Shown: one piece after another, positions 1 through 64,000 of the stretch
Layout of the letters: every line of letters starts with the position of its first letter
Numbering within the stretch: the first letter of the stretch is position 1
The notes under the pieces: generated by a model
Database searches by the model: none
Told to the model about the DNA's origin: nothing
The model's input: the letters and a program-made list of their open reading frames with translations, nothing else
Source of the DNA: Dehalococcoidia bacterium
GTDB taxonomy: Bacteria; Chloroflexota; Dehalococcoidia; UBA6926
Direction of reading: 5' to 3'
Assembly (NCBI GenBank): GCA_965243495.1
Contig: CBDEUZ010000007.1
Location: 295,743 to 359,742 of the forward strand
Length of the DNA: 64,000 bases
Program-made: the position numbers and the translations under genes

Positions 1-100
1 GTCGCAGCATGACGTGACCTCCCCCGTTCACTGCGGGAAAAGGTATCAGAACGCGCGTTCTTAGTCAAGAATAGAACCGGCGCGGGGGAAGTGAAGACGT

Positions 101-1201
101 CTAGAACTCGATCAGCGCCCGGCCAACTACTTCCCCACGCCCAAGGGCCGCATAGGCATCATTGACCTGTTCGATGCTGTAGCGGCGCGTAATGATGCGC
201 GGACTCACGTCAACGACCCCCCGCTCCACCAGGTTCAGAATCTGCGGCATGTCTGTCCCTGCCCTTGCACCGTAGGAGCCGATAATGCGCACGCCGCGCC
301 GCACAATCCGTGTGATCTCCAGCGGCACCGTCTCTCCGGCGGAGGCGATTCCAATCATCACGACACGCCCACCATCCACCACAGACTGGAAGGCCTGCTG
401 CACTGTATCCGGCTTGCCTAGGGCCTCAAACGCCGCATCGACCCCGCTTCCGCCGGTAATCTCCTTGATGCGGGCAGGCACGTCCACATGCGCAGCATTA
501 ATGGAGTGAGTCGCGCCAAACGACTGCGCAAGCTCGAGCTTGGCATCATCGATATCCACTGCAATGAGCGGCGACGCGCCCACCGCAGCGGCAATCTGCA
601 CGACGTTTGTGCCAACACCACCCACGCCAACAACTGCCGCGCTCTCCCCCATGTGCAGCTCTGCCTGGTTGCGAACTGCCCCATACGCCGTGAACACGCT
701 GCAGCCGATGATGGCGGCCTCTCGCAAAGAGATGGTGTCCGGCAGACGAAAGACGGAGGACGCTGGCGTCACGGCATACTCTCCAAGCGCCCCCATGCTG
801 TACATCCATACCGGTGATCCGTCAGGCCGCGCCAGCCGCGTCGTGCCGTCGTAGAGCTGCCCCTTGAGACGGTTGTAGGCGAAGAATGTCTCGCACATGT
901 CATCCCGGCCCCTGCGGCAGAACGAACACGCCCTGCACGGCATGATGAAACTGCACACGACGCGATCTCCAACCGCAACGTTTGTCACACCGTCCCCAAC
1001 GGCCTCCACGATGCCGGATGTCTCATGACCGAGTACGCACGGCGTGGGAAAAGCGACCTCGCCCTTCATCACATGCAGGTCCGTATGGCACACGCCGGTC
1101 GCGGCAACCTTAAGCAGCACTTCATCGGCGCGCGGCGAAGGCGTCGGCAGGTCCTCAACCGTCATCGGCTGATTGATTTCATTGAGGATTGCAGCCTTCA
1201 C
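101..1201 (-). CDS. Zn-dependent alcohol dehydrogenase (medium-chain dehydrogenase/reductase family)
   Basis: 366 aa ORF. Catalytic Zn motif GVCHTDLHVMKGEV, structural Zn Cys cluster CRACSFCRRGRDDMCE, and a GxGxxG Rossmann motif VVGVGGVG. Confidence 0.85.
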   Translation of the reverse strand: MKAAILNEINQPMTVEDLPTPSPRADEVLLKVAATGVCHTDLHVMKGEVAFPTPCVLGHETSGIVEAVGDGVTNVAVGDRVVCSFIMPCRACSFCRRGRDDMCETFFAYNRLKGQLYDGTTRLARPDGSPVWMYSMGALGEYAVTPASSVFRLPDTISLREAAIIGCSVFTAYGAVRNQAELHMGESAAVVGVGGVGTNVVQIAAAVGASPLIAVDIDDAKLELAQSFGATHSINAAHVDVPARIKEITGGSGVDAAFEALGKPDTVQQAFQSVVDGGRVVMIGIASAGETVPLEITRIVRRGVRIIGSYGARAGTDMPQILNLVERGVVDVSPRIITRRYSIEQVNDAYAALGRGEVVGRALIEF

Positions 1202-1304
1202 TGATACCTCCCGTCATTCCCGCGAAAGCGGGAATCTTAGACCTGGAGTGCGATCCAACACCTTCCGCCACTCCCGTTGGCTTCTTGTTGTCCTGACTGC
1301 GTAG

Positions 1305-2114
1305 CTACCTACGTGCCAACACGCCCAACTGCGCGTACATGTAGAACGGCCACTCGGACTCCGCAAACCGCGTCCACGCCGCCGAAATCCTGTCCAAATC
1401 GGTCTGCTCCGCCAGCCCGTACGCGAGGGCATCGGCCCCCACGTTGGAGTGCAAAATCCGCTGCGACCACATATTGCCCCAGAAGCGCGCCTCGTCGCCG
1501 TCCATAACCACCACATTGGAGTGAATCTCATAGTCCTGAAATCCTGTTTCACGCACCCAACGGGTGAGATGACGCCCAGCATCCGGCTCCGCCCCGTTGT
1601 GATACGCGACCCGATGATAGAGGCTGCTCCATTCGTCAAACTCCGGGAATTTGGGCGATGGGCACATTGTGGCGTAGTCCGTTTCACGCACACAGAGAAT
1701 CCCGCCCGGCTTGAGCACGCGCCGCATCTCACGCAGCGCTAATGGCTGATCGGTCAGGTGCTGCAGGAGCTGATTTGAATACACGACATCAAACGTGCCG
1801 TCCTCGTAATCAAGTTGATAAACGTCGCCAAAAGTAAATGTCACGTTGCCCACGCCCTCGGCCGCCGCATATTCCCGCGCCTGCGCCAGTATCTCTTCGG
1901 ACAGATCAATGCCAATCACTTCCCCCGGCGCAACTGCCCGCGCCAGCCCCGTAGTGATTGTTCCCGGCCCGCATCCGGCGTCAAGCAGGCGCATTCCGGC
2001 CTTCAGGTGCGGGAGCAGAAACCACGCTTCTCCTTCCGCGCGACGCCGGGCGTGGTTCTGCACCACAGATGCGTGGTGCCCGTGCGTATAGCGATCCCGC
2101 GGAACGTCAGTCAT
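1305..2114 (-). CDS. class I SAM-dependent methyltransferase (type 11-like)
   Basis: 269 aa. SAM-binding motif LDAGCGPGTITTGLA followed by motif II GEVIGIDLS. Confidence 0.8.
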   Translation of the reverse strand: MTDVPRDRYTHGHHASVVQNHARRRAEGEAWFLLPHLKAGMRLLDAGCGPGTITTGLARAVAPGEVIGIDLSEEILAQAREYAAAEGVGNVTFTFGDVYQLDYEDGTFDVVYSNQLLQHLTDQPLALREMRRVLKPGGILCVRETDYATMCPSPKFPEFDEWSSLYHRVAYHNGAEPDAGRHLTRWVRETGFQDYEIHSNVVVMDGDEARFWGNMWSQRILHSNVGADALAYGLAEQTDLDRISAAWTRFAESEWPFYMYAQLGVLARR

Positions 2115-2168
2115 TCGTGGTCCTCCCGCATCCCACTATGATCTACCCTTCGCGCGGTATTCTGGACT

Positions 2169-2360
2169 ATGGCCTTTTCTCTGCCAACTCTTGCTCCCGT
2201 CCTACCCGCCCATGCCCTGACCGGAATGGGAGGATGGGCCGACGAAATCATCAGCTTTGGATTCATCATCGCCATCATTGCCATCCTGATGGTGATGTCC
2301 CGTCTTGGCCGGCGCAAGCGACTCCGCGAAGAGGAGCAGGAGCGCCGCTCTACTGATTAG
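2169..2360 (+). CDS. small hypothetical membrane protein
   Basis: 63 aa ORF with a hydrophobic helix (IISFGFIIAIIAILMVM) and a basic C-terminal tail. No homology call was possible. It overlaps the tsaB stop convergently. Confidence 0.3.
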   Translation: MAFSLPTLAPVLPAHALTGMGGWADEIISFGFIIAIIAILMVMSRLGRRKRLREEEQERRSTD

Positions 2361-3063
2361 CCGCCACTTGCGCCTCTGCGCGCTCCACTGCCGCCGGCGG
2401 CCTGAGATACAACGGTTCCAGCGTCGCAACATCATCAACGTCGCCGCGCCTCAGGCGCAACAGGCCCAGCCGCGCTGCGTTCGCAGCCGTCCTAGTTCGA
2501 ACAACGTCGGGCGCGATTGCCAGCGCTTGCCCGAGGCCATCCCGCGCCAGGTCCGCCAACGCCTCATCGAACTCGCCCGTCAGAACACAGTCCTCGCCGC
2601 GCCCAGCCATCCGCGCAACCAACTCCTCCGGCGAGAGGATTGCCTCCTCCACGAGTTGCTCGATCCCATGCTCGTCTGACGCCCTATAAGCTGCGGCGGC
2701 ATACTGTCCCCGCCCCGCATTGACCACCGACCACACCGGCCTCTCAAGATGAACGGCCCCATACGCCGCAGTGGCCAGCGTTCCCACGCCGACAATCGGC
2801 ACATCAAGCCCCTGCGCGAGGCCCTTGGCCGTCGCAAGGCCGATGCGAATACCCGTGAAGCTCCCCGGCCCGCGTGTGGCAACGACACCGGTCAAATCGT
2901 TCCTCGTAATTCCCGCCAGCATCATCACGTGTTGCAGAGTCGGATGCACATGCATCGTGTGATTGCGTCCCGCCCGCCACGTGAGTTCCGCTGCGATTCC
3001 CCCCTCCGGATGAGCAATAGCAACGCTCGCCGTCTCCGTTGCCGTGTCGATAGCGATAATCAT
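2350..3063 (-). CDS. tsaB: tRNA threonylcarbamoyladenosine biosynthesis protein TsaB
   Basis: 237 aa. N-terminal MIIAIDTATETASVAI, as in YeaZ/TsaB. It overlaps tsaE by 4 nt. Confidence 0.85.
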   Translation of the reverse strand: MIIAIDTATETASVAIAHPEGGIAAELTWRAGRNHTMHVHPTLQHVMMLAGITRNDLTGVVATRGPGSFTGIRIGLATAKGLAQGLDVPIVGVGTLATAAYGAVHLERPVWSVVNAGRGQYAAAAYRASDEHGIEQLVEEAILSPEELVARMAGRGEDCVLTGEFDEALADLARDGLGQALAIAPDVVRTRTAANAARLGLLRLRRGDVDDVATLEPLYLRPPAAVERAEAQVAANQ

Positions 3064-3563
3064 TCCGTCGCCCCAACACCTTCGGGCAGCTGACTCAGCG
3101 CCTGTGCGGACACTGGCCCGCTAGCTGTTGCTGACAGCCGCCGTTCCGAGTCCGAAAGATACTCGATCCGAATCTCCAGCCGATCGTCCGGGAAAATCGA
3201 CGTCGCCCTATCCGCCCATTCCACCGCCAGCACGCCATCACTGCCCAGGTAATCGTCCAGCCCCAGCTCCCACGCCTCTGCGGAATCGTCGATGCGATAA
3301 AGGTCCATGTGGAAGAGCGGCAGCCTGCCCTGGTACTCATTGACCAAAACAAACGAGGGACTCTTCGTATACGCCGTCACGCCCAGCCCATCGGCAAGGC
3401 CCTGCGTTAGTGTCGTCTTTCCCGCGCCAAGCTGGCCGATAAGCAGCACCAGCGTCCCGGCCTCAACCGCCCCGCCAATCGCCCGCCCAATTTCTTTCGT
3501 CTCATCCGCGGAGCGCGAAACGCCGCTCCATTCATGCGTCGCCATACAAATAGCGTAGCGCAT
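3060..3563 (-). CDS. tsaE: tRNA threonylcarbamoyladenosine biosynthesis ATPase TsaE
   Basis: 167 aa. P-loop LLIGQLGAGKTTLTQGLA, typical of YjeE/TsaE. Confidence 0.85.
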   Translation of the reverse strand: MRYAICMATHEWSGVSRSADETKEIGRAIGGAVEAGTLVLLIGQLGAGKTTLTQGLADGLGVTAYTKSPSFVLVNEYQGRLPLFHMDLYRIDDSAEAWELGLDDYLGSDGVLAVEWADRATSIFPDDRLEIRIEYLSDSERRLSATASGPVSAQALSQLPEGVGATE

Positions 3564-3576
3564 AGCTGCACGTGCC

Positions 3577-4944
3577 TTACCCCGCCTTCAAGAATCTCGG
3601 TCTAATCGCCGCCACAATCACCACGGACACCGTCAACGCGCCGCCCAGAATAGCAAGAGCCCAGCCCGCCCCGTACGCAGAGCCCATATACCCCGCAACA
3701 AGACTCCCAATGGGCACAAATCCGCGGTCGAGCAGGTACAGGCTGATAACACGACCATGAAACTCGCTCTCCGTCTGTGTGAGCAGCATCCCGTTTGTCA
3801 GCACGCGTTGGCTTGAGTCCAACAGGCCCAACAGGATCATGAGCGCCAGCGCGAGGATGAGCCATGGCGCAGCCCCCAGCGCGGAGAGAACGACACCGCT
3901 CAGTGCCATCGTGACCACGATTAACATGCCCTTGTTTCGCACATTGCCGAGGTAGGCGAGAATCGTCGGTCCGATAATCGACCCGATCCCCATGAACGTC
4001 AGCAAGCCGCCGAACAGTGTCGCCCCCGTGTTCTGGTTTAGATTGAACGCGTCGGCAATCGTCAGCAGCCAATCGGCGTTGGGCGCGAATCGTTCGTCTG
4101 CTACCTCCGGCAGCAGTACCATGAACGGCTGCAGGAACATCAACGACAACAGGCCTAGCAGTAGTAGCAGGAAAATGTTGACGTGTTGGCGGACGTAGAG
4201 CAAACCCTCCCACGTGTCCCGCAGCGCGCCTGAAACGCCCATGCTTTCCGCGCCCCGCTGCATCAGCGGATACGTCTTCATCCACAGCCACGCAGCGATG
4301 ATTGCGAACTCCAGCAGGATGATGATGATGAAAACCATCTCAAAGCCCGACACTGCAATGAGAATGCCGGTGAAGAGCGGGGCGATTATCCGCGTTCCGT
4401 TGAGTGAGAACTGCTGTAGCGCAACGGCGTTCGCAACGCGCTCCCTGCCGACAATCGCCGGGATGAGCGCCTGCCTCCCGGGCTGATTGAATGCAATCAT
4501 CGCCCCTCGCGCTGCGAACAGCGCATATGCATGCCACAACTCCAGTTGATCCTCCAACAAGAGAAGCAGGAGCACAACGTAGATGACCAGGATGCCCACC
4601 TGGGTAACCACCAGGATGGTCTTGCGGTTGACGCGATCAGCGAGCACGCCCGCCGGAATCGCGAGGAACAGTATGGGTATCGTTCGCCAGAAATTGACCC
4701 AGCCGACGGCGACGGGGTCTCCCGTTATCTCCCAGACCAGCCAACTGCGCGCAACAATCTCCATCCATAGGGTGAGCGCGTGCATGCTCACACCCACCCA
4801 AAGGATGCGGTAATCGCGGACGGCGAATGCCGAGACGGCCTCCCTAAGCGAGGCGCGGCCTCTGGGGGTGCGTCGCCCTTCTAAAGGCTCGTCGGGCGCG
4901 CTCGTCCCCTGCTCGGTGTCCGTGCCTGGGTTGCGGGGGCGCAC
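3577..4944 (-). CDS. MFS transporter
   Basis: 455 aa with multiple hydrophobic helices. Paralogous to the adjacent ORF, downstream of marR. Confidence 0.85.
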   Translation of the reverse strand: MRPRNPGTDTEQGTSAPDEPLEGRRTPRGRASLREAVSAFAVRDYRILWVGVSMHALTLWMEIVARSWLVWEITGDPVAVGWVNFWRTIPILFLAIPAGVLADRVNRKTILVVTQVGILVIYVVLLLLLLEDQLELWHAYALFAARGAMIAFNQPGRQALIPAIVGRERVANAVALQQFSLNGTRIIAPLFTGILIAVSGFEMVFIIIILLEFAIIAAWLWMKTYPLMQRGAESMGVSGALRDTWEGLLYVRQHVNIFLLLLLGLLSLMFLQPFMVLLPEVADERFAPNADWLLTIADAFNLNQNTGATLFGGLLTFMGIGSIIGPTILAYLGNVRNKGMLIVVTMALSGVVLSALGAAPWLILALALMILLGLLDSSQRVLTNGMLLTQTESEFHGRVISLYLLDRGFVPIGSLVAGYMGSAYGAGWALAILGGALTVSVVIVAAIRPRFLKAG

Positions 4945-4959
4945 CGTGGAGAGTCCGGC

Positions 4960-6366
4960 CTAGTCCAGCTGTCGGAGACGCTTCACGAAGACCGTGAAGA
5001 AAATCGTGACTGTCAGAAGCAGGATGGCGGAACCGCCCACGGCGAGTTGAGCGCCGGAGAAACCGCCCTGCTGTCCAATGACATCCGCAAGGACGCCAAC
5101 AAAAAATACGCCGAAGTTCGTCATGCCCCAGTTGAGCATGTAGATGCTCATCACCCGGCCGCGGTGCTCATCGTCCGAGTACACCTGCGCCAGCGTGTTG
5201 CTGAGTGCCATCCGCCCTGCCTGCGCGAATCCCAGCGGAATGAACACGATGAATGCGATGAGATACGAATTCGTAAAGCTGAATATGATCAGCGACACCG
5301 CCATCACAAACATGCTGATCAGCAGCCACAAACCGCGTTTCTTGTCCTCCATCGTCGCAACAAAAATGGAACCGATGAGTGCCCCGATACCGGAGATGCT
5401 GATGAGCAGGCCCTGTCGCGCGGACGATTCGTCCAGCGTGTCAAATAGTGGTCCCACCAGCGGCAGCGATGTGAATACCGTGAGCCGGGATGGGTCAACT
5501 GTGAGGATGGTGTCCGTAAAGGCGGGGAGCAGGAACATGTACGGCATCGACAACACGAATGAGAACAGGGCGAATATCAGGAGCGTGAGAACGGCGGTAT
5601 TGTGCCTGATATACGTGAAGCCCTCGCCCACCTGCCGCAGCATCCCCGAGCCCCGCAGCGCCACAGCGCCCGTCAGAGGGACGCCCATCAGGATGAAAAC
5701 GCCGCCGCCGTACAGCACCGCCATGATGTAGTACACGCCCTCGATGTCCCACAGGGCGATCAGGAATCCTGCCAGCGCCGGGCCCATCAGGCGGAGCAGG
5801 TTCATCGCCGCGCCGTTCAACGCAACCGCGTTCGTGATCATGTTCGCGCCCACAAGCTCCGGGATGATCGCCTGCCGCGCGGGCATCATCAGCGCCATCA
5901 CCATTCCCTGCAGGAACGACGCAATCAACAGGTGCCACACGGTGATCGAACCGAGCGTGATTGACATTGCCACGCCAACCGTGATGACCGTCGACAGGAT
6001 TTGTCCGACGACGAGCACCTGTTTCTTCGGAATGCGATCGGCAAGCACCCCGCCGAACAGGGAGAGTGTCAGCATCGGCACCGCATTCGCCAGCGCCACG
6101 GCGCCCAGCATCGTTACACTGCCGTCGTTCGTGCCGGGCGTCTTGGAAAGCTCGTAGACGTACCAGGAGCGCGCCATCATCTGCATGTTCAACGCGCCCA
6201 TCTGGGCGAGAACAAACAGGAAATACAGGCGGTAGGCAGGTACCGTCAGCGAGGCGATCGCTCGAAATCCAACGCTGCGTTTCTCTGTAACCGGACCGGG
6301 TCCCTGTCGGAGGCCGGGTCCCCCCCGCGATCCGCCCGGGCCGCCCTCCGGCCCTCCGCCCATCAT
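4960..6366 (-). CDS. MFS transporter
   Basis: 468 aa, 12-TMS-like hydropathy. The start is 4 nt overlapped by the upstream marR. The Gly/Pro-rich N-terminus may be over-extended. Confidence 0.85.
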   Translation of the reverse strand: MMGGGPEGGPGGSRGGPGLRQGPGPVTEKRSVGFRAIASLTVPAYRLYFLFVLAQMGALNMQMMARSWYVYELSKTPGTNDGSVTMLGAVALANAVPMLTLSLFGGVLADRIPKKQVLVVGQILSTVITVGVAMSITLGSITVWHLLIASFLQGMVMALMMPARQAIIPELVGANMITNAVALNGAAMNLLRLMGPALAGFLIALWDIEGVYYIMAVLYGGGVFILMGVPLTGAVALRGSGMLRQVGEGFTYIRHNTAVLTLLIFALFSFVLSMPYMFLLPAFTDTILTVDPSRLTVFTSLPLVGPLFDTLDESSARQGLLISISGIGALIGSIFVATMEDKKRGLWLLISMFVMAVSLIIFSFTNSYLIAFIVFIPLGFAQAGRMALSNTLAQVYSDDEHRGRVMSIYMLNWGMTNFGVFFVGVLADVIGQQGGFSGAQLAVGGSAILLLTVTIFFTVFVKRLRQLD

Positions 6367-6926
6367 GAGGAGGCGTTCTCCTCATGCTCGGATGCGGCAG
6401 CTTCGTCCTGCCCCAGGCGTTCCAGCCCCTCCAGCAGAATCGTCAGACCGCGCTGGGCTTCTTTTGCCTCTTCATCGGTCAGGCCGTTCAGGCGCTCCCC
6501 CCACTCGCGACGGCGCAGCGTGAGCAGCCGCTCAGCGAGGTCCACGCCCTCCGGCGTCAGGTGACACACGTTGGAGCGGCGGTCCGCGGGATCCTGCCAG
6601 CGTTCCACCAACCCACGCTCCACAAGCCGGTCGATGACTCCCGTCGCAGTTGAGAGGGAGGTGCCAAGCTGTTTGGCCACAATCCCCATACGGCAATCGC
6701 CGTGCCTGCGCAGCGCAAAGAGCGCCCGCAGCTGGGGCATCGTGAGTTCCACCGTGAACCAATCGTCATGGACGGACGGCCTGAGCAGACGCAGGATGTA
6801 TTCGATATCGCCAATCAGCCGCTGCGTCGTCGGATTGGCGGCGCGCGCCGGCTCATCTGGCGTAGTTACACCGCTTCCGGATCGTTCTTGCACAGCCGAA
6901 TGTCCACTCGTTCCCAATACTTTCAC
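6363..6926 (-). CDS. MarR family transcriptional regulator
   Basis: 187 aa with a winged-HTH region (LRALFALRRHGDCRMGIVAKQLGTSLSTATGVIDRLVERGLVERWQDPADRR). GTG start, first gene of the marR-MFS-MFS operon. Confidence 0.85.
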   Translation of the reverse strand: MKVLGTSGHSAVQERSGSGVTTPDEPARAANPTTQRLIGDIEYILRLLRPSVHDDWFTVELTMPQLRALFALRRHGDCRMGIVAKQLGTSLSTATGVIDRLVERGLVERWQDPADRRSNVCHLTPEGVDLAERLLTLRRREWGERLNGLTDEEAKEAQRGLTILLEGLERLGQDEAAASEHEENASS

Positions 6927-6939
6927 TTGCCCAAAGTAT

Positions 6940-6961
6940 TTGACTCAGCAGTACATGTCAA
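6940..6961. promoter_or_regulatory. imperfect palindrome TTGACtcagcagtacatGTCAA immediately upstream of marR (candidate MarR operator/promoter)
   Basis: The inverted repeat TTGAC...GTCAA sits 14 nt upstream of the marR GTG start. Confidence 0.25.
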
Positions 6962-7120
6962 CACTCTTTTTTCGTCATTCCCGCGAAAGCGGGAATCTGG
7001 AACGCGGAGCCCAACCGGTCACGGTAACGCCTCCCCTGCCATGCGCATACCGCCAAATACCTCTGCTACCCTATTGAAGACGTTTCCCCAGAGTCGCCAC
7101 ACAGGAGACACGAACACGCA

Positions 7121-7579
7121 ATGGCAGTAGAACGCACCCTCATCCTGATCAAGCCTGATGCCGTACAGCGCGGCCTGACGGGCGAAATTCTCGGACGTTT
7201 CGAGAAGCGCGGCCTCAAGATTGTCGGCGCAAAGTTCATGCGTGTTGAACGTGCGCTCGCAGAACAGCACTACGCCGAACACGTCGGCAAGCCATTCCTC
7301 CCCGGGCTGCTGGACTTCATCACGTCCTCGCCGTTGCTGGCGATGGTGTTGGAAGGAGAACGTGCCATCGAGCTTGCCCGTCAGACAATGGGAGCGACGG
7401 ATCCTGGAAAGGCCGCCACCGGCAGCATCCGTGCGGACCTCGGCTTGTCAGTTGGCTTGAACCTGGTCCACGGCTCGGACGGTGTTGAATCTGCGGCGCG
7501 CGAAGTGGCTCTCTGGTTCGACGAATCCGAGTTGATCGACTACCAACAGGCCACGGAGCAGTGGCTCATTGAATCCTGA
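7121..7579 (+). CDS. ndk: nucleoside-diphosphate kinase
   Basis: 152 aa, N-terminal ERTLILIKPDAVQRGL plus the catalytic His region. Confidence 0.95.
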   Translation: MAVERTLILIKPDAVQRGLTGEILGRFEKRGLKIVGAKFMRVERALAEQHYAEHVGKPFLPGLLDFITSSPLLAMVLEGERAIELARQTMGATDPGKAATGSIRADLGLSVGLNLVHGSDGVESAAREVALWFDESELIDYQQATEQWLIES

Positions 7580-7949
7580 CCAGCGGCACGGCGCTGCGCC
7601 ACAACTGCTCCAGCCCATAGAGCTCACGTTGCTCCCCGGCAAAGATGTGGACGATCACGTCGTTAAAATCCATCAGGAGCCAGCCGGAGTCCGCGTCGCC
7701 TTCGGTGCGCAGCACCGCCTGGCCGGACTCCTTCAGCCCCTTGTGCATCGCCTCCCGGATCGCCTGCCCCTGCCTCTTGGACTCCACGGTCATCAGTACA
7801 AAGGCGTCCGCGTAACTGCAGATATTTCGCACGTCGAGCAGGAGGATGTCGCTGGCCTGCCGGTCCTCCGCAATTTCAACGGCTTTTCGCGCGAGCGCGA
7901 TGCCCTCGGTGGCAGGATCAGCGTTGGTGGATGTGGCCTGTTCCGTCAT
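7566..7949 (-). CDS. rsfS: ribosome silencing factor RsfS (iojap)
   Basis: 127 aa, ILLLDVRNICSYADAFVLMTVES motif. Confidence 0.9.
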   Translation of the reverse strand: MTEQATSTNADPATEGIALARKAVEIAEDRQASDILLLDVRNICSYADAFVLMTVESKRQGQAIREAMHKGLKESGQAVLRTEGDADSGWLLMDFNDVIVHIFAGEQRELYGLEQLWRSAVPLVRIQ

Positions 7950-8011
7950 GACGCCATACTACGCCACCCCGCCGAACCCAACAACGCACGCCAACCCCGT
8001 GAGGCCTGCTG

Positions 8012-8959
8012 ATGGACTCCCTCTCCGTCACCCTTGCCGTCATCGCACTCCTCATCGGGGCGATTGCCGATCTCCTCTACCGCGTGGCCCAGCAGCGCGG
8101 CATTGAAGCACCCAACTTTATCTTCTGGCAGTCCACCGTCTTCACGGCCATCATCTGGACGGTGGCCGTCTCAGGCTGGGTGCTCCTCTATACCGAGGGC
8201 CCCCTCGATTTCATCCGCAACAGCACCTGGTTCGATGATGGACGCGCGCTGGTCGGCGACATGATTGGCGCGAACTTCATCCACCCCAGCACATGGCTGT
8301 ACGGCCTGCCCGCCGGCGTACTCGGCTACCTGGGGCTGACGCTCTTTGTCGCAAGCCTTCGTACGGGAGACGCGAGTGTCAACGCTCCCATCTTCAGGCT
8401 CAACTTCGTCGTAACGGCGCTGGGCGCAATCATCATTCTCGGCGAGTCGGCCGACCCCCTAAAGATTGGCGGCATCCTGCTCGCCATTCTCGCCGTCCTC
8501 GTTCTCTTGAACGTCACGCAGATCACAGCCATCCGGTCCGACATCCGGTCAATCCTCTTTGCGCTTGCGGCATCCGGGTTCTTTGGTATCGCCGGTCTGG
8601 TCTCCAAGGCCGGCCTCGACACAGGCGACATCGGCGCGATCCCCATGGTTCTCACCCAGACCGTCGGTTTCCAGCAGGCCGCCATTATCACGCTGCTGAG
8701 GAGCCGCAATTTCGGCATTACCCGTACCGTCTTCAATTTCGCCCCGGGCATTGCGGTGCTGCAGGTGACGTGGGCCGTGCTCCTATTCGAGTCCCTTAGA
8801 ATCGGCGACGCCAGCATCAGCTATCCCATCGTGCAGATGAGTTTCGTCATCACTGCCATCCTCGCAGTCGTTTTCCTGCGCGAGGAGATGAACTGGAGCA
8901 AAGGCGGCGGCCTGGTATTGGCCATCATCGCTGTCGGCGTTCTCGGCCTCGCCGGTTGA
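8012..8959 (+). CDS. EamA/DMT-family membrane transporter
   Basis: 315 aa, ~10 hydrophobic helices in two homologous halves. Confidence 0.7.
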   Translation: MDSLSVTLAVIALLIGAIADLLYRVAQQRGIEAPNFIFWQSTVFTAIIWTVAVSGWVLLYTEGPLDFIRNSTWFDDGRALVGDMIGANFIHPSTWLYGLPAGVLGYLGLTLFVASLRTGDASVNAPIFRLNFVVTALGAIIILGESADPLKIGGILLAILAVLVLLNVTQITAIRSDIRSILFALAASGFFGIAGLVSKAGLDTGDIGAIPMVLTQTVGFQQAAIITLLRSRNFGITRTVFNFAPGIAVLQVTWAVLLFESLRIGDASISYPIVQMSFVITAILAVVFLREEMNWSKGGGLVLAIIAVGVLGLAG

Positions 8960-8986
8960 CGACGCTTTGCGCGCCTCACGCTCTGT

Positions 8987-10141
8987 TTGTATCGTAGAAG
9001 TGAAATGAGTACCTCAGAAAGAGTCATTGTCGCCATGAGTGGCGGAGTCGATTCCTCCGTCGCTGCCTACCTGCTCAAAGAGCAGGGCTACGACGTCATT
9101 GGCGTCACCATGCGCCTCTGGAGCGACGACGTTGAAGGCGCGTCACGACACAACCGCGCCTGCTGCTCCGTCGAAGATGTCTTCGACGCCAAGCGTGTCT
9201 GCCAGAAGCTCGACATGCCCCACTACGTCCTCAACATGGAGGAGGAATTCCGCAAGCACGTCATCGAGTACTTCATCCGTGAGTACAAGAACGGCCGCAC
9301 CCCCCATCCGTGCATCGCCTGCAACGACAAGATCAAGTTCGCGTTCTTCCTCCAGCGAGCATTGGCCCTTGAGGCCGACTGGATCGCCACTGGGCACTAC
9401 GTCCGCCGTCACGCCCATGCAGACGGCAGCATTGAACTGCACAAGGCCGTCGACACCTCCAAGGACCAGACGTACGTCCTCTATGGCCTCGGGCAGGAGG
9501 AACTGCGGCGTTCCCTGTTCCCCATTGGCGAGTTGCCCAAGCAGGACGTGCGCCGCATCGCCCATGAGCTTGAATTGCCCGTCGCGGACAAGCCGGACAG
9601 TCAGGAGATCTGCTTCGTTCCGTCCGGTGATTACCGTGCCTTTCTCTCCGAGCACATGACGCTGACGCCCGGCCCCATCCTGGACGTTGACGGCAAGCAC
9701 GTCGGCTCGCACATGGGGACCGCTGGCTATACCGTCGGACAGCGCAAGGGCCTTCCGCCCTCCCCCACAGGCCGCCGCATGTACGTCATCGACATCGACA
9801 CCACGGAGAACACCATCGTTATCGGCCCCGAGGATCACCTCCTCGCGACCGGACTGCGCGCAGCGCAGGCAACGTTCATCGACGGAGTCGCCCCTGTCGA
9901 CGGCCCAATGCGCGTGTCCGTCAAGGTGCGCTACAAGTCCCCCGAAGCACCCGCCCTCCTGATCCCGGACACGGACGGTGACGGATTCACCCTTGAGTTC
10001 GACGATCCGCAGCGCGCGGTGACGCCGGGCCAGGCCGTCGTTCTCTACGATGGCAGCCGAATGCTCGGCGGCGGTTTAATCGAGCGCGCAATGGCCATTG
10101 AGGGATCGCCCGACTCTGCATTAGCCGCCCAAGCGGTGTAA
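8987..10141 (+). CDS. mnmA: tRNA 2-thiouridine(34) synthase MnmA
   Basis: 384 aa, PP-loop VIVAMSGGVDSSVAAYLL and conserved Cys residues. Confidence 0.9.
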   Translation: MYRRSEMSTSERVIVAMSGGVDSSVAAYLLKEQGYDVIGVTMRLWSDDVEGASRHNRACCSVEDVFDAKRVCQKLDMPHYVLNMEEEFRKHVIEYFIREYKNGRTPHPCIACNDKIKFAFFLQRALALEADWIATGHYVRRHAHADGSIELHKAVDTSKDQTYVLYGLGQEELRRSLFPIGELPKQDVRRIAHELELPVADKPDSQEICFVPSGDYRAFLSEHMTLTPGPILDVDGKHVGSHMGTAGYTVGQRKGLPPSPTGRRMYVIDIDTTENTIVIGPEDHLLATGLRAAQATFIDGVAPVDGPMRVSVKVRYKSPEAPALLIPDTDGDGFTLEFDDPQRAVTPGQAVVLYDGSRMLGGGLIERAMAIEGSPDSALAAQAV

Positions 10142-10184
10142 AATCACCTTTGGGGACAAAGTGGACGCGAGTTAAGGGGAAATA

Positions 10185-10775
10185 ATGTCCATCATTGCCT
10201 TGTCACATGGGTTGCGTGACATTCTGAACCGCGGGGGTTCCGCTCACGTGCAGAACGGATATCCCTCCGGCGACGCCCTCGCAGGTGTTTTCCAGGCGTG
10301 CCAGCGCACACTGACGCAAGCCGTCGAAACGATGTCCGAAGAGGACATGGCATGGCGACCGTTCCCGGAGACGCCCTCCGCTGCCTACTACCTCTGGCAC
10401 GTCGCCCGCGTTCAGGACGCCCTGCTCCACAAGCAGATCCTCAACCGTCCTGAAATCAATGAGACACATGGATATGCGCGGGAATTCGGTCTGCCGCTGG
10501 AGGACACAGGACAGGCATACACCGCAACACAGCGTGCCCACTTCCAGGAGCCGCCAAAGAAGGCGCTGCTGGAGTATTTGGGACTCACGTTCGAGGCCAT
10601 TCTGCGCACCATAGAGGAGCTCGGGCCGGAGGGCTTGGACATCGAGACGGACAGCGGGATGCGGCGCATCCGCTACCTCATCACGCTGACCACCCACGCC
10701 AACCTGCATGCCGGCGCAATCAACCACATCCGGGAAGTTCTCATTGCCTCGAGAGAGGTCCCCGCTGAAAACTGA
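10185..10775 (+). CDS. DinB-family (DinB_2-like) metal-dependent protein
   Basis: 196 aa, His-containing helices (YLWHVARVQD ... HANLHAG). Confidence 0.65.
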   Translation: MSIIALSHGLRDILNRGGSAHVQNGYPSGDALAGVFQACQRTLTQAVETMSEEDMAWRPFPETPSAAYYLWHVARVQDALLHKQILNRPEINETHGYAREFGLPLEDTGQAYTATQRAHFQEPPKKALLEYLGLTFEAILRTIEELGPEGLDIETDSGMRRIRYLITLTTHANLHAGAINHIREVLIASREVPAEN

Positions 10776-11448
10776 TCCCTCGGACGACGGCGTTTCTTCA
10801 TCACGCCGTCCCATCGTCCCCCTCGTCACGCGTCCCGGCCTCTCTTACGAGCGTGAATTGCTCTTGAACGGCGCTCGTACAATAGCTGGCATCGACGAAG
10901 CGGGCCGCGGTGCGCTCGCAGGCCCGGTCGCTGCAGCCGCTGTCATCCTCCCCGTTCGGCCGCTGGCATGGTTCGACGATGTTGACGATTCCAAAAAACT
11001 CAGCGCCCCCGAGCGAGAACGCCTGTCAAAGCTCATCCTGCAAGACGCCGCTGTTGGCCTCGCTATGACGCCCGCAAGCCGCATTGATGCCGAGGGCATC
11101 GCTGCCGCAACTCGCGAGGCTATGCTGGCCGCCCTCAATACGCTCGGCAGCCGCGTGGACGGCATCCTTGTGGACGGCTCGGCGCTGCCCACCTCTAGCG
11201 GTATTCAGCAGATTGCACTCACACGCGGCGACCAGGTCTCCATCTCGGTATCGGCGGCATCCATCATCGCAAAGGTCGCCCGCGATGAGGTCATGCGCCG
11301 GCTGGACACTCAGCACCCAGGCTACGGACTGGCAGCCAACAAGGGGTACGGAACCGCAAAACACCTTGAAGCATTGCGCAAGATCGGCCCCTCTCCAATT
11401 CACCGCCGCACGTTCCGCAACGTTGAAAATGTTGCTGAGCCATCTTGA
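10708..11448 (+). CDS. rnhB: ribonuclease HII
   Basis: IAGIDEAGRGALAGPVAAAAVILP active-site motif. The ORF-track ATG start overlaps the previous gene by 68 nt. The real start is probably downstream (for example the in-frame TTG at 10858). Confidence 0.85.
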   Translation: MPAQSTTSGKFSLPRERSPLKTDPSDDGVSSSRRPIVPLVTRPGLSYERELLLNGARTIAGIDEAGRGALAGPVAAAAVILPVRPLAWFDDVDDSKKLSAPERERLSKLILQDAAVGLAMTPASRIDAEGIAAATREAMLAALNTLGSRVDGILVDGSALPTSSGIQQIALTRGDQVSISVSAASIIAKVARDEVMRRLDTQHPGYGLAANKGYGTAKHLEALRKIGPSPIHRRTFRNVENVAEPS

Positions 11449-11578
11449 CAGGGTATCCCTTCGCCCCCTAGCATGGCGTCGTTCAGATATGGCAACCGAT
11501 TTAGAGCCCCCGAGTACGGGGCACATACAAATTGCGCCGGGTCGACGTATGACTAACGTCGCCGGGGCATAGACGTCA

Positions 11579-12889
11579 GTGTCCGCCCTTCTTTTGCCGG
11601 CGTATCCGCTGGCCTTGATCCTGTTGACGCTGGTTGTGGCGCTTGAGGACGCCTTCTTCCAAACACGGGGAGAGCGGCTGGAGCGGCTGGTTCAACGTCG
11701 ACGACCGGGCGCGCGCCGTCTCGCCCAGCTCCAGGAATCCCACGATTCCCTCGCGATGGCCGCACTTATGATCCGTTCCACCGCAACGGTTCTGTTTGCC
11801 ATCATCAGCTTTGCCCTCATATTGACGTACAGCCCCTGGCCCTCATTGGACGTTCTCTTGGGCATCGTCCTCACCATAGCGGGGGTCATACTGGCGCAGG
11901 CCGCCGGGCGTGTCTGGGGTGGCCATGACGCCGGTCGCCTCGCCCTCGTGTCTGCCCCGTTCGCCGCATTCGTCAACGCCGTTCTTTCCATGCCGGCTTC
12001 ATTCCTTCGCGCTCTGTTCCGCCCGCTTGCCAAGGCTCTGGGGCAGAAAGGGGCGGATAACGCGCCTGCGGAACGCTCGGATCACCGTAACGGCAACGGC
12101 GATCATCCAAACGGCACAGACGCTGCCGTCACTCTGGATGAAGAGTGGGAGCGAAACGTCATGCGGGGCCTCGTCCGATTGGAGTCGCTGGCCGTCCGGG
12201 AGGTAATGGTTCCGCGACCGGATGTTGTTGGCATTGAGGCTGGCTCATCACTCGAAGACGCCGTGCAGATCGTCATGCAGGAGGGATTCAGCCGCCTGCC
12301 CTTGTACCGCGGCAATCTCGACGACACGATCGGCATCGTCTACGCCAAGGATTTGCTCGCCGCGTTCCAGAACAAGGACGAAGATTCACCTCTTGAGTCA
12401 ATCGTCCGTCCTCCGCTGCACGTGCCCGAAACCAAGCGCGTTGGCGATCTCTTGCGCGAGTTCCAGTCACGCCGCGTTCATATCGCCCTTGTTGTCGACG
12501 AATACGGCAGCCTCGTCGGCCTGGTCACTAACGAAGACTTGCTGGAAGAGATCGTGGGAGACATTGACGACGAGTTCACCGCCAGCGAACCACTGGTTCG
12601 CCGAGTGAGCGAGCAGGAGGCCATCGTCGACGCCCGCGCCCCCCTCAAATACATCAACGAGATGTTCAACGTGGAACTGCACGCAGAGGGCGTTGACACC
12701 GTCGGCGGGCTCATTCTCTACGCGTTGGGGCGCATACCGCACCCCGGGGAGACCGTCAGCGACAACGGCTTGACCATGACTATCCTGTCCACCACCGGCC
12801 GCCGTGTCCGCCAAGTGCGCCTCCTTCACGGGGAGTCACCCACCGGAACCGACACTGAAGACCCCACCCCCACCGCCGCCTCCGCCTAA
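11579..12889 (+). CDS. HlyC/CorC-family transporter (DUF21-CBS pair-CorC_HlyC domains)
   Basis: 436 aa. N-terminal TM region, CBS pair (RVHIALVVDEYGSLVGLVTNEDLLEEIVGDIDDEF) and C-terminal CorC domain. Confidence 0.85.
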   Translation: MSALLLPAYPLALILLTLVVALEDAFFQTRGERLERLVQRRRPGARRLAQLQESHDSLAMAALMIRSTATVLFAIISFALILTYSPWPSLDVLLGIVLTIAGVILAQAAGRVWGGHDAGRLALVSAPFAAFVNAVLSMPASFLRALFRPLAKALGQKGADNAPAERSDHRNGNGDHPNGTDAAVTLDEEWERNVMRGLVRLESLAVREVMVPRPDVVGIEAGSSLEDAVQIVMQEGFSRLPLYRGNLDDTIGIVYAKDLLAAFQNKDEDSPLESIVRPPLHVPETKRVGDLLREFQSRRVHIALVVDEYGSLVGLVTNEDLLEEIVGDIDDEFTASEPLVRRVSEQEAIVDARAPLKYINEMFNVELHAEGVDTVGGLILYALGRIPHPGETVSDNGLTMTILSTTGRRVRQVRLLHGESPTGTDTEDPTPTAASA

Positions 12890-13094
12890 ACGCACGCCCT
12901 TTTCGTCATTCCCGCGAAAGCGGGAATCCAGTGCCGCCCGCAGGGCGGCCTTCCACTCTCGGTCACCCTGAGTGTAGTCAAAGACCCCCGCTCACCTTGA
13001 GCCTGTCGACAGGCGGGGGTGGCATCCCCGGCCCAAAACAAATATGGGGGGCGCCCATGGGCGCCCCTCATCAATTGCAGCTATTGGATGTAGG

Positions 13095-13667
13095 CTACTT
13101 GTTGCCCAGCGTCGGAGCCTCACCCGGGCCGTACACGCGGATTGCGGTGCTCGCAGCCGCCGGTCCGGACGCTCCTTCCGGTGTGCGACTGCCCACTGCG
13201 ACAACCGTCCACACGCCGGGCGGCAAATCCTCCGGGATGGCGGGCAACAGATCCGTGCCGACAACCATCTCAAGCGCACCGGAAGAATTCACCTGGGCGC
13301 TTCCCATCTGGTAGTCGCTTCCTGCGCCACCTGCTTCACGAATGTACAGTGTCACGTCATCCCGTCGCGGGAAACCGGACAGCCTGAATGTCACCCGTGT
13401 CGTTCCCGGAACGAGGATGACGTTTGAATCGAGAGTATTGATATTGGCTTCCGGGTTGATGGCACCCGGTCCTGCCTCGCCGGCCGCTCCCGCCTCGCCT
13501 GCTGCTCCGGGCTCTCCTGCCTGGCCGGGCGGCCCCGGCTGACCGTCAATGCCGTCAGAACCGGGCGCTCCTGCGGGACCTGCGGGGCCTCGCTCACCCT
13601 GCTCACCTTGTGGACCCGTGCATGCCGCTAAAACGAGAATAAAGGCTGCAATAAGAACAAGGGGCAT
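13095..13667 (-). CDS. collagen-like triple-helix-repeat lipoprotein
   Basis: Signal peptide [16 protein letters not shown] with an LAAC lipobox, then 18 uninterrupted G-X-Y triplets ([22 protein letters not shown]...), then a ~110-aa C-terminal domain. The ORF track extends to 13778. The start at 13667 is preferred because of an AGGGAAAG Shine-Dalgarno 8 nt upstream. Confidence 0.6.
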
Positions 13668-13879
13668 CCAAAATGCTTTCCCTGTAAACACGCGCTGCTC
13701 CCTCCTGCCTAACCCCGTCAAGCGCTGTGTAAATTGGCCGAAATACGCGCGCCAAACGACTGAAAGACACTTAATCATATTGGCGCAGGTAGGGAACTGT
13801 CAAGATGAACAGGCACCGGACAGCCCTCTTCGCGCGAATTGTCGCCTTATCTGGCCACTGGTGTTAAGCCGGTTTCCAA

Positions 13880-13910
13880 CACAGTCCTCACATGTCACGC
13901 GTATAATGAC
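13880..13910 (+). promoter_or_regulatory. candidate promoter for the tRNA-Ser pair (perfect TATAAT at 13902..13907)
   Basis: The TATAAT hexamer lies 22 nt upstream of the tRNA 5' end. The -35 is poor. Confidence 0.3.
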
Positions 13911-13928
13911 CATCGGAGAGGCCCCCAC

Positions 13929-14018
<90 letters not shown>

Positions 14019-14028
14019 TCCTAAAGAC

Positions 14029-14120
14029 GGAGAGGTGCTGGAGTGGCCGAACAGGCACGCCTGGAAAGCGTGTAGGGTCTTACCGGGCCCTCGCGGGTTC
14101 GAATCCCGCTCTCTCCGCCA
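14029..14120 (+). tRNA. tRNA-Ser (anticodon GGA)
   Basis: 92-nt class II tRNA. Anticodon loop CUGGAAA, long variable arm, T-loop GGTTCGAAT, encoded CCA. Confidence 0.9.
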
Positions 14121-14316
14121 CTTCTTTCTACACCCGTTCACCCTGAACCCGTCGAAAGGTTAACCGCCAACCATGTCTGCGAGCGCAGCGAAGAATCCAA
14201 AACCTCCACTGCTCCACCCATGCCGGAACGCGCAACGCATACTCAACAGGCCCATCGACACTGAATGTGAACTTTAAAATCTTGACCCGTCACACTGAAA
14301 TCGATAGCTTTGAACC

Positions 14317-15495
14317 GTGAACGACGATCTCCCATATTGGATAGCATTTCAGCGCGTCAGCAGGCTCGGCCGGGTCAGATTTGGACATCTCGAGTCGCAT
14401 TTCCCTACTCTGAAAGACGCTTGGCACGCATCAGAGTCGGAACTGCGCGCCACCCGTCTTGATCAACGTACGGTGGAGGAAATCCTTTCAACCCGCGTCG
14501 ACATCAACCCCGAGGATGAGCTTGAGAGACTGCACCGTCACCGAGTCACTGCCTACACCTGGCATGACGAGCAATACCCTGCCCGACTCCGGCAGATCCA
14601 TGACATGCCCCCCGTCCTGTACATCAAAGGAGAACTCAAACCCGAGGATGATCTTTCGATAGCCGTCGTTGGAACCCGCAAGGCCACGCCATACGGACGC
14701 GAGGTCACACGTGAATTCGTCCGAGACCTCGTGCAAGCAGGACTCACAATTGCCAGCGGACTCGCCGCCGGCATAGACTCAACAGCTCACTACGCCACCC
14801 TGCAGAACCGGGGCAGAACAATCGCCGTCCTCGGCAGTGGCGTGGACATCATCTATCCCGCGCAGAACCGCAAGATGGCCGCAGAAATCGTGGAGAACGG
14901 CGCGCTCATCAGCGACTACCCAATCGGTACGCCACCCATGAAAGAAAACTTCCCGCGCCGCAACCGCATTATGAGCGGCATCAGCCTTGGCTGTCTCGTC
15001 ATCGAGGGGAATGAGAAAAGCGGCGCTTTGATTACTGCCCGGCAGGCCCTTGAGCAAAACAGAGAGGTCTTTGCCGTCCCCGGCAGCGCCCTCAGCGAGC
15101 GGAGCCGCGGCCCCAACCTACTCATTCAGAACGGCGAGGCGAAACTCGTGCTGACCACTGAGGACATCCTGCAGGAGCTGAACCTGTCTCAGGAGGACCG
15201 GCAGCTGAATCTTCCGTCCACGACTGAGCCGGTTGACGAAGAACAGGCCGCCGTCCTCAGGGTTCTCAGCCGTTCCCCCATCCACATTGATGAGATCTAT
15301 CGGGCCTCCGGAATGTCCATGCCTGAAGTATCCAGTACCCTGACTATGCTGGAACTGAATGACCTCGTAAGGCAGGTTGGCGGAATGCACTACGTCTTGA
15401 CACGAGAGGCTCATGCGATTTACGAATCTCATAAGGGAACCAGTGACGACGGACAACAGGCGGAAGCCATGACCGCTGAAAATCAGCGCACCTGA
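14317..15495 (+). CDS. dprA: DNA-processing protein DprA
   Basis: 392 aa with a Rossmann-like core (VVGTRKATPYGREVTREF ... AGIDSTAHYATL ... IIYP). Confidence 0.9.
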   Translation: MNDDLPYWIAFQRVSRLGRVRFGHLESHFPTLKDAWHASESELRATRLDQRTVEEILSTRVDINPEDELERLHRHRVTAYTWHDEQYPARLRQIHDMPPVLYIKGELKPEDDLSIAVVGTRKATPYGREVTREFVRDLVQAGLTIASGLAAGIDSTAHYATLQNRGRTIAVLGSGVDIIYPAQNRKMAAEIVENGALISDYPIGTPPMKENFPRRNRIMSGISLGCLVIEGNEKSGALITARQALEQNREVFAVPGSALSERSRGPNLLIQNGEAKLVLTTEDILQELNLSQEDRQLNLPSTTEPVDEEQAAVLRVLSRSPIHIDEIYRASGMSMPEVSSTLTMLELNDLVRQVGGMHYVLTREAHAIYESHKGTSDDGQQAEAMTAENQRT

Positions 15496-15510
15496 AGAGG
15501 CAAAAAGCGA

Positions 15511-17802
15511 ATGACAACCGGTCGAAAGAAGTCGACGACTACACGGAAGACGAAGAAGGCCTCTGCTTCAAGCAATGGCCGCGCAAGCGGTCGCTCATCG
15601 ACGGCGCGGCGAACGAGCAGTTCATCCGGCTCTAACGCGGCACGCGGCGGCGATGTCGTCATCGTCGAGTCTCCTGCCAAGGCCCGCACACTCTCACGCA
15701 TCCTCGGCAACGGCTACAACGTCCTGGCCTCCGTCGGGCACGTCCGCGACCTGCCCAAGAGCAAGATGGCTATCGACGTGGAAAATGATTTCACGCCGGA
15801 TTACGTCGTGCCGCGTGACAAGTCCTCCGTCGTCAAGGAGATCAAGGCCGCCGCAAATGCCGCGGACACCGTTTACCTCGCAACAGACCCTGACCGTGAG
15901 GGAGAGGCCATCTCATGGCACCTAATGGAAGCCGCCGGCATCCCGCAGGAAAGGATGCGCCGGGTCGTCTTTCATGAGGTGACGGAGAACGCAGTCCGCC
16001 GCGCCTTTGACGAGCCGCGCGGCATCGATGTCGATCTTGTCAACGCCTATCAGGCCAGACGTGTCCTTGACCGCCTCGTCGGATACCGCCTCAGCCCGGT
16101 CCTCTGGAGCAAGGTGCGCAAGGGACTGTCCGCAGGCCGTGTCCAATCCGCTGCTCTCCGGCTTGTCGTTGAACGCGAAGCGGAAATCGACGCATTTGTG
16201 CCGCAGGAGTACTGGGAAATCGACGCGAACCTTGCGACACAGGCCGAACAGGCAGAAGACTTTGCTGCCCGGTATCGGGCGGAGCTAGGCGCAAGCCGTG
16301 CTGTCAACATTCCGAATCAGGAAATGGCTGACAGAATTCTCGCCGATTTGCGAGCAAGCAGCTACCAGGTCGAGTCTGTCCGCCGTCGCGAGACAACGCG
16401 CCGTCCCGGACCGCCCTTCATCACCTCTACCCTCCAGCAAGAGGCGTTCCGCAAACTGCGCTTCACCGCCCGCCGGACTATGACCATCGCGCAGCAGCTC
16501 TATGAGGGCCTGCCCATCGGCAATGAAGGCCCAATCGGTCTCATCACCTACATGCGCACCGACTCAACCAACATGGCAAACGAGGCCGTGCAGGAAGCGC
16601 GCGCCGTCATCAGCAACCGCTACGGCAAGGATCACGTCCCCGCCTCTCCCAGGTCCTTCTCGCGCCGTGTCAAGGGAGCGCAGGAAGCCCATGAGGCTAT
16701 CCGCCCCACGTCCTTCATGCGTGACCCGGAGTCGCTGCGAAACTCCCTGAGCCGCGAGCAATTCAACCTCTACCAGCTCATCTGGCAGCGCGCCCTCGCT
16801 TCGCAGACGGCTGACGCAAAGTTCGATCAGACCACCGTCGACATCACGGCCTCCGGCGCGCCGTCCGGCACAAGCCACACCCTCCGCGCCAGCGGCTCCA
16901 TCATGACCTTTGCAGGCTATCTCGCAATCTATCGTGAGGGCCTTGATGAGCCGGATCCGGAGTCCGATGAAGGGCGAGTGCTCCCGGATCTACGTGAGGC
17001 ACAACCGCTAGACATGCGAAACGTCGCGGGAACCCAGCGTTTCACGCAGCCCCCGCCCCGCTATACCGAGGCTACGCTGATACGAGCGTTGGAAGAGCGC
17101 GGCATCGGCCGACCCAGTACTTATGCCGCCATCCTCAGCACCATCCAGGACCGCGGCTACGTGGACAAAGCCGATAACCGCTTCCGACCCCTCAAGCTCG
17201 GTACGGCGGTATCCGGCCTCCTCTCCGAGTATTTCCCGCAGGTTTCCAGCCTTGACTTCACCTCCCGTATCGAGGAGGAGCTCGACGACGTTGCCCGCGG
17301 GGAGCGGGAGTGGGTGCCTGTGTTGCGTGATTTCTACGGGCCCTTCAATGAACGTATCGACACCGCGCAGGAAAAAATCGAGCGTGTTCGCAACATCGAC
17401 GAGGAAACTGATGAGGCGTGCCCGGAGTGCGATGCGAACATGGTTATCAAGCGTGGCCGCTACGGCCCGTTCCTCTCCTGCTCGCGATTCCCTGACTGCC
17501 GCGGCATGAAGCGCATCCAGAAAAGCACGGGGGCCAATTGCCCGAACTGCAGCGGCGAACTGGTGCAACGATCATCCCGCAAGTCCCGCCGCCCCTTCTA
17601 CGGCTGCTCCAACTACCCCAACTGCAACTTCCTCACCAACCAGGAGCCGTTGCCCCAGCCCTGCCCCGACTGCGGCGGCCTCGTTGTTGCCTCAAGTCGA
17701 ACCAATGCGACATGCAACGACAAGGAATGCGGCTGGCAGGGTTCCCGCGAGGAACTCACCGCAGAACAGCCGCAAGCGGAACCCCAACTCGTCGAAGTCT
17801 GA
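15511..17802 (+). CDS. topA: DNA topoisomerase I
   Basis: 763 aa. TOPRIM N-terminus (VVIVESPAKARTLSRILG), the active-site Tyr region, and C-terminal Cys4 zinc ribbons (CPECDANM..., CPNCSGEL..., CPDCGG...). Confidence 0.95.
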   Translation: MTTGRKKSTTTRKTKKASASSNGRASGRSSTARRTSSSSGSNAARGGDVVIVESPAKARTLSRILGNGYNVLASVGHVRDLPKSKMAIDVENDFTPDYVVPRDKSSVVKEIKAAANAADTVYLATDPDREGEAISWHLMEAAGIPQERMRRVVFHEVTENAVRRAFDEPRGIDVDLVNAYQARRVLDRLVGYRLSPVLWSKVRKGLSAGRVQSAALRLVVEREAEIDAFVPQEYWEIDANLATQAEQAEDFAARYRAELGASRAVNIPNQEMADRILADLRASSYQVESVRRRETTRRPGPPFITSTLQQEAFRKLRFTARRTMTIAQQLYEGLPIGNEGPIGLITYMRTDSTNMANEAVQEARAVISNRYGKDHVPASPRSFSRRVKGAQEAHEAIRPTSFMRDPESLRNSLSREQFNLYQLIWQRALASQTADAKFDQTTVDITASGAPSGTSHTLRASGSIMTFAGYLAIYREGLDEPDPESDEGRVLPDLREAQPLDMRNVAGTQRFTQPPPRYTEATLIRALEERGIGRPSTYAAILSTIQDRGYVDKADNRFRPLKLGTAVSGLLSEYFPQVSSLDFTSRIEEELDDVARGEREWVPVLRDFYGPFNERIDTAQEKIERVRNIDEETDEACPECDANMVIKRGRYGPFLSCSRFPDCRGMKRIQKSTGANCPNCSGELVQRSSRKSRRPFYGCSNYPNCNFLTNQEPLPQPCPDCGGLVVASSRTNATCNDKECGWQGSREELTAEQPQAEPQLVEV

Positions 17803-17982
17803 CCCCGTTCTTGTCATTCCGAGCGAAGCCGAGGAATCTAAAGCCTCGCTTGCGCCTCCTAGCCACATGATGCCTCACGCGTAGTCCGTCATTCCCGCGC
17901 AAGCGGGAATCTGAATCCCTTTGCGCCCGCCAAACGGCGTATCCCGACTCACCCGCTTTCAAACCTGGTCTAAAATGTTGGT

Positions 17983-19032
17983 ATGGCACTCAAACCTGCA
18001 CCCACCCTGAACCAACCCGCGGACGCCGCGCCAATTCCTCAGGAGTGGGCGGCTCGGCTCAACGACTTCGCCGTGTTCCTTGAATACGAACGCGGCGCGT
18101 CTCGCTACACCCTCCGCAATTACATGGGCGACATCGGCCTCTTCCTGCAATTCCTGGCAGAAGAGGGTGTTACACGCCTGCCAAACGCCACACGCGACCA
18201 CGCCCAACGTTGGGTCTATGACCTGACGATGGACGGCTCCGCCCGCTCCTCCATCGCCCGCCGCCTCTCAGCGCTCCGCTCCTTCTGGCGCTTTCTCGCG
18301 CGAGAGGGCGTCATTGAAAACCCGGAAACCATCACAAAGACACCCTCACCCAAGATCGGCCGACGACTGCCGGACCTCCTCTCCGAACGTGACGCCGAGC
18401 GGCTTGTCCATGCGCCACTGCGATTCGCGGAGAGCATTGATGCTGCAACCGTGGACAGGCAGCAGGCCCTGCAGCGCGCCCTCGCCCTGCGAGACCATGC
18501 GGTATTGGAACTCGCCTACGGCGCAGGTCTGCGTGTGGCGGAAATCGCCTCGTTGGACATGGCAGGGCTTGATCTCCGTAATCGCGTCGCCCGGGTCTGG
18601 GGCAAACGCTCCAAGCAGCGTGAGACTCTCTTTGGGGAACCTTGCCGAGAGGCCCTCGCCATGTATCTCAACGATGCCCGCCCCCTGCTTGCCCACGGCA
18701 TCAGAACGCGTGCCGCGGTCTTCCTCAATAGCCGTGGTGGTCGGCTGACCACGCGCGGCATTGAACTCTCCCTCAAAAAGTGGGCTCGTGCAGAGGGCCT
18801 CCCGGAAGATATCCACCCCCATACTCTCCGCCACTCCTTTGCCACCCATATGCTGGACGGCGGCGCTGATCTAAGGCTCGTCCAGGAAATGCTCGGGCAC
18901 GCCTCAGTCGCCACCACGGAAATCTATACCCACGTCTCGCAAGCGCAGATGGCGCAGGCCTATGCCCGTGCACACCCGGGCATGAACCGCGACGATGATA
19001 GTGAATCTCAACGAAACACCGTTGCCGACTGA
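17983..19032 (+). CDS. site-specific tyrosine recombinase (XerC/XerD family)
   Basis: 349 aa, C-terminal catalytic motifs HTLRHSFATHMLDGGADLRLVQEMLGHASVATTEIYTHV. Confidence 0.85.
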   Translation: MALKPAPTLNQPADAAPIPQEWAARLNDFAVFLEYERGASRYTLRNYMGDIGLFLQFLAEEGVTRLPNATRDHAQRWVYDLTMDGSARSSIARRLSALRSFWRFLAREGVIENPETITKTPSPKIGRRLPDLLSERDAERLVHAPLRFAESIDAATVDRQQALQRALALRDHAVLELAYGAGLRVAEIASLDMAGLDLRNRVARVWGKRSKQRETLFGEPCREALAMYLNDARPLLAHGIRTRAAVFLNSRGGRLTTRGIELSLKKWARAEGLPEDIHPHTLRHSFATHMLDGGADLRLVQEMLGHASVATTEIYTHVSQAQMAQAYARAHPGMNRDDDSESQRNTVAD

Positions 19033-19197
19033 TAAAATAACCACAAAGGGCTATACCGCAGTTGCAGGAACACGGAACACTGACTATTCTGACTGACCGA
19101 CACTGAACGCGAACAATGCATACATCGGCTACCAACGCCGGAACGCGCAAGAACAAACTCATAGGCCATTCAACAACGAACGCGAACGACAGAAAAC

Positions 19198-19638
19198 ATG
19201 AGGGTATTGCTGATCAACGGCCCTAACCTGAATCGCCTGGGCCACAGGGATCCTGCCGTTTACGGCACAACAACGCTGGCTGAAATCGAGGCCGCGTTCT
19301 CCGCGCGCGTGAAAGAGCACGGCGCAGAATGCGTTTGCTTCCAGTCGAACCACGAAGGGGCCATCGTCGACTTTCTCCAGTCTCAGATTCCGAACGGCAT
19401 CGACGGCATCGTCATAAACCCCGGCGCGCTCACGCACTACGGCCTCAGCCTTCGCGATGCCTTGCAGGACGTTGGCGCGCCCACCGTGGAGGTCCATCTC
19501 TCAAACATCCACGCTCGTGAAGAATTTCGACGCCGCAGCGTCATCGCACCCATTGCCCGTGGACAGATGACCGGTTTCGGCTGGCGCGCCTACCTCTGGG
19601 CGCTGGACTATCTCATCGACGAATTCGACAAGGACTAA
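19198..19638 (+). CDS. aroQ: type II 3-dehydroquinate dehydratase
   Basis: 146 aa, MRVLLINGPNLNRLGHRDPAVYG. Confidence 0.9.
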   Translation: MRVLLINGPNLNRLGHRDPAVYGTTTLAEIEAAFSARVKEHGAECVCFQSNHEGAIVDFLQSQIPNGIDGIVINPGALTHYGLSLRDALQDVGAPTVEVHLSNIHAREEFRRRSVIAPIARGQMTGFGWRAYLWALDYLIDEFDKD

Positions 19639-19645
19639 GGACAAC

Positions 19646-20734
19646 ATGAGTGTCACAAATCGACTAACCAAGTTGCGCGAGACAATGGATCCCTCCGGCG
19701 TGGATGCCGTGTGGGTCTCACAGCCTGAGAACCGCCGCTATATGAGCGGATTCAGCGGTTCCGCCGGCTCCCTCTTCATCACCCCCGAAAGCGCGATGCT
19801 CGCCACCGACTCCCGCTACACGGAGCAGGCGGGCACGCAGTCGCCGGAATACCAGATCGTCCACATGGCCGGACCGGGCGGTGAGTGGTTCAAGGAGATG
19901 CTGGCGTCCATGGGCGACGCGAAGCGGGTCGGCTTTGAGGAAACACACGTTACCGTTGCGACCCACAGACGGCTTGCCGAACTCTGCGGCGAGGCCGGCA
20001 AAGAACTCGTCCCCATGAACGACACTATTGAGTTGATCCGTGCCGTCAAGGATGAAGCCGAGCGCGACGCCCTCCTCACCGCCATCCGCATAACCGATGA
20101 GGCATTCGTCGAAGTGCGCGATGGACTGGAGCCGGGCGCGTCCGAGAAGGACGTGGCGTGGCGCATCGAGAAGGCCATGCGTGAACGCGGCGCGGAGGCG
20201 CTGGCTTTTGAGTCGATTGTCGCCTCTGGCCCACACGGAGCGCGGGCGCACCATACCCCCACAGAGGAGCCGATCGATGTTGGCGTTCCCATCGTCATGG
20301 ACATCGGCGCCCGCTTTGAGGGATACCACGCGGACATGACACGGACCATCTGCATCGGCGACTATGACGACCAGTTCCGCCGCATCTATGACATCGTCCT
20401 GACCGCCCAGGAGACGGCGATCGCCACCATCGAAGAGGGAATGACAGGCAGCCAGGCGGACTCCCTCGCGCGGGACATCATTGAAAAAGCAGGGCACGGC
20501 CCCGAGTTTGGACATTCTCTCGGCCACGGTGTCGGGCTCGCTGTCCACGAGTATCCGCGCCTTGGACAGCGCGCGCCGGATGTGCTGGAGCAGGGGATGC
20601 TATTTACCGTGGAGCCCGGCATCTACATCACCGGTTGGGGCGGTGTCCGCATTGAGGACATCGTTGAGTTCAGGGACGGTCGCTGCCAGCCTTTGAGCAA
20701 AGCCCCCAAGATCAACGTGAAGAACGGGAGTTAG
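19646..20734 (+). CDS. M24-family Xaa-Pro aminopeptidase
   Basis: 362 aa, metal-ligand motifs (HGVGLAVHE, GIYI). Sits in the conserved aroQ-pepP-efp arrangement. Confidence 0.85.
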   Translation: MSVTNRLTKLRETMDPSGVDAVWVSQPENRRYMSGFSGSAGSLFITPESAMLATDSRYTEQAGTQSPEYQIVHMAGPGGEWFKEMLASMGDAKRVGFEETHVTVATHRRLAELCGEAGKELVPMNDTIELIRAVKDEAERDALLTAIRITDEAFVEVRDGLEPGASEKDVAWRIEKAMRERGAEALAFESIVASGPHGARAHHTPTEEPIDVGVPIVMDIGARFEGYHADMTRTICIGDYDDQFRRIYDIVLTAQETAIATIEEGMTGSQADSLARDIIEKAGHGPEFGHSLGHGVGLAVHEYPRLGQRAPDVLEQGMLFTVEPGIYITGWGGVRIEDIVEFRDGRCQPLSKAPKINVKNGS

Positions 20735-20740
20735 CACGGA

Positions 20741-21298
20741 ATGATTGAGACGGGTGACCTGCGCCGCGGTGTGACCATTGAGATCGGCGGCACGCTCTAC
20801 CAACTACTCGATTTTCACCACCTTAAGATTGGACGCGGCTCCGCCCAAGTCCGCATGAAACTGCGCGACATCAAGGGCGGCCACACCATTGAGCGCACTG
20901 TCCAGGCCGGTGAACGCTTCACGCGCGCCACCCTTGAGACCCGCTCTGTCCAGTTCCTCTACAGCGAAGACGGCCTCTATCACTTCATGGACACCGAGTC
21001 CTTTGAGCAGTTCCCCGTCGACCGCGACCAAATCGAGGACTCACTGTCATATATGATCGAGAACATGAATCTTGAAATGGTCTTCTACCAGGACGCGCCC
21101 ATCGGCGTCGAACTCCCAACCACAGTGACCCTGAAAATCGTCGAGACGCCCCCCGCGTTCAAGGGCGATACCGCCAACGCCGGCACCAAACCCGCCACGT
21201 TGGAGACCGGTCTCGTCATCACCGTCCCCATGTTCGTCGAGAACGGCACCGCCGTCGTGGTTGACACGCGCACCGGCGACTACGTGGAGCGCGCCTAG
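20741..21298 (+). CDS. efp: elongation factor P
   Basis: 185 aa, GxxxxxGG...KxGRGSA loop (HLKIGRGSAQVRMKLRDIKGG). Confidence 0.95.
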   Translation: MIETGDLRRGVTIEIGGTLYQLLDFHHLKIGRGSAQVRMKLRDIKGGHTIERTVQAGERFTRATLETRSVQFLYSEDGLYHFMDTESFEQFPVDRDQIEDSLSYMIENMNLEMVFYQDAPIGVELPTTVTLKIVETPPAFKGDTANAGTKPATLETGLVITVPMFVENGTAVVVDTRTGDYVERA

Positions 21299-21354
21299 CT
21301 TACCCACTAATGATCCCCTCTCCATTGGGGAGAGGGTTAGGGTGAGGGTGCCTC

Positions 21355-22023
21355 ATGCGAGCAGACTTCCACATCCACACTCGCGTTTCGCCTGATTCAC
21401 AACTGACGCCTGAAGCCCTCATCCGCGCCTGCCAGCGCAAGGGCATCGACATCATCGCCGTCACGGACCACCACGCTATCCGTGGCGCGCTTGACGTCCG
21501 GGAAATCGCTCCATTCCCGGTCATTGTCGGTGCGGACCTCGAAACGGCTGACGGAGAAATCATTGGCCTGTTCCTTGAAGAGGACATCCCTCCCGGCCTC
21601 TCCGCCAGGGAGTCCGTCAAGCGCATCAAGGATCAGGGCGGCATTGTACAAATCCCCCATCCGTTTGACCGATTTCGCCGCAAGCACATCACCCTGCCCG
21701 CTCTGATGGACATACTTCCGGACGTGGACATCATCGAGGCGTTCAACGCTCGCACTACCCTCAAAGGCGACATCATGCGCGGCGTAGAGTTCATCCGCGA
21801 GCACCGGGAGCAATACAACATCCGGCCTGTCGGTGTCTCGGACGCCCACACGGCCCGTGAAATCGGCAGCGCCTATACGGATATCCCGGCATTCGAGGGA
21901 CGAGAGGATTTCATGGACGCCCTCCGCCACGCATCCATCCGCGGCAGGCGTACCACCCCCCTCATCCACCTCGCCACCCGCTGGACGGTGCTCAGCAAGA
22001 AAATAGGTTTGGCGCGCTCCTGA
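21355..22023 (+). CDS. PHP-domain phosphoesterase
   Basis: 222 aa, ADFHIHTRVSPDS ... IAVTDHH metal-binding motifs. Confidence 0.7.
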   Translation: MRADFHIHTRVSPDSQLTPEALIRACQRKGIDIIAVTDHHAIRGALDVREIAPFPVIVGADLETADGEIIGLFLEEDIPPGLSARESVKRIKDQGGIVQIPHPFDRFRRKHITLPALMDILPDVDIIEAFNARTTLKGDIMRGVEFIREHREQYNIRPVGVSDAHTAREIGSAYTDIPAFEGREDFMDALRHASIRGRRTTPLIHLATRWTVLSKKIGLARS

Positions 22024-22043
22024 TAAACGGCGACCGCTCCCGC

Positions 22044-23204
22044 TTACGCCAAATTACGCACCGCCGCGGCCAGCTGATCCACTTCCTCCTCCGTGTTGAA
22101 GAAATGCAATGAGGCGCGTACGCCCTCAGGATGCTCAATGTGGCGCACAACGATGCGATTGTGTTCCCAAAGATGATCGTCAAGCGCCTCCGGCTCCCAG
22201 CCCTCAACGGCAAATGAAACAAGGCCGGACGCCAGCGGCCCATCCTCCGGCGACAGCACGGTGACACGCGGTGATTCCCTTAGCTGGGCTTTCAGACGAG
22301 AGGCAAGCTGGAGGTTGCGCGCCTCGATATTGCCGACCCCTATCGGCTCGATAAAACGGGTAGCCTCAAGAAACGCCGCCTGCAGCGGGATGCTCCCTGA
22401 TCCTCCAAGGAACTTGTCCATGGTGTCGTGGTTCGGCACCATGTGGTCAGCCGTGACCGGCGATTCCATGTGCCGCCCGCCCGTGTGCGCGGGATGAACT
22501 TGCGGGATGAGTTCCCGTCGGATGTACAACACACCCGTACCCTCGAATCCAAGCATCCACTTCTGGCCGGGTATCGCGTAATAGTCATAGTCGCCCGCGA
22601 CCATATCCAGCGCGATATGCCCTGCCGTCTGCGCCCCGTCCAGTAGTATTTCCGCGCCGTTCTCATGTGCCATCCGCGCCAGCTGGGGCGCGGGCATCCG
22701 CATTCCGGTCGAATACTGGATATGGCTGATGAAAATGAGGCGCGTCCTCGGTGTCATGGCTGCCTGGAATTTCTCAAGGATGACGTCAGTCGGATCATGG
22801 GGATCCAGCGCGACGATACGAACGCTAACCCCGTAGCGCAGGCCAATCATCCACGCGGGCGCAAGCACGGAAGGATGCTCTAGGCTGCACGTGACGATCT
22901 CATCGCCCGGCTGCCAATCCAGCCCGCTCATGACGATATTCAGCCCTTCGGTCGTATTGCGTGTCAGAACGAGTTCCTCTTCCGAGACGTTCATCAGCCT
23001 GCCAACCGCCTGCAGGGCCTGCTCCCGAATCTCGCGCGCGGTCTCAATCACTCGCATACTGGCCGGCGGCTCCATCGCCTCCATATCAATGCGGCCCTTC
23101 AAAGCGTCGATCACCGACTGTGGCGAAGGCCCGGACCATCCCGTATTCATCCACACCTGCTGGCCTAACGCCGGAATCTGAGATCGAAGTTGTGCAACAT
23201 CCAT
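22044..23204 (-). CDS. class V aminotransferase / cysteine desulfurase-family PLP enzyme
   Basis: The ORF runs to 23273. The start at 23204 is preferred (GGGAGGGG Shine-Dalgarno, and it avoids overlap with the divergent gene). Fold-type I PLP features. Confidence 0.7.
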   Translation of the reverse strand: MDVAQLRSQIPALGQQVWMNTGWSGPSPQSVIDALKGRIDMEAMEPPASMRVIETAREIREQALQAVGRLMNVSEEELVLTRNTTEGLNIVMSGLDWQPGDEIVTCSLEHPSVLAPAWMIGLRYGVSVRIVALDPHDPTDVILEKFQAAMTPRTRLIFISHIQYSTGMRMPAPQLARMAHENGAEILLDGAQTAGHIALDMVAGDYDYYAIPGQKWMLGFEGTGVLYIRRELIPQVHPAHTGGRHMESPVTADHMVPNHDTMDKFLGGSGSIPLQAAFLEATRFIEPIGVGNIEARNLQLASRLKAQLRESPRVTVLSPEDGPLASGLVSFAVEGWEPEALDDHLWEHNRIVVRHIEHPEGVRASLHFFNTEEEVDQLAAAVRNLA

Positions 23205-23258
23205 GAGAAATCCCCTCCCGCGACTATCGTACACGGCATCGGGTGCTACGCTTAGCCA

Positions 23259-24089
23259 ATGGCGACCGACCACGAAACAGCATCTCGCGCGCCTCTTCGC
23301 CTAGGCTGGCTATCCACCGGACGTGGCCCCGGCTCTCGGGGACTCCTCGCAGCGGCGTACAAGGCGATCTCCAACGGCACTCTCAACGCATCTATCGACT
23401 ACGTCCTCTGTACCCGCGCACGCGGCGAGGCAGAGGGCAGCGATATGTTCCTCGACCAGGCTGAGAATTACGGCCTGACCACTGTTTCGCTCTCAATCCG
23501 GGACTATCGCCAACATCGTGCCAACGACCCCGCGTGGCGAGACCGCTACAACACCGATCTGCTATCCGCCGTTCAGCACAGACCCGTTGATGCGCTTGTC
23601 TTTGCAGGCCTCATGCTCGTCGTAAGCGAGGAAATCGTTAATGCCTTCCCCGCCCTCAACCTTCACCCCGCCCTCCCCGGCGGGCCCGTAGGCGCGTGGC
23701 AGGACGTGATATGGGAACTCATCCGACGGGACGCGATTGAGACAGGCGTCATGGTGCAGCTATCGACTGCAGAGGTCGATAAGGGGCCTGTGATCGCATG
23801 GTGCCGCTTTCCAATTCGCGGGCCGGAGTTCGACAGCCTCTGGGATGAAGTCGCAGGACAGTCTGTCGACATCCTGCGCCAAAAACATGGAGAGGATCAC
23901 CCTCTGTTCACCAGAATCCGCCAGGAAGGCCTGCGACGAGAACCGCACACACTCGTCGAGGCACTGCATCAGATAGCCAACGGCAACGTGCAGATTGACG
24001 GCGGCGTTGTACGGAACACCAACGGCCAACTGCTCGAAAACGGCCTTGATATCACGGAGAAAATCGAAACGGCAATCAGAGATGACTGA
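23259..24089 (+). CDS. formyltransferase-family protein (PurN-like N-terminal domain)
   Basis: 276 aa, LNLHPALPGGPVGAW resembles the PurN NIHPSLLP motif. It is divergent from the conventional PurN length. Confidence 0.5.
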   Translation: MATDHETASRAPLRLGWLSTGRGPGSRGLLAAAYKAISNGTLNASIDYVLCTRARGEAEGSDMFLDQAENYGLTTVSLSIRDYRQHRANDPAWRDRYNTDLLSAVQHRPVDALVFAGLMLVVSEEIVNAFPALNLHPALPGGPVGAWQDVIWELIRRDAIETGVMVQLSTAEVDKGPVIAWCRFPIRGPEFDSLWDEVAGQSVDILRQKHGEDHPLFTRIRQEGLRREPHTLVEALHQIANGNVQIDGGVVRNTNGQLLENGLDITEKIETAIRDD

Positions 24090-24228
24090 CCACCGTCATT
24101 TTCCACAACTACCCGTCATTCGCGCGAAAGCGGGAATCTTGATCCGGGAATGCAACCCCTCGCGGTAACGCCGACCGCCAGACCCCCCCCCCTCCCTCTG
24201 GGAGAGGGTTGGAGTTAGAGCAAAAGCC

Positions 24229-25566
24229 CTAGGCGCTCTCCTCTTCCGGTCTGAGGGTCACCGTCGCGCCCTGTGCATTGAACAGCAGCGGCGGAACCTT
24301 GTTGTGAATGGTGTCGGCGGTAATCAGGCAGCGCGTGATGCCCTCCATGCTCGGAAGCTCATACATCACGTCCAGCAGGACTTCCTCCACCACCGTCCGC
24401 AGCCCGCGCGCGCCTGTCTTCTGTGACAGCGCACGATCCGCCACTGCCTCCAGCGCCTCATCGGTGAATTCTAGGGTCACGCCATCCTGCCCCAGAAGGC
24501 TCGCATACTGCTTCACCAGCGCGTTCTTCGGCTTCGTCAGCACTTCGAGCAGATCGGGCTTCTGCAACGGATCAAGTGCAACTGCCAACGGCATCCGTCC
24601 CACGAACTCCGGAATCATGCCGTACGCGAGAATATCGTCGTGGCTTAGCTGAGCCATCACGCGACTGCGCTCCGCCGGATCATCCGCCATTCGCTCAGAT
24701 CCGAACCCGATGCTCCGCTTGTCCTTGTTCACGCGGGCGGCAATTATCTCATCCATTCCCTCGAACGCCCCGCCGCAAATGAACAGGATGCCGTGGGTGT
24801 CGATCTGAATAAACTCTTGCTGTGGATGCTTGCGTCCCCCCTGCGGCGGCACGTTCGCCGTGCATCCCTCAACAATCTTCAGCAGCGCCTGCTGAACGCC
24901 CTCTCCGGACACATCACGCGTCACTGAGGGGTTCGCGTTCTTGCGCGCCGTCTTATCGATCTCATCAATGTAGATGATGCCCCGTTGGGCCTTCGAAACG
25001 TCATAATCTGCCGCCTGGATCAGGCGGAGCAGGATGTTCTCCACATCCTCCCCGACGTACCCCGCCTCCGTCAGCGACGTTGCATCGGCTATGGCGAACG
25101 GCACGTTCAGGATGCGTGCCAACGTCTGCGCCAGGAGCGTCTTGCCGCTCCCTGTGGGTCCGACGAGCAAAATGTTTGTCTTGTCCAACTCGACGTCCGG
25201 CGTCTCCTCGTTCTTGACACTACTGCGCTTGTAGTGGTTGTAGACGCCAACGCTGAGCACGCGCTTGGCGCGCTCCTGCCCGATAACGAACTCACTCAGC
25301 AGGCTGTAGATCTCTTTCGGAGCGGGGATCGGCTGCGCCTCTTCTTGCTGCTCCTGCTCCTCATCCACCGCCTGTTCGCGGCCCTTTCCACGAGGCTTAC
25401 CCTCAAGGATGCGCAGGCAGACATGAACGCACTCGTCGCAGATGTACGCCTTGTGATCCGGTCCGGCCAAAAGTCTGACCGTCCCCTCCGGCTTGCCGCA
25501 GAAGGAACACCGATGCGGCCCATCTCCCTGGCCGCCGTTTCGTCGACCGTTAGTCTCGTCCACCAT
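24229..25566 (-). CDS. clpX: ATP-dependent Clp protease ATP-binding subunit ClpX
   Basis: 445 aa. Zn-binding CSFCGK...CDEC and Walker [19 protein letters not shown]. Confidence 0.95.
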
Positions 25567-25646
25567 GCCCGTGCCTTTACTCCTCCCCAGCAGCCGAGTT
25601 TAAGGCAACCCCCGGCCCGTCCCGTACGGGCCTCTATCTCTGGCAG

Positions 25647-26321
25647 TTACGCAGCGCTGGCGTCGTCGCTCTCGCCCTCCGGCCCCGCGAGCACTTCATC
25701 AACAATGCCGTACTCCTTGGCCTGGTCCGCGGTGAGATAGTAGTCGCGATCCATGTCGCGCGCCACTTTCTCCACCGGCTGCCCGGAATGTCGCGACAGA
25801 ATACCACGGATGATCTCCTGCAGACGCAGGATCTCACGCGCCGCAATCTCAATATCCGCCGCCTGCCCTTGCGCGCCGCCCATAGCCTGGTGCATGTGAA
25901 TCGTCGAATTAGGCAGGGCGTATCGCTTGCCTGCCGCGCCTGCGCACAGCAGCACCGTCGCCATGCTCGCCGCCATCCCCACGCAGATCGTGGAAACGTC
26001 CGCCCGAATCAGGCGGATGGTGTCATAGATGGCCAGGCCGGATGTGATGACGCCGCCCGGGCTGCTGATATACAGCGAGATGTCCTTGTCAGGATCCTCC
26101 CTGTCCAGGTAGAGCAACTGCGCCACAACAAGATTTGCAACCTGGTCGTTGATTGGAGTGCCAAGAAAGATGATCCTCTCCTTGAGCAGGAGGGAGTAGA
26201 TGTCAAACGCTCGCTCGCCTCGCGCCCCGGTCTCAATCACCATCGGCACGATGCCTTGCGGTCCCGCCGGCACGATTCCCTGCGGCAATCCCTCGCCCGT
26301 TCCGCCTGTCCACGTTGTCAT
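25647..26321 (-). CDS. clpP: ATP-dependent Clp protease proteolytic subunit ClpP
   Basis: 224 aa, [16 protein letters not shown] ... YISSPGG catalytic Ser region. Confidence 0.95.
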
Positions 26322-26369
26322 GTCGCTAACTCTCCTCTGACGTTTCCGCTGGGCCGATGCCCGCAGGTG

Positions 26370-27854
26370 CTACTCGTCCTCGTTATCTGTATCCTCGTCG
26401 GCGTCCGTTTCCGTCTCAGTCTCGACGGCGTCCTCAGATCCGTCGCGCTCTCCTCGCGCGATCTCTACCAGCATATCCATTGTCTTACGCGCGACAATCC
26501 TACGCTGCACGCTCTCGCGCGCCGCCTCGCTCTCAAATACCTGCCGCGCTTGCTCCTGTGTCGCCTCATCCTGTTGCGCGCCGACGACTTCAGCAATGTC
26601 CCCGTTGATTTCCTCGTCTGACGCCTCAATGCCTTTCGACTCAGCTAGGTTCGTTATCAACAGTCCACGCAGAATGCGCTGTTCTGCCTGCGGGCGAACT
26701 GAGTCGCGCAGCTGCTCAACGTCCTGGCCCGTCGTCTGCATGTAGGCAGTGAGCGACATTCCCATACCCCGCATCTGCTGATCCTGATCCTGCAGAATGC
26801 GGTCAATCTCCAGATCGACGACGATAGGCGGATACGTCACAGTGGCCGCCTCGGCGAACTTGTCAAGGATATTCTCCTCGTACTCCGCGCGAGCCTGCGC
26901 TTCCGTCCGTTCCGTCAGATCAGACCGGATCCGATCCCGTAAGGCCTCCACCGTCTCGAACTCATCGTCACCGAAACCCTCGACGCCTTGCGCCCATTCA
27001 TCATCGAGTTCCGGCAGATTCTGCTCCTTGACCTCGCGTACTGTCACCGTGAAATGCGCGTCCTTGCCGTTCAGATTGCGAACTGTGAAATCGTCCGGCA
27101 CGGAGATCGTGAATTCCTTGGTCTCCTCCGCGCTCATACCGACAAGTTCTTCGGGCACCCCGGGTGCGGGATAAGTCACGCCCTCTTGCACCATGTAGCT
27201 GATGCCTGTCTCCTCCACGAATACGCGTCGGCCCGGTACCTCCGGCTCACTCTCAGAGTCAGCACTGTCGTCAGATTCAGACTCGGACTCCGCATCAGCA
27301 TCGTCGTCGTCAGTTTCCGCCGCGTCCTCCGGATCCTCGTCCACATATCCGTGCATGTCGACGGTCAGCAGATCACCGAGTTGGACATCCCGCTCCACCG
27401 GTTCCCACGGAGAGCCCTGACGACGCAGGTTAGTCAGCACGTCCTCAATCTGCTCGTCCGTGACCTCCGGCTCCTCCCAGTCGACGCGAAGAGACTCATA
27501 ATCCCCAAGCTCAACCTCCGGGCGCAGCGAGATTGTTGCCCGAAACCTAACGGGATTAATAGATTCCACGTCTGTCACCTGCGGCGGCGCGATGGGCTCA
27601 AGCTCCTGCTTCTCCACCGCGTCTGCCACGGACCGCTCCAGCAATCCCTCCATATCATCTTGGAGCAGCGTTTCCGTCCCGATGTGGCGTTCCAAAATCG
27701 CGCGCGGCGTCTTGCCCTTCCGAAATCCCGGGATAACGTACCGTTGCACAAGCCGCCGGTACGCCCGCTGCTTGTGATCCTCAATCTCCGCCTCTTCCAA
27801 CTCAATAACCAGCCCAATCTGGCGGTCAGGCATATCTTCAGTCGTTATCTTCAC
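26370..27854 (-). CDS. tig: trigger factor, with acidic low-complexity insertions
   Basis: 494 aa. N-terminal ribosome-binding motif GFRKGKTP, in tig-clpP-clpX order. Carries an Asp/Glu/Ser-rich insertion and a C-terminal acidic tail. Confidence 0.9.
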   Translation of the reverse strand: MKITTEDMPDRQIGLVIELEEAEIEDHKQRAYRRLVQRYVIPGFRKGKTPRAILERHIGTETLLQDDMEGLLERSVADAVEKQELEPIAPPQVTDVESINPVRFRATISLRPEVELGDYESLRVDWEEPEVTDEQIEDVLTNLRRQGSPWEPVERDVQLGDLLTVDMHGYVDEDPEDAAETDDDDADAESESESDDSADSESEPEVPGRRVFVEETGISYMVQEGVTYPAPGVPEELVGMSAEETKEFTISVPDDFTVRNLNGKDAHFTVTVREVKEQNLPELDDEWAQGVEGFGDDEFETVEALRDRIRSDLTERTEAQARAEYEENILDKFAEAATVTYPPIVVDLEIDRILQDQDQQMRGMGMSLTAYMQTTGQDVEQLRDSVRPQAEQRILRGLLITNLAESKGIEASDEEINGDIAEVVGAQQDEATQEQARQVFESEAARESVQRRIVARKTMDMLVEIARGERDGSEDAVETETETDADEDTDNEDE

Positions 27855-28001
27855 GCGTGGAAACTCCCTATTGGGGCTGGCTCTGAGGCAGGAACCACAT
27901 TATACAACCGCCCCACCAGTCACTACCGTCTCTCACCCGTCATTCCCGCGAACGCGGGAATCTGAATCGCGCTCCGTCCTCCAACCCCGTAACGCCTGCC
28001 C

Positions 28002-29810
28002 TCATTCCTGCGCAGCCTCCCGTAGCCGCAGATTGAGATCGATGAGCTGTTGCTCGTCCACCGTTGAGGGCGCGCTCATCATCAGGTCTTGCGCCGATTG
28101 CGTCTTCGGGAACGGAATCACCTCACGGATATTTGGTTCCCCCGCCAGCACCATCACTGTCCGGTCGATACCCGGCGCGAATCCCCCATGCGGAGGCACG
28201 CCGTACTCGAACGCCTCAAGCATATGCCCGAATCGCTCTTGAATCTCGTCCGGCGAATGCCCCAGCAGCGCGAATATCCTGTCTTGCAGTTCGCGATCAT
28301 GGATCCTGATCGACCCCGAACCCAGCTCAATCCCGTTCACCACCAGGTCATACGCCCGTGACCGAACCGCCGTCGGTGATTCCTCCAATTGGTGCGCATC
28401 ATCAGGCACCGGCGCGGTGAACGGATGATGCACGGAGTTCAGACTGCCCTCTTCATCCCCCGCCTCGAACAGCGGAAACTCCGTCACGAACGCAAACATC
28501 AGCTCATCCGGATTAGCAAGCTCCAGCCGCTCTCCCAACTCCATCCGCAGTGCGCTTAGTGATGCGCTCACGGTATCCTCATGCGCCGCCACGATAAGCA
28601 GCAGATCACCCGCCGAGGCCCCCATCACGCCCGCAATCGACCGCACGGTCTCGATCTCCAGATGCCGTGCCAAAGCCGAGCGCACGTTATCCGGCTGCAG
28701 ATCGGAAACTGCCGTCCCCGCCTCCGCGTCTAGCCCAATCGTTGCCAGCCCCCGCGCCCCCTGCCCGCGCACGATCTCTGTCAGATTCTCAAGCTCGCGC
28801 CGGCTGTACCCCCCGCAACCCGGCGCGACGATTCCCCGCACCGTCCCGCCCGCCTCTGCAAGCGCCGACGTGAACACGCCCACGCCACTGTCGGCCACGA
28901 TGCTCGAAATATCCGTGATTTCCATCCCGAAACGCAGGTCAGGCTTGTCCGATCCGAACCGCCGCATCGCCTCCGCATATGTCATCCGCGGAAACGGCGA
29001 TGTCACTCGCTTCTCCGGGGCAGTCGCGTGGGCCAGTCCCGTATAAAGCTCCTCCATAAGGTCCAGCACGTCCGTCTCGTCGACGAAGCTCATCTCCAGG
29101 TCAAGTTGCGTGAACTCCGGCTGCCGGTCCGCCCGCTGATCCTCATCGCGGAAGCACCGCGCAATCTGGAAATACCGCTCCACCCCCGCAACCATCAGCA
29201 GCTGCTTCAACTGTTGCGGCGACTGCGGCAGCGCATAGAAATGGCCGGGGTGAACTCGTGAAGGCACAAGATAGTCTCGTGCCCCCTCCGGCGTGCTCTT
29301 CATCAGCATGGGCGTCTCGACTTCCAGGAAGCCGCGACCGTCAAGGAAGTCGCGGATATACTTCACGACGCGATGCCGCAGCGCGAGATTCGCCGCCATC
29401 CGCTCCCGCCGCAGATCGAGGTACCGATACCGCAGCCGCAGCGACTCATCGACGTCCGATTCCTCATTGATATAGAAAGGTGGCGTCTTGGACGGATTTA
29501 GCACCGTCACTTCGCTCACATGGACCTCGATGCCGCCCGTCGCGATGCGCGGATTCTCCGTGCCCGCCGGACGAACTTGCACTTCGCCTGTGATGGCCAC
29601 CACCCACTCATTCCGCAGCGCGTCTGCGGATTGGTACGCCGACTCCGCCGTCGATGGATCAACCACAACCTGCACCAACCCGGTGCGGTCTCGCACGTCA
29701 AGGAAGATCAACCCGCCGTGGTCGCGCCGACGGTGAACCCACCCCGCCAGTTTCACGCGCTGGCCGGCGTCGGCAGTCGTCAATTCACCGCAGTTATGTG
29801 ATTTCAGCAT
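28002..29810 (-). CDS. aspS: aspartate--tRNA ligase
   Basis: 602 aa, OB-fold N-terminus, class II motifs and the GAD insertion. Confidence 0.95.
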   Translation of the reverse strand: MLKSHNCGELTTADAGQRVKLAGWVHRRRDHGGLIFLDVRDRTGLVQVVVDPSTAESAYQSADALRNEWVVAITGEVQVRPAGTENPRIATGGIEVHVSEVTVLNPSKTPPFYINEESDVDESLRLRYRYLDLRRERMAANLALRHRVVKYIRDFLDGRGFLEVETPMLMKSTPEGARDYLVPSRVHPGHFYALPQSPQQLKQLLMVAGVERYFQIARCFRDEDQRADRQPEFTQLDLEMSFVDETDVLDLMEELYTGLAHATAPEKRVTSPFPRMTYAEAMRRFGSDKPDLRFGMEITDISSIVADSGVGVFTSALAEAGGTVRGIVAPGCGGYSRRELENLTEIVRGQGARGLATIGLDAEAGTAVSDLQPDNVRSALARHLEIETVRSIAGVMGASAGDLLLIVAAHEDTVSASLSALRMELGERLELANPDELMFAFVTEFPLFEAGDEEGSLNSVHHPFTAPVPDDAHQLEESPTAVRSRAYDLVVNGIELGSGSIRIHDRELQDRIFALLGHSPDEIQERFGHMLEAFEYGVPPHGGFAPGIDRTVMVLAGEPNIREVIPFPKTQSAQDLMMSAPSTVDEQQLIDLNLRLREAAQE

Positions 29811-29993
29811 TGGGCAAGCAAATGAGAGTGATTCACCGGGAATCGCCGGACGGCGCTCAAGACCGCCGATACCGACGTATCAATCATAGCACCCACCCCT
29901 TCGTCATTCCCCTGCGTGACACGGGAATCCAGTGCGGCGCACACCGCCGCCTCCCCCTTGACGGGGGAGGGTTAGCGCGTTGTGGGTCCCGGC

Positions 29994-31856
29994 CTAATTG
30001 GAGACGTCGGGCAGGTCATCGTAGTAGCGCGACGTGAAGAGCAGCCCGTCGTAGCGGATAGCCCAAACGTGAGCGTACAAAGTCTCCGAAGACCTGGTGT
30101 TGGGGAAGACGAAGTTGACCCAGATTCCCTCATCCGTGGCCGCCGCCATCTCTTCGCCGACGTTCCGAGCGGCGCCGGCGCCAACGGTCTTTAGGTCCGT
30201 GCCGATGAGGTGTGGTGAGAGTATGGCTACTCGCACGATGTCATCCTCATCAGCCATTGTCAGATTCCATTGGCCGTCAACACTGTCCGCAGTGTTGTAA
30301 TGAGCAATCGTAGCGTCCAGGCCGTTGGCCACGTAGTAGTCGATGGCACTCTGCACGTATGCCCTGGTCTCGGCCGCTGGGTCGTCAACACGGACGTAGT
30401 AGCCCGAAGCGAAGAGCAGCCCGTCGTGGCGCACTGCATACCCCACCTTCGGAACTTCCTTGAGCGTCACCGGATGAGGCCACAGGTACTCAACCCAGAC
30501 TCCTTCACCACCGTCCTCGGCCTTGGCCAATTCATTGCCCAATTCGTAGCCGTCTGAACCCACCACGTCCTTGATATCCGTGCCAATCAGCTCGGGGATC
30601 AGGGGGTGGACATGATAGACGTCGTTTTCGTCAGTGGCGAACAGGTACCATTCGCCTTCGAAGCTGGCAACACTGTTGTAGTAGTTGAGCATGGATTGCA
30701 GCCCGTCGCGCTCATAACGCGCTATCGCCTGCTCCACATAAGTCACCGTGTATTCCCTCGGATCGACACCCTGCCAGGCCGGAGTGCCGGACTCAACACC
30801 ACCGGTGTAGTAGCCGGAGGCGAAAATCAGCCCGTCATGGCGGACGGCCCACGTAACCTTTTGCTGTTCCTTGCGGGATGTGGGATGAGGCCACAGGTAT
30901 TCTACCCAGATGCCCTCCTCAGTGGCCTCGGCAATCTCGTTGCCCAGCTCCTGTCCGTCCGAGCCGACCACGTCCTTGATGTCCGTGCCGATCAGATGCG
31001 GGAAGATGGGATGGGCCAGGTAGTTGTCGTCCTCGCCGATGAGGAAAAGGTAGAACTGGCCGTTTAGGCTGTCCTGGTTGTTGTAGTAAGCGATAGTGGC
31101 GTCCAGGCCGTCCTCTTCATACTTGGCGATGGCCCTGTCAACGTACTCCTTGGTTGAGCTCGCCACGTCTTCCGTCAGGGCGGAGTGAGTGGCAGCGAAA
31201 AGCAGGCCGTTGTGAAGGACGGCATAGAGTCTCCGCGGTTCCACCAGCTTGGTGACCGGGTTGAGGCCTCGGGTCGTAATCCAGTAGCCATCTTCGGTGG
31301 CGACGGTTGTAAGCCACTGGAGTCCGGACAATGTCGAGCCGGGACCGACGAATTGGCCCTCCAGGGAGGGGAGAGCGCTGTACACCAGCACAACGTTTTC
31401 TTCGATGTCTATGATTGTTAGCGGCCGACCGTTTTCTATGCCGGCTTCAGATCGATATCGCATGAGGGTGGCCTCAAGGCCGTTCGCGTCGTAATAGTCC
31501 ACGGCGCTCTCCACGAAGGCAAGGGTGAGCGCATCGTCTTGACTGGCCTGCTCGGGCGTCGCCGGCTCGGGCGTCACAACCGCCACGCGATCCGGCGCCC
31601 GTGTCGCAGTGGGTTCGGGCGCTTCGGTGGCGGCGGGTTCGGGCATAGAGGTTGCAGTTGGCGGAGGCTCCGCGGCCACGGTGGGCGGGGGAACATTGGT
31701 CGCGGGGGGCACAGGGGCGACGGTGGGGTCATCCTCGCCGCAGGCAACGGCAAAAATAGCGAGAGAAGCCACAACCAGAAGCAGGAACAAGACGGTTGGG
31801 ATTCGCTTGGCCAGCAAGCTGGCGGGGTTCGACTTGCTCTCTTGCTCGGTTCTCAT
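29994..31856 (-). CDS. lipoprotein with four tandem sCache_2-like (single Cache) extracytoplasmic sensor domains, no output domain
   Basis: 620 aa. Signal peptide plus a Cys lipobox (IFAVAC), a Pro/Thr/Ala-rich linker, then four ~115-aa repeats. Each repeat carries Y..AI..Y...G......YY.......G.WYLF...D.....HP..P.LIGTD.KD..GSDG.ELG.........G.WVEY.WP.P.......KV.YA...DGL.FASGYY, matching the Cache fold signature. Confidence 0.6.
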   Translation of the reverse strand: MRTEQESKSNPASLLAKRIPTVLFLLLVVASLAIFAVACGEDDPTVAPVPPATNVPPPTVAAEPPPTATSMPEPAATEAPEPTATRAPDRVAVVTPEPATPEQASQDDALTLAFVESAVDYYDANGLEATLMRYRSEAGIENGRPLTIIDIEENVVLVYSALPSLEGQFVGPGSTLSGLQWLTTVATEDGYWITTRGLNPVTKLVEPRRLYAVLHNGLLFAATHSALTEDVASSTKEYVDRAIAKYEEDGLDATIAYYNNQDSLNGQFYLFLIGEDDNYLAHPIFPHLIGTDIKDVVGSDGQELGNEIAEATEEGIWVEYLWPHPTSRKEQQKVTWAVRHDGLIFASGYYTGGVESGTPAWQGVDPREYTVTYVEQAIARYERDGLQSMLNYYNSVASFEGEWYLFATDENDVYHVHPLIPELIGTDIKDVVGSDGYELGNELAKAEDGGEGVWVEYLWPHPVTLKEVPKVGYAVRHDGLLFASGYYVRVDDPAAETRAYVQSAIDYYVANGLDATIAHYNTADSVDGQWNLTMADEDDIVRVAILSPHLIGTDLKTVGAGAARNVGEEMAAATDEGIWVNFVFPNTRSSETLYAHVWAIRYDGLLFTSRYYDDLPDVSN

Positions 31857-31926
31857 TAAATGTGTACCTCTTCCTTAATATGTTCCCTATATCCATAGTA
31901 TCATTCAGATACTGAGAATAGGCTGA

Positions 31927-33657
31927 ATGAGTCAAATCCGCTACGAACCCGAAGAAGACTGCCCGCCGTTAACAGCGGTAACCGCAGCCTTACAGATACT
32001 CATCCCCAACACCATCAGCCTCGTTCTGCTGACGGCACTGGTGGTGCGTGCAGCTGGCGAATCCGATGCCTACCTCTCTTGGGTCACCTTTACCGCCCTT
32101 GTCGTCACCGGCGCCGGCATGATCCTGCAGACGCTGCGGTTGCGTCATCTGGGCGCTGGCCGACTTTTTGTCGCAAACTTCAATGTGCCCTTCCTGGCCG
32201 TGTGCGCTCTGGCGCTCTCCGTGGGCGGACCCGGATTGCTGGCCAGTCTGGTGGTGGCGTCAACCCTCATTCAGGCCGTCTTGACTTTTCGTCTCGCCTC
32301 TCTCCGCCTCATCTTCACACAGACAGTGAGCGGAATCGTCGTCATGCTGGTGGCGATATCGGCCATGCCATTCATCATCGGCAGAGTGGTCACACCACCG
32401 GAAGGCCAATCAACCCTGTTGTTCCTTGCGCCGGGCCTGGCCGCCCTGGCTGTCGGCGTCCTCATCGCCCTGCAAGACAGGCCCGTGTGGCGCATGTGGA
32501 TCCTCACAATCACCGTCGCCGTCGGAATGCTGGTCGCCGTGCCTCTGGGCTTCTATGACACGAACCCCATCGCCGAGGCCCCCTGGGTGAGCCTACCCGC
32601 CTACCCATGGCCTGCCCTGGATATCGCCTTCAACGCCGATTTCTGGACCCTCCTGCCGGTCTTCGTGCTCGTGAATCTCACCGGATTTATGAAGGTGGTG
32701 GGCGACCTGTCTGTCATCTATCGCGCCTCCTACCGCCGGCAATCCGCCGTGGACTTTCGCGCGGTTCAGGGAGGCCTGAATGTCTACGGCATCGGCACCT
32801 TTGTGTCCGGCCTCCTGGGGACCCTGCCTGTCGCCGCTCCATGGTCGTCCACTGCCGTGTATATCGGCTTCATCGGCGTTGCGGCCAGAAATGTTGGACT
32901 GTACCTGGGTGTGCTGACCATCATCGCCGCCTTCTTTTCCAAGTTCCTTGCCGTCATTGTCGCCATTCCCAGCCCCGTCGTCAGCGCGGTATACATCATC
33001 ATCTTTGCCATGCTCTTTGTGGAAGGGGCCAAAACCGTCTTCACCGGACAGATTGACCAGAAAAAGGCCGCCATCACTGGCGTCTCCATGGTGATGGGCT
33101 TGTCCGCGGTGGCATTGAGCCGCCTCTTCGAGGGCAACGTCGGCCATCTTGTTAGCAACCCTATTGTCGTCGGCGGCGCCGTCGCCATCGCCATGACACT
33201 GATCGCCCAGATGCCGCGTCTACGCGCCAGCACACTGCGGATCGACTTGTCTCCGGCCTCCCCGGCCGCTGTCGATGAATTCCTCGGCAGGTTCGCGGAC
33301 AAACAGTCGTGGACAGAGGAAGGGGCGAACCGGTTGCGTCTTGTCGGAGAAGAGGCCATCCTCAGCCTGCTCGAATCCGGCAAGGAAAGCGCCCTCCCAC
33401 AGAAGCGTTCGATGGTGGCCACAATCAGCCCCGACGGCGCTTCCGCCGAGCTTGAGATTATCGTCGCCTCTAACGACGCCATCCAGGGCAACATTGAGGA
33501 TCGCATGGCCTATCTCGGACAGGATCAGGCGCTGGAAGACGAGCAGGAACTTTCTGTCCGCATCCTGCGGCACTACGCCTCATCCGTGCAGCACCGCCAG
33601 TACTACGGCATCGACATCGTCAACTGCCGCGTCGCAGACACACCCCGTTCACCGTGA
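31927..33657 (+). CDS. multi-pass permease (NCS2/SulP-superfamily-like) with a ~150-aa C-terminal cytoplasmic domain
   Basis: 576 aa, >10 hydrophobic helices followed by a soluble C-terminal domain. Divergent from the tandem-Cache lipoprotein. Family assignment is tentative. Confidence 0.55.
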   Translation: MSQIRYEPEEDCPPLTAVTAALQILIPNTISLVLLTALVVRAAGESDAYLSWVTFTALVVTGAGMILQTLRLRHLGAGRLFVANFNVPFLAVCALALSVGGPGLLASLVVASTLIQAVLTFRLASLRLIFTQTVSGIVVMLVAISAMPFIIGRVVTPPEGQSTLLFLAPGLAALAVGVLIALQDRPVWRMWILTITVAVGMLVAVPLGFYDTNPIAEAPWVSLPAYPWPALDIAFNADFWTLLPVFVLVNLTGFMKVVGDLSVIYRASYRRQSAVDFRAVQGGLNVYGIGTFVSGLLGTLPVAAPWSSTAVYIGFIGVAARNVGLYLGVLTIIAAFFSKFLAVIVAIPSPVVSAVYIIIFAMLFVEGAKTVFTGQIDQKKAAITGVSMVMGLSAVALSRLFEGNVGHLVSNPIVVGGAVAIAMTLIAQMPRLRASTLRIDLSPASPAAVDEFLGRFADKQSWTEEGANRLRLVGEEAILSLLESGKESALPQKRSMVATISPDGASAELEIIVASNDAIQGNIEDRMAYLGQDQALEDEQELSVRILRHYASSVQHRQYYGIDIVNCRVADTPRSP

Positions 33658-33659
33658 GC

Positions 33660-34857
33660 CGCGCCAAAGCCGGACCGCGAACCGAGAGCCGTAACGCAGC
33701 TGCCCCGTTCGCCCTGAGCCTGTCGAAGGGGGCCCCCGAACGGGGACCTAGCCTCTCCGTCATTCCGAGCGTAGTCGAGGAATCTAAAGACTCATCTGGC
33801 AAACATGCTGGAACGCGGCTACCATACCCCTCCGCAACACTACCCGGATCGCGAACTTAAGCCGTAGAGCAGCTACCCCGTTCGCCCTGAGCCTGTCGAA
33901 GGGGGCTCCCGAACGGGGACCTGGCCCCTCCGTCATTCCCGCGAAAGCAGGAATCCGGAATCCCCTCTCACTCAGGGAGAGGGGTAGGGTGAGAGGGTTG
34001 TCATTCCGAGCGCAGCCGAGGAATCTAAAGACTCAACTCCGCCATCAAAGCTGGAACACGGCAAACTACCTCATTCGGTAATCGAACCCAGATCGCGAAC
34101 CGAGAGCCGTAACGCAGTTACCCCGTTCGCCCTGAGCCTGTCGAAGGGGGTTCCCGAACGGGGACCTAGCCTCTCCGTCATTCCGAGCGCAGCCGAGGAA
34201 TCTAAAGACTCATCTGGCAAACATGCTGGAACGCGGCTACCATACCTCTCCGCAACACTACCCGGAACGCGACCCGAGAACCGTAGCGCAGCTACCCCGT
34301 TCGCCCTGAGCCTGTCGAAGGGGGTTCCCGAACGGGAACCTGGCCCCTCCGTCATTCCCGCGAAAGCGGGAATCCAGTGCGGCGCACAGCGCCGCCCCCC
34401 ACGCCATATTGTCATTCCCAGCGCAGCCGAGGAATCTAAAAACTCATCTGCCAAACATGCTGGAACGCGGCGGACAAACGACACAGACCAACCAACCCCG
34501 ACCGCGAACTTAAGCCGTAGCGCAGCTACCCCGTTCGCCCTGAGCCTGTCGAAGGGGGCCCCCGAACGGGGTGCTAGCCCCTCGTCATTCCCGCGAAAGC
34601 GGGAATCCAGTGCGGCGCACCGCGCCGCCTCCCACCCCAGAATGTCATTCCGAGCGCCTATACTGTCATTCCCAGCACAGCCGAGGAATCTAAAAGCTCA
34701 ATCCGCCGCCAAACCCGGAACGCGGCGGACAAACGACACAGACCAACCAACCCCGACCGCGAACTTAAGCCGTAACGCAGTTACCCCCAAAACCCTAACA
34801 GGGCGGCCCCCTAAAGAAGCCGCCCCGCTTTTCAGAGCGTGATCGCGAACTTTAAAA
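33660..34857. repeat. 1.2-kb array of five composite palindromic repeat units
   Basis: Five tandem units each start with the hairpin module ccccgttcgccctgagcctgtcgaaggggNNcccgaacgggg. Its ends ccccgttcg/cgaacgggg are reverse complements. Units continue with gtcattcccgcgaaagcgggaatcc and/or gtcattccgagcgcagccgaggaatctaaag, with ccctctc...gagaggg and ggaacgcgg...cgcgaac segments. The same modules occur singly at ~15 other intergenic sites in the window. Confidence 0.85.
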
Positions 34858-35961
34858 TCAATCCTCGATGTAGCTCTCCAGACGCTCGCGATTCCGCTGC
34901 AGCCGCAGGTTCTTCATCGCGCCAGCCTGAATCTGCCGCACACGCTCCCGCGTCAGGCTCAGCATGTCGCCGATCTCACGCAGCGTGTACTCCTTGCCGT
35001 CCATGATTCCAAACCGCAGCTCCAGCACCAGCCGTTCACGCGGTGACAGCGACGCCAGAACCGCCGCAATCCGCTCCCGCAGCATCGTCTGCGCCGCCAT
35101 GTCGATGGGCGATTCCGTCTCGTCCTGCGCGACAAAGTCCGCCAGCGTCGCCCCGTCCTCACCGATGGGCGCGTCGATGGACGCCGGTTGCTGCGCCAAG
35201 GAGATCAGTTGCTCCACCTTCTCCAGCGGAATCTCCGTCTCCGCCGCCAGTTCCTCCGGCGTCGCCTCGCGACCGAACTGTTGAAGCAGGCGATGCCGCG
35301 CGCGGTCCACCTTCGCGGACAGCTCGCCCACATGAACCGGCAGGCGGATGCTGCTCCCCTGCTCGGACACACCCCGGGCGATGGCCTGGCGAATCCACCA
35401 CGTCGCGTACGTCGAGAACCGGAACCCGCGTCGATGATCGAACCGGTCCACCGCCTTCAGCAGGCCGATGTTGCCTTCCTGGATCAGGTCGAAAAGGGAC
35501 AGCCCCCTGCCCTGATACCGCTTGGCGATGCTGACCACAAGACGAAGATTGGCTTCGGCCATGGACTTGCGGGCTTCCTCGCCCTTCTTGACCGTCTTCA
35601 GCAGTTCACGACGCTCGGAGGCGCTCATGCTGTCCGCGCCGGCAAGGCGCTTGGACGCGCGGCGTCCCTCATCCATGAGCATGCCGAGCTCCGTCTCCTG
35701 CTGCGGCGTCAGCAGCTTGCGTCGGCCGATGTCCTGCAGATAGCCGCGAAGCGGATCATTCAGGTTCTCCGCCGAGCCACTGTCGAACTCGCCGACCTCT
35801 GGCGCGTCCACGGAAGTGGTCGTCTCATCCTGCGCATCGTCGAGGTCGAGGACATCCACGGAGGTCTGATTCACCCCCATAGGGACATCTGTCGAACCCG
35901 GCGCGCGCCGGGCCTCGTCCTCCGCGATCACGGCTCTGGTCTCGTCCGCTATCGCCTTCAT
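34858..35961 (-). CDS. rpoD: RNA polymerase sigma factor RpoD (primary sigma-70)
   Basis: 367 aa, regions 2-4 (LRLVVSIAKRYQGRGLSLFDLIQEGNIGLLKAVDRFD ... TLREIGDMLSLTRERVRQI). Confidence 0.95.
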   Translation of the reverse strand: MKAIADETRAVIAEDEARRAPGSTDVPMGVNQTSVDVLDLDDAQDETTTSVDAPEVGEFDSGSAENLNDPLRGYLQDIGRRKLLTPQQETELGMLMDEGRRASKRLAGADSMSASERRELLKTVKKGEEARKSMAEANLRLVVSIAKRYQGRGLSLFDLIQEGNIGLLKAVDRFDHRRGFRFSTYATWWIRQAIARGVSEQGSSIRLPVHVGELSAKVDRARHRLLQQFGREATPEELAAETEIPLEKVEQLISLAQQPASIDAPIGEDGATLADFVAQDETESPIDMAAQTMLRERIAAVLASLSPRERLVLELRFGIMDGKEYTLREIGDMLSLTRERVRQIQAGAMKNLRLQRNRERLESYIED

Positions 35962-36050
35962 CTGCGCACCTCCTTGTGTTGGTTCTGACCGATCACGCGC
36001 CCGTCAAAACCAGACACCCCCTCCCGGTTTCCCCAAAGGGATTGGCTAAC

Positions 36051-36078
36051 AGCATAGACCTGCTGACACGCTTGTCAA
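36051..36078 (-). promoter_or_regulatory. candidate sigma70 promoter for rpoD (TTGACA-16nt-TATGCT on the minus strand)
   Basis: Reverse complement of 36051..36078 is TTGACAagcgtgtcagcaggtcTATGCT. It lies ~80 nt upstream of the rpoD start. Confidence 0.35.
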
Positions 36079-36274
36079 TCTCTCGGTATCCGATGGTGCT
36101 TATATCTCTCATTACAATTCGCTCTTTACGTCCTCAATTAACAGAACGTTCCAGGAAAGCACGGGGAAAGCAGGTACGTGCCGAGAACACGCTCACTGGT
36201 ACAATGTGGAACAGTCGACGGCACAGTTGCGGCATGCCGCCGTGACCAATCACCTCCCCCCGGAGCAGTTCACC

Positions 36275-37414
36275 ATGCAGGAACTCCCTCGCGCGCTGGA
36301 AATACTGGAGACGCTCTGCAAGCAGCCTGCCACGTCGTACTTCGAGGACAACGTCTCTCGCGAAGTCGAGCGGATGCTCACGGACGCCTCAATCCCCTGG
36401 GAGCAGGACGAGTTCGGCAACATCATCGCCCGGCTGACCCGACAGCACGAATCAGACCCGATGCCATCGCGCCCCATCGCCCTTGTCGCCCACATGGACC
36501 ACCCGGGATTCGAGGTGATCGAGGTCGACGGCCAACGGCTGACCCTGCAGATGCACGGCCGTGTCTCGGACGTCATCTACGAACAGCAGGTGGATCTTGT
36601 CGTCTACTGCGCCGACGGCTCATCATGCAGCGCCCGGACGACCGGCCGGGACGGCGACACTGAAGCGCGAGTCCTCTACGCCGACCTGGCACAGCAGAAC
36701 GATCTCGATTTGCCCGCTTTCGCTGTCTTTGATCTTGTAGATTGTGAATTCCGTAACAATACCGTTTTTGCACGTGCCCTCGATGATCTCGCCGGTTGTG
36801 CTGCCACTTTAAGCGTTATGGAAACTCTCGTCGTGGGAAATGAGTCGGCTGACGTAATCGGCGTATTCACTCGTGCAGAGGAGATTGGGCTCATTGGAGC
36901 TCGTCTGATGGCCGCCGCTGGCTCTCTTCCGAAGGAAACGCTCGTCATCTCCATAGAATCCTCCAGAACACTCCCCGGCGCAGAGCAAGGAAAAGGCCCT
37001 GTCATCCGCGTCGGCGACGCACTTTCAACTTTTTCACAATCCGCAGAAGAAATCCTCCAAACCGCGAGAGCGACGCTTCAACGCAGAGATCCACCCGTTC
37101 CGGTTCAGCGGCAGCTCATGTCCGGCGGTGTCTGCGAAGCATCAGTTTTTGTCGCGCACGGCTATGAATCCACCGGCGTCGCATTCCCGCTGGCCCACTA
37201 TCACAACGGATTCGGCGAAGATTCCATTCAAGCCGAGAACATCACCATCAACGATTTCCTGGGAGGTGTAGAACTCCTGCTGGAAGCTTCCCGTTCCATG
37301 CGTACTTCGCAACAACAGCCCTCCGGCGGCGCTCAATCCCTATACGAGAGGCTCCGCACGGCGCCGGAAGAAGAGGGGAACCGACTCCGTTCAGTCGTGG
37401 GGAGAACCGGATGA
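36275..37414 (+). CDS. M42-family metallo-aminopeptidase
   Basis: HMDHPGFEV motif. The start is chosen at ATG 36275 (GGAG Shine-Dalgarno 9 nt upstream) rather than the ORF-track 36206. Confidence 0.75.
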   Translation: MQELPRALEILETLCKQPATSYFEDNVSREVERMLTDASIPWEQDEFGNIIARLTRQHESDPMPSRPIALVAHMDHPGFEVIEVDGQRLTLQMHGRVSDVIYEQQVDLVVYCADGSSCSARTTGRDGDTEARVLYADLAQQNDLDLPAFAVFDLVDCEFRNNTVFARALDDLAGCAATLSVMETLVVGNESADVIGVFTRAEEIGLIGARLMAAAGSLPKETLVISIESSRTLPGAEQGKGPVIRVGDALSTFSQSAEEILQTARATLQRRDPPVPVQRQLMSGGVCEASVFVAHGYESTGVAFPLAHYHNGFGEDSIQAENITINDFLGGVELLLEASRSMRTSQQQPSGGAQSLYERLRTAPEEEGNRLRSVVGRTG

Positions 37415-37498
37415 TAGGCCACCGAAGGTATGTCGTTGTCGCCATTTACAACTAGCACATTGCGATTTCATAAACTACGCTAGTGGCGGGAACCAAAC

Positions 37499-38539
37499 AT
37501 GCTAAGGCAAGTCTGGCTTTACGGGCGAATCCTCATTGGCATAGCCCTTGGAGTAGGGGTTGCCTACATTATTGTCCGTGAGGTTCGTTTAGACGAGTTG
37601 CTGGAGCAACTCTCCGCGTTCAATTGGTTCCTGATGCTTCCCGTTATGGGCGTCGTCGTTGCCAGCAACACCATCCGGGCAATCAGATGGAGAATGCTCT
37701 TCCATGGCCGGGCGCCGACCGCCACGCTGCTCTTCTTCGTAGAGAACACGGGCCAGGGCCTCAACAACCTCACTCCCATCCGCGTCGTCGCAGAACCCAT
37801 TCAATTCGGGTATATCGCGCTGAGGGAAGGGTATGAAAGGGGGGCCGTCCTCGCGTCCATCGTCTTGAATCGTGTGTCGGACCTCGCAATCACGCTCGGA
37901 AGCCTTGCAGTCGGTTTCGCGATATTTGCCCCGGAGGGTGCACAGTTCCTGAGCATCGTCATCCTGTTTCTGGTCGGCGTTCTTGTCATCGTGGCGGTGC
38001 TCTCTCTGTACACGCACAAGATCACATGGTTCGATCGATTCCCCGTCGTGCGAACGTATTCAGCGGCGTGGCAGGAACTCATCGCTCAGCCGGGGAAACT
38101 GGCCTCAGTCATGGGTGTAACACTCGCAACGTGGATGACACTCGGATTGGCGGCATACCTGGTGGCGCTGTCAAACGGGCTCGAGCCAAACAATTCGCAG
38201 AACCCTGCTGAAGTCTACGTCATCATCTATGTAGTAGTGCTGGGCACCATGACATTGGGGTCAATCTTGCCGGGCCTGCCCTCAGGCATTGGCCCGTTTG
38301 AAGCAGCCGCGGTCGCTTTCCTGGGATTCTACGGTGTAGACAAAGAGGTCGCGCTGGCGTTTGGCCTCATCATCCATGCGGCCTTCTTCATCCCGCCGAT
38401 CATCATCGCCATTGGCACCCTGATCATGTTTGGTCCTCCATGGTCGACGCGGCATCGGGTGCGGCGGCTCCGCCGCGAGCGGCGCGAAGCTCGAGGAGCT
38501 TCCGCAGCCAGAAGGGCAGCGCGAGAAGGAGACCTATAA
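37499..38539 (+). CDS. flippase-like / lysylphosphatidylglycerol-synthase TM-domain (UPF0104) membrane protein
   Basis: 346 aa, 8 hydrophobic helices. The Arg-rich C-terminus overlaps plsY convergently. Confidence 0.7.
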   Translation: MLRQVWLYGRILIGIALGVGVAYIIVREVRLDELLEQLSAFNWFLMLPVMGVVVASNTIRAIRWRMLFHGRAPTATLLFFVENTGQGLNNLTPIRVVAEPIQFGYIALREGYERGAVLASIVLNRVSDLAITLGSLAVGFAIFAPEGAQFLSIVILFLVGVLVIVAVLSLYTHKITWFDRFPVVRTYSAAWQELIAQPGKLASVMGVTLATWMTLGLAAYLVALSNGLEPNNSQNPAEVYVIIYVVVLGTMTLGSILPGLPSGIGPFEAAAVAFLGFYGVDKEVALAFGLIIHAAFFIPPIIIAIGTLIMFGPPWSTRHRVRRLRRERREARGASAARRAAREGDL

Positions 38540-39092
38540 GCGCCCCTCCATACAGGTACCCGGCATTGTCTGCGGCTATTAGGTCGGGCATCTGAACGTC
38601 CGTAAAAACTGAAACCGCGGTTATGGCGAATGCGATGGCGATTGTAACGCCGCCCGTCCACCCCATGTTTTTCGTCACAAGCAGCATGGGAAGGCCAACG
38701 AATCCGGCTACAACAGTCGGCCCAAGCATCATTCCGGCAACGCCGCCAAAAGCAGACGCCAGGCCCGCGCCCCCTCTGAACTTCAGGAAGACGGAATACT
38801 GGTGGCCCCAAAGAGCGCCGGCTGCTGCAATCACCGCTCCTGTTGGACCAAGATCAAGAACGCGATCGGCAATCAGGACTGGCAAGAGTCCTTTGAGTAT
38901 GTCAACGACAGCAACGAAGACGCCTGCACGGGGATCAATCTCCCGAAACACGTTGGCCGCCCCGGCATTCCCGGTTCCGAGCTCGCGCACATCAACACCG
39001 GCGACGAGCCGTGACATGATAACGGCCGTTGGAAGGGAACCAATCAAATAAGCTGCGCCAAGGACACCTGCCAGTCCAATCAACTCAACCAT
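38424..39092 (-). CDS. plsY: glycerol-3-phosphate acyltransferase PlsY
   Basis: 222 aa, LGAAYLIGSLPTAVIMSRL ... GTGNAGAANVFR motifs. Confidence 0.9.
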   Translation of the reverse strand: MVELIGLAGVLGAAYLIGSLPTAVIMSRLVAGVDVRELGTGNAGAANVFREIDPRAGVFVAVVDILKGLLPVLIADRVLDLGPTGAVIAAAGALWGHQYSVFLKFRGGAGLASAFGGVAGMMLGPTVVAGFVGLPMLLVTKNMGWTGGVTIAIAFAITAVSVFTDVQMPDLIAADNAGYLYGGALIGLLLALPFWLRKLLELRAARGGAAAPDAASTMEDQT

Positions 39093-39176
39093 CGTTGTCT
39101 ATTCCTCCAAGAATGTCAGTTGAACGTGTTTTGTTCGTTTGAAACAGGCTGTCCTTAAGAGTAGCGCACGAGTCTG

Positions 39177-40580
39177 GTGGACGAATGGAGTAGAATCGCT
39201 ACTGGAAGTGGCGAAGGCTCGAACACCAATCCAGCGCGGCAGCTCCGCCCTGCCGCCGAACCAGAAGCGAGCAAGATCAGGCTACGATCATTCGGGAATC
39301 GGGGCGAAGAATTGGGTAATAGCCTCTTGGGATCGGTTGGTCTGCGGCTGGCCATTGCCATTGTCACGCTGGCGGCCGGTGTTTACCTCATTCAGGGCAT
39401 ATCCAACCTATTTAGTGTCCTCTTTGATGTCCTGATTCTCATATTCCTCGCATGGATACTGTCTGCCGCGGTGCGTCGTCTGGCGGACTTTGTTGAGATC
39501 TACGTTCCACGGCCAACGTGGGTGGCGGTCCCACTTGCGTACCTCATCATATTGCTCCCTGTTGTCGCACTAATCGGGCTTCTGGTTCCGCTTACCATAT
39601 CCCAGACTGTCACCCTCTCCGAAGACCTGCCTGATTTTGCCGTCAGGCTCTCGGGTTTCATGTCGTCAATCAATGAGTTCTTTGATTCGCTCCGGGCAGC
39701 AGGAGGCGGCGAAGAAACCGCCACCACTGACCCACTTCTTGCCCTTAGCTCCACTGCAAGTGAATGGGTGCAAGACAACGCGCTGGGAATCGTAGGAAGT
39801 ACAACCAACATCGCTATTCAGACCATCTTCTGCATCTCATTGTCGTTCTATATGACTATTGAGCGGGAGCAATTCCGAGGGCTGTTCTACAGGCTCTTGC
39901 CAGTGGAATACCACGAACGCGCCTCCGTGGTTCTTGCCCATCTCGACAGAACGTTCTTCTCGTACCTGAAGGGAATCTCTATCGTTGTTGTGCTTTATTC
40001 CGCAGTTATCACGACCACCATGTTGGCTGCGGGGCTGCCCTTTGCGCTGCCGATCGGGATCACAGCGGGCCTGGTTCAGCTAGTCCCAATCATCGGCGAA
40101 GTCGCCGCCATCGGCATTCCAATCACGATTGCATTGCTGACAGGGTCGGTTACGACGGCAATCATGGTGGCAGTTGCCCTGATTTCGTGGAGCCTCTTCA
40201 TGAACAATTTTGTTCTTCCACGTGTATATGGCAGGGCTGTGCGTATGCCCGGCTTCTTTGTGCTGCTGGCAGTAGTAATTGGTATGCGGTTCGCGGGCCC
40301 GTGGGGAGCCATGCTTGGCGTTCCCGTGGCCGGCTTCATCTACTCTCTGATCTTCGCGTGGGGAGAGTTGAGGCAGAGCCACGACACCGAAGCAGGTGAG
40401 TCATCAGCGGAAGACGAGGCGATAATCGACGAACAAACCGCTCCTGAAGAAGAGGCAGTCGAGCCATCAGACGCGACCGCCGAGACCGGAAACGACCACG
40501 CCCTTGGTAACGGTAACGGGACGAGGCTCCCAACGCCGGAGAGGATCCTGGCCACTATCCGGAGCATGATTTCCCGCTAG
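39177..40580 (+). CDS. AI-2E family transporter with an acidic C-terminal tail
   Basis: 467 aa, conserved C-terminal TM core (LVPIIGEVAAIGIPITIALL...). The N-terminal start is uncertain. Confidence 0.8.
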   Translation: MDEWSRIATGSGEGSNTNPARQLRPAAEPEASKIRLRSFGNRGEELGNSLLGSVGLRLAIAIVTLAAGVYLIQGISNLFSVLFDVLILIFLAWILSAAVRRLADFVEIYVPRPTWVAVPLAYLIILLPVVALIGLLVPLTISQTVTLSEDLPDFAVRLSGFMSSINEFFDSLRAAGGGEETATTDPLLALSSTASEWVQDNALGIVGSTTNIAIQTIFCISLSFYMTIEREQFRGLFYRLLPVEYHERASVVLAHLDRTFFSYLKGISIVVVLYSAVITTTMLAAGLPFALPIGITAGLVQLVPIIGEVAAIGIPITIALLTGSVTTAIMVAVALISWSLFMNNFVLPRVYGRAVRMPGFFVLLAVVIGMRFAGPWGAMLGVPVAGFIYSLIFAWGELRQSHDTEAGESSAEDEAIIDEQTAPEEEAVEPSDATAETGNDHALGNGNGTRLPTPERILATIRSMISR

Positions 40581-40620
40581 TACCTAAAATTGTCCCTTTT
40601 TTGCATGGGGATAAAGCCTG

Positions 40621-41364
40621 CTAAGAGTCAAACCCCAGCCGCATCTCTCTCATACTGGCAAAACGGGTTCCCTCACTGTGAGCAACAACGATGTGGTCGA
40701 GCACCTTGATGTCTAACGCCTTGCCCGCCTCAATAAGTTGGCGCGTGGTGCGTTCGTCATCTGAGCTTGGCGTGGGATCGCCTGAAGGATGGTTATGAAC
40801 AACAATGATGCTGAGTTGGTTTCGCCGCACGGCTTCCCGGAACACTTCTGCGGTTCTCACGTGAGACGAGTTGACGGTTCCACGATACAGGCTCTCCGTA
40901 TGGACGACGTGGTTCTTTGTGTCCAGCACGAGAACCCGCAGCTCTTCATGATCCAGGAAGACCATATCTGAGCCAACCACGTTATAGACATCCTCCGGCC
41001 CCGAGATAATTGGACGCTGCTCCGGAGACTCAACCTGTAGCCGTCTTCCGAGTTCCAGCGCGGCCTTGATCTGAGCGGTTTTGGCGACTGCCATGCCGGG
41101 TTGGCGAGCAAGCTCGTCAAATGTCGCCTGTTGTAGTCCCTTAAGCCCTCCAAGGTCGCGCAGCAGTCGCGTTGACATGGTAACGACGCTCTCATTGCGC
41201 CTGCCGACACGGAGGAGGATTGCCAGAAGCTCAGAATTGCTCAGAGCCTGGGCACCTCTGTCTCTCAGACGCTCTCGCGGCCTTTCACCCCGTGGCACAT
41301 CCCGTATGAGAAGGCCCGCGGAGTATTCGGAACGCCCCGCGTACTCCTGCTCTTCCCCAACCAT
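40621..41364 (-). CDS. radC: RadC-family JAB/MPN domain protein
   Basis: 247 aa, HNHPSGDPTPSSDDERTTRQLIEAG (JAMM motif). Confidence 0.85.
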   Translation of the reverse strand: MVGEEQEYAGRSEYSAGLLIRDVPRGERPRERLRDRGAQALSNSELLAILLRVGRRNESVVTMSTRLLRDLGGLKGLQQATFDELARQPGMAVAKTAQIKAALELGRRLQVESPEQRPIISGPEDVYNVVGSDMVFLDHEELRVLVLDTKNHVVHTESLYRGTVNSSHVRTAEVFREAVRRNQLSIIVVHNHPSGDPTPSSDDERTTRQLIEAGKALDIKVLDHIVVAHSEGTRFASMREMRLGFDS

Positions 41365-41415
41365 GATCCGACCCCCGACACGCCAGCCTCAGCCGGCCAA
41401 AAAACAAGCGATCGG

Positions 41416-41459
41416 CGGCCTGTCGTCTTAACAGGCCGCCGGATCTGTTCGACTTTGAG
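41416..41459 (-). terminator. rho-independent terminator downstream of rplL
   Basis: On the minus strand, an 8-bp GC stem (GGCGGCCT/AGGCCGCC, 11-nt loop) is followed by TTGTTTTTTGG. Confidence 0.6.
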
Positions 41460-41496
41460 TTTGGCCCGGTCACGTGAACCGGGCTCAGACAGTAGC

Positions 41497-41889
41497 TTAG
41501 GTGATGTCGACGCCTGCGCCGACGCCCTCAAGCTTGGACTTAATCGTGTCGGACTCGTCTTTCGCGACGTTTTCCTTGATGGCCGCAGGTGCGGACTCCA
41601 CCAATTCCTTCGCTTCCTTGAGGCCAAGCCCGGGCACCAGTTCGCGGACAGCCTTGATGACCTCAATCTTATTGGGTCCAATGTCCTTAAGCGTCACGGT
41701 AAACTCGAACTTCTCTTCCTCGGCAGGAGCCGCGGCGGCATCTCCACCACCTGCTGCCGGAGCAGCCGCAACGGCGACAGGCGCAGCGGCCGTCACACCA
41801 AGCCGCTCCTCAAGTTCCTTGACCAGATCGGCAAGATCAAGGACAGACATGCCCTCAATTGCCGCAACAATCTCATCCTTTGTCGCCAT
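41497..41889 (-). CDS. rplL: 50S ribosomal protein L7/L12
   Basis: 130 aa, [28 protein letters not shown]. Confidence 0.95.
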
Positions 41890-41893
41890 CTTT

Positions 41894-42424
41894 TTAGCTC
41901 CTCTCCTCCAACTGTCTGCGTCTTTGATCCAGGATATTCACAATACTGCTCACATGAGTATGCAATACACTGACCAGTCGTTGGCTCACACCGTTCATCG
42001 CGCCCATCACCTGCGCCAGCAGCACTTCTCGCGGTGGAAGCGTCGCCAATCGCTCAAGCTGCGGCGGCGAAACGACGCGACTTTCAAGAACCGCGTTCGT
42101 AATCCGCAGCTGCATCCGGTTCGTTCGGACGTACGTCGTGAGAGCCTGTATGACGGGAATCGGGTCTTCTCTCGTCACAATCAGGCCCACGGAACCATCC
42201 AGCAGGCTGCCAATCTCGTCCCCTTGCCCCAACGACTCAGCCGCCCTCAGGGCCAGGCGATTCTTGACGATGCGATAGCGCGTGTCATTGATACGCAGGG
42301 CCCCACGCAGTCCCTCCATCTCCTGGACGGAGAGCCCGGAATGGGCCGCGCCGATAATCAGAGACGCGCCATCAAGGAACTCCTTGAGTTCCTGTACCTG
42401 TTCGATTTTCTTTGCTGCTGGCAT
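41894..42424 (-). CDS. rplJ: 50S ribosomal protein L10
   Basis: 176 aa, positioned in the L11-L1-L10-L7/L12 operon. Confidence 0.95.
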
Positions 42425-42448
42425 GGTGTCGTCTTTCGGTTACATCAG

Positions 42449-43165
42449 TTAGTCAACAGGTTGCAGGGCGCTTGCTGCAATGGGATCGATACGAACACCG
42501 GGACCCATAGAGCTGGAAACACTGACGCTGCGGATAAATTGACCACGCACCACTTCCGGTCGGGCCTGCGTAATGGCGCTCACCAGAGCGGCCATGTTGC
42601 CCATTAGGTTTTCCGGCTCAAAGCTCGCCTTTCCGATGGGGCTATGGATAATGCCGGTTCGATCAAGCCGAAACTCAACCCGCCCCTTTCGGGCCTCTTC
42701 AATAGCACGCGGCAAATCCTGCGGCTGTACCACAGTGTTTCCTCGCGGGCTCGGCATGAGACCCCGGCGTCCAAGGACACGCCCCAGGCGTCCGATGCGG
42801 CCCATGATGTCCGGCGTTGCCAGCGCGACGTCAAAGTCCGTCCAGCCGCCCTCGATTCGTTCAACCAGGTCGTCTGAACCCACAAAGTCGGCGCCTGCTT
42901 CATTGGCAAGCCGCTCACCCTCTCCCTGCGCGAACACGAGGACGCGGACTGCTTTGCCGAGTCCATGCGGGAGTAGAGCGACACCACGTACCTGTTGGTC
43001 CGCCTGTCGGGGGTCAACGTTGAGGCGTATGTGCAACTCCACCGTCTCGTCGAATTTCGCGGTGGCGGAATCTTTGACGAGGCTTATCGCGGCATCCGGC
43101 TCGTAGAAAGTGAGATGCTCGATCGGGTCGGCGGCCTGATTGTATCGCTTGCTGTGCTTTGGCAT
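42449..43165 (-). CDS. rplA: 50S ribosomal protein L1
   Basis: 238 aa, conserved N-terminus. Confidence 0.95.
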   Translation of the reverse strand: MPKHSKRYNQAADPIEHLTFYEPDAAISLVKDSATAKFDETVELHIRLNVDPRQADQQVRGVALLPHGLGKAVRVLVFAQGEGERLANEAGADFVGSDDLVERIEGGWTDFDVALATPDIMGRIGRLGRVLGRRGLMPSPRGNTVVQPQDLPRAIEEARKGRVEFRLDRTGIIHSPIGKASFEPENLMGNMAALVSAITQARPEVVRGQFIRSVSVSSSMGPGVRIDPIAASALQPVD

Positions 43166-43183
43166 CTGTCGATTATCCGTGGC

Positions 43184-43609
43184 TTAGTCACTAATGTCGA
43201 TGCCCATGCTGCGGGCGGAGCCCATCACCATCTGCATCGCAGCTTCAACATTGTCTGTGTTGAGATCCTCCAACTTCAGCTGGGCAATCTCTCGCACCTG
43301 GTCTCGAGTGACCGTCGCGACACGTTCCGTCCGCACGTCTGAACTGCCCTTTTCGATACCTGCAGCTTTGCGCAGGAGATCGGACGCAGGGGGCGTCTTT
43401 GTGACAAACGTGAACGATCGATCCTCATAGATCGTGATGTCAACGGGAATGATATTGCCGGTCTGATCCGCAGTCCGCGCATTGTACTCCTTGACGAATC
43501 CCATGATGTTAACGCCATGGGGGCCAAGAGCCGTACCGACGGGCGGCGCGGGCGTTGCTTTGCCTGCCTGGATTTGCAGGCGCACTACCGACCGTACTTT
43601 GCGTGCCAT
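43184..43609 (-). CDS. rplK: 50S ribosomal protein L11
   Basis: 141 aa, PPVGPALGQ-like motif ([15 protein letters not shown]). Confidence 0.95.
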
Positions 43610-43667
43610 TCTTTCGTATTACTCCGTTGGGTGGTGTCTAAAGTCAGGCGACAAATGGTTGAAGCCG

Positions 43668-44228
43668 TTAAAGCTTCTCAATCTGCAAGAAGTCCAGCTC
43701 CACGGGCGTTTCACGGCCGAAGAACGAAACCATCACAACAACCTTGCCGCGATCCGGGCTGACTTCCTCAACCGTGCCGATGAAGTCAAGGAACGGGCCG
43801 TCCGTAATACGCACGCTCTGCCCCTTCTGATACCCCACGCGAACACGCGGCGCTTCTTGCTCCATCTGATCCAGGATGGACCGTACTTCATTCTCATCCA
43901 GTGGAACCGGCCGCGGCGGGTCTCCGCTGCTCACGAAACCGGTGACGCCGGGGGTTTCCCGAACCACGCGCCACGTTTCGTCATCCATCATCATCTCAAC
44001 AAGGATGTAGCCCGGGAATACTTTACGGGTCACAGTGCGCTTCTGCCCGGAGCGGATTTCAATCTCATCTTCAGTGGGCACAATGACGCGGTAGACCCGA
44101 TCCCTGACATCCAGCGAGTCGATCCGATTCTCCAGATTGCGTTGGACGCGATCCTCCTGTCCTGAGTACGTGTGAACCACGTACCAATGGCTCTGTTCTT
44201 CGCGAATCTCGCTTTGCTGGGTGGTCAT
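43668..44228 (-). CDS. nusG: transcription termination/antitermination factor NusG
   Basis: 186 aa, NGN domain ([12 protein letters not shown]) plus a C-terminal KOW. Confidence 0.95.
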
Positions 44229-44251
44229 GGTTTGTCTGTCCGAACTAACGA

Positions 44252-44482
44252 CTAAACACCCAGGATGAACTCGGTCATCAAGAAGTTGAAGACGTAGTCC
44301 ACACCACCGAGGAACAATCCAACTACTGTGGAAACGACCAACACCATGATGGTGAGACGGACGGCCTCTTCACGAGACGGCCACGTCACGCGCCGGAGTT
44401 CGGTGATAACCTCACGCGGCAGGCGCGTCATGGAGCCCGCGCCAGGGCGGCGTGTGCTGGTAGTCGGAGTGCGTGTGCTCAC
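44252..44482 (-). CDS. secE: preprotein translocase subunit SecE
   Basis: 76 aa with a single C-terminal TM helix, between rpmG and nusG. Confidence 0.85.
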   Translation of the reverse strand: MSTRTPTTSTRRPGAGSMTRLPREVITELRRVTWPSREEAVRLTIMVLVVSTVVGLFLGGVDYVFNFLMTEFILGV

Positions 44483-44502
44483 GGAATTACCGAACGGTCT
44501 GC

Positions 44503-44670
44503 CTATCGGACTTCACGGTGAAGACGGCGCCCATGACAGCGCGGGCAGAACTTGTTGAGTTCCATTCGCTGTGTGTCATTGCGGCGGTTCTTCATAGAGG
44601 AGTAATTGCGCTCACGGCATTCCACGCATGCCATAGTGATAACGATGCGATTCCCCTGTTTCTTTGCCAT
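44503..44670 (-). CDS. rpmG: 50S ribosomal protein L33
   Basis: Not in the ORF track. The minus-strand translation is [55 protein letters not shown], with the Cys4 zinc ribbon typical of L33. It lies between tuf and secE. Confidence 0.85.
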
Positions 44671-44712
44671 GGTTGCCTCGTTGTCCGTGAGCGCCTCTCC
44701 GATTCGCCGTTT

Positions 44713-45912
44713 CTACTGGATGATGCCGGTGATTACGCCGGATCCAACGGTTCGGCCTCCTTCACGGATGGCGAAACGCAGTCCCTCTTCCATCGCGACA
44801 GGCGTGATGAGTTCGATGCGCATTTCAACGTTATCCCCAGGCATCACCATCTCTGTGCCTTCAGGAAGGTGCGCGGAGCCCGTAACGTCCGTGGTGCGGA
44901 TGTAGAACTGCGGCTTGTAGCCATCGAAGAATGGCGTATGTCGCCCGCCTTCATCTCGCGTCAGAACGTACACCTGCGCCGCCGCCTGGGTATGCGGCGT
45001 GATGGAGCTCGGCCTGGAGACCACCTGCCCCCGCTCCACATCATCGCGCTCAATACCCCGAAGAAGGAGACCGACTGCATCACCCGGCTCCGTCTCGTCG
45101 ACGATCTTATGGAACATTTCAATACCTGTGACGACGGTCTTCCTCTGCTCGCCGAAGCCGACGATCTCGACCTCTTCGCCAACTTTCATGATGCCGCGCT
45201 CGACACGGCCGGTCACGACGGTGCCACGGCCCTTGATGCCAAAGACATCCTCAATGGGCATTAGGAAAGCTTGATCGCGCGGGCGCTCCGGCTCCGGGAT
45301 GTAAGAGTCAACAGCTTCCATCAACTGGAGGATGGAAGCATATTCCGCCGCGCTCGCATCGCTCGCATCGCTCTCCAAGGCCTGCAGGGCGCTTCCGCGG
45401 ATGAACGGGATGTCATCACCAGGGAAGTCGTACGTCGAAAGGAGTTCTCGGACTTCCATCTCGACGAGTTCAAGGAGCTCCTCGTCATCCATCATGTCGA
45501 CCTTGTTGAGGTAGACGACGATGCGGGGAACTTCTACCTGCCGGGCGAGAAGGATGTGCTCTCGCGTCTGAGGCATGGGGCCGTCAGGAGCACTCACAAC
45601 GAGGATCGCGCCATCCATCTGTGCCGCGCCGGTAATCATGTTCTTGATGTAGTCGGCGTGACCGGGACAATCGACGTGCGCGTAATGGCGACTCGCCGTT
45701 TCATACTCGACGTGCGCGATATTAATCGTCACGCCGCGAGCCCGCTCTTCGGGGGCATTGTCGATTGAGTCAAAGGGCCGAAAATCGCTTGTGCCGGCGA
45801 GATTCAGCACCTTGGTGATCGCTGCGGTAAGCGAGGTCTTGCCATGGTCCACGTGACCAATCGTCCCGACGTTGAGATGCGGCTTGTTCCGCACAAACTT
45901 CTGCTTCGCCAT
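44713..45912 (-). CDS. tuf: elongation factor Tu
   Basis: 399 aa, [15 protein letters not shown] and DCPGHADY motifs. Confidence 0.97.
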
Positions 45913-45934
45913 TCCCTCCCGTCCTCCTTCGAGC

Positions 45935-46010
45935 TGGAGCCCACAACCAGATTCGAACTGGTGACCTCGTTCTTACCAAGAACGTGCTCTACCTCCTGAG
46001 CTATGTGGGC
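45935..46010 (-). tRNA. tRNA-Thr (anticodon GGT)
   Basis: 76-nt cloverleaf on the minus strand. Acceptor GCCCACA/TGTGGGC, anticodon loop UUGGUAA, T-loop TTCGAAT, encoded CCA. Immediately upstream of tuf, as thrT-tufB in E. coli. Confidence 0.85.
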
Positions 46011-46083
46011 CTCTCTCTCCTTTCCTGTTTTTCTGCTTCTACTCCATGTATTGTCGTGTCTACGGGCGGCATACGCATGATGC

Positions 46084-46159
46084 TGGAGCCCGAGAGGGGA
46101 TTCGAACCCGCTAACCTGCCGATTACAAATCGGCTGCGCTACCCTTGCGCCACTCGGGC
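46084..46159 (-). tRNA. tRNA-Thr (anticodon TGT), T-stem with one mismatch
   Basis: 76 nt. Acceptor GCCCGAG/CTCGGGC, anticodon loop UUUGUAA, T-loop TTCGAAT, CCA. The T-stem GCGGG/CCCCT has a C-C mismatch, so the call is less certain. Confidence 0.55.
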
Positions 46160-46259
46160 CCGGGCCCTTCTCCGTTACGGCACAACAAAAGGAGCTAGCG
46201 GTTGCTAGCCCAATTCAGTATGAGTTGCAGGCTATCAATCGTCAAGTAGACGACGCACT

Positions 46260-47474
46260 TCAGAGAAGGGAATCCTCCGCAGCCCGCCGCACGATGTCAT
46301 AGACGCGACCCAACGGCAGGGAGGACTGTTCCGCCAGCTGTCGGCAATCCTCATATTCAGGGGAGATACCGACTATCTCACCCTCTGCGGCCAGCCGCTT
46401 AATCTTGACGTTCGCCGGGCCGAGTGGAGTCTCAATCACGACCGACTCCCTGACTGCTTCATAGCGGGTGACGGCAGTAACGCGAACCCCAAGCGTGGTT
46501 GTTTCACGGAGCAGCTCACGGACGATTACATCCTTCGCAGATTCCGGCGCGATGATGGACACGATTACACCGGGGCGGCCCTTCTTCATCTGGACATTCT
46601 GTAACCAGATATCTCGCGCGCCAGCTGTCATTAAGCGCTCACGAACGTAGTCATAGACTTCTGGGTTCATATCATCGATCGTTGTTTCGATCATTGCCAT
46701 TGGCCGGGTTTGGATTGGCTCGGCAGCCGCCTCTCCGACGACGAGCGTGACAATGTTTGCCCTGCCCTTGGGGTCTTTCGTGCCTGCGCCGTAGCCGACG
46801 GAGTGAACCGCGTTCATTGCAGGAGGAGGGTCAAAGGAGGCAAGCGTTGTGACGATTGCCGCGCCGGTTGGAGTCACCAATTCCCCTGTTTGCTGACCCT
46901 CACCACTCGCTGGCGGCGGCAGTGTGGGCGCTCCTGCCAATCGCATGATTTCCAGCACGCCGGGGGCCGGTACTGGCAGAATCCCATGCTGAGTCGTCAC
47001 GCGGCCCGTCGCCAACGGGAGACCGGTCGAATAGAGAGTTTCGATTCCAAGTTCATCCAGCCCAACGAGCGTTCCGACAATGTCAACAAGCGTATCGGCT
47101 GATCCGAGTTCCGCGAGTTCTACAGACTCAGCGCTGCCGCCGTGGACAAGTGCTTCCGCCTCACCAATACGGCGCAAGATAGCGACTGCTCGTTGAATAA
47201 CACTTGCCGGGAGATTGGCTTTCTCAACCCAATCAATCAGATCTCTCAGCGGTGTATGGCCGCGTTCAACGGCATCGCCGCCCTGCACTTTGATATGTGT
47301 TGCGCGGATTCCAGCCCGGGAAGTCTCCACCGGCATAAGCCGAATCGGCTCGTCCGGAAAGACGCAATCAATCGCTTCGTTCATCGCGTCCACAGGAGCG
47401 CCGGCGTCCACAAGCGCGCCAAGCAGCATATCGCCGCTGACGCCGTTTGCGCATTGCAGCCACGCGATTCGCAT
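46260..47474 (-). CDS. larC: LarC-family nickel insertion protein (DUF111)
   Basis: 404 aa, N-terminal MRIAWLQCANGVSGDMLLGALVDAG. Confidence 0.8.
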   Translation of the reverse strand: MRIAWLQCANGVSGDMLLGALVDAGAPVDAMNEAIDCVFPDEPIRLMPVETSRAGIRATHIKVQGGDAVERGHTPLRDLIDWVEKANLPASVIQRAVAILRRIGEAEALVHGGSAESVELAELGSADTLVDIVGTLVGLDELGIETLYSTGLPLATGRVTTQHGILPVPAPGVLEIMRLAGAPTLPPPASGEGQQTGELVTPTGAAIVTTLASFDPPPAMNAVHSVGYGAGTKDPKGRANIVTLVVGEAAAEPIQTRPMAMIETTIDDMNPEVYDYVRERLMTAGARDIWLQNVQMKKGRPGVIVSIIAPESAKDVIVRELLRETTTLGVRVTAVTRYEAVRESVVIETPLGPANVKIKRLAAEGEIVGISPEYEDCRQLAEQSSLPLGRVYDIVRRAAEDSLL

Positions 47475-47482
47475 ATGGCGCC

Positions 47483-48364
47483 CTACCCGTTCCGCTTGAT
47501 CAATTCCGCCGAGCCACCTTGGTTTGAGGAGATTGCAGCCTTTCGTGTGTTCAGGCTGCCGGTCTTGTATCCCGCAAGGTCCAGTGTGACGAATAGATAG
47601 CCTAGGTCACGAATGTGGTTGATCAGGTCCTCACGCAGATCCTCAGCGATCAGGCGCTGCATATCCTCGGGCGGGACTTCGATTCTGGCAATGGCACCGT
47701 GATGGCGCACGCGAACCTGCCTGAAGTCGTGCTCATGGAGATATTTCTCCGCGCGGGCAATCTTGTCGAGCAACTCAAATGAGACAGGCGTGCCCAACGG
47801 AATTCGGGAGGCGAGGCATGACTCAGCAGGCTTATCCCAGTTGGGCAGACCACGTTCACGTGCCAGTTGGCGAACTTCCTCCTTGGTCAGACCGACCTCC
47901 ACAAAGGGGCTGCGGACACCTTGCTCGTCCTTTGCCTTAAGGCCGGGGCGCACGTCTCCCAGGTCATCAATGAGAGTGCCGTCAATGATCCACGGAATCC
48001 CGCGTTCCTGCGCAACTGTGTGCAGCTGCGAGAACAGGTCAACGCGGCAGAAATAACAGCGCCGGCCATCATTCGCCGCAAATCCCTCCATGTCCAGCTG
48101 GTCGGTATAGAAGAACTCGTGACGAGCATCCAGGAATGCGGCAATGTCGCGGGCATCTTCGGCTTCGGAATCGGCGAATGTGGGAGAGAGCGCAGTGACC
48201 GCAAGAGCGTCCTGCCCCAGGACCTCAACCGCCTCGGCAAGAAGGAGACTGGAGTCGACCCCTCCCGAAAAGGAAACGACGATAGACCCCATCTCACGGA
48301 GCAGCGTGTGAAGTTGCTCGCGTTTTTCCGCGATTTCAGGAGAGCGGTCAAGATTCCCGTTCAT
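47483..48364 (-). CDS. larE: ATP-dependent sacrificial sulfur transferase LarE (PP-loop ATP pyrophosphatase)
   Basis: 293 aa, PP-loop VVSFSGGVDSSLLLAEA. Operonic with larC. Confidence 0.8.
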   Translation of the reverse strand: MNGNLDRSPEIAEKREQLHTLLREMGSIVVSFSGGVDSSLLLAEAVEVLGQDALAVTALSPTFADSEAEDARDIAAFLDARHEFFYTDQLDMEGFAANDGRRCYFCRVDLFSQLHTVAQERGIPWIIDGTLIDDLGDVRPGLKAKDEQGVRSPFVEVGLTKEEVRQLARERGLPNWDKPAESCLASRIPLGTPVSFELLDKIARAEKYLHEHDFRQVRVRHHGAIARIEVPPEDMQRLIAEDLREDLINHIRDLGYLFVTLDLAGYKTGSLNTRKAAISSNQGGSAELIKRNG

Positions 48365-48373
48365 GGTTTTCCT

Positions 48374-49789
48374 TCACCCTGTCCCTCTCCCGGGAGAGGG
48401 GATTTCCAACTCACTGGCTTGAGGGTATTCAGAAAGGGCTAGCTCAACGGCTTCGTGGAGTGTCGCGGCGGGAACGACTGCGATGGGTGTTTCAGGCGCA
48501 GAAACAGCGTCCGGGGGCGCAATAATGCGGCGGTAGCCCCGGCGAGCAGTCTCGTTGATGCGGCGTTGGAGCTGGGGAACACGCCGAATATCGCCGGTAA
48601 GGCCAATCTCGCCCACTGCCGCAAGATCCGACGCAGCAGGAACGTCTCGAAGGCTTGAAACGATGGCGAGCGCAATCGCGAGATCTGCGGACGGAGTTGT
48701 GATGCGGAGCCCGCCGATAGCGTTAACGATGATGTCGTGCTTTCCGAGTGGCAGCCGTAGTCGTCGTGAGAGAACAGCACATATCAGCAGTAGGCGGTTG
48801 AGATCGACGCCCGTCGCCATACGCCGCGGATCCGCCCCGCCGGAAGGAGCAACAAGGGCCTGTATCTCGACCAACAGAGGGCGCGTTCCTTCAACGATGG
48901 GCGTAACGATGGAACCTGGCGCGGTGGATGTTCGTTCCTGTGTAAGGGCGGCGGAGGGATCATCCACCTCTCTCAAGCCCATGTCGGTCATTTCGAGGAC
49001 GGCAATCTCCTCCGTGGAGCCGAAACGGTTCTTGACGCACCGGGCAACACGGTAGGGGCCGAGACCCTCCCCTTCCAGGTACAGAACAACGTCAACTGCG
49101 TGTTCAAGCACGCGCGGACCCGCAATTGCACCGTCTTTGGTCACATGGCCGGTCATGATGATGGACACACCTCGGCGGCGCCCCCACTCGACAAGCCGTG
49201 CGCCGCACTCTCGCACCTGTGCCACGGTTCCGACTGATGACGATGTGTCAGTCCTCAGTGTTTGAATGGAATCCACGAGCAAAAGGCTTGGAGGGTCATC
49301 GCTGAGTGCGTGCAAGAGTGCGTCAATATTCGTTTCAGACAATAGCGTCACACCGTCGCCCGCAAGGGACAGACGGGCTGCACGGAGGGCGATCTGCTCC
49401 GGGGATTCCTCTCCGGCCACGTAGACCACACCCGCTCCCGCCTTTCCCAGTGCCGAGGCGATTTGCAGCAGCAAGGTTGATTTACCGATGCCGGGCTCGC
49501 CCCCAAGCAGGGTGACGCTGCCGGACACAACACCGCCGCCAAGAACGGTCATAAGCTCCGGCATGCTGGACACCGCAATCCGTGAAGGTTGCGCCGCGGT
49601 CTGCTCCATGAGGGTTGCCAACGCGGCAGGCGGAGAAGAGGCCTCGAACACGCCGCCACCAAATCCGGTGGATTCTGCGGTGACCTCAACAAGGGAGCCC
49701 CACGTTTCACACCGTGGGCAACGTCCCTCCCAGCGGGACGACTCCACCCCACAAGCCGTGCAGCTATACGAAACGCGCGGTCGTGGCAT
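48374..49789 (-). CDS. radA: DNA repair protein RadA (Sms)
   Basis: 471 aa. C4 zinc finger (CTACG...CPRC), Walker A GGEPGIGKSTLLLQ and a Lon-like C-terminal domain. The final ~8 codons run into a ccctctcccgggagaggg repeat module. Confidence 0.95.
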   Translation of the reverse strand: MPRPRVSYSCTACGVESSRWEGRCPRCETWGSLVEVTAESTGFGGGVFEASSPPAALATLMEQTAAQPSRIAVSSMPELMTVLGGGVVSGSVTLLGGEPGIGKSTLLLQIASALGKAGAGVVYVAGEESPEQIALRAARLSLAGDGVTLLSETNIDALLHALSDDPPSLLLVDSIQTLRTDTSSSVGTVAQVRECGARLVEWGRRRGVSIIMTGHVTKDGAIAGPRVLEHAVDVVLYLEGEGLGPYRVARCVKNRFGSTEEIAVLEMTDMGLREVDDPSAALTQERTSTAPGSIVTPIVEGTRPLLVEIQALVAPSGGADPRRMATGVDLNRLLLICAVLSRRLRLPLGKHDIIVNAIGGLRITTPSADLAIALAIVSSLRDVPAASDLAAVGEIGLTGDIRRVPQLQRRINETARRGYRRIIAPPDAVSAPETPIAVVPAATLHEAVELALSEYPQASELEIPSPGRGTG

Positions 49790-49810
49790 CGTGCCAGACC
49801 CGACCGTCAG

Positions 49811-52336
49811 CTAGCCCGCCACCTCGACGGTCTCGGGAGCTTCAGGGGCTTCAGGAGTCTCAGGACTGTCGGCAGGTACAGTTTGCTTGGCCGAACCATG
49901 CGCGGTGACTGTGACGACAACCTCTTCATCCACGTAGTCAACGCGGACCGCGTCTCCCTCAGCGATGTCGCCACTCAGGATTTCGTCGGAGAGCCTGTCT
50001 TCAATCATGTCCTGGATAACGCGTCGAAGCGGCCGTGCGCCATATGTCTCGTCGTAGCCTTTTTCACCCACATGATCGCGCAGCGCGTCGGTGGCCTCAA
50101 TGCTGATCTTCTTGGTCTCTAGCTGTTTCTCCACGTCTTTCATCATCAGGTCAACAATCTGGCGAATGTGCTCCCGATCAAGCGAGTGGAAGACGACCTG
50201 CGCGTCAATGCGGTTGAGGAACTCAGGCCGGAAGAACTGCTTGACCTCGTCCAGTACCTTGTCCTTCATGCGCTCATAGCTCAAACGGCGCACGTCGGTT
50301 TCGTCACGCGCATAGGAGAACCCGATATTGGAGTTCTTCTTGATGACCTCTGCACCGATGTTGGACGTCATGACGATTATGGCGTTGCGGAAATCAACCT
50401 TGCGGCCCTTGGCATCGGTCAGGTGGCCGTCGTCAAAAATCTGCAACAGGATGTTGAAGACCTCAGGGTGGGCCTTCTCAATCTCATCCAGGAGGATGAC
50501 GCAGTAAGAATTGCGGCGCACGGCTTCCGTCAACTGTCCGCCCTCATCAAAGCCAACGTACCCGGGCGGCGCGCCAACGAGTCTCGCGACGGTGTGGCGC
50601 TCCATGAACTCGGACATGTCCAGCCGTATGAGGGAGTCTTCTGAGCCAAACATGAACTCAGACAACGCTCGGACAAGCTCGGTCTTGCCAACGCCGGTCG
50701 GCCCGAGGAACAGGAAGGTTCCTATAGGGCGGCGGGGGTCCTTGAGTCCTGCCCGCGCGCGGCGAACGGCCTTGGAGACATTGATGATGGCCTCATGCTG
50801 CCCGATGATGCGGTCATGCATCACCTCTTCCATGTGCAAGAGGCGCTCGCTCTCTTCGGCGGCAAGGCGCGTGACCGGGATATTGGTCCACATGCTCACG
50901 ACCTGCGCGATGTCATCCTCTGTTACTTCGGGAGTCGCGCTCTGCTGCTCGTTCTGCCACTCCTGTTCAAGGCGAGCAATACGTTCGGCGAGGCTGACCT
51001 CGCGCTCACGCATCTCAGCGGCGAAATCGAAATTAGCCGCAGCGACAGCGTTATCCTTTTCGGCGCGGACACGCTCAAGTGCCCTCATCGCCTCCTTGAC
51101 GGAGAGCGGCATGGACGAAGCGCGAATGCGGACACGGCTGGCGGCCTCATCGATGAGGTCGATTGCCTTGTCCGGAAGGAAACGATCTGCGATGTACCGG
51201 GAGGCCAACGTAGCGGCGGCCTCGACTGCCTCATCTGTGATGGTGAGGCTGTGGTGCTCCTCATACTGAGACTTGACGCCACGCAGGATTGCTGCGGTGT
51301 CATCAGACGACGGCTCCTCAACGCGGACGGGTTGGAAGCGCCGCTCAAGCGCCGGGTCGCGCTCAACGTAGCGGCGGTAATCGTCCAGGGTCGTGGCGCC
51401 GATTGTTTGGAGCTCACCGCGGGCGAGCGACGGCTTCAGGATGTTGGACGCGTCGACCGCGCCCTCCGCCGCGCCTGCTCCAACAAGCGTGTGCATTTCG
51501 TCGATGAAGAGAATGATGTTCTTCGCGGAGCGGATCTCATCGACGACCTTCTTGAGACGCTCTTCGAATTCACCACGGTACTTGGTGCCGGCGACAAGCG
51601 CGCCCATATCAAGTGTGACGAGCCGCGCGCCGGTGAGACTATCCGGAATATCACTGCTGACAATTCGTTGGGCGAGCGCCTCAACGATGGCAGTTTTCCC
51701 AACGCCTGGCTCGCCGATAAGAACCGGGTTGTTCTTGGTGCGCCGGGAGAGAATCTGAACAACGCGCTCGATTTCCTGTTGACGTCCGATAACGGGGTCC
51801 AAATCGCCTTCACGCGCAAGATGGGTCAGGTCGACGCCCAACTGATCAAGAGTCGGGGTGCGCGTGCTGGAGCGGCCACCCGGCTGTCCGCCCGACTGAC
51901 TCAAAATGCGTTGAGTCTCCTGCCGGACTTTGTCGAGGGTGACGCCCAGGCTTTCGAGGACGCCGGCGGCGACGCCGTCACCTTCCCTAAGCAAGCCGAT
52001 GAGCAAATGCTCGGTTCCGATGTAGTGATGTGACATCTCGCGCGCCTCGTCGACGGCGAGTTCAATGACTTTCTTGGCGCGCGGAGTGAGGCCAACGTCG
52101 CTCGTCGGTTGCTTCTGCCCCCGCCCAATGATAAAGGTGACCGCAGATCGGATCTTGGAGAGATCAACACCCAGAGAGACAAGGACACGCGTGCCGACGC
52201 CCTCCGGCTCACGGGCAAGGCCAAGAAGGACGTGCTCCGTGCCGATATAGTTGTGGTTTAGTTCGCCCGCCTCTTCCTGCGCCAGGGAGAGAACCCGCCT
52301 GGCACGTTCCGAGAACTTCTCAAATCTGCTCGCCAT
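49811..52336 (-). CDS. clpC: ATP-dependent Clp protease ATP-binding subunit ClpC
   Basis: 841 aa, two N-domain repeats, two AAA+ modules ([12 protein letters not shown] ; [14 protein letters not shown]) and a UVR linker. Confidence 0.95.
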
Positions 52337-52387
52337 TGTTTTCTCCGCTCACCCTAAATTTGGGATTCGCGCCCGCGCCTTCCAATC

Positions 52388-53530
52388 CTATGCTTCCACC
52401 TGGCGTAGGCTGAGGCCTAGCCTGCGTCGCTCCGGTTCAATCCGGAGCACTTTCACCTGCCGCGTGTCTCCCTCCTTGATGACCTCACGCGGATGATTGA
52501 TGTGATGGTCCGCCATCTCCGAGATGTGAATAAGGCCCTCTATATTACTTTGCTCCAAACGTGCAAAAGCGCCAAATACTGCAAGACGGGTCACAGTTGC
52601 CTCAACAATCTGACCCTCCTGATATGCCTCCACCTCCGCAAGCCACGGATCCGGCTGCGTGCGGCGCAGACTCAAAGAGATACGGCCTGTCTCATGGTCG
52701 ACCTTGAGGACATGCACCTCAAGTTCTTGCCCGGTCTGGACAATCTCTGAGGGATGCGTTACAGGTTCCCACGCAAGCTCAGAGACGTGGATAAGGCCGT
52801 CCGCGCCGCCAAGATCAACAAACGCGCCGAAATCACGGACTCCTGTCACCCGGCCCTTGCGAACTGTGCCTTCCTGCAGTTCAGCAAGCAGGGCTTGCCG
52901 CTGCTCAATTCTCATATCTTGGGACGCGGCACGCTCCGAGAGGATGGCCCGCTGGCGGCGGCGATTCACCTCAATAACCTTGAACTGGAACTCCTCGCCA
53001 ACGAGCGTATCGAGCGCCTGCAACTGGTCATCGCCCTCGCCGGACGCGAGTTCGCGGTGCTCAGGAGACAACTGGGACAACGGCACGAACGCCTGGACGC
53101 CTCGCGTTTCGACGAGGATGCCACCCCGATTGTGGCCGATGACTTTGCCAGTGATGAGTTCGTCCGATTCCTTTTCCTTTTCGAGCTGACGCCACCCACG
53201 TTCGGCCTGCGCGCGGTCATAGGAGAGCATATATTGGCCGGCCTCGTCGGTTCGCACGAGAGTTGCAACGATGGAGTCCCCTGCTTTGAGGGCGCGCACC
53301 TCATCCTCTGGGAGGCTTCGCATTTCTCGGTAGGGAATAACCCCTTCGCTCTTCGCTCCGATATTTACAAGGAGTCCCTCTTCGTCAACGTGGACGATGG
53401 TGCCCTCCACGGCTTCGCCACGGCGGAGGACAGGCATATTTTGCCCTTCAGCCTCCAAAAGGCGAGCCATCTCGCTATCCTCTGGCCGTTGCGATTCCTG
53501 TTGACTTCCCTCGACGGGCTCCTGGAGCAT
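52388..53530 (-). CDS. rpsA: 30S ribosomal protein S1 (four S1 domains)
   Basis: The ORF runs to 53716. The start at 53530 (MLQEP...) is preferred because of an AGGGGA Shine-Dalgarno. It carries repeated S1 OB-fold domains. Confidence 0.8.
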   Translation of the reverse strand: MLQEPVEGSQQESQRPEDSEMARLLEAEGQNMPVLRRGEAVEGTIVHVDEEGLLVNIGAKSEGVIPYREMRSLPEDEVRALKAGDSIVATLVRTDEAGQYMLSYDRAQAERGWRQLEKEKESDELITGKVIGHNRGGILVETRGVQAFVPLSQLSPEHRELASGEGDDQLQALDTLVGEEFQFKVIEVNRRRQRAILSERAASQDMRIEQRQALLAELQEGTVRKGRVTGVRDFGAFVDLGGADGLIHVSELAWEPVTHPSEIVQTGQELEVHVLKVDHETGRISLSLRRTQPDPWLAEVEAYQEGQIVEATVTRLAVFGAFARLEQSNIEGLIHISEMADHHINHPREVIKEGDTRQVKVLRIEPERRRLGLSLRQVEA

Positions 53531-53627
53531 CGAGTCCCCTGACATTGCGCTTATGCGCGAAGTGATGTTGCAAGTATACACCGCAATGGTGTCGTGACGC
53601 ATTTGATTTCCTGTATTTGACGGTATC

Positions 53628-54389
53628 GTGATGAGCATGAGTGAAGAATGGCGTTTGGTTCTGGACGCGGGACTAACTGGCCGCGAAAACATGGCTCTGG
53701 ATGAGGAGCTTGCCACGCAAGTCGCGGAGGGTAAGTCCGCGCCGCTCGTACGGATCTATTCCTGGCCCTGCCCTGCTGTGACGCTGGGACGGCATCAAAA
53801 TGCCGAGCAACTGCTTGACGTTCAGCGCTGTGAGCAGTCGGGAATAGAGGTCGTGCGGCGTCCAACCGGTGGCAAGGCGATCCTGCATTCGACTGGCGAC
53901 GTGACGTACAGCGTTATCGCACCTGCGAATAAGAAGCCCTTCTCACATGATGTGCTGGCCGGCTACTCAGCAATCAACGAAGCGCTCGTAGCCGGACTGG
54001 CAATGCTCGGCGTTCGCGTCACTGTGCGTGATCCTGCGCCAATCTGGCCGGCAACCGGTGTCGAATTCGGTTGCTTCGAGTCTCCCGGACGGCACGAAGT
54101 GTATTGGGCCGGGCGGAAGATGGTGGCCAGCGCCCAGCGCCGCACGGCAGGCGTCGTCCTTCAACACGGGACGATTCCATCGGCAGAGGCAGGTTCGCGA
54201 CTGGCCGATCTCTTGCGACTCGACCCGGGACGTCGGGAACGGTTCCGGCGAGACCTGAATGACCGGGCGGGGACGCTGGCAAGAGCACTGGACAGTGTTC
54301 CCGACTTCAGAGAGGTGGCGAACGCTCTGAGCGAGGGGTTCAGGCAGGCATGGGGAATTGAATTGGCCTTGTCAGAGGTTGGGGACTAG
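53628..54389 (+). CDS. lipoate--protein ligase family protein (BPL/LPL catalytic domain)
   Basis: 253 aa, RPTGGKAILH motif typical of LplA/LipB/LipM. Confidence 0.75.
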   Translation: MMSMSEEWRLVLDAGLTGRENMALDEELATQVAEGKSAPLVRIYSWPCPAVTLGRHQNAEQLLDVQRCEQSGIEVVRRPTGGKAILHSTGDVTYSVIAPANKKPFSHDVLAGYSAINEALVAGLAMLGVRVTVRDPAPIWPATGVEFGCFESPGRHEVYWAGRKMVASAQRRTAGVVLQHGTIPSAEAGSRLADLLRLDPGRRERFRRDLNDRAGTLARALDSVPDFREVANALSEGFRQAWGIELALSEVGD

Positions 54390-54435
54390 CCGTTTAGGTC
54401 TGCGTTTTCGTTGCTCTTGGGTATACGCTTTCTGA

Positions 54436-55986
54436 ATGGCGCTCGCAGAAAGACTCCGCTCCGGCAGCTCATATAAATGGCTCGTTCTCGTCACGGTTGG
54501 TCTTGGGATTCTGACGAGCACGGTTGACGGCTCAATCACGAATATTGCCCTGCCTGAACTGGGCAAGGTCTTCGGCGTAGACCCCAGCATCATCCTGTGG
54601 GTGACCGCTGCGTACATGCTGGCGAGCATCGGTTTAATGTTGACGCTGGGTAGCCTGGGTGACGCCATCGGCCGCAAACAGGTATTCCTGACGGGTTTCC
54701 TTGTCTTTGGTATCGGGTTGGTAATCACGCCGCTGAGCACGACGTTGCCGATGCTTCTTTTTGGACGAGTCGTTCAGGGTATCGGGCAGGCGATGATCCT
54801 CGCCAACGGCAACGCGCTTGTTGTCGACGCATTCCCCGACTCAGAGCGCGGGCGAGCGATTGGGATGGAGAACGCTTTTGTAGGTGTGGGCCTGGCAAGC
54901 GGAGCTCCCTTAGGCGGTTTTCTGCTCGACCTATGGGGCTGGCAATCGCTCTTCTATACACGTGCGCCCTTCATGGCAGCGTTCTTCGTAATGGGGCTGG
55001 TCCTGCTACGGAGCGACCGTCAGGAAGGTCGCCACGCTCGCGTCGATTTCCTTGGCGCTCTGGCACTGTTTGGCTTCATTTCGGCTCTTCTATTAGGCCT
55101 CAACCGCGGCCCGAACATTGGATGGACGGAGCCGCTCATCATAGCGCTCGGTGGGGTGGCAATCTTATCGCTCCTGCTTTTTCTCTTCGTGGAATCCCGC
55201 CAGCGGATGCCGATAGTCGAGATTCAAATGAGGGGCGTCCGCTTATTGAGAGACCACCTCCCTGTCCTGGATTTGAGCCTGTTCCGAAATCGAATGTTCT
55301 CCATAGCGAATAGCGCAAACGCGCTGCAATTCCTGAGCCAGGGGGCAATCATCATCCTGCTCCCGTTCTTCCTGATTTCCGGGCGCGGATTCACGGCGAC
55401 GGAAGCCGGCCTCATCCTGGTCACGCTGCCAATTGTGCGGCTAGTTGTCGCGCCGGTTGCCGGCTGGGCTGCCGACAAGATGTCGTCAAGGACCGTTTCG
55501 ACATTTGGGCTGCTTGTTATGACCGGCGCATACTTTGGTCTGCGAAGTGTTGGCGTCGATACACCCGTCGCTATATTGATTACCTTGCTGCTGGCGGAAG
55601 GGGCGGGCAGTTCTATATTCGGCCCGGGCAACAACAGCGCCATCATGGGCTCAGTGCCGCCTTCCCATCTCGGCACCGCATCAGCAATGCTCGGCACGGT
55701 GAGGCAGATAAGCCAGGCAACAGGCATCGCGGTGGCGGGCACACTCTATGCCGTGATTCAGAGCGATGAGCAGTCAATGCTTCTTGCGTCAGGGCTATCC
55801 GCAGAGGAGGCAATGAGCCAATCGGTTACGACCGGATTCCAGGATGTGCTGACAATCATGCTCATCACACTTGTAGCCGCCATTTTTGTCTCAGTGCTTA
55901 GGGGAAAGGACCCGCCCCATCGCTCCGGACCGCCCGGCGGACGCGGGATGGGCGCGCCTGTGACCCAGCAGCAGGAACGGGCATAG
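54436..55986 (+). CDS. MFS transporter, DHA2 (EmrB/QacA, 14-TMS) family
   Basis: 516 aa, hydropathy of a 14-helix drug:H+ antiporter. Confidence 0.85.
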   Translation: MALAERLRSGSSYKWLVLVTVGLGILTSTVDGSITNIALPELGKVFGVDPSIILWVTAAYMLASIGLMLTLGSLGDAIGRKQVFLTGFLVFGIGLVITPLSTTLPMLLFGRVVQGIGQAMILANGNALVVDAFPDSERGRAIGMENAFVGVGLASGAPLGGFLLDLWGWQSLFYTRAPFMAAFFVMGLVLLRSDRQEGRHARVDFLGALALFGFISALLLGLNRGPNIGWTEPLIIALGGVAILSLLLFLFVESRQRMPIVEIQMRGVRLLRDHLPVLDLSLFRNRMFSIANSANALQFLSQGAIIILLPFFLISGRGFTATEAGLILVTLPIVRLVVAPVAGWAADKMSSRTVSTFGLLVMTGAYFGLRSVGVDTPVAILITLLLAEGAGSSIFGPGNNSAIMGSVPPSHLGTASAMLGTVRQISQATGIAVAGTLYAVIQSDEQSMLLASGLSAEEAMSQSVTTGFQDVLTIMLITLVAAIFVSVLRGKDPPHRSGPPGGRGMGAPVTQQQERA

Positions 55987-55998
55987 GCTTTACAGCAG

Positions 55999-57510
55999 TT
56001 GAGGCAATTCTCGGACAGGCTGCGCGCCGCCGGCTATTTCAAGTGGCTCGTGCTGCTCACCGTGGGCGTGAGCATCCTCACAAGCGCCTTCGACGTAGGA
56101 ATAACGAACATAGCGTTACCCGAGCTCGGGCGAGAGTTCGATGTCGAGCCGGATGTCATCCTCTGGGTAAGCGTCATTTATTTGCTGGCAAGTCTCGGAT
56201 TGAGTTTGACATTTGGCAGCCTCGGCGACGCGATTGGCCGCAAGCAGGTCTTTTTGAGCGGCTTCCTTGTATTTGGCTTCGGGTTGGTCATTGCCACATT
56301 GAGCACAACACTTCCGATGCTGCTGGTTGCCCGGGTCATCCAGGGGATCGGTCTGGCATTGTTCATATCCAACAGCGATGCCATCGTTGTCGGGGCCTTT
56401 CCTGAAGCCGAACGGGCGCGGGCAATCGGGCTGGAGAACGTCTTTGTGGGAATTGGCCTCTCACTTGGCCCATTGCTGGGAGGATTCCTACTGGACGCGC
56501 TGGGATGGCAGGCACTCTTCTACACGCGCATTCCATTCATCTTGTTCTTCTTTGTGATGGGGCTTGTCATTCTGCGAAATGACCGCACAGCGGGCCGTCA
56601 CGTTAGGTTCGATTTCTTTGGCGCGATCCTGCTGTTCGTGTTCATGACCGTGTTCCTCCTTACTCTGAACCGCGGGCCGATTCTCGGTTGGTCGGAGCCA
56701 CTCATCATCGGACTCGCAGTGGCTGCGGCCGCCTCGTTTGCCATATTCATGTACGTGCAGTCGCGACCGGACATGATGGTTCTCCAGATTCGAAAGAGTG
56801 GCGTTCGATTCTTGCGTGAGCGTCTGCCTATCCTGGAGTTGAACCTGTTCCTGATCCGGCAGTTCTCCGCGTCAAACGCTACAAACACGCTCCAGTTCAT
56901 CACACAGGGCGCGCTCATCATCCTGTTGCCGTTCTTCCTGCTGAACGGGCGCGGCCTGACCGCGACGGAGGCGGGCCTGATACTCGTCACCCTGCCCGTC
57001 GTTCGGCTTTTCGTCGCTCCATCCGCCGGATGGGCAGCAGACAAGATCCCGACCCGAGTGATTGCCACCTTTGGACTCGCGCTGATGACGGTGGCCTACT
57101 ATGCGCTGACATATATCGGAATCGACACACACATCGCAATCTTTGTAGTCGTGCTGCTCTCTCTGGGAACGGGCATCTCCATCTTTGAGCCCGGCAACAA
57201 CACTGCATTGGTCAGCTCGGTTCCGCCCAACCGGCTTGGGACAGCTTCAGCCATGATTGCCACAGTCAGACAGGTCAGCCAGGCAACAGGCCTCGCCATA
57301 GCAGGAACACTCTTTGCCGTCATTCAGCGCGATGAGGAAGCACGGCTCCTAGGCGCCGGAGTGGACGCGGGAACGGCAATGGCTCAGTCAGTAACCACGG
57401 GCTACCAGGACGTCATTACGTATCTGACAGTTCTGCTCGTAGTGGCGATATTTGTATCCGCCCTCCGTGGACGAGACCCGGTGCGCGTGAGTGCGACACC
57501 TCAACCATGA
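55999..57510 (+). CDS. MFS transporter, DHA2 family (tandem paralog)
   Basis: 503 aa, co-linear similarity to the upstream gene across the full length. Confidence 0.85.
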   Translation: MRQFSDRLRAAGYFKWLVLLTVGVSILTSAFDVGITNIALPELGREFDVEPDVILWVSVIYLLASLGLSLTFGSLGDAIGRKQVFLSGFLVFGFGLVIATLSTTLPMLLVARVIQGIGLALFISNSDAIVVGAFPEAERARAIGLENVFVGIGLSLGPLLGGFLLDALGWQALFYTRIPFILFFFVMGLVILRNDRTAGRHVRFDFFGAILLFVFMTVFLLTLNRGPILGWSEPLIIGLAVAAAASFAIFMYVQSRPDMMVLQIRKSGVRFLRERLPILELNLFLIRQFSASNATNTLQFITQGALIILLPFFLLNGRGLTATEAGLILVTLPVVRLFVAPSAGWAADKIPTRVIATFGLALMTVAYYALTYIGIDTHIAIFVVVLLSLGTGISIFEPGNNTALVSSVPPNRLGTASAMIATVRQVSQATGLAIAGTLFAVIQRDEEARLLGAGVDAGTAMAQSVTTGYQDVITYLTVLLVVAIFVSALRGRDPVRVSATPQP

Positions 57511-57553
57511 CCCTCTCCCACGTCAGAGGGAGGGCATGTCACGCGAGCAGCAG

Positions 57554-58018
57554 TTAGCTGGAGATACCCCTAACAGCTTCCAGCGCCTCGTTCGCGTGAC
57601 GCTCCATGTCGCCGGGATCATCGATGACATGGCGAAGGATGCCGTCCTTGTCGATGACGTACGTGACGCGGCGAATCATGCTGCGTTCTTCATTCCACGC
57701 GCCGAGCGTCTTGGCCGCCTCATGGTTCGGGTAGCCGCTCACGAGCCTGTAGCTCAGGCCACAATGCTGTGCGAAGGCAGCTTGGCTTGGAATCAGATCA
57801 ACGCTTGAACCCCAGACCTGGGTGTTTAGCTTTCGGAATTCGTCGTGCAGACGCTCGAATTCCCTCAGCTCCCGCTCTCAACCGCCTGTAAACGCGGCGG
57901 CATAGAATGCGATGACAAGGTTTTCCTCGCCCTTGAGATCCGCAGTGCTAATCGTCTCTCGAAACCCGGATGTGAAGGTCAGATCCGGCAGCTGTTGTCC
58001 TACTTCCGGCATGGTCAT
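57554..58018 (-). CDS. Bcp/PrxQ-type peroxiredoxin with an in-frame TGA at the peroxidatic Cys position (candidate selenoprotein; alternatively a pseudogene)
   Basis: The minus-strand translation gives MTMPEVGQQLPDLTFTSGFRETISTADLKGEENLVIAFYAAAFTGG-[TGA at 57878..57880]-ERELREFERLHDEFRKLNTQVWGSSVDLIPSQAAFAQHCGLSYRLVSGYPNHEAAKTLGAWNEERSMIRRVTYVIDKDGILRHVIDDPGDMERHANEALEAVRGISS. This aligns with the Bcp motif FYPKDFTPGC, with the TGA at the Cys position. The ORF track shows only the C-terminal 62-aa fragment. Confidence 0.55.
57835..57863 (-). promoter_or_regulatory. candidate bacterial SECIS hairpin downstream of the in-frame UGA
   Basis: In the mRNA, 14 nt after the UGA there is a perfect 8-bp stem GGAAUUCG/CGAAUUCC with a 13-nt loop (agcgucugcacga) containing GU. 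Confidence 0.4.
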
Positions 58019-58096
58019 GGTCGGTTTAATCCCCCGTTTGCCGCGGCTTTCTCAGCTATGCCGCACCGTAATCGTATCGCGTTAGCATGCTGTCTG

Positions 58097-58576
58097 TCAG
58101 CGCAGGATGCCCCTTCTTTCCTTGGGTGCGTGGCAATACCACACCCGGCCCGCAATGGCATGACGCGCGACAGGCCCAAATGCGCGACTGTCCCTACTGT
58201 CACCACGATTATCGCCGAGGAGAACGAATTCATCCTCGCCTGTTATCCACTCATCCCTATCGCCGGAATTCGGCCTCGACGGAGCGCGTGAGACATACGC
58301 CTCCGGAAGTGGTTCGCCGTTCACATAGATAGCGCCGTCTACCATCGCGATGCGCTCATTCGGCAGACCGCAGATCCGCTTGATAGATACTCCTCCGGAT
58401 TCGGGTTCGCTGAATGCCACAACGTCACTCCTTTGCGGCACACCACCGGAGAAACGCCGAGACACCAGAACCATGTCGCCCTCCAGAAGATATGGTTCCA
58501 TGCTATGGCCGGTCACGCGGAACCTGAGGGAACTGAACAGATCCAGCAGGCGTGGAGGATGCAGCCACCAGGGCAT
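58097..58576 (-). CDS. sodX: S26-family peptidase, Ni-SOD maturation protease SodX-like
   Basis: 159 aa with Ser/Lys dyad motifs (GHSMEPYLLEGDMVLV ... KRICGLPNERI). It is divergently adjacent to sodN, as in Streptomyces. Confidence 0.8.
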   Translation of the reverse strand: MPWWLHPPRLLDLFSSLRFRVTGHSMEPYLLEGDMVLVSRRFSGGVPQRSDVVAFSEPESGGVSIKRICGLPNERIAMVDGAIYVNGEPLPEAYVSRAPSRPNSGDRDEWITGEDEFVLLGDNRGDSRDSRAFGPVARHAIAGRVWYCHAPKERRGILR

Positions 58577-58607
58577 CAGAAGTGCCCCCCCATGCCCGTG
58601 GCATTCC

Positions 58608-58637
58608 TTGCCCTATGAGTGGGGGCTACCGTACAAT
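58608..58637 (+). promoter_or_regulatory. candidate promoter of sodN (TTGCCC-18nt-TACAAT)
   Basis: Hexamers at 58608..58613 and 58632..58637. A GGAGGAAG Shine-Dalgarno precedes the sodN ATG. Confidence 0.4.
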
Positions 58638-58695
58638 CTTTCACGTTTGAATCCGCTTAAGCCAACTTGAAAACTGGGGACGATAGGAGGAAGAA

Positions 58696-59190
58696 ATGTC
58701 CGCACTCAGTATAGCCCTAAGGGCGATCGAAAGGTTCTCACCCGCCAAGCCGGCGAACGCGCACTGTGATATTCCGTGTGGCATCTATGATCCACACGCG
58801 GCGCAGATTGCGGCTCACACGGTGGTGCGGATGGTGAATCTGATCGAAGATCTGGGCGAGGTTTCAGACGCGGAGTCGCGCAACAAGCTCATACGCTACA
58901 TCGCCGTCAAGGAAGAGCATGCTGAGCTCGCCAAGAAGGAGCTCCGCATCCTGTGGGGCGACTATTTCCGCCCCGAGCACCTGGAGCAGCATCCAAACCT
59001 GCACAACCTGTTCTTCACAGCGATGAAGCAGGGCTCCGCCGCGCGGCAGAGCGTCAGTATGGACAACGCTCAGGCGCTTGTGTCGACGGTGCAGGAGATC
59101 GCTGAGATTTTCTGGGCGACCAAGGGCGCCGAGACATCTCGACAGCCGTCTCGTCAGACTTCCGGCGGGGAGATCGTCTATCCGGCATAA
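58696..59190 (+). CDS. sodN: nickel-containing superoxide dismutase precursor
   Basis: 164 aa. A 23-aa leader is followed by the Ni-hook HCDIPCGIYDP. The rest is co-linear with Streptomyces SodN (…ELAKKELRILWGDYFRPEH…). Confidence 0.9.
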   Translation: MSALSIALRAIERFSPAKPANAHCDIPCGIYDPHAAQIAAHTVVRMVNLIEDLGEVSDAESRNKLIRYIAVKEEHAELAKKELRILWGDYFRPEHLEQHPNLHNLFFTAMKQGSAARQSVSMDNAQALVSTVQEIAEIFWATKGAETSRQPSRQTSGGEIVYPA

Positions 59191-59218
59191 CGGCCGGATT
59201 CACCCTACCAGACCTTAA

Positions 59219-59262
59219 ACGAGCAGTCCGGCGATGTCGCCGGACTGCTCGTTTTCGTCGTT
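59219..59262. terminator. bidirectional rho-independent terminator between sodN and the convergent downstream gene
   Basis: A perfect 15-bp stem ACGAGCAGTCCGGCG/CGCCGGACTGCTCGT with a 4-nt loop, flanked by TTTTCGTCGTT on the plus strand and an A-rich run on the other side. Confidence 0.65.
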
Positions 59263-59324
59263 AAGGTGTCAACCTCGCCGGGTAACGCCACAGGCCTTGG
59301 CCCTGTGACCAGAATATCGGCAGC

Positions 59325-59786
59325 TCACGGGTACCCAATGTCTGGATCAAAAGATGGCTCTGAAGCAACCTGTCCGCCGGCGTTTAGGTACCAGCCGTAG
59401 TTGCCGCTCGGGGCGTTCGTTGCGCCGACGTTGAGCGTGGTCTCGGCAGATGTGATATCGGCCGTGGATTCCAGGCCGCCGTGTTCTGCAAGCAGCTCAA
59501 ATGCGAGCCAGGAGCACGTCTCCCCTCCGTCTGAGCCGTCGCATTGATAGCCCGCCGCATTCCCTTCCCGCGGCACGCCAATCTCGCCTGAGAGAGTTGG
59601 CCACTCCGGTTGGGGAAACACCCGGGCCTCCTGGTAGATAGGGATGGCGTCCTGCAGCAGAGAACGATCGGCGTCATGAGCACGTTCGCCGAGGATGCCG
59701 CGAACGGCCGGCGCAAGCAGAATGGCAAGTCCAACCAGAACGATGATGATGATTAGGGCGGATAGTTCCCTTGTGAACCGTCGCAC
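59325..59786 (-). CDS. hypothetical secreted/membrane-anchored protein with a pilin-like N-terminal helix and a C-terminal Cys pair
   Basis: 153 aa. N-terminal RRFTRELSALIIIIVLVGLAILLA resembles, but does not match, a prepilin motif. Disulfide candidate YQCDGSDGGETCSW. Confidence 0.4.
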   Translation of the reverse strand: MRRFTRELSALIIIIVLVGLAILLAPAVRGILGERAHDADRSLLQDAIPIYQEARVFPQPEWPTLSGEIGVPREGNAAGYQCDGSDGGETCSWLAFELLAEHGGLESTADITSAETTLNVGATNAPSGNYGWYLNAGGQVASEPSFDPDIGYP

Positions 59787-59813
59787 GATGGGGCCTTATT
59801 GGGCCGCCGCCGC

Positions 59814-60044
59814 TCAGGAGGCTTCGCGCTTGATTTCCAGGCTCTCGCCGGGGGCGAGCGCAACGCGCTTGACGGTCAAGTTCATCTTCAGAAGCCAGTA
59901 CCAGAGAGTGCCCTTGCTGATCCCGAGTTCTTCGGACATGCCCGGCAATCCAAGTTCGTTGTACATTTCGGGCAAAAGACGCTCGAGGGGGCGCCCATAG
60001 CGCTCCTCAACCTGCTTCATCAGCTTGGTTTTTCCGCGTGCCAT
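59814..60044 (-). CDS. small helix-turn-helix protein
   Basis: 76 aa, predicted HTH (MSEELGISKGTLWYWLLKM). Confidence 0.4.
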   Translation of the reverse strand: MARGKTKLMKQVEERYGRPLERLLPEMYNELGLPGMSEELGISKGTLWYWLLKMNLTVKRVALAPGESLEIKREAS

Positions 60045-60130
60045 ACTGCCTCCGGAGCGTGGCCAGTCTATTCGCGCAGGAGCGGAATTGTCAAGTATTC
60101 TAAGACTGGTTTCAAACCGGGTTCAAAGAC

Positions 60131-60160
60131 TTGACAGATAGAATCTGACCTCAGTAGGAT
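60131..60160 (+). promoter_or_regulatory. sigma70-like promoter of the aro leader (TTGACA-18nt-TAGGAT)
   Basis: Perfect -35 TTGACA at 60131..60136, -10 TAGGAT at 60155..60160. Confidence 0.5.
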
Positions 60161-60169
60161 TTTGGCGTG

Positions 60170-60244
60170 ATGATTGGTGCTGGCTATCGCTATTACGACT
60201 TTAGCTACCCCCTGCGGGGTGGGTTGCCGGCGTCGCTCGTCTGA
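60170..60244 (+). CDS. Tyr/Phe-rich attenuation leader peptide (24 aa, MIGAGYRYYDFSYPLRGGLPASLV)
   Basis: ATG at 60170, codons TAT-CGC-TAT-TAC-GAC-TTT-AGC-TAC at 60185..60208, TGA at 60242. It sits between the promoter and a terminator, upstream of DAHP synthase. Confidence 0.5.
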   Translation: MIGAGYRYYDFSYPLRGGLPASLV

Positions 60245-60270
60245 TTGACGCGCATAGTAGAGAAAAAGGC

Positions 60271-60310
60271 AAAGCCCCCCCGCATCAGTCGGGGGGGCTT
60301 TCCATATATT
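60271..60310 (+). terminator. attenuator terminator hairpin (AAAGCCCCCCC-gcatcagtc-GGGGGGGCTTT)
   Basis: Perfect 11-bp stem followed by a TTTCCATATATT U-rich stretch. The upstream segment GCGGGGTGGGTTGCC (60215..60229) can pair with GGCAAAGCCCCCCCGC as an antiterminator. Confidence 0.5.
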
Positions 60311-60359
60311 CAGGAGTGTTAGAGAGCAAAGGCCGTGTGGCCGGAGGAAAGCGGACGCA

Positions 60360-61382
60360 ATGATCGTCGTAATGCGCACTGACGCAACACAAGAAAACGT
60401 AGACGGCGTTGTCGAGAAGATTCAAGAACTTGGCTATCGGGCCGACGTGGAGCCCGGCGAGTTCACCAGTGTTGTTGCCGTCATCGGTGACACGACTGCG
60501 GGAGGCGATGACGTCCTGAGAATCCTGCCGGGTGTGGATCACGTAGTCCGCATCATGAAGCCGTATAAGCATGTGAGCCGTGATTTTCGAAAGCGGGACA
60601 CCATAGTTGATTTGCCGAATGGCGTGAAAATTGGCCCGAGCGCGCCGGTGGCCATGATGGTGGGACCGTGTGCGGTGGAGTCCGAAGAGCAGGTGCGACA
60701 GGTTGCTGAAATGGACCGGAAACTCGGCTTCACCATTCTTCGCGGCGGCGCGTTCAAGCCACGCACCTCGCCGTACACGTTCCAGGGGCTGGGCCTTGAG
60801 GGACTGCGCATCCTGAGGAATGTCGCAGATGAGTACGGTCTGATGGTCATCACAGAAGTGATGTCTGAGATGGACGTGGAAATGTGCGAGGAATACGCCG
60901 ACATCCTCCAGATCGGCGCTCGCACCATGCACGCGTTCCGGCTGCTCAAGACCGTCGGACAAACGCGCAAGCCGGTTTTGCTGAAGCGCGGATTCCACGC
61001 CACCATCCGCGAGTGGCTGCTGAGCGCTGAGTACATCATCAGCGAGGGCAATTGGAACGTCATCATGTGTGAGCGCGGCATCCGCAGCTTTGACGATGAG
61101 TTCTCACGAAACGTCCTTGATCTGACGGCCGTGCAGATACTCAAAAGAGAGAGCCACCTGCCTGTCGTTGTTGATCCCAGCCACGGCACGGGTGAGCGTG
61201 ATCTGGTAATGCCAATGGCGAAGGCTGCCATCGCAGCAGGAGCGGACGGGCTTATCATCGAAGCGCACCCCGACCCTACGACGGCGCTTTCTGATGGAGC
61301 GCAGTCTCTGCCAGTGGACTGGCTGCCGGAGTTGCAGAAGCAGGTCAACGGCATTGCCAAAGCAATTGGACGGGAGGTCTAG
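60360..61382 (+). CDS. aroF: 3-deoxy-7-phosphoheptulonate (DAHP) synthase, type I-beta with N-terminal regulatory domain
   Basis: 340 aa, KPRTSPYTFQGLG and the (beta/alpha)8 core. GGAGG Shine-Dalgarno. Confidence 0.9.
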   Translation: MIVVMRTDATQENVDGVVEKIQELGYRADVEPGEFTSVVAVIGDTTAGGDDVLRILPGVDHVVRIMKPYKHVSRDFRKRDTIVDLPNGVKIGPSAPVAMMVGPCAVESEEQVRQVAEMDRKLGFTILRGGAFKPRTSPYTFQGLGLEGLRILRNVADEYGLMVITEVMSEMDVEMCEEYADILQIGARTMHAFRLLKTVGQTRKPVLLKRGFHATIREWLLSAEYIISEGNWNVIMCERGIRSFDDEFSRNVLDLTAVQILKRESHLPVVVDPSHGTGERDLVMPMAKAAIAAGADGLIIEAHPDPTTALSDGAQSLPVDWLPELQKQVNGIAKAIGREV

Positions 61383-61475
61383 GGCAAAGGAGTCTCAGCA
61401 TTCTTCGCTGCGCTCGGAATGACATGGCGCGGGGCATGACGTGAGAAGGCGGTGGTCAGTAGAATGCGTAGCAAC

Positions 61476-61562
61476 GGCAGGATGGCGGAGTGGACAAACG
61501 CACCAGGCTGTAAACTTGGCGCCCTAAGGGCTACGGGGGTTCGAATCCCTCTCCTGCCACCA
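61476..61562 (+). tRNA. tRNA-Tyr (anticodon GTA)
   Basis: 87-nt class II tRNA. Acceptor GGCAGGA/TCCTGCC, anticodon loop CUGUAAA, long variable arm, T-loop GGTTCGAAT, encoded CCA. A TAGAAT -10-like hexamer lies 10 nt upstream. Confidence 0.9.
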
Positions 61563-61597
61563 CTCCGCCCTTACCTCATAACGCCCACGAGGCGTGT

Positions 61598-63640
61598 GTG
61601 ATGTTGTTTGAACTTTCAGACGACCTGCTGAAGCGGCACCCAACGTATGTTGTGGGCGTCGTATTCGTGCGTGGCGCGGCCAAGCCCTCCCAAGAAAACG
61701 TCAGCGCACTCCAACGCGCGCTGCAGGAGGCGGCACAGGCTGTGCCCTGGAAGCTTGGCGGGGCCGGGTTGCACGGCCATCCGGCAATTACTCGTTGGGA
61801 GCAGGCCTTTGAGGCAGAGGGAATCAACCCGCGAACTCATATGCCGTCGATCGCGGCCCTCGCCCAGCGGTGCCTGCGCGGCGACTATATTCGGTTAATC
61901 AACACTGCGACAGATATTGCCAACCTTATTTCTTTGAGACACCTCGTCCCCGTCGGAGCGCATGATGTAGATCGGCTGCCGGGAGACATTGCTGTGCGCT
62001 TGAGCACCGAAGGGGACACGTACACGGGTTCCGCTGATGATGAAACCGAAGAACTACCCTCCGGCGAACCCGTGTACGCAACGGGTAGCGATATTCGGAC
62101 CCGTCGCTGGGTATGGCGGCAGGCTGAAGCGGCCATGACGACGCCGGAGAGCAGCACGATCGTCTATCCGGTCGACGGCTTCATGGACGGAACTGCTGAC
62201 CGCGTGGAAACGGCGACCCAGGAGCTGGCGCTGTTAGCCAAGGCTGCCCTGGGCGGAGATGTTTCTTACGGCTATGTGAGCGTCGACAATCCTTCGCTTC
62301 CTGAGGATGATGCTTCGCTGACCCAGGTGAATGAAGTTGAGGCGGCCACTGCCCTGCTATTATCCCTCGGGTCAGCAGATGAAGGCGCCGAATCATACCC
62401 ATCCCCGCCTGCGGATGAGGCGCTCGCCAAATGGTCGCTATCTGATCTACTCCGCCGGGGAATCCTGGACGGCGTGATTGTTGAAGAAGAACTGCAGAAG
62501 GACCTCGATTCTGACCGGCGTCTCACCATCTACGAGGGGTTTGATCCGACAAGCACCAGCCTTCACATCGGCCACTATCTTTCGTTGCGCGTCTTGCGAT
62601 GGTTCCAGTTGCAGGGCCACCGCGTAATCATGCTGTTCGGTGACTTCACTGCCCGCATCGGCGATCCAACAGGCCAATCAGCGGAACGCCAACAACTCAC
62701 GCAAGACCAGGTGCTCGCCAACGCCCAGGAGTGGCAGGCGCAGGTATCACATGTGCTCGACCTGGGTGGAGACAACCCCGTTGAAATCAAGTGGAATGGT
62801 GAATGGCTGGACCGGCTCACACTGCGAGACATGATCGAAATCTCGGCGAACATGACGGTACAACAGCTCATAGAACGGGACATGTTCCAGGAACGACTCT
62901 CACAGCAACGTCCCCTCCATCTACATGAGACGCTTTACCCGCTGCTGCAGGGTTACGACTCTGTGGCGATGAGCGTAGACGCAGAGCTTGGCGGTCGTGA
63001 CCAAATGTTCAATATGATGGTCGGGCGAGACCTTGTACGGAATTACAGTGGCAAGACGAAGCATGTGCTGATGACGCCGCTCATCCCGGGTCTCGATGGC
63101 CGCAAGATGAGCAAGTCATATGGGAACACGGTCGACCTCACCGAGAATTCTGTCGACATGTTCTTCAAACTGACACAGGTGAGCGATGAATTGCTGCCGA
63201 TGTTTATGAGCGTTCTCACGGACACGCCGGACGAGGAGATCGAAGAGATTCGCCTCCGCCTGTCATCTGAGTCCAATCTGCAGGACGCCCGGGAGCGTTT
63301 CGCATGGGCCGTCACAGAGCGCTTGCACGGCGCCGATGAAGCGCAACGAGCGCAGGCAGAATTCACACGTGTGGTGGATGAAGGCAACATGCGACAAGAC
63401 GTGGAGGAGGTATTCCTGAAACCCCCGACGGAGCCTCTGACCATTCTGGACGTTGCAGTGGCGACAGGCCTGGCTACGAGCCGGGGCGATGCACGCCGCC
63501 TCATCCAGCAAGGTGGTCTTGAGATAAACGACCGCCGCCACACCGAGCCCACGCTGCAGCTCTCGCCGGAGGACGTGGAAGGAGCAATCGTCAAGATGGG
63601 CAAGCGCGGATTCGTGCGGATGAAGGTGGATCGCGCATGA
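61598..63640 (+). CDS. tyrS: tyrosine--tRNA ligase fused to an N-terminal solo-B3/4 (PheT editing-like, COG3382-type) domain
   Basis: 680 aa in one frame. Residues ~290-680 are TyrRS (HIGH = LHIGHY, KMSKS = KMSKSYGN, C-terminal S4-like). Residues 1-~270 match B3/4-domain motifs (HMPSIAALAQRCLRG..INTATDIANLISLRHLVPVGAHDVDRLPGDIAVRLSTEGDTYT ... GEPVYATGSDIRTRRWVWRQAE). No candidate start codon separates the two parts. Confidence 0.85.
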   Translation: MMLFELSDDLLKRHPTYVVGVVFVRGAAKPSQENVSALQRALQEAAQAVPWKLGGAGLHGHPAITRWEQAFEAEGINPRTHMPSIAALAQRCLRGDYIRLINTATDIANLISLRHLVPVGAHDVDRLPGDIAVRLSTEGDTYTGSADDETEELPSGEPVYATGSDIRTRRWVWRQAEAAMTTPESSTIVYPVDGFMDGTADRVETATQELALLAKAALGGDVSYGYVSVDNPSLPEDDASLTQVNEVEAATALLLSLGSADEGAESYPSPPADEALAKWSLSDLLRRGILDGVIVEEELQKDLDSDRRLTIYEGFDPTSTSLHIGHYLSLRVLRWFQLQGHRVIMLFGDFTARIGDPTGQSAERQQLTQDQVLANAQEWQAQVSHVLDLGGDNPVEIKWNGEWLDRLTLRDMIEISANMTVQQLIERDMFQERLSQQRPLHLHETLYPLLQGYDSVAMSVDAELGGRDQMFNMMVGRDLVRNYSGKTKHVLMTPLIPGLDGRKMSKSYGNTVDLTENSVDMFFKLTQVSDELLPMFMSVLTDTPDEEIEEIRLRLSSESNLQDARERFAWAVTERLHGADEAQRAQAEFTRVVDEGNMRQDVEEVFLKPPTEPLTILDVAVATGLATSRGDARRLIQQGGLEINDRRHTEPTLQLSPEDVEGAIVKMGKRGFVRMKVDRA

Positions 63641-64000
63641 GTTTCGATAGACCGACGGTCGGATTTCTCCAGCCGGAGGCGACCTTCACCCACCTCGCGG
63701 CCATCGCTCACTTTGGCCGGGACGCCATCTTCGAACCGATGGAGTCGGAGGCAATCTGCCAGGCCGTTCAGCAGGGTGAGATTGAATACGGCGTACTGCC
63801 TATCGAGAACCTGCTTGAAGGGACCGTAGGAGCGACGCTGGACTTCGTGACGGCGACGGAGGGTATCAATGTGGTGGCTGAAGTCTTCTTGCCCATTCAC
63901 CACCACCTGCTGACCAAGACATCACTGGAACAGGTAACACGCATCTACTCACATCCGCAGGCATTGAGCCAGTGCCGGCGGAGCATCCGGCGCTTGTCGG
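63637..64000 (+). CDS. pheA: prephenate dehydratase (N-terminal part, continues past the window end)
   Basis: The ATG overlaps the tyrS TGA (ATGA). PDT N-terminal motif VGFLQPEATFTHLAA. Confidence 0.85.
   Translation, partial: MSFDRPTVGFLQPEATFTHLAAIAHFGRDAIFEPMESEAICQAVQQGEIEYGVLPIENLLEGTVGATLDFVTATEGINVVAEVFLPIHHHLLTKTSLEQVTRIYSHPQALSQCRRSIRRLS

What the first reader, a model, noticed from the sequence alone, without database searches (positions are those of the whole stretch)
60131..64000. Co-directional tyrosine-themed gene string
A Tyr-rich leader/attenuator, aroF (DAHP synthase), tRNA-Tyr(GTA), B3/4-tyrS and pheA (start overlapping the tyrS stop) all lie on the + strand. Spacers are short and a tRNA is embedded. 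This suggests one regulon coupling tRNA-Tyr charging status to aromatic biosynthesis, tRNA-Tyr supply and its synthetase. Embedding a tRNA gene between an attenuated biosynthetic gene and its cognate synthetase is unusual.
Basis: inference. Interest (0 to 1): 0.6.

Follow-up and report, generated by a model that had tools for sequence, protein, structure and literature searches.

The report
Tyrosine/phenylalanine attenuator heading aroF–tRNA-Tyr–tyrS–pheA string
A Dehalococcoidia-type bacterium keeps the first aromatic-pathway enzyme behind a classical Tyr/Phe leader-peptide attenuator, followed on the same strand by tRNA-Tyr, its synthetase and pheA; the layout is conserved in this clade but the mechanism is a familiar one.

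Summary
They are a 25-codon Tyr/Phe-rich leader ORF with a hairpin, a type Iβ DAHP synthase, tRNA-Tyr(GTA), a B3/4–TyrRS fusion, and pheA starting in an ATGA overlap with the tyrS stop.

- **Attenuator.** Comparison with about 9 divergent Chloroflexota lineages shows a genuine ribosome-mediated attenuator. Each lineage has a perfect TTGACA promoter, a leaderless aromatic-rich mini-ORF, a covarying terminator, and an antiterminator strand inside the 3' part of the ORF.
- **Gene order.** aroF–tRNA-Tyr–tyrS–pheA is kept in 7 lineages, one of them with a 2.6-kb insertion. tRNA-Tyr lies 20–73 nt upstream of tyrS in 10 lineages and beside none of 66 tyrS loci outside the Chloroflexota-type group.
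- **Operon structure.** No hairpin-plus-U terminator separates the genes. A -10 box fixed 9–10 nt before the tRNA, together with loci where the modules occur apart, points to a second promoter.

I read the string as a composite two-promoter operon. The "single regulon" idea is only partly supported. The leader senses Tyr and Phe, not Tyr alone. The nearest precedent is Corynebacterium aroR–aroF, so this is a new member of a known kind.

Side observation: the TyrRS N-domain resembles the CtdA aminoacyl-tRNA deacylase, and I found no paper describing such a fusion.

The parts
60131..60160 (+). Promoter P1 (TTGACA, 18-nt spacer, TAGGAT). It places the transcription start at or next to the leader start codon.
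   Evidence: The same architecture (perfect TTGACA, 17-18 nt spacer, TAnnnT, start codon 4-10 nt after the -10) is found in all 10 lineages examined.
60167..60244 (+). Leader peptide ORF of 25 codons. Control codons are Tyr7, Tyr9, Tyr10, Phe12 and Tyr14 (60185-60208). Translation is probably leaderless.
   Evidence: Aromatic-rich leaders are conserved in 9 lineages, with synonymous TAT/TAC changes.
60214..60226 (+). Antiterminator strand (region 2, GCGGGGUGGGUUG, codons 16-20). It pairs with the 5' arm of the terminator. It also forms a 7-bp hairpin with region 1 (60205-60211).
   Evidence: duplex -18.2 kcal/mol. An equivalent partner lies 3' of the aromatic codons, inside the ORF, in 8 of 9 lineages.
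60271..60310 (+). Attenuator terminator: 12-13 bp hairpin at 60271-60301, then CCAUAUAUU. The three U of the CUUU stretch close the stem, so the U-tract is weak in this genome. Relatives have 4-7 U.
   Evidence: Covariation: 6 of 12 pairs change on both sides, and 0 of 500 shuffles reach the observed values.
60343..60347 (+). Strong Shine-Dalgarno sequence (GGAGG) of aroF, preceded by a small conserved GGCC-N4-GGCC hairpin at 60331-60342.
   Evidence: Read directly from the sequence.
60360..61382 (+). aroF: DAHP synthase type Iβ with an N-terminal ferredoxin-like regulatory domain.
61436..61465 (+). Putative internal promoter P2 (ATGACG-18-TAGAAT). The -10 lies 10 nt before tRNA +1 and is followed by GCG.
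   Evidence: The -10-like hexamer keeps its position in 10 of 12 loci. The -35 is weak.
61476..61562 (+). tRNA-Tyr (anticodon GTA), with a long variable arm and an encoded CCA.
61601..63640 (+). tyrS. The N-terminal CtdA-like B3/4 domain is roughly 61796-62212, the class I catalytic domain (HIGH and KMSKS motifs) roughly 62513-63370, and the S4-like C-terminal domain roughly 63428-63613.
63637..64000 (+). pheA (prephenate dehydratase). The start overlaps the tyrS stop (ATGA). The gene is truncated by the window end. Relatives encode 293 aa with PDT plus ACT domains.

Best explanation
The string is a composite operon with two inputs.

Input 1, the attenuator:
- A sigma-70-type promoter (60131-60160) starts a transcript whose extreme 5' end is a 25-codon leader ORF rich in Tyr and Phe codons.
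- If Tyr-tRNA and Phe-tRNA are plentiful, the ribosome runs through codons 16-20 (region 2) to the stop codon. This keeps region 2 unavailable, so the 60271-60301 hairpin forms and transcription stops before aroF.
- If charged tRNA-Tyr or tRNA-Phe is scarce, the ribosome stalls at codons 7-14. Region 2 then pairs with the 5' arm of the terminator, the terminator cannot form, and RNA polymerase reads into aroF.

Input 2, the downstream unit:
- No terminator follows aroF, so read-through transcripts probably continue into tRNA-Tyr, tyrS and pheA.
- That unit also has its own tRNA-type promoter, with a -10 box 10 nt before the tRNA. This would give basal expression of the tRNA and the synthetase.
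- tRNA-Tyr and tyrS are only 38 nt apart, so they must be made as one precursor and separated by tRNA processing.
- tyrS and pheA are translationally coupled through the ATGA overlap.

Protein-level feedback by Tyr/Phe on the ferredoxin-like domain of DAHP synthase, and by Phe on the ACT domain of PheA, is expected from what is known of these domain families.

Shown here: the anatomy, its conservation, and the alternative pairings in silico. Inferred: translation of the leader, regulated read-through, promoter activity, and co-transcription.
For: Leader:
- It is the only one of 596 small ORFs in the window with 5 Tyr/Phe in 8 codons.
- Aromatic-rich leaders are conserved in 9 lineages although their sequences diverge: YRYYDFSY, YRYYAF, YSEYYAF, YYYFAFTY, FAFIYPRF, YDFKEYFIYY, YQTFKYYFMY, WTHRWRRF...YPFIF and YAYYYFYF.
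- All 10 loci have a perfect TTGACA -35, and the leader start codon lies 4-10 nt after the -10.

Terminator and antiterminator:
- A strong hairpin is present in every lineage, with a U-run after it, weakest in the window lineage. It covaries.
- With the RNA truncated before the 3' arm, the 5' arm pairs with a segment of the leader ORF when a ribosome is placed on the aromatic codons. It is left largely free when the ribosome is at the stop codon. This holds in 7 of the 8 lineages folded (L083 is ambiguous).
- The partner sequences covary: GGGGUGGG/CCCCCCC, GGGAGUGG/CCCUCCC and GCCGGCGG/CCGCCGGC.

Operon structure:
- No T-box or other Rfam family matches the region.
- Synteny is conserved.
- No hairpin-plus-U terminator lies in the aroF-tRNA or tRNA-tyrS spacers of any lineage, including the AT-rich ones where the attenuator terminator is canonical.
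- The -10 before the tRNA keeps a fixed position.
- A tRNA-mRNA tandem exists elsewhere in the window: tRNA-Thr lies 22 nt upstream of tuf.

Precedent: the aroR leader (Phe-Tyr-Phe) attenuates aroF in Corynebacterium glutamicum (PMC11802643).
Against: - There are no transcript data of any kind.
- The U-tract in this window is poor (three U at the stem end, then CC), although relatives have 4-7 U.
- When the full leader is folded, the terminator is always the minimum-energy structure, so the model depends on kinetic, co-transcriptional folding.
- In G+C-rich lineages the antiterminator duplex is only modestly better than shuffled controls (24-85 of 500). It is weak in L090.
- In the ribosome-free truncated RNA the antiterminator already forms, so there is no trp-like 'superattenuation' state.
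- The -35 of the tRNA promoter is weak.
- G+C-rich hairpins without U-runs follow the aroF stop in the window, L081 and L084. They could act as partial terminators.
- In L082 two genes sit between aroF and the tRNA.
Confidence: 0.65

Rival explanations
1. There are two fully independent transcription units. The attenuator controls only a monocistronic aroF. tRNA-Tyr-tyrS-pheA is expressed solely from its own promoter, and adjacency to aroF is inherited gene order with no regulatory coupling.
For: - A -10 box is conserved before the tRNA.
- The modules are separable: L082 has an insertion, and L004, L006 and L096 lack aroF upstream.
- G+C-rich hairpins follow the aroF stop in some lineages.
Against: - No hairpin-plus-U terminator follows aroF in any lineage. 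This includes the AT-rich ones, where the attenuator terminator is textbook and the scan finds no other promoter or terminator on the + strand of the string.
- Spacers are only 33-93 nt.
- The order is kept in 7 lineages down to about 54% TyrRS identity.
- L097 again links an aromatic-leader DAHPS operon to tyrS.
Confidence: 0.25
2. The leader region is a T-box, a metabolite riboswitch or a protein-dependent antiterminator, not a translated attenuator, and the small ORF is incidental.
For: A terminator hairpin upstream of a biosynthetic gene fits any antitermination mechanism. The ribosome-free truncated RNA already prefers the antiterminator.
Against: - No T-box or any other Rfam family matches at E up to 10.
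- What is conserved across lineages is the Tyr/Phe codon cluster, the reading frame and the placement of the stop codon, not the nucleotide sequence. TAT/TAC changes are synonymous.
- The start codon sits at the predicted transcription start in all 10 loci.
Confidence: 0.05
3. The embedded tRNA-Tyr is more than a passenger. The unprocessed tRNA moiety of the tRNA-tyrS precursor acts as a cis operator that TyrRS binds, as in thrS-type autoregulation but with a real tRNA. Its binding or processing would set tyrS-pheA translation.
For: - tRNA-Tyr is kept 20-73 nt upstream of tyrS in 10 lineages down to 40% TyrRS identity, and beside none of 66 tyrS loci outside the Chloroflexota-type group.
- tyrS has only a weak Shine-Dalgarno sequence in most lineages.
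Against: - The tRNA-tyrS spacer has no conserved sequence or structure.
- Simple co-transcription from a tRNA promoter explains the adjacency, as for tRNA-Thr-tuf in the same window.
- Nothing tested here bears on TyrRS binding.
Confidence: 0.08

Closest known systems
Corynebacterium glutamicum aroR-aroF leader-peptide attenuator (Neshat et al. 2014, as summarised in PMC11802643)
   Same: A short leader peptide with consecutive aromatic codons (Phe-Tyr-Phe) lies upstream of a DAHP synthase gene. Ribosome stalling at these codons increases transcription of aroF.
   Different: - It is in a different phylum, and I found no sequence relationship.
- The leader here carries more control codons (4 Tyr and 1 Phe in 8 codons).
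- The C. glutamicum element responded to Phe but not Tyr.
- Here aroF is followed by tRNA-Tyr, tyrS and pheA.
Escherichia coli pheL-pheA and pheM-pheST attenuators
   Same: These are classical leader-peptide attenuation by aromatic (Phe) codons. In pheST an aminoacyl-tRNA synthetase operon is under such control.
   Different: - Those leaders use Phe only.
- There is no Rfam Phe_leader hit here.
- Here the synthetase lies downstream of a biosynthetic gene and of its own tRNA gene, and it probably has a second promoter.
Bacillus-type T-box control of tyrS and aromatic genes
   Same: The physiological logic is the same: expression responds to the charging state of tRNA-Tyr.
   Different: T-box RNA binds uncharged tRNA directly, with no translation (my own knowledge). 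No T-box is detectable here. Sensing here is by a stalled ribosome.
tRNA-mRNA co-transcription units such as E. coli thrU-tyrU-glyT-thrT-tufB
   Same: tRNA genes lie directly upstream of a translation-factor gene, are transcribed together and are separated by tRNA processing (my own knowledge). The same window has tRNA-Thr 22 nt upstream of tuf.
   Different: Here the downstream gene is the cognate synthetase of the tRNA, followed by a biosynthetic gene. I found no paper describing such a pairing.
CtdA canavanyl-tRNA deacylase, a standalone B3/4 protein (PDB 9f7e; PMC12449066)
   Same: It is the best solved-structure match of the TyrRS N-domain (E 2e-10). CtdA pocket residues N105, G116 and W171-R172-Q173 align with N109, G120 and W173-R174-Q175, which are invariant or nearly invariant in the fusion family.
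   Different: - The domain is fused to TyrRS, not free-standing.
- CtdA C166, which is important for canavanine specificity, is Thr here.
- The substrate is unknown.

Membership tests
Ribosome-mediated (leader-peptide) transcription attenuator | A short ORF with clustered codons for the regulating amino acid(s), upstream of the regulated gene | tested here: met
   25 codons, with 5 Tyr/Phe in 8 codons. It is unique among 596 small ORFs in the window.
Ribosome-mediated (leader-peptide) transcription attenuator | An intrinsic terminator between the leader ORF and the structural gene | tested here: met
   A 12-13 bp G+C-rich hairpin at 60271-60301. The U-tract is weak in the window and has 4-7 U in relatives. 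Six of 12 pairs covary.
Ribosome-mediated (leader-peptide) transcription attenuator | A mutually exclusive antiterminator whose formation depends on ribosome position | tested here: met
   In silico only. Region 2 (codons 16-20) pairs with the 5' arm of the terminator when the ribosome is on the aromatic codons. The arm is largely free when the ribosome is at the stop codon. This holds in 7 of 8 lineages. Significance against shuffles is modest in G+C-rich lineages.
Ribosome-mediated (leader-peptide) transcription attenuator | Conservation of the ORF, control codons and alternative structures in orthologous loci | tested here: met
   Nine lineages, with DAHPS identity down to 47%, plus a further locus (L097).
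Ribosome-mediated (leader-peptide) transcription attenuator | Read-through that responds to the supply of charged tRNA | not testable with these tools
   This needs Term-seq, reporter or in vitro assays.
T-box riboswitch / described Rfam amino-acid leaders | A match to the covariance model (T-box, Phe_leader, Trp_leader and so on) | tested here: not met
   cmscan of 59700-64000 at E up to 10 returned only the tRNA and chance-level hits.
Single operon (one transcription unit from leader to pheA) | Same strand, short spacers, and no internal intrinsic terminator | tested here: met
   Spacers are 93 nt, 38 nt and a 4-nt overlap. No hairpin-plus-U site lies between the genes in the window, L001, L003 or L090. 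U-less hairpins after aroF are not excluded as terminators.
Single operon (one transcription unit from leader to pheA) | No internal promoter | tested here: not met
   A -10-like hexamer lies a fixed 9-10 nt before tRNA +1 in 10 of 12 loci. A promoter-like site is at 61436-61465.
Single operon (one transcription unit from leader to pheA) | One transcript spanning all the genes | not testable with these tools
   No transcriptome data are available.
DAHP synthase type Iβ with a ferredoxin-like regulatory domain | The catalytic and N-terminal regulatory domains score above curated thresholds | tested here: met
   PF00793 at 271 bits, PF18152 at 62 bits, and NF006421 at 445 bits against a cutoff of 335.
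Bacterial tyrosyl-tRNA synthetase | tyrS equivalog model above cutoff, and HIGH and KMSKS motifs present | tested here: met
   TIGR00234 at 326 bits against a cutoff of 114. HIGH and KMSKS are visible in the alignment.
CtdA/B3-4 aminoacyl-tRNA deacylase | B3/4 domain with conserved pocket residues (Asn, Gly, W-R-Q) | tested here: met
   PF03483 at 70.8 bits against a cutoff of 29.3. CtdA 9f7e matches at E 2e-10. N109, G120 and W173-R174-Q175 are invariant or nearly invariant, matching N105, G116 and W171-Q173 of CtdA.
CtdA/B3-4 aminoacyl-tRNA deacylase | The Cys166 specificity residue, and canavanyl-tRNA deacylase activity | tested here: not met
   The aligned position is Thr. Activity cannot be tested here. 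I therefore call the domain 'CtdA-like' and do not file it as a CtdA.

The most novel reading that the evidence does not exclude
The tRNA-Tyr gene may be held 20-73 nt in front of tyrS because the precursor itself is regulatory. Under this reading the unprocessed tRNA moiety is bound by TyrRS, or its processing or charging state is read out. That would set translation of tyrS-pheA and would be a thrS-like autoregulatory operator built from a real tRNA. In the same module, the CtdA-like N-domain would make this the first TyrRS with a built-in aminoacyl-tRNA editing domain, acting on a mischarged tRNA-Tyr species such as a Tyr analogue.
Probability: 0.1. Interest if true: 0.75.

Novelty: new member of a known kind. 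Interest (0 to 1): 0.45.

Why it matters
- **Reach of the mechanism.** It extends classical leader-peptide attenuation of aromatic biosynthesis to Chloroflexota (Dehalococcoidia and relatives). I found no such element described for this phylum and none is modelled in Rfam. It also gives a ready comparative data set of nine divergent leaders with covarying terminator and antiterminator.
- **A conserved supply module.** The first pathway enzyme, the tRNA, its synthetase and a branch enzyme sit together. This is useful for annotating largely uncultured genomes and for inferring Tyr/Phe prototrophy and its regulation.
- **The tRNA-Tyr/tyrS pairing and the TyrRS fusion.** These are the parts a specialist would find less expected. 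The fusion may hint at the unknown specificity of the uncharacterised Chloroflexi-type CtdA relatives (the CtdA-2 clade, PMC12449066).

Tried and rejected
- **T-box or known leader RNA.** cmscan at E up to 10 found nothing, so I rejected this.
- **Full-length folding.** Minimum-energy folding of the full leader, with the ribosome masked, always returned the terminator, because it is a near-perfect G+C-rich stem. That is uninformative for a kinetic switch. I replaced it with folding of RNA truncated before the 3' arm.
- **Counting antiterminator pairs.** MAFFT does not keep region 2 in register across lineages, and my first pair mapping was wrong. I abandoned that count and used per-lineage duplexes against shuffles instead. 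L097 initially looked negative because I had cut the arm too short. By eye, GCUGCCGG in its ORF pairs with CCGGCAGC at the terminator top.
- **Hairpin as a minus-strand terminator.** The scan flags it on the minus strand because of the upstream A-run. I rejected this because no minus-strand gene converges on it, and relatives carry 4-7 U on the plus strand.
- **Genome-collection scan with the TyrRS alignment.** It was saturated by ordinary TyrRS genes and returned only about 8 relevant loci. The other loci turned out to be a useful negative control.
- **Exact look-ups.** P0001 and P0037 were not on record.
- **Other attenuators in the window.** A crude scan found none, but the heuristic also misses the aroF one because of its short U-run.
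- **Literature searches.** I found nothing on a Chloroflexi aromatic attenuator, on tRNA-Tyr/tyrS adjacency, or on a B3/4-TyrRS fusion.

Full report
**Observation.**
- A sigma-70-like site (TTGACA-18-TAGGAT) lies at 60131-60160.
- Six bases after the -10 begins a 25-codon ORF, 60167-60244, encoding VMIGAGYRYYDFSYPLRGGLPASLV.
- A 12-13 bp G+C-rich hairpin follows at 60271-60301.
- aroF (60360-61382) has a GGAGG Shine-Dalgarno sequence. It is a type Iβ DAHP synthase with the N-terminal ferredoxin-like regulatory domain.
- tRNA-Tyr(GTA) is at 61476-61562.
- tyrS (61601-63640) combines a B3/4 domain with a complete class I TyrRS.
- The pheA ATG at 63637 overlaps the tyrS stop and matches prephenate dehydratase.

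The leader is the only one of 596 small six-frame ORFs in the window with five Tyr/Phe in eight codons. The chance per 8-codon window is about 2e-5.

**Source organism.** The TyrRS matches proteins from Dehalococcoidia/Chloroflexota metagenome-assembled genomes. The identical protein comes from a 1.98-Mb contig. No name is attached to it.

**The leader is a ribosome-mediated attenuator.** I collected related loci through TyrRS and DAHPS homologues. Nine distinct lineages carry a small ORF upstream of the DAHP synthase gene. Only three features of that ORF are conserved: an aromatic codon cluster, its frame, and its position. The lineages have DAHPS identity to the window ranging from 93% down to 47%, plus a separate 4.1-Mb genome.
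- The clusters read YRYYDFSY, YRYYAF, YSEYYAF, YYYFAFTY, FAFIYPRF, YDFKEYFIYY, YQTFKYYFMY, WTHRWRRF...YPFIF and YAYYYFYF.
- Close relatives differ by synonymous TAT/TAC changes.
- All ten loci have a perfect TTGACA, a 17-18 nt spacer and a TAnnnT -10, with the leader start codon 4-10 nt later. The leader is therefore most likely translated from a leaderless transcript.
- Each lineage has a strong hairpin after the ORF. The AT-rich marine relatives show textbook terminators with 6-7 U. The window's own U-tract is the weakest.
- The hairpin covaries: 6 of 12 pairs change on both sides, and 0 of 500 shuffles reach the observed measures.

**Alternative pairing.**
- Folding the complete leader always gives the terminator. 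This is expected for a kinetic switch and is uninformative.
- I then folded the RNA as it exists before the 3' arm is transcribed. In seven of the eight lineages folded, the 5' arm of the terminator pairs with a segment of the leader ORF when a ribosome is placed on the aromatic codons. In the window that segment is codons 16-20, at 60214-60226. The arm is left largely free when the ribosome sits at the stop codon. L083 is ambiguous.
- The partner strands covary with the terminator arms: GGGGUGGG/CCCCCCC, GGGAGUGG/CCCUCCC and GCCGGCGG/CCGCCGGC.
- Against shuffles the duplex is strongly significant in L003 and L093, modest in G+C-rich lineages and weak in L090. The constant position of the partner is the stronger argument.
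- No T-box or other described leader family matches.
- The mix of Tyr and Phe codons, with occasional Trp, means the element reports aromatic aminoacyl-tRNA supply in general. That fits the first common pathway enzyme.
- The nearest precedent is the aroR (Phe-Tyr-Phe) leader of aroF in Corynebacterium glutamicum (PMC11802643).

**Gene order and the tRNA.**
- aroF-tRNA-Tyr-tyrS-pheA recurs in the window group (L001, L086) and in L081, L083, L084, the L003/L087-089 group and the L090-092 group. L082 has the same order with two extra genes between aroF and the tRNA.
- The L003 and L090 groups have the same order but a TyrRS without the B3/4 domain. The fusion is therefore independent of the gene string.
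- tRNA-Tyr lies 20-73 nt upstream of tyrS in ten lineages. These include L004 and L096, whose fusion TyrRS is only 40% identical, and L006.
- It is absent from 66 tyrS loci outside the Chloroflexota-type group returned by the same scan.
- The adjacency is therefore selected and clade-specific.
- At 20-73 nt there is no room for a separate promoter, so tRNA and tyrS must be made as one precursor.
- The same window holds the classical analogue: tRNA-Thr lies 22 nt upstream of tuf.

**One unit or two?**
- No hairpin-plus-U terminator occurs between aroF and the tRNA, between the tRNA and tyrS, or between tyrS and pheA, in the window, L001, L003 or L090.
- In the AT-rich loci the leader promoter and the attenuator terminator are the only strong plus-strand signals of the string. 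This favours read-through.
- Against a single unit, a -10-like hexamer (TAGAAT, TAAGAT, TACAAT or TAAACT) sits a fixed 9-10 nt before tRNA +1 in 10 of 12 loci. In several it is followed by GCG, and the -35 is weak.
- The modules also exist apart (L082, L004, L006, L096, L097).
- G+C-rich hairpins without U-runs follow the aroF stop in some lineages. I cannot exclude that they act as partial terminators.
- My reading is a composite operon. The attenuator gates aroF, read-through adds to a basal tRNA-type promoter that drives tRNA-Tyr-tyrS-pheA, and tyrS and pheA are translationally coupled.

**The TyrRS fusion (side finding).**
- The fusion is widespread among Chloroflexota-type sequences, down to 38% identity.
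- Its N-domain matches the standalone deacylase CtdA (9f7e, E 2e-10) better than it matches the PheRS beta subunit.
- CtdA pocket residues N105, G116 and W171-R172-Q173 (PMC12449066) correspond to invariant or nearly invariant N109, G120 and W173-R174-Q175 in the fusion family.
- CtdA C166 is Thr here.
- That paper notes an uncharacterised CtdA-2 clade in Chloroflexi. I found no paper mentioning a TyrRS fusion.
- An editing function on tRNA-Tyr is plausible but untested.

**Verdict.**
- The mechanism is a classical one, found here in a phylum where I found no description of it, so I rate it a new member of a known kind.
- The unusual aspects are the conserved cognate tRNA-synthetase tandem and the deacylase-like domain on TyrRS. 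Both need experiments.

Noticed in passing
window 61601-62350 (+): The N-terminal domain of TyrRS is CtdA-like. Its best solved match is canavanyl-tRNA deacylase 9f7e, and the Asn, Gly and W-R-Q pocket residues are conserved, but CtdA C166 is Thr here. TyrRS is generally regarded as lacking an editing domain (my own knowledge), and I found no paper describing this fusion.
   Followed up: partly
window 44700-46159 (-): tRNA-Thr(tgt), then tRNA-Thr(ggt), then EF-Tu (tuf) starting 22 nt after the second tRNA. This is the classical tRNA-tuf co-transcription layout and a local precedent for tRNA-mRNA tandems in this genome.
   Followed up: partly
window 60331-60347 (+): A small hairpin, GGCC-GTGT-GGCC, lies immediately 5' of the aroF GGAGG Shine-Dalgarno sequence. 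It is kept with compensating changes in L081 (GGGCC-ACG-GGCCC) and L082 (GGCC-AATT-GGCC). It may be a 5'-end stabiliser or may keep the Shine-Dalgarno sequence exposed.
   Followed up: no
window 59325-60044 (-): A 76-aa protein with only a faint helix-turn-helix hint (Pfam E 0.01-0.1) and a 153-aa protein with no family are transcribed divergently, back-to-back with the leader promoter. The pair is conserved in L081 and L082 (the adjacent intergenic sequence is also kept in L001) but is absent in L083, L084 and L003, so it is not part of the attenuator.
   Followed up: partly
window 61563-61600 and equivalents in the loci: tyrS has only weak Shine-Dalgarno-like sequences (GAGG, AAGG, AGG or none) in spacers of 20-73 nt, whereas aroF always has GGAGG or AGGAG.
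   Followed up: partly
L097 1430-6221: A 4.1-Mb Chloroflexota-type genome has an aromatic leader (MRISGRYAYYYFYFTG...) and terminator ahead of DAHP synthase, an Rce1-like gene, trpA, chorismate mutase and tyrS. There is no tRNA and no B3/4 domain. This is another linkage of tyrS to an attenuated aromatic operon.
   Followed up: partly
L096 4892-11519: Downstream of tRNA-Tyr and B3/4-tyrS lie a 741-aa pyridoxal-dependent decarboxylase and a 690-aa alanine-dehydrogenase-like protein fused to a YbaK-type tRNA_edit domain. tRNA-Cys and tRNA-Gly lie upstream on the opposite strand.
   Followed up: no
L082 3232-5796: A 189-aa protein with no family and a 657-aa SNF2-family helicase are inserted, co-directionally, between aroF and tRNA-Tyr.
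   Followed up: no
window 58097-59190: A nickel superoxide dismutase gene lies next to a divergently oriented S26-family peptidase. This is the known sodN/sodX-type pairing (my own knowledge), and it is conserved in L081 and L082.
   Followed up: no
window 13929-14120 (+): Two tRNA-Ser genes (cga and gga) lie in tandem, 10 nt apart.
   Followed up: no

What the first reader, a model, noticed from the sequence alone, without database searches (positions are those of the whole stretch)
61598..63640. TyrRS fused in-frame to an N-terminal B3/4 (PheRS-editing-like) domain
The B3/4 fold is the post-transfer editing module of PheRS beta, where it hydrolyses Tyr- or m-Tyr-tRNAPhe, and it also exists as solo proteins. 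Here a ~270-aa B3/4-like domain is joined by an acidic linker to a complete TyrRS with no plausible internal start. A tyrosine-recognising hydrolytic domain on TyrRS would be counter-intuitive unless it targets D-Tyr, meta-Tyr/oxidised Tyr or another near-cognate. That possibility is notable beside the neighbouring oxidative-stress genes. I am not aware of this architecture being characterised.
Basis: partly seen in the sequence, partly recalled or inferred. Interest (0 to 1): 0.8.

Follow-up and report, generated by a model that had tools for sequence, protein, structure and literature searches.

The report
Tyrosine tRNA synthetase with proofreading domain
The enzyme that loads tyrosine onto its tRNA is usually described as having no proofreading module, but here it carries a conserved N-terminal domain related to known tRNA-proofreading enzymes, a fusion that is widespread in Chloroflexota bacteria and apparently unstudied.

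Summary
Window 61598/61601-63640 (+) is one uninterrupted ORF of 679-680 aa. It has a B3/4 domain (Pfam E=1.4e-19), a roughly 20-residue acidic disordered tether and a complete Thermus-type TyrRS.

The fusion is not an assembly artefact. The same ORF is intact in 21 Dehalococcoidia species genomes. Related fusions occur in Chloroflexia and other Chloroflexota, in more than 200 protein clusters, all named only "tyrosine--tRNA ligase".

The added domain is not PheRS-like in detail. By sequence and fold it belongs with the standalone deacylase CtdA (canavanyl-tRNAArg deacylase). It keeps CtdA's essential residues (N109, G120, Q175). CtdA's canavanine-binding residues are replaced by an invariant His122/Asp123/Asp193/Thr168 set. 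The domain is under purifying selection (dN/dS 0.15).

CtdA-type modules that keep the acidic pocket are found fused to ArgRS and LysRS, so the pocket tracks the fusion partner.

The best reading is a tethered post-transfer editing domain that clears a mischarged tyrosine analogue from tRNATyr. The substrate is unknown; ring-modified tyrosines such as DOPA, or D-Tyr, are the leading candidates.

The gene sits in a conserved array of DAHP synthase, tRNA-Tyr, B3/4-tyrS and pheA. The proposed link to the oxidative-stress genes is weak. No activity was tested here.

The parts
61476..61562 (+). tRNA-Tyr (anticodon GTA) with a long variable arm and encoded CCA. It ends 35 nt before the GTG and 38 nt before the ATG of the fusion gene.
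   Evidence: ARAGORN and Rfam RF00005 at 57.9 bits. The same tRNA lies 17-39 nt upstream of the fusion in 19 Dehalococcoidia loci, and 108 and 307 nt upstream in L022 and L023. No plus-strand terminator-like site lies between the tRNA and the ORF.
61436..61465 (+). Weak sigma-70-like promoter match just upstream of tRNA-Tyr.
   Evidence: Consensus scan, 9 of 12 matches. This is only a pattern match, not evidence of function.
61601..63640 (+). B3/4-TyrRS fusion gene. It is 679 aa from ATG 61601; the ORF opens at GTG 61598 (680 aa). Residue numbers in this report count from the GTG.
61598..62371 (+). CtdA-like B3/4 domain, structured over aa 1-258. The Pfam B3_4 core is aa 67-205 (61796-62212).
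   Evidence: Pfam. AF2 model with pLDDT 91.1 and pTM 0.88. Foldseek best hits are CtdA 9mkl and 9f7e at E~1e-16 and TM 0.86. Profile against the PDB gives E=5.7e-35 to CtdA. dN/dS is 0.154.
61922..61924 (+). Asn109, equivalent to the essential N105 of CtdA and to N254 of E. coli PheT.
   Evidence: Alignment to 9f7e. At least 90% conserved in the unbiased alignment A2. N105A inactivates CtdA (PMC12449066).
61949..61966 (+). The P118-V-G120-A-H122-D123 motif. CtdA has P-V-G116-G-E118-N here, so a Glu of the canavanine pocket is replaced by His.
   Evidence: E118 is required in CtdA (PMC12268091).
62096..62122 (+). The R167-T168-R-R-W-V172-W-R-Q175 motif. CtdA has T-C166-R-R-W-N-W-R-Q173. The specificity residue Cys166 is Thr here, and the essential Gln173 is retained.
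   Evidence: Roles of C166 and Q173 come from PMC12449066.
62168..62182 (+). The P191-V-D193-G-F motif. CtdA has I-L-E191-S-L, so the second pocket Glu is replaced by Asp.
   Evidence: E191 is required in CtdA (PMC12268091).
62372..62440 (+). Acidic, proline-containing disordered tether, aa 259-281.
   Evidence: pLDDT is about 53-58 in both models, with 260-265 below 50. This is the least constrained segment: dN/dS 0.26 and only 4 invariant positions in aa 236-281.
62441..63637 (+). Complete Thermus-type TyrRS body, aa 282-680. HIGH is at aa 323-326 (62564-62575), KMSKS at aa 503-507 (63104-63118) and the S4-like C-terminal domain at aa 611-672 (63428-63613).
   Evidence: TIGR00234 at 325.7 bits. 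Best PDB match is T. thermophilus TyrRS 1h3e at E=8.2e-75. The motifs Y-x-GFDPT, YPLLQGYD and GGRDQ are present. dN/dS is 0.059.
63637..64000 (+). Start of pheA (prephenate dehydratase with an ACT domain). It overlaps the tyrS stop by ATGA and runs off the window.
   Evidence: Translation. Pfam PDT+ACT on the syntenic L004 gene. The 4-nt overlap is conserved in 20 of 21 Dehalococcoidia loci.
60360..61382 (+). DAHP synthase (FXD regulatory domain plus DAHP_synth_1), upstream on the same strand.
   Evidence: Pfam. Synteny is conserved across the Dehalococcoidia loci.

Best explanation
This is the organism's ordinary tyrosyl-tRNA synthetase with an aminoacyl-tRNA deacylase module of the CtdA/B3-4 family attached to its N-terminus by a flexible tether.

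Proposed mechanism: the TyrRS body binds tRNATyr and esterifies it. If the attached residue is a tyrosine look-alike that the synthetic site cannot exclude, the 3' end of the tRNA is captured by the tethered B3/4 pocket and the ester is hydrolysed. This would be post-transfer editing, in cis or on release. Correct L-Tyr-tRNATyr would be spared.

The pocket is not the canavanine pocket of CtdA. A conserved His122/Asp123/Asp193/Thr168 set, with smaller residues at positions 108 and 172, replaces CtdA's Glu/Glu/Cys/Tyr/Asn.

The substrate is unknown. My ranking is ring-modified tyrosines first (3,4-DOPA, 3-halo- or 3-nitro-Tyr, other natural Tyr antimetabolites), then D-Tyr.

Shown here: the fusion, its conservation, the family assignment, retention of essential residues, purifying selection, and covariation of the pocket with the fusion partner. 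Inferred: catalytic activity, tRNATyr as the target, and the identity of the substrate.
For: 1. The fusion is real, old and maintained. The ORF is intact in 21 Dehalococcoidia species genomes, L026 and 14 Chloroflexia/Chloroheliaceae genomes. About 90 of 120 clusters in one search and 120 of 120 in another carry PF03483+PF00579. All 14 fusion-length representatives checked at 50% clustering were confirmed by Pfam.
2. The domain is constrained. Median dN/dS is 0.154, and 55 positions in aa 1-235 are invariant across 22 species.
3. The family is a proven deacylase family. The profile matches CtdA at E=5.7e-35 over the full length. Foldseek gives TM 0.86 to 9mkl and 9f7e.
4. The residues whose mutation inactivates CtdA (N105, G116, Q173) are retained as N109, G120 and Q175. 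The residues that set canavanine specificity are replaced: C166 by T, E118 by H, E191 by D, Y104 by A (PMC12449066; PMC12268091). C166S CtdA is still active, so a Thr at this position is plausibly compatible with catalysis.
5. The pocket follows the partner. Modules fused to ArgRS (P0155) and LysRS (P0190, P0113) keep the CtdA-type Y-N / G-(G/A)-E / C / E pocket. Every TyrRS-fused module has the H-D/T/D pocket. ArgRS is exactly the enzyme whose error CtdA corrects.
6. The TyrRS body is an intact orthologous housekeeping enzyme. It shows no active-site changes against its nearest unfused Dehalococcoidia relatives.
7. tRNA-Tyr lies directly upstream.
8. The full-length model has confident domains but pTM 0.60 and a disordered tether, as expected for a mobile editing module.
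9. TyrRS is known to accept DOPA and ring-substituted tyrosines and has no proofreading site of its own (PMC9050441). It also forms D-Tyr-tRNATyr (cited in PMC10018355).
Against: - There are no biochemical data for any member of the His-Asp subfamily.
- The substrate is a guess. A pocket with His/Asp that could bind a phenolic OH might equally bind L-Tyr itself, which would be futile on TyrRS.
- The same pocket occurs in many standalone proteins that are not next to tyrS. The link to tRNATyr therefore rests on the fusions alone.
- I could not read pocket geometry from the models, because no coordinates were available. The pocket assignment is by alignment to CtdA.
- I could not check whether these genomes hold a second TyrRS or lack DTD.
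- The loci in the motif table were fished with the pattern TRRWVWRQ, so conservation of residues 168-175 in that table is by construction. Conservation of H122, D123 and D193, and the unbiased alignment A2, are not affected.
Confidence: 0.6

Rival explanations
1. The B3/4 module has lost hydrolytic activity. It would serve as an extra tRNA-binding, chaperoning or regulatory (for example amino-acid-sensing) appendage of TyrRS, like the many non-catalytic appended domains of synthetases.
For: There are no activity data. The full-length model shows no fixed contact with the synthetic site (pTM 0.60). Some relatives look degenerate on the TyrRS side: P0111 keeps the module but has lost HIGH and KMSKS.
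Against: The residues essential for CtdA catalysis are retained. The pocket positions are the most conserved part of the domain, both in fusions and in solos down to about 30% identity. A mere tRNA-binding domain would not need an invariant buried His/Asp/Asp/Asn/Gln set. Fused and solo domains do not differ in charge.
Confidence: 0.15
2. The module edits another synthetase's error in trans, for example Tyr-tRNAPhe or m-Tyr-tRNAPhe, which is the activity of the related PheRS B3/4 domain. On this view it is fused to TyrRS only for co-expression with aromatic amino-acid genes.
For: The B3/4 fold is ancestrally linked to hydrolysis of Tyr/m-Tyr-tRNAPhe (PMC12449066). The gene is translationally coupled to pheA and follows DAHP synthase. 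A His/Asp pocket could bind a tyrosyl ring.
Against: The PheT editing residues are not conserved (H265 equivalent is Gly, G318 equivalent is Gln). CtdA and its mutants do not rescue loss of PheRS editing. ArgRS- and LysRS-fused modules carry pockets suited to their own partner's substrates, which argues that the fusion partner names the target tRNA. A fusion places the module beside tRNATyr, not tRNAPhe. The fusion also occurs in Chloroflexia without the pheA/tRNA context.
Confidence: 0.12
3. The module is specifically a D-aminoacyl-tRNA deacylase substitute: a built-in D-Tyr-tRNATyr hydrolase that replaces or supplements DTD. This is a special case of the best explanation, listed separately because it makes distinct predictions.
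For: D-Tyr is the classical TyrRS error and is normally cleared by DTD (PMC10018355 introduction; PMC6765224). A pocket that binds the tyrosyl ring but selects on chirality would explain His/Asp recognition without a futile cycle.
Against: No B3/4 or CtdA member is known to be chirality-selective. Presence or absence of dtd in these genomes could not be checked. Solo members occur in lineages (Bacillota, Actinomycetota) that usually have DTD (my own knowledge, not tested).
Confidence: 0.2
4. The fusion is an assembly or annotation artefact, meaning two adjacent genes joined by a sequencing error.
For: The related metagenome contigs L001-L003 are full of frameshifts.
Against: The ORF is intact in 36 independent species-level genomes, including closed chromosomes, and in hundreds of protein clusters. 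There is no internal start with an RBS. The frameshifts in L001-L003 fall elsewhere, not at the junction.
Confidence: 0.01

Closest known systems
CtdA, canavanyl-tRNAArg deacylase (PDB 9f7e, 9mkl; PMC10018355, PMC12449066, PMC12268091)
   Same: Same fold and clear sequence homology over the full length (E=5.7e-35; TM 0.86; 20-22% identity). The essential Asn, Gly and Gln (N105, G116, Q173) are retained, and the size is about 230 aa. The taxa (Chloroflexi, Bacillota), the roughly 20% identity and the loss of C166 all fit the uncharacterised 'CtdA-2' clade of PMC12449066, whose substrate the authors call yet to be determined.
   Different: It is not standalone here but fused to TyrRS. The canavanine-binding and specificity residues are all replaced (E118 by H, E191 by D, C166 by T, Y104 by A, N170 by V). 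It is therefore not expected to act on canavanyl-tRNAArg. Identity with 'CtdA-2' could not be verified because the paper's supplements are not held.
B3/4 editing domain of bacterial PheRS beta subunit (PheT)
   Same: Same fold superfamily (Pfam PF03483; Foldseek E~3e-8). It shares the catalytic-water Asn. It is also a cis-acting post-transfer editing module inside a synthetase.
   Different: The sequence relationship is only marginal (E~1e-4 to 1e-3). The PheT editing residues H265, G318 and others are not conserved. It is attached to a class I TyrRS by a flexible tether, not embedded in the multidomain PheT.
Appended or inserted editing domains of other synthetases (CP1 of Ile/Leu/ValRS, INS of ProRS, N2 of ThrRS, AlaRS editing domain) and their free-standing paralogues (YbaK/ProXp, AlaX, ThrRS-ed)
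   Same: The evolutionary logic is the same. One hydrolytic fold occurs both as a solo trans-editing factor and as a domain fused to the synthetase whose error it corrects.
   Different: The fold is different, and the host enzyme is one (TyrRS) for which no editing domain has been described.
DTD (D-Tyr-tRNATyr deacylase) and the high-selectivity TyrZ paralogue
   Same: These are the known solutions to the main documented TyrRS error, D-Tyr. They are possible functional analogues.
   Different: The folds are unrelated. DTD acts in trans on many tRNAs. TyrZ improves selection at the synthetic site and does not hydrolyse a product.

Membership tests
Tyrosyl-tRNA synthetase (bacterial tyrS, TIGR00234) | Whole-protein match above the curated equivalog cutoff | tested here: met
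   325.7 bits against a cutoff of 113.8, covering aa 282-677. The best PDB match is T. thermophilus TyrRS at E=8.2e-75.
Tyrosyl-tRNA synthetase (bacterial tyrS, TIGR00234) | Class I signature motifs HIGH and KMSKS, and the tyrosine-binding residues (Tyr34, Tyr169, Gln173, Asp176, Gln195 in B. stearothermophilus numbering, recalled from memory) | tested here: met
   HIGH is at 323-326 and KMSKS at 503-507. The motifs IYEGFDPT, YPLLQGYD and GGRDQ are present and invariant in alignment A3.
Tyrosyl-tRNA synthetase (bacterial tyrS, TIGR00234) | C-terminal S4-like tRNA-binding domain | tested here: met
   PF22421 and PF01479 at aa 611-672.
Tyrosyl-tRNA synthetase (bacterial tyrS, TIGR00234) | Tyrosylation of tRNATyr, and status as the sole or housekeeping TyrRS of the genome | not testable with these tools
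   Whole genomes could not be scanned. Indirect support comes from orthology to unfused Dehalococcoidia TyrRS at 53-55% identity, dN/dS of 0.059 and tRNA-Tyr directly upstream.
B3/4 domain superfamily (Pfam PF03483) | Profile match above the gathering threshold, and the B3/4 fold | tested here: met
   70.8 bits against a cutoff of 29.3. The AF2 model (pLDDT 91) matches CtdA and PheRS beta structures.
CtdA (canavanyl-tRNAArg deacylase) family | Full-length homology to characterised CtdA | tested here: met
   Profile E=5.7e-35 to 9f7e and 2.6e-31 to 9mkl. TM 0.86.
CtdA (canavanyl-tRNAArg deacylase) family | Residues whose mutation inactivates CtdA: N105, G116, Q173 | tested here: met
   They correspond to N109, G120 and Q175, and are conserved in the fusions and in alignment A2.
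CtdA (canavanyl-tRNAArg deacylase) family | Canavanine pocket and specificity residues: C166, E118, E191, Y104 | tested here: not met
   They are T168, H122, D193 and A108 in every TyrRS-fused member examined. This is therefore a paralogous subfamily, not a canavanine deacylase.
CtdA (canavanyl-tRNAArg deacylase) family | Standalone protein of about 230 aa | tested here: not met
   It is fused to TyrRS. Solo members of the same His-Asp subfamily do exist.
CtdA-2 clade of PMC12449066 | Chloroflexi/Bacillota/archaeal distribution, about 20% identity to CtdA-1, N105 and G116 kept, C166 lost | tested here: inconclusive
   All four descriptors fit. The clade's member list and alignment are in supplements that are not held.
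PheRS beta-subunit editing domain | E. coli PheT editing-site residues R244, N254, Y255, H265, F267, A312, G318, E334 | tested here: not met
   Only the N254 equivalent (N109) is kept. By the paper's CtdA-PheT mapping, H265 corresponds to G120 and G318 to Q175. Sequence similarity to PheT is only E~1e-4 to 1e-3.
PheRS beta-subunit editing domain | Embedded in the PheT architecture (B1, B5, FDX-ACB and others) | tested here: not met
   No other PheT domains are present.
Aminoacyl-tRNA post-transfer editing domain (functional class) | Hydrolysis of a mischarged tRNA ester while sparing the cognate product | not testable with these tools
   This requires deacylation assays. See the decisive next steps.

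The most novel reading that the evidence does not exclude
The His-Asp clade of CtdA-like B3/4 proteins, probably the uncharacterised 'CtdA-2', is a proofreading system dedicated to tRNATyr. Across much of the phylum Chloroflexota it has been built into TyrRS itself. That would give the first natural TyrRS with a hydrolytic editing domain. More generally, the CtdA fold would be a portable editing cassette that evolution has plugged into at least three synthetases held to lack editing domains (TyrRS, ArgRS, LysRS), with the pocket retuned for each.
Probability: 0.5. Interest if true: 0.85.

Novelty: new variant of a known kind. Interest (0 to 1): 0.72.

Why it matters
TyrRS is a textbook example of a synthetase that relies on its synthetic site alone. 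A conserved, selected editing-type domain on the housekeeping TyrRS of a whole bacterial phylum would change that picture. It would also point to an unrecognised tyrosine-like threat to translation in these organisms.

The finding gives a concrete handle on a question the CtdA literature leaves open, namely what the CtdA-2 clade does. The fusion partner nominates tRNATyr, so a short list of substrates can be tested directly.

The parallel ArgRS and LysRS fusions suggest a general rule: fusion partner names the tRNA, and pocket names the amino acid. That rule could be used to annotate the roughly 1,900 relatives of this module found in the exhaustive search.

A natural analogue-rejecting TyrRS would also interest genetic-code engineers.

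Tried and rejected
- Exact look-up of the 680-aa (GTG-start) protein found nothing. The database entry starts at the ATG.
- Rfam found only tRNAs in the window, with no T-box or other leader.
- Charge test: a fused domain might have shed a basic tRNA-binding surface. Median pI is 5.4 for Dehalococcoidia-fused, 5.6 for Chloroflexia-fused and 5.4 for solo domains, so there is no difference.
- Relaxed-specificity test: I looked for active-site changes in fused TyrRS bodies against their nearest unfused relatives. Only one discriminating position turned up (T573 versus V), and it is outside the active site.
- Neighbourhoods of 43 solo genes gave no tyrosine-related hint. They showed HPF, a GT4 glycosyltransferase and SecA, plus a YbaK-type deacylase homologue in three Bacillota loci. 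No solo gene has tyrS within 6 kb.
- I guessed that window ORFs 14317-17802 were pheS and pheT, which would have let me inspect the native PheRS editing site. They are DprA and topoisomerase I.
- The NJ tree of the domains places the TyrRS fusions in three spots among the solos. Its resolution is too low to decide between one fusion event and several.
- The supplements of PMC12449066 are not held, so CtdA-2 membership is unverified.
- The AFDB fold library is unavailable.
- The Nat Chem 2026 deacylase-mining paper concerns another fold.
I therefore could not look for a second tyrS, dtd or pheT in the fusion-bearing genomes.
- Model coordinates are not exposed, so pocket geometry could not be measured.
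Full report
**What is there**

Window 61598..63640 (+) is a single ORF of 680 aa. The conserved start is the ATG at 61601, for three reasons:
- The identical 679-aa protein (P0194) is on record on a 1.98-Mb NCBI contig.
- Close relatives lack the preceding GTG.
- A GAGG lies 8 nt upstream.

Pfam finds B3_4 at aa 67-205 (E=1.4e-19), tRNA-synt_1b at aa 306-591 (E=1.9e-64) and the TyrRS C-terminal/S4 domain at aa 611-672. NCBIfam's tyrS equivalog model covers aa 282-677 at 325.7 bits against a cutoff of 113.8.

The junction region is acidic, with 10 D/E and 1 K/R. It holds no start codon with a ribosome-binding site.

**It is not an artefact**

I scanned one genome per species (GTDB) with an alignment of the N-terminal domain. 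The scan returned 151 relatives, of which the best 80 were kept.

ORF analysis of these 80 loci gave the following:

| Group | Loci | ORF length | Notes |
|---|---|---|---|
| Dehalococcoidia | 21 (L004-L024) | 678-696 aa | TyrRS part 63-95% identical to the window; B3/4 part 46-82% |
| Chloroflexota MAG | 1 (L026) | 638 aa | fusion |
| Chloroflexia / Chloroheliaceae | 14 | 640-692 aa | includes Ca. Chlorohelix; two (L037, L042) lie on short contigs and are cut by the contig end or lack their start |
| Standalone proteins | about 43 | 231-248 aa | Thermomicrobiales, Chloroflexia, Anaerolineae, Bacillota, Nocardia niwae |

One further locus (L025) is cut by the contig end after 206 aa but has DAHP synthase upstream, so it is probably another fusion.

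Three low-coverage metagenome contigs also read through the junction; their frameshifts lie elsewhere.

Protein searches show the scale of the family:
- About 90 of the top 120 clusters for the window protein carry both Pfam domains.
- All 120 of the top clusters for a Chloroflexia-type fusion carry both.
- All 14 fusion-length representatives checked in the exhaustive 50%-identity library are B3_4+TyrRS.

Where a source names these proteins, it calls them only "tyrosine--tRNA ligase".

**The TyrRS half is ordinary**

Its best solved relative is T. thermophilus TyrRS (1h3e, E=8.2e-75). HIGH, KMSKS, the tyrosine-binding motifs (IYEGFDPT, YPLLQGYD, GGRDQ) and the S4-like domain are all present.

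The nearest unfused TyrRSs, at 53-55% identity, come from other Dehalococcoidia. A search for positions that separate fused from unfused bodies found only one, and it lies outside the active site. This looks like the housekeeping tyrS with a domain added, not a specialised paralogue. I could not check whole genomes for a second copy.

The Chloroflexia fusions read HIGR and KMSTS in place of HIGH and KMSKS. They still score 327-353 bits on the tyrS equivalog model.

**What the N-terminal half is**

It is a B3/4 fold, but its real relatives are the standalone deacylases of the CtdA family:
- The single sequence hits CtdA (9f7e) at E=2.9e-10 and PheRS beta only at 3e-3.
- A profile of the subfamily hits CtdA at E=5.7e-35 over its whole length and PheRS beta at about 1e-4.
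- The AF2 model (pLDDT 91.1, pTM 0.88) superposes on CtdA with TM 0.86 and E~1e-16. Bacterial PheRS beta follows at about 3e-8.

CtdA hydrolyses canavanyl-tRNAArg (PMC10018355). Its authors divide the family into the characterised CtdA-1 and an uncharacterised CtdA-2. CtdA-2 is found in Chloroflexi, Bacillota and archaea, is about 20% identical to CtdA-1, keeps N105 and G116 and has lost C166. They describe its substrate specificity as yet to be determined (PMC12449066). All of those descriptors fit the subfamily found here. I could not verify identity because the paper's supplements are not held.

**The pocket**

I aligned the subfamily to CtdA and used the published mutagenesis.

| CtdA residue | Published role | Here |
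|---|---|---|
| N105 | mutation inactivates CtdA | N109, retained |
| G116 | mutation inactivates CtdA | G120, retained |
| Q173 | mutation inactivates CtdA | Q175, retained |
| E118 | deep pocket, required | H122 |
| N119 | next to E118 | D123 |
| E191 | deep pocket, required | D193 |
| C166 | sets Can/Arg specificity; C166S still active | T168 |
| Y104 | catalytically important in CtdA | A108 |
| N170 | not tested in the papers read | V172 |

H122, D123, D193, N109 and T168 are at least 90% conserved in an alignment built from an unbiased homology search (A2). They are identical in all the Dehalococcoidia fusions. In the Chloroflexia fusions only one D123N change (L047) was seen at these five positions.

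One caveat applies. The genome loci were fished with the peptide TRRWVWRQ, so invariance of residues 168-175 in the locus table is by construction. The other positions are unaffected.

Across 22 Dehalococcoidia species the median dN/dS values are 0.154 for the domain, 0.258 for the linker and 0.059 for TyrRS. Fifty-five domain positions are invariant. The module is being maintained, with an intact catalytic scaffold and a pocket that differs from the canavanine pocket.

**The pocket follows the partner**

The exhaustive search also turned up the same module fused to other synthetases:
- P0155, 891 aa: one N-terminal module on a bona fide ArgRS.
- P0092, 1124 aa: two N-terminal modules on ArgRS.
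- P0190, 730 aa: a C-terminal module on LysRS.
- P0113: an N-terminal module on a truncated LysRS.

P0155, P0190 and P0113 keep the CtdA-1 signature of Y-N, G-(G/A)-E, Cys and Glu (P0113 has Ala at the second Gly). P0092's two modules keep Y-N and G-G-E but not the Cys or the second Glu. Every TyrRS-fused module has the His/Asp/Thr/Asp signature.

ArgRS is precisely the enzyme whose error CtdA corrects. The ArgRS fusion is therefore a natural positive control for the rule that the fusion partner names the tRNA. By that rule the His-Asp modules work on tRNATyr. This is the strongest indirect argument for a proofreading role. It also argues against the rival that the module edits PheRS errors in trans.

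**How it probably works**

In the full-length AF2 model both halves are confident (mean pLDDT 87.9). However, pTM is only 0.60 and residues 260-270 are disordered. That describes a mobile module on a tether of about 20 residues.

The inferred mechanism has three steps:
1. TyrRS charges tRNATyr.
2. The tethered pocket captures the aminoacylated 3' end.
3. The pocket hydrolyses esters of a tyrosine look-alike and spares L-Tyr.

For the substrate I can only rank candidates:
- E. coli TyrRS has a single active site. It activates ring-substituted tyrosines, one analogue at 2.7% of the efficiency of Tyr, and 3,4-DOPA is incorporated at Tyr positions. m- and o-Tyr enter proteins only through PheRS (PMC9050441).
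- D-Tyr is the other classical TyrRS error.
- A His/Asp pair at the bottom of an enlarged pocket is compatible with hydrogen-bonding a ring hydroxyl. That is an inference from alignment, not from geometry.

**Context**

tRNA-Tyr(GTA) lies at 61476-61562 and ends 35-38 nt before the gene, with no terminator between them. The same arrangement holds in 19 close Dehalococcoidia loci; in L022 and L023 the tRNA lies further upstream, at 108 and 307 nt.

pheA (prephenate dehydratase with an ACT domain) starts by an ATGA overlap with the tyrS stop. That overlap is conserved in 20 of 21 loci. DAHP synthase precedes the tRNA.

The array is therefore DAHP synthase, tRNA-Tyr, B3/4-tyrS, pheA. This is an aromatic amino-acid setting, not an oxidative-stress setting. 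Ni-SOD and its S26 peptidase form a separate divergent pair further upstream, across two minus-strand ORFs. The Chloroflexia fusions lack the tRNA context, so the context is lineage-specific while the fusion is not.

**What I could not settle**

- No activity was measured.
- I could not test for a second TyrRS, for DTD or for the state of PheT editing in these genomes.
- I could not inspect model coordinates.
- I could not decide between one fusion event and several. The NJ tree places the fusions in three spots, with poor resolution.
- The negative tests, listed in full under tried and rejected, were the charge comparison, the TyrRS specificity positions and the solo-gene neighbourhoods.

**Verdict**

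It needs correction in three respects: the family is CtdA-like and not PheT-like, m-Tyr is unlikely, and the SOD link is weak.

It is a new variant of a known kind: a known hydrolytic editing fold on a synthetase not known to have one, widespread across a phylum and hidden under a generic annotation. I found no description of it in the searchable literature. That library does not cover most subscription journals.

Noticed in passing
window 61476-61562 with 61601-63640; loci L004-L024: A tRNA-Tyr gene sits 17-39 nt upstream of its own synthetase gene on the same strand, with no terminator between. This holds in the window and in 19 close Dehalococcoidia species, so the tRNA and its synthetase are probably one transcript.
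   Followed up: partly
window 63637-64000 (runs off the end); L004 8040-8921: pheA (prephenate dehydratase with an ACT domain) starts by an ATGA overlap with the tyrS stop, conserved in 20 of 21 loci. DAHP synthase (60360-61382) lies upstream. Together they form an aromatic amino-acid array around tyrS.
   Followed up: partly
proteins P0155 (891 aa) and P0092 (1124 aa): ArgRS carrying one or two N-terminal CtdA-type B3/4 modules. P0155 keeps the full canavanine-type pocket (Y-N, GGE, Cys, Glu). It looks like a natural cis-editing ArgRS, and the CtdA papers I read do not mention it.
   Followed up: partly
proteins P0190 (730 aa) and P0113 (390 aa): LysRS (class II) fused to a CtdA-1-type B3/4 module, C-terminal in P0190 and N-terminal in P0113 (which is truncated). 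The acidic pocket is retained. The target is possibly a basic lysine or arginine analogue.
   Followed up: partly
protein P0163 (417 aa): A B3/4 module with a G-G-F-D motif and a Glu at position 193, fused to a GNAT acetyltransferase domain.
   Followed up: no
protein P0111 (481 aa): A His-Asp type B3/4 module joined to a degenerate TyrRS-like body. The body has lost HIGH and KMSKS but keeps the S4-like C-terminal domain. It may be a deacylase that retains only the tRNATyr-binding parts of TyrRS.
   Followed up: no
loci L034, L036, L039, L040, L042, L043, L047, L048, L050, L055, L057, L060, L082: The Chloroflexia/Chloroheliaceae fusions read HIGR in place of HIGH and KMSTS in place of KMSKS. 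They still score 327-353 bits on the tyrS equivalog model. From memory, the KMSTS variant recalls the KMSSS motif of human TyrRS.
   Followed up: partly
L028 7002-7460 (-); also L027 and L035: In three Bacillota loci, the gene convergent with the solo His-Asp B3/4 gene, about 300 nt away, is a YbaK/INS-type aminoacyl-tRNA deacylase homologue. That places two putative trans-editing factors side by side.
   Followed up: partly
solo loci such as L041, L052, L054, L063, L074, L081: In Thermomicrobiales and Chloroflexia the solo B3/4 gene sits in a conserved run of a ribosome hibernation factor-like gene, a GT4 glycosyltransferase, B3/4, then SecA on the opposite strand. The neighbour identities were judged from sequence by eye, not by a profile search.
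   Followed up: no
window 58097-58576 (-) and 58696-59190 (+): A divergent pair of an S26-family peptidase (SodX-like) and the nickel superoxide dismutase SodN. These are the 'oxidative-stress genes' of the finding. Their synteny with tyrS is conserved only among close relatives.
   Followed up: partly
record titles of L004-L024: Several fusion-bearing Dehalococcoidia MAGs have isolate names that suggest marine invertebrate hosts (APA_bin_32, SB0661_bin_39, Plut_88869), and many are closed chromosomes of about 1.9 Mb with UUID names. This may be a sponge or coral symbiont clade. Some sponges are rich in brominated tyrosines (my own knowledge). The link is speculative, because soil and freshwater Chloroflexia carry the fusion too.
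   Followed up: no
window 14317-19032: DprA (14317-15495), topoisomerase I (15511-17802) and a XerC/D-type tyrosine recombinase (17983-19032), downstream of two tRNA-Ser genes (13929-14120). This is an ordinary housekeeping cluster.
   Followed up: no
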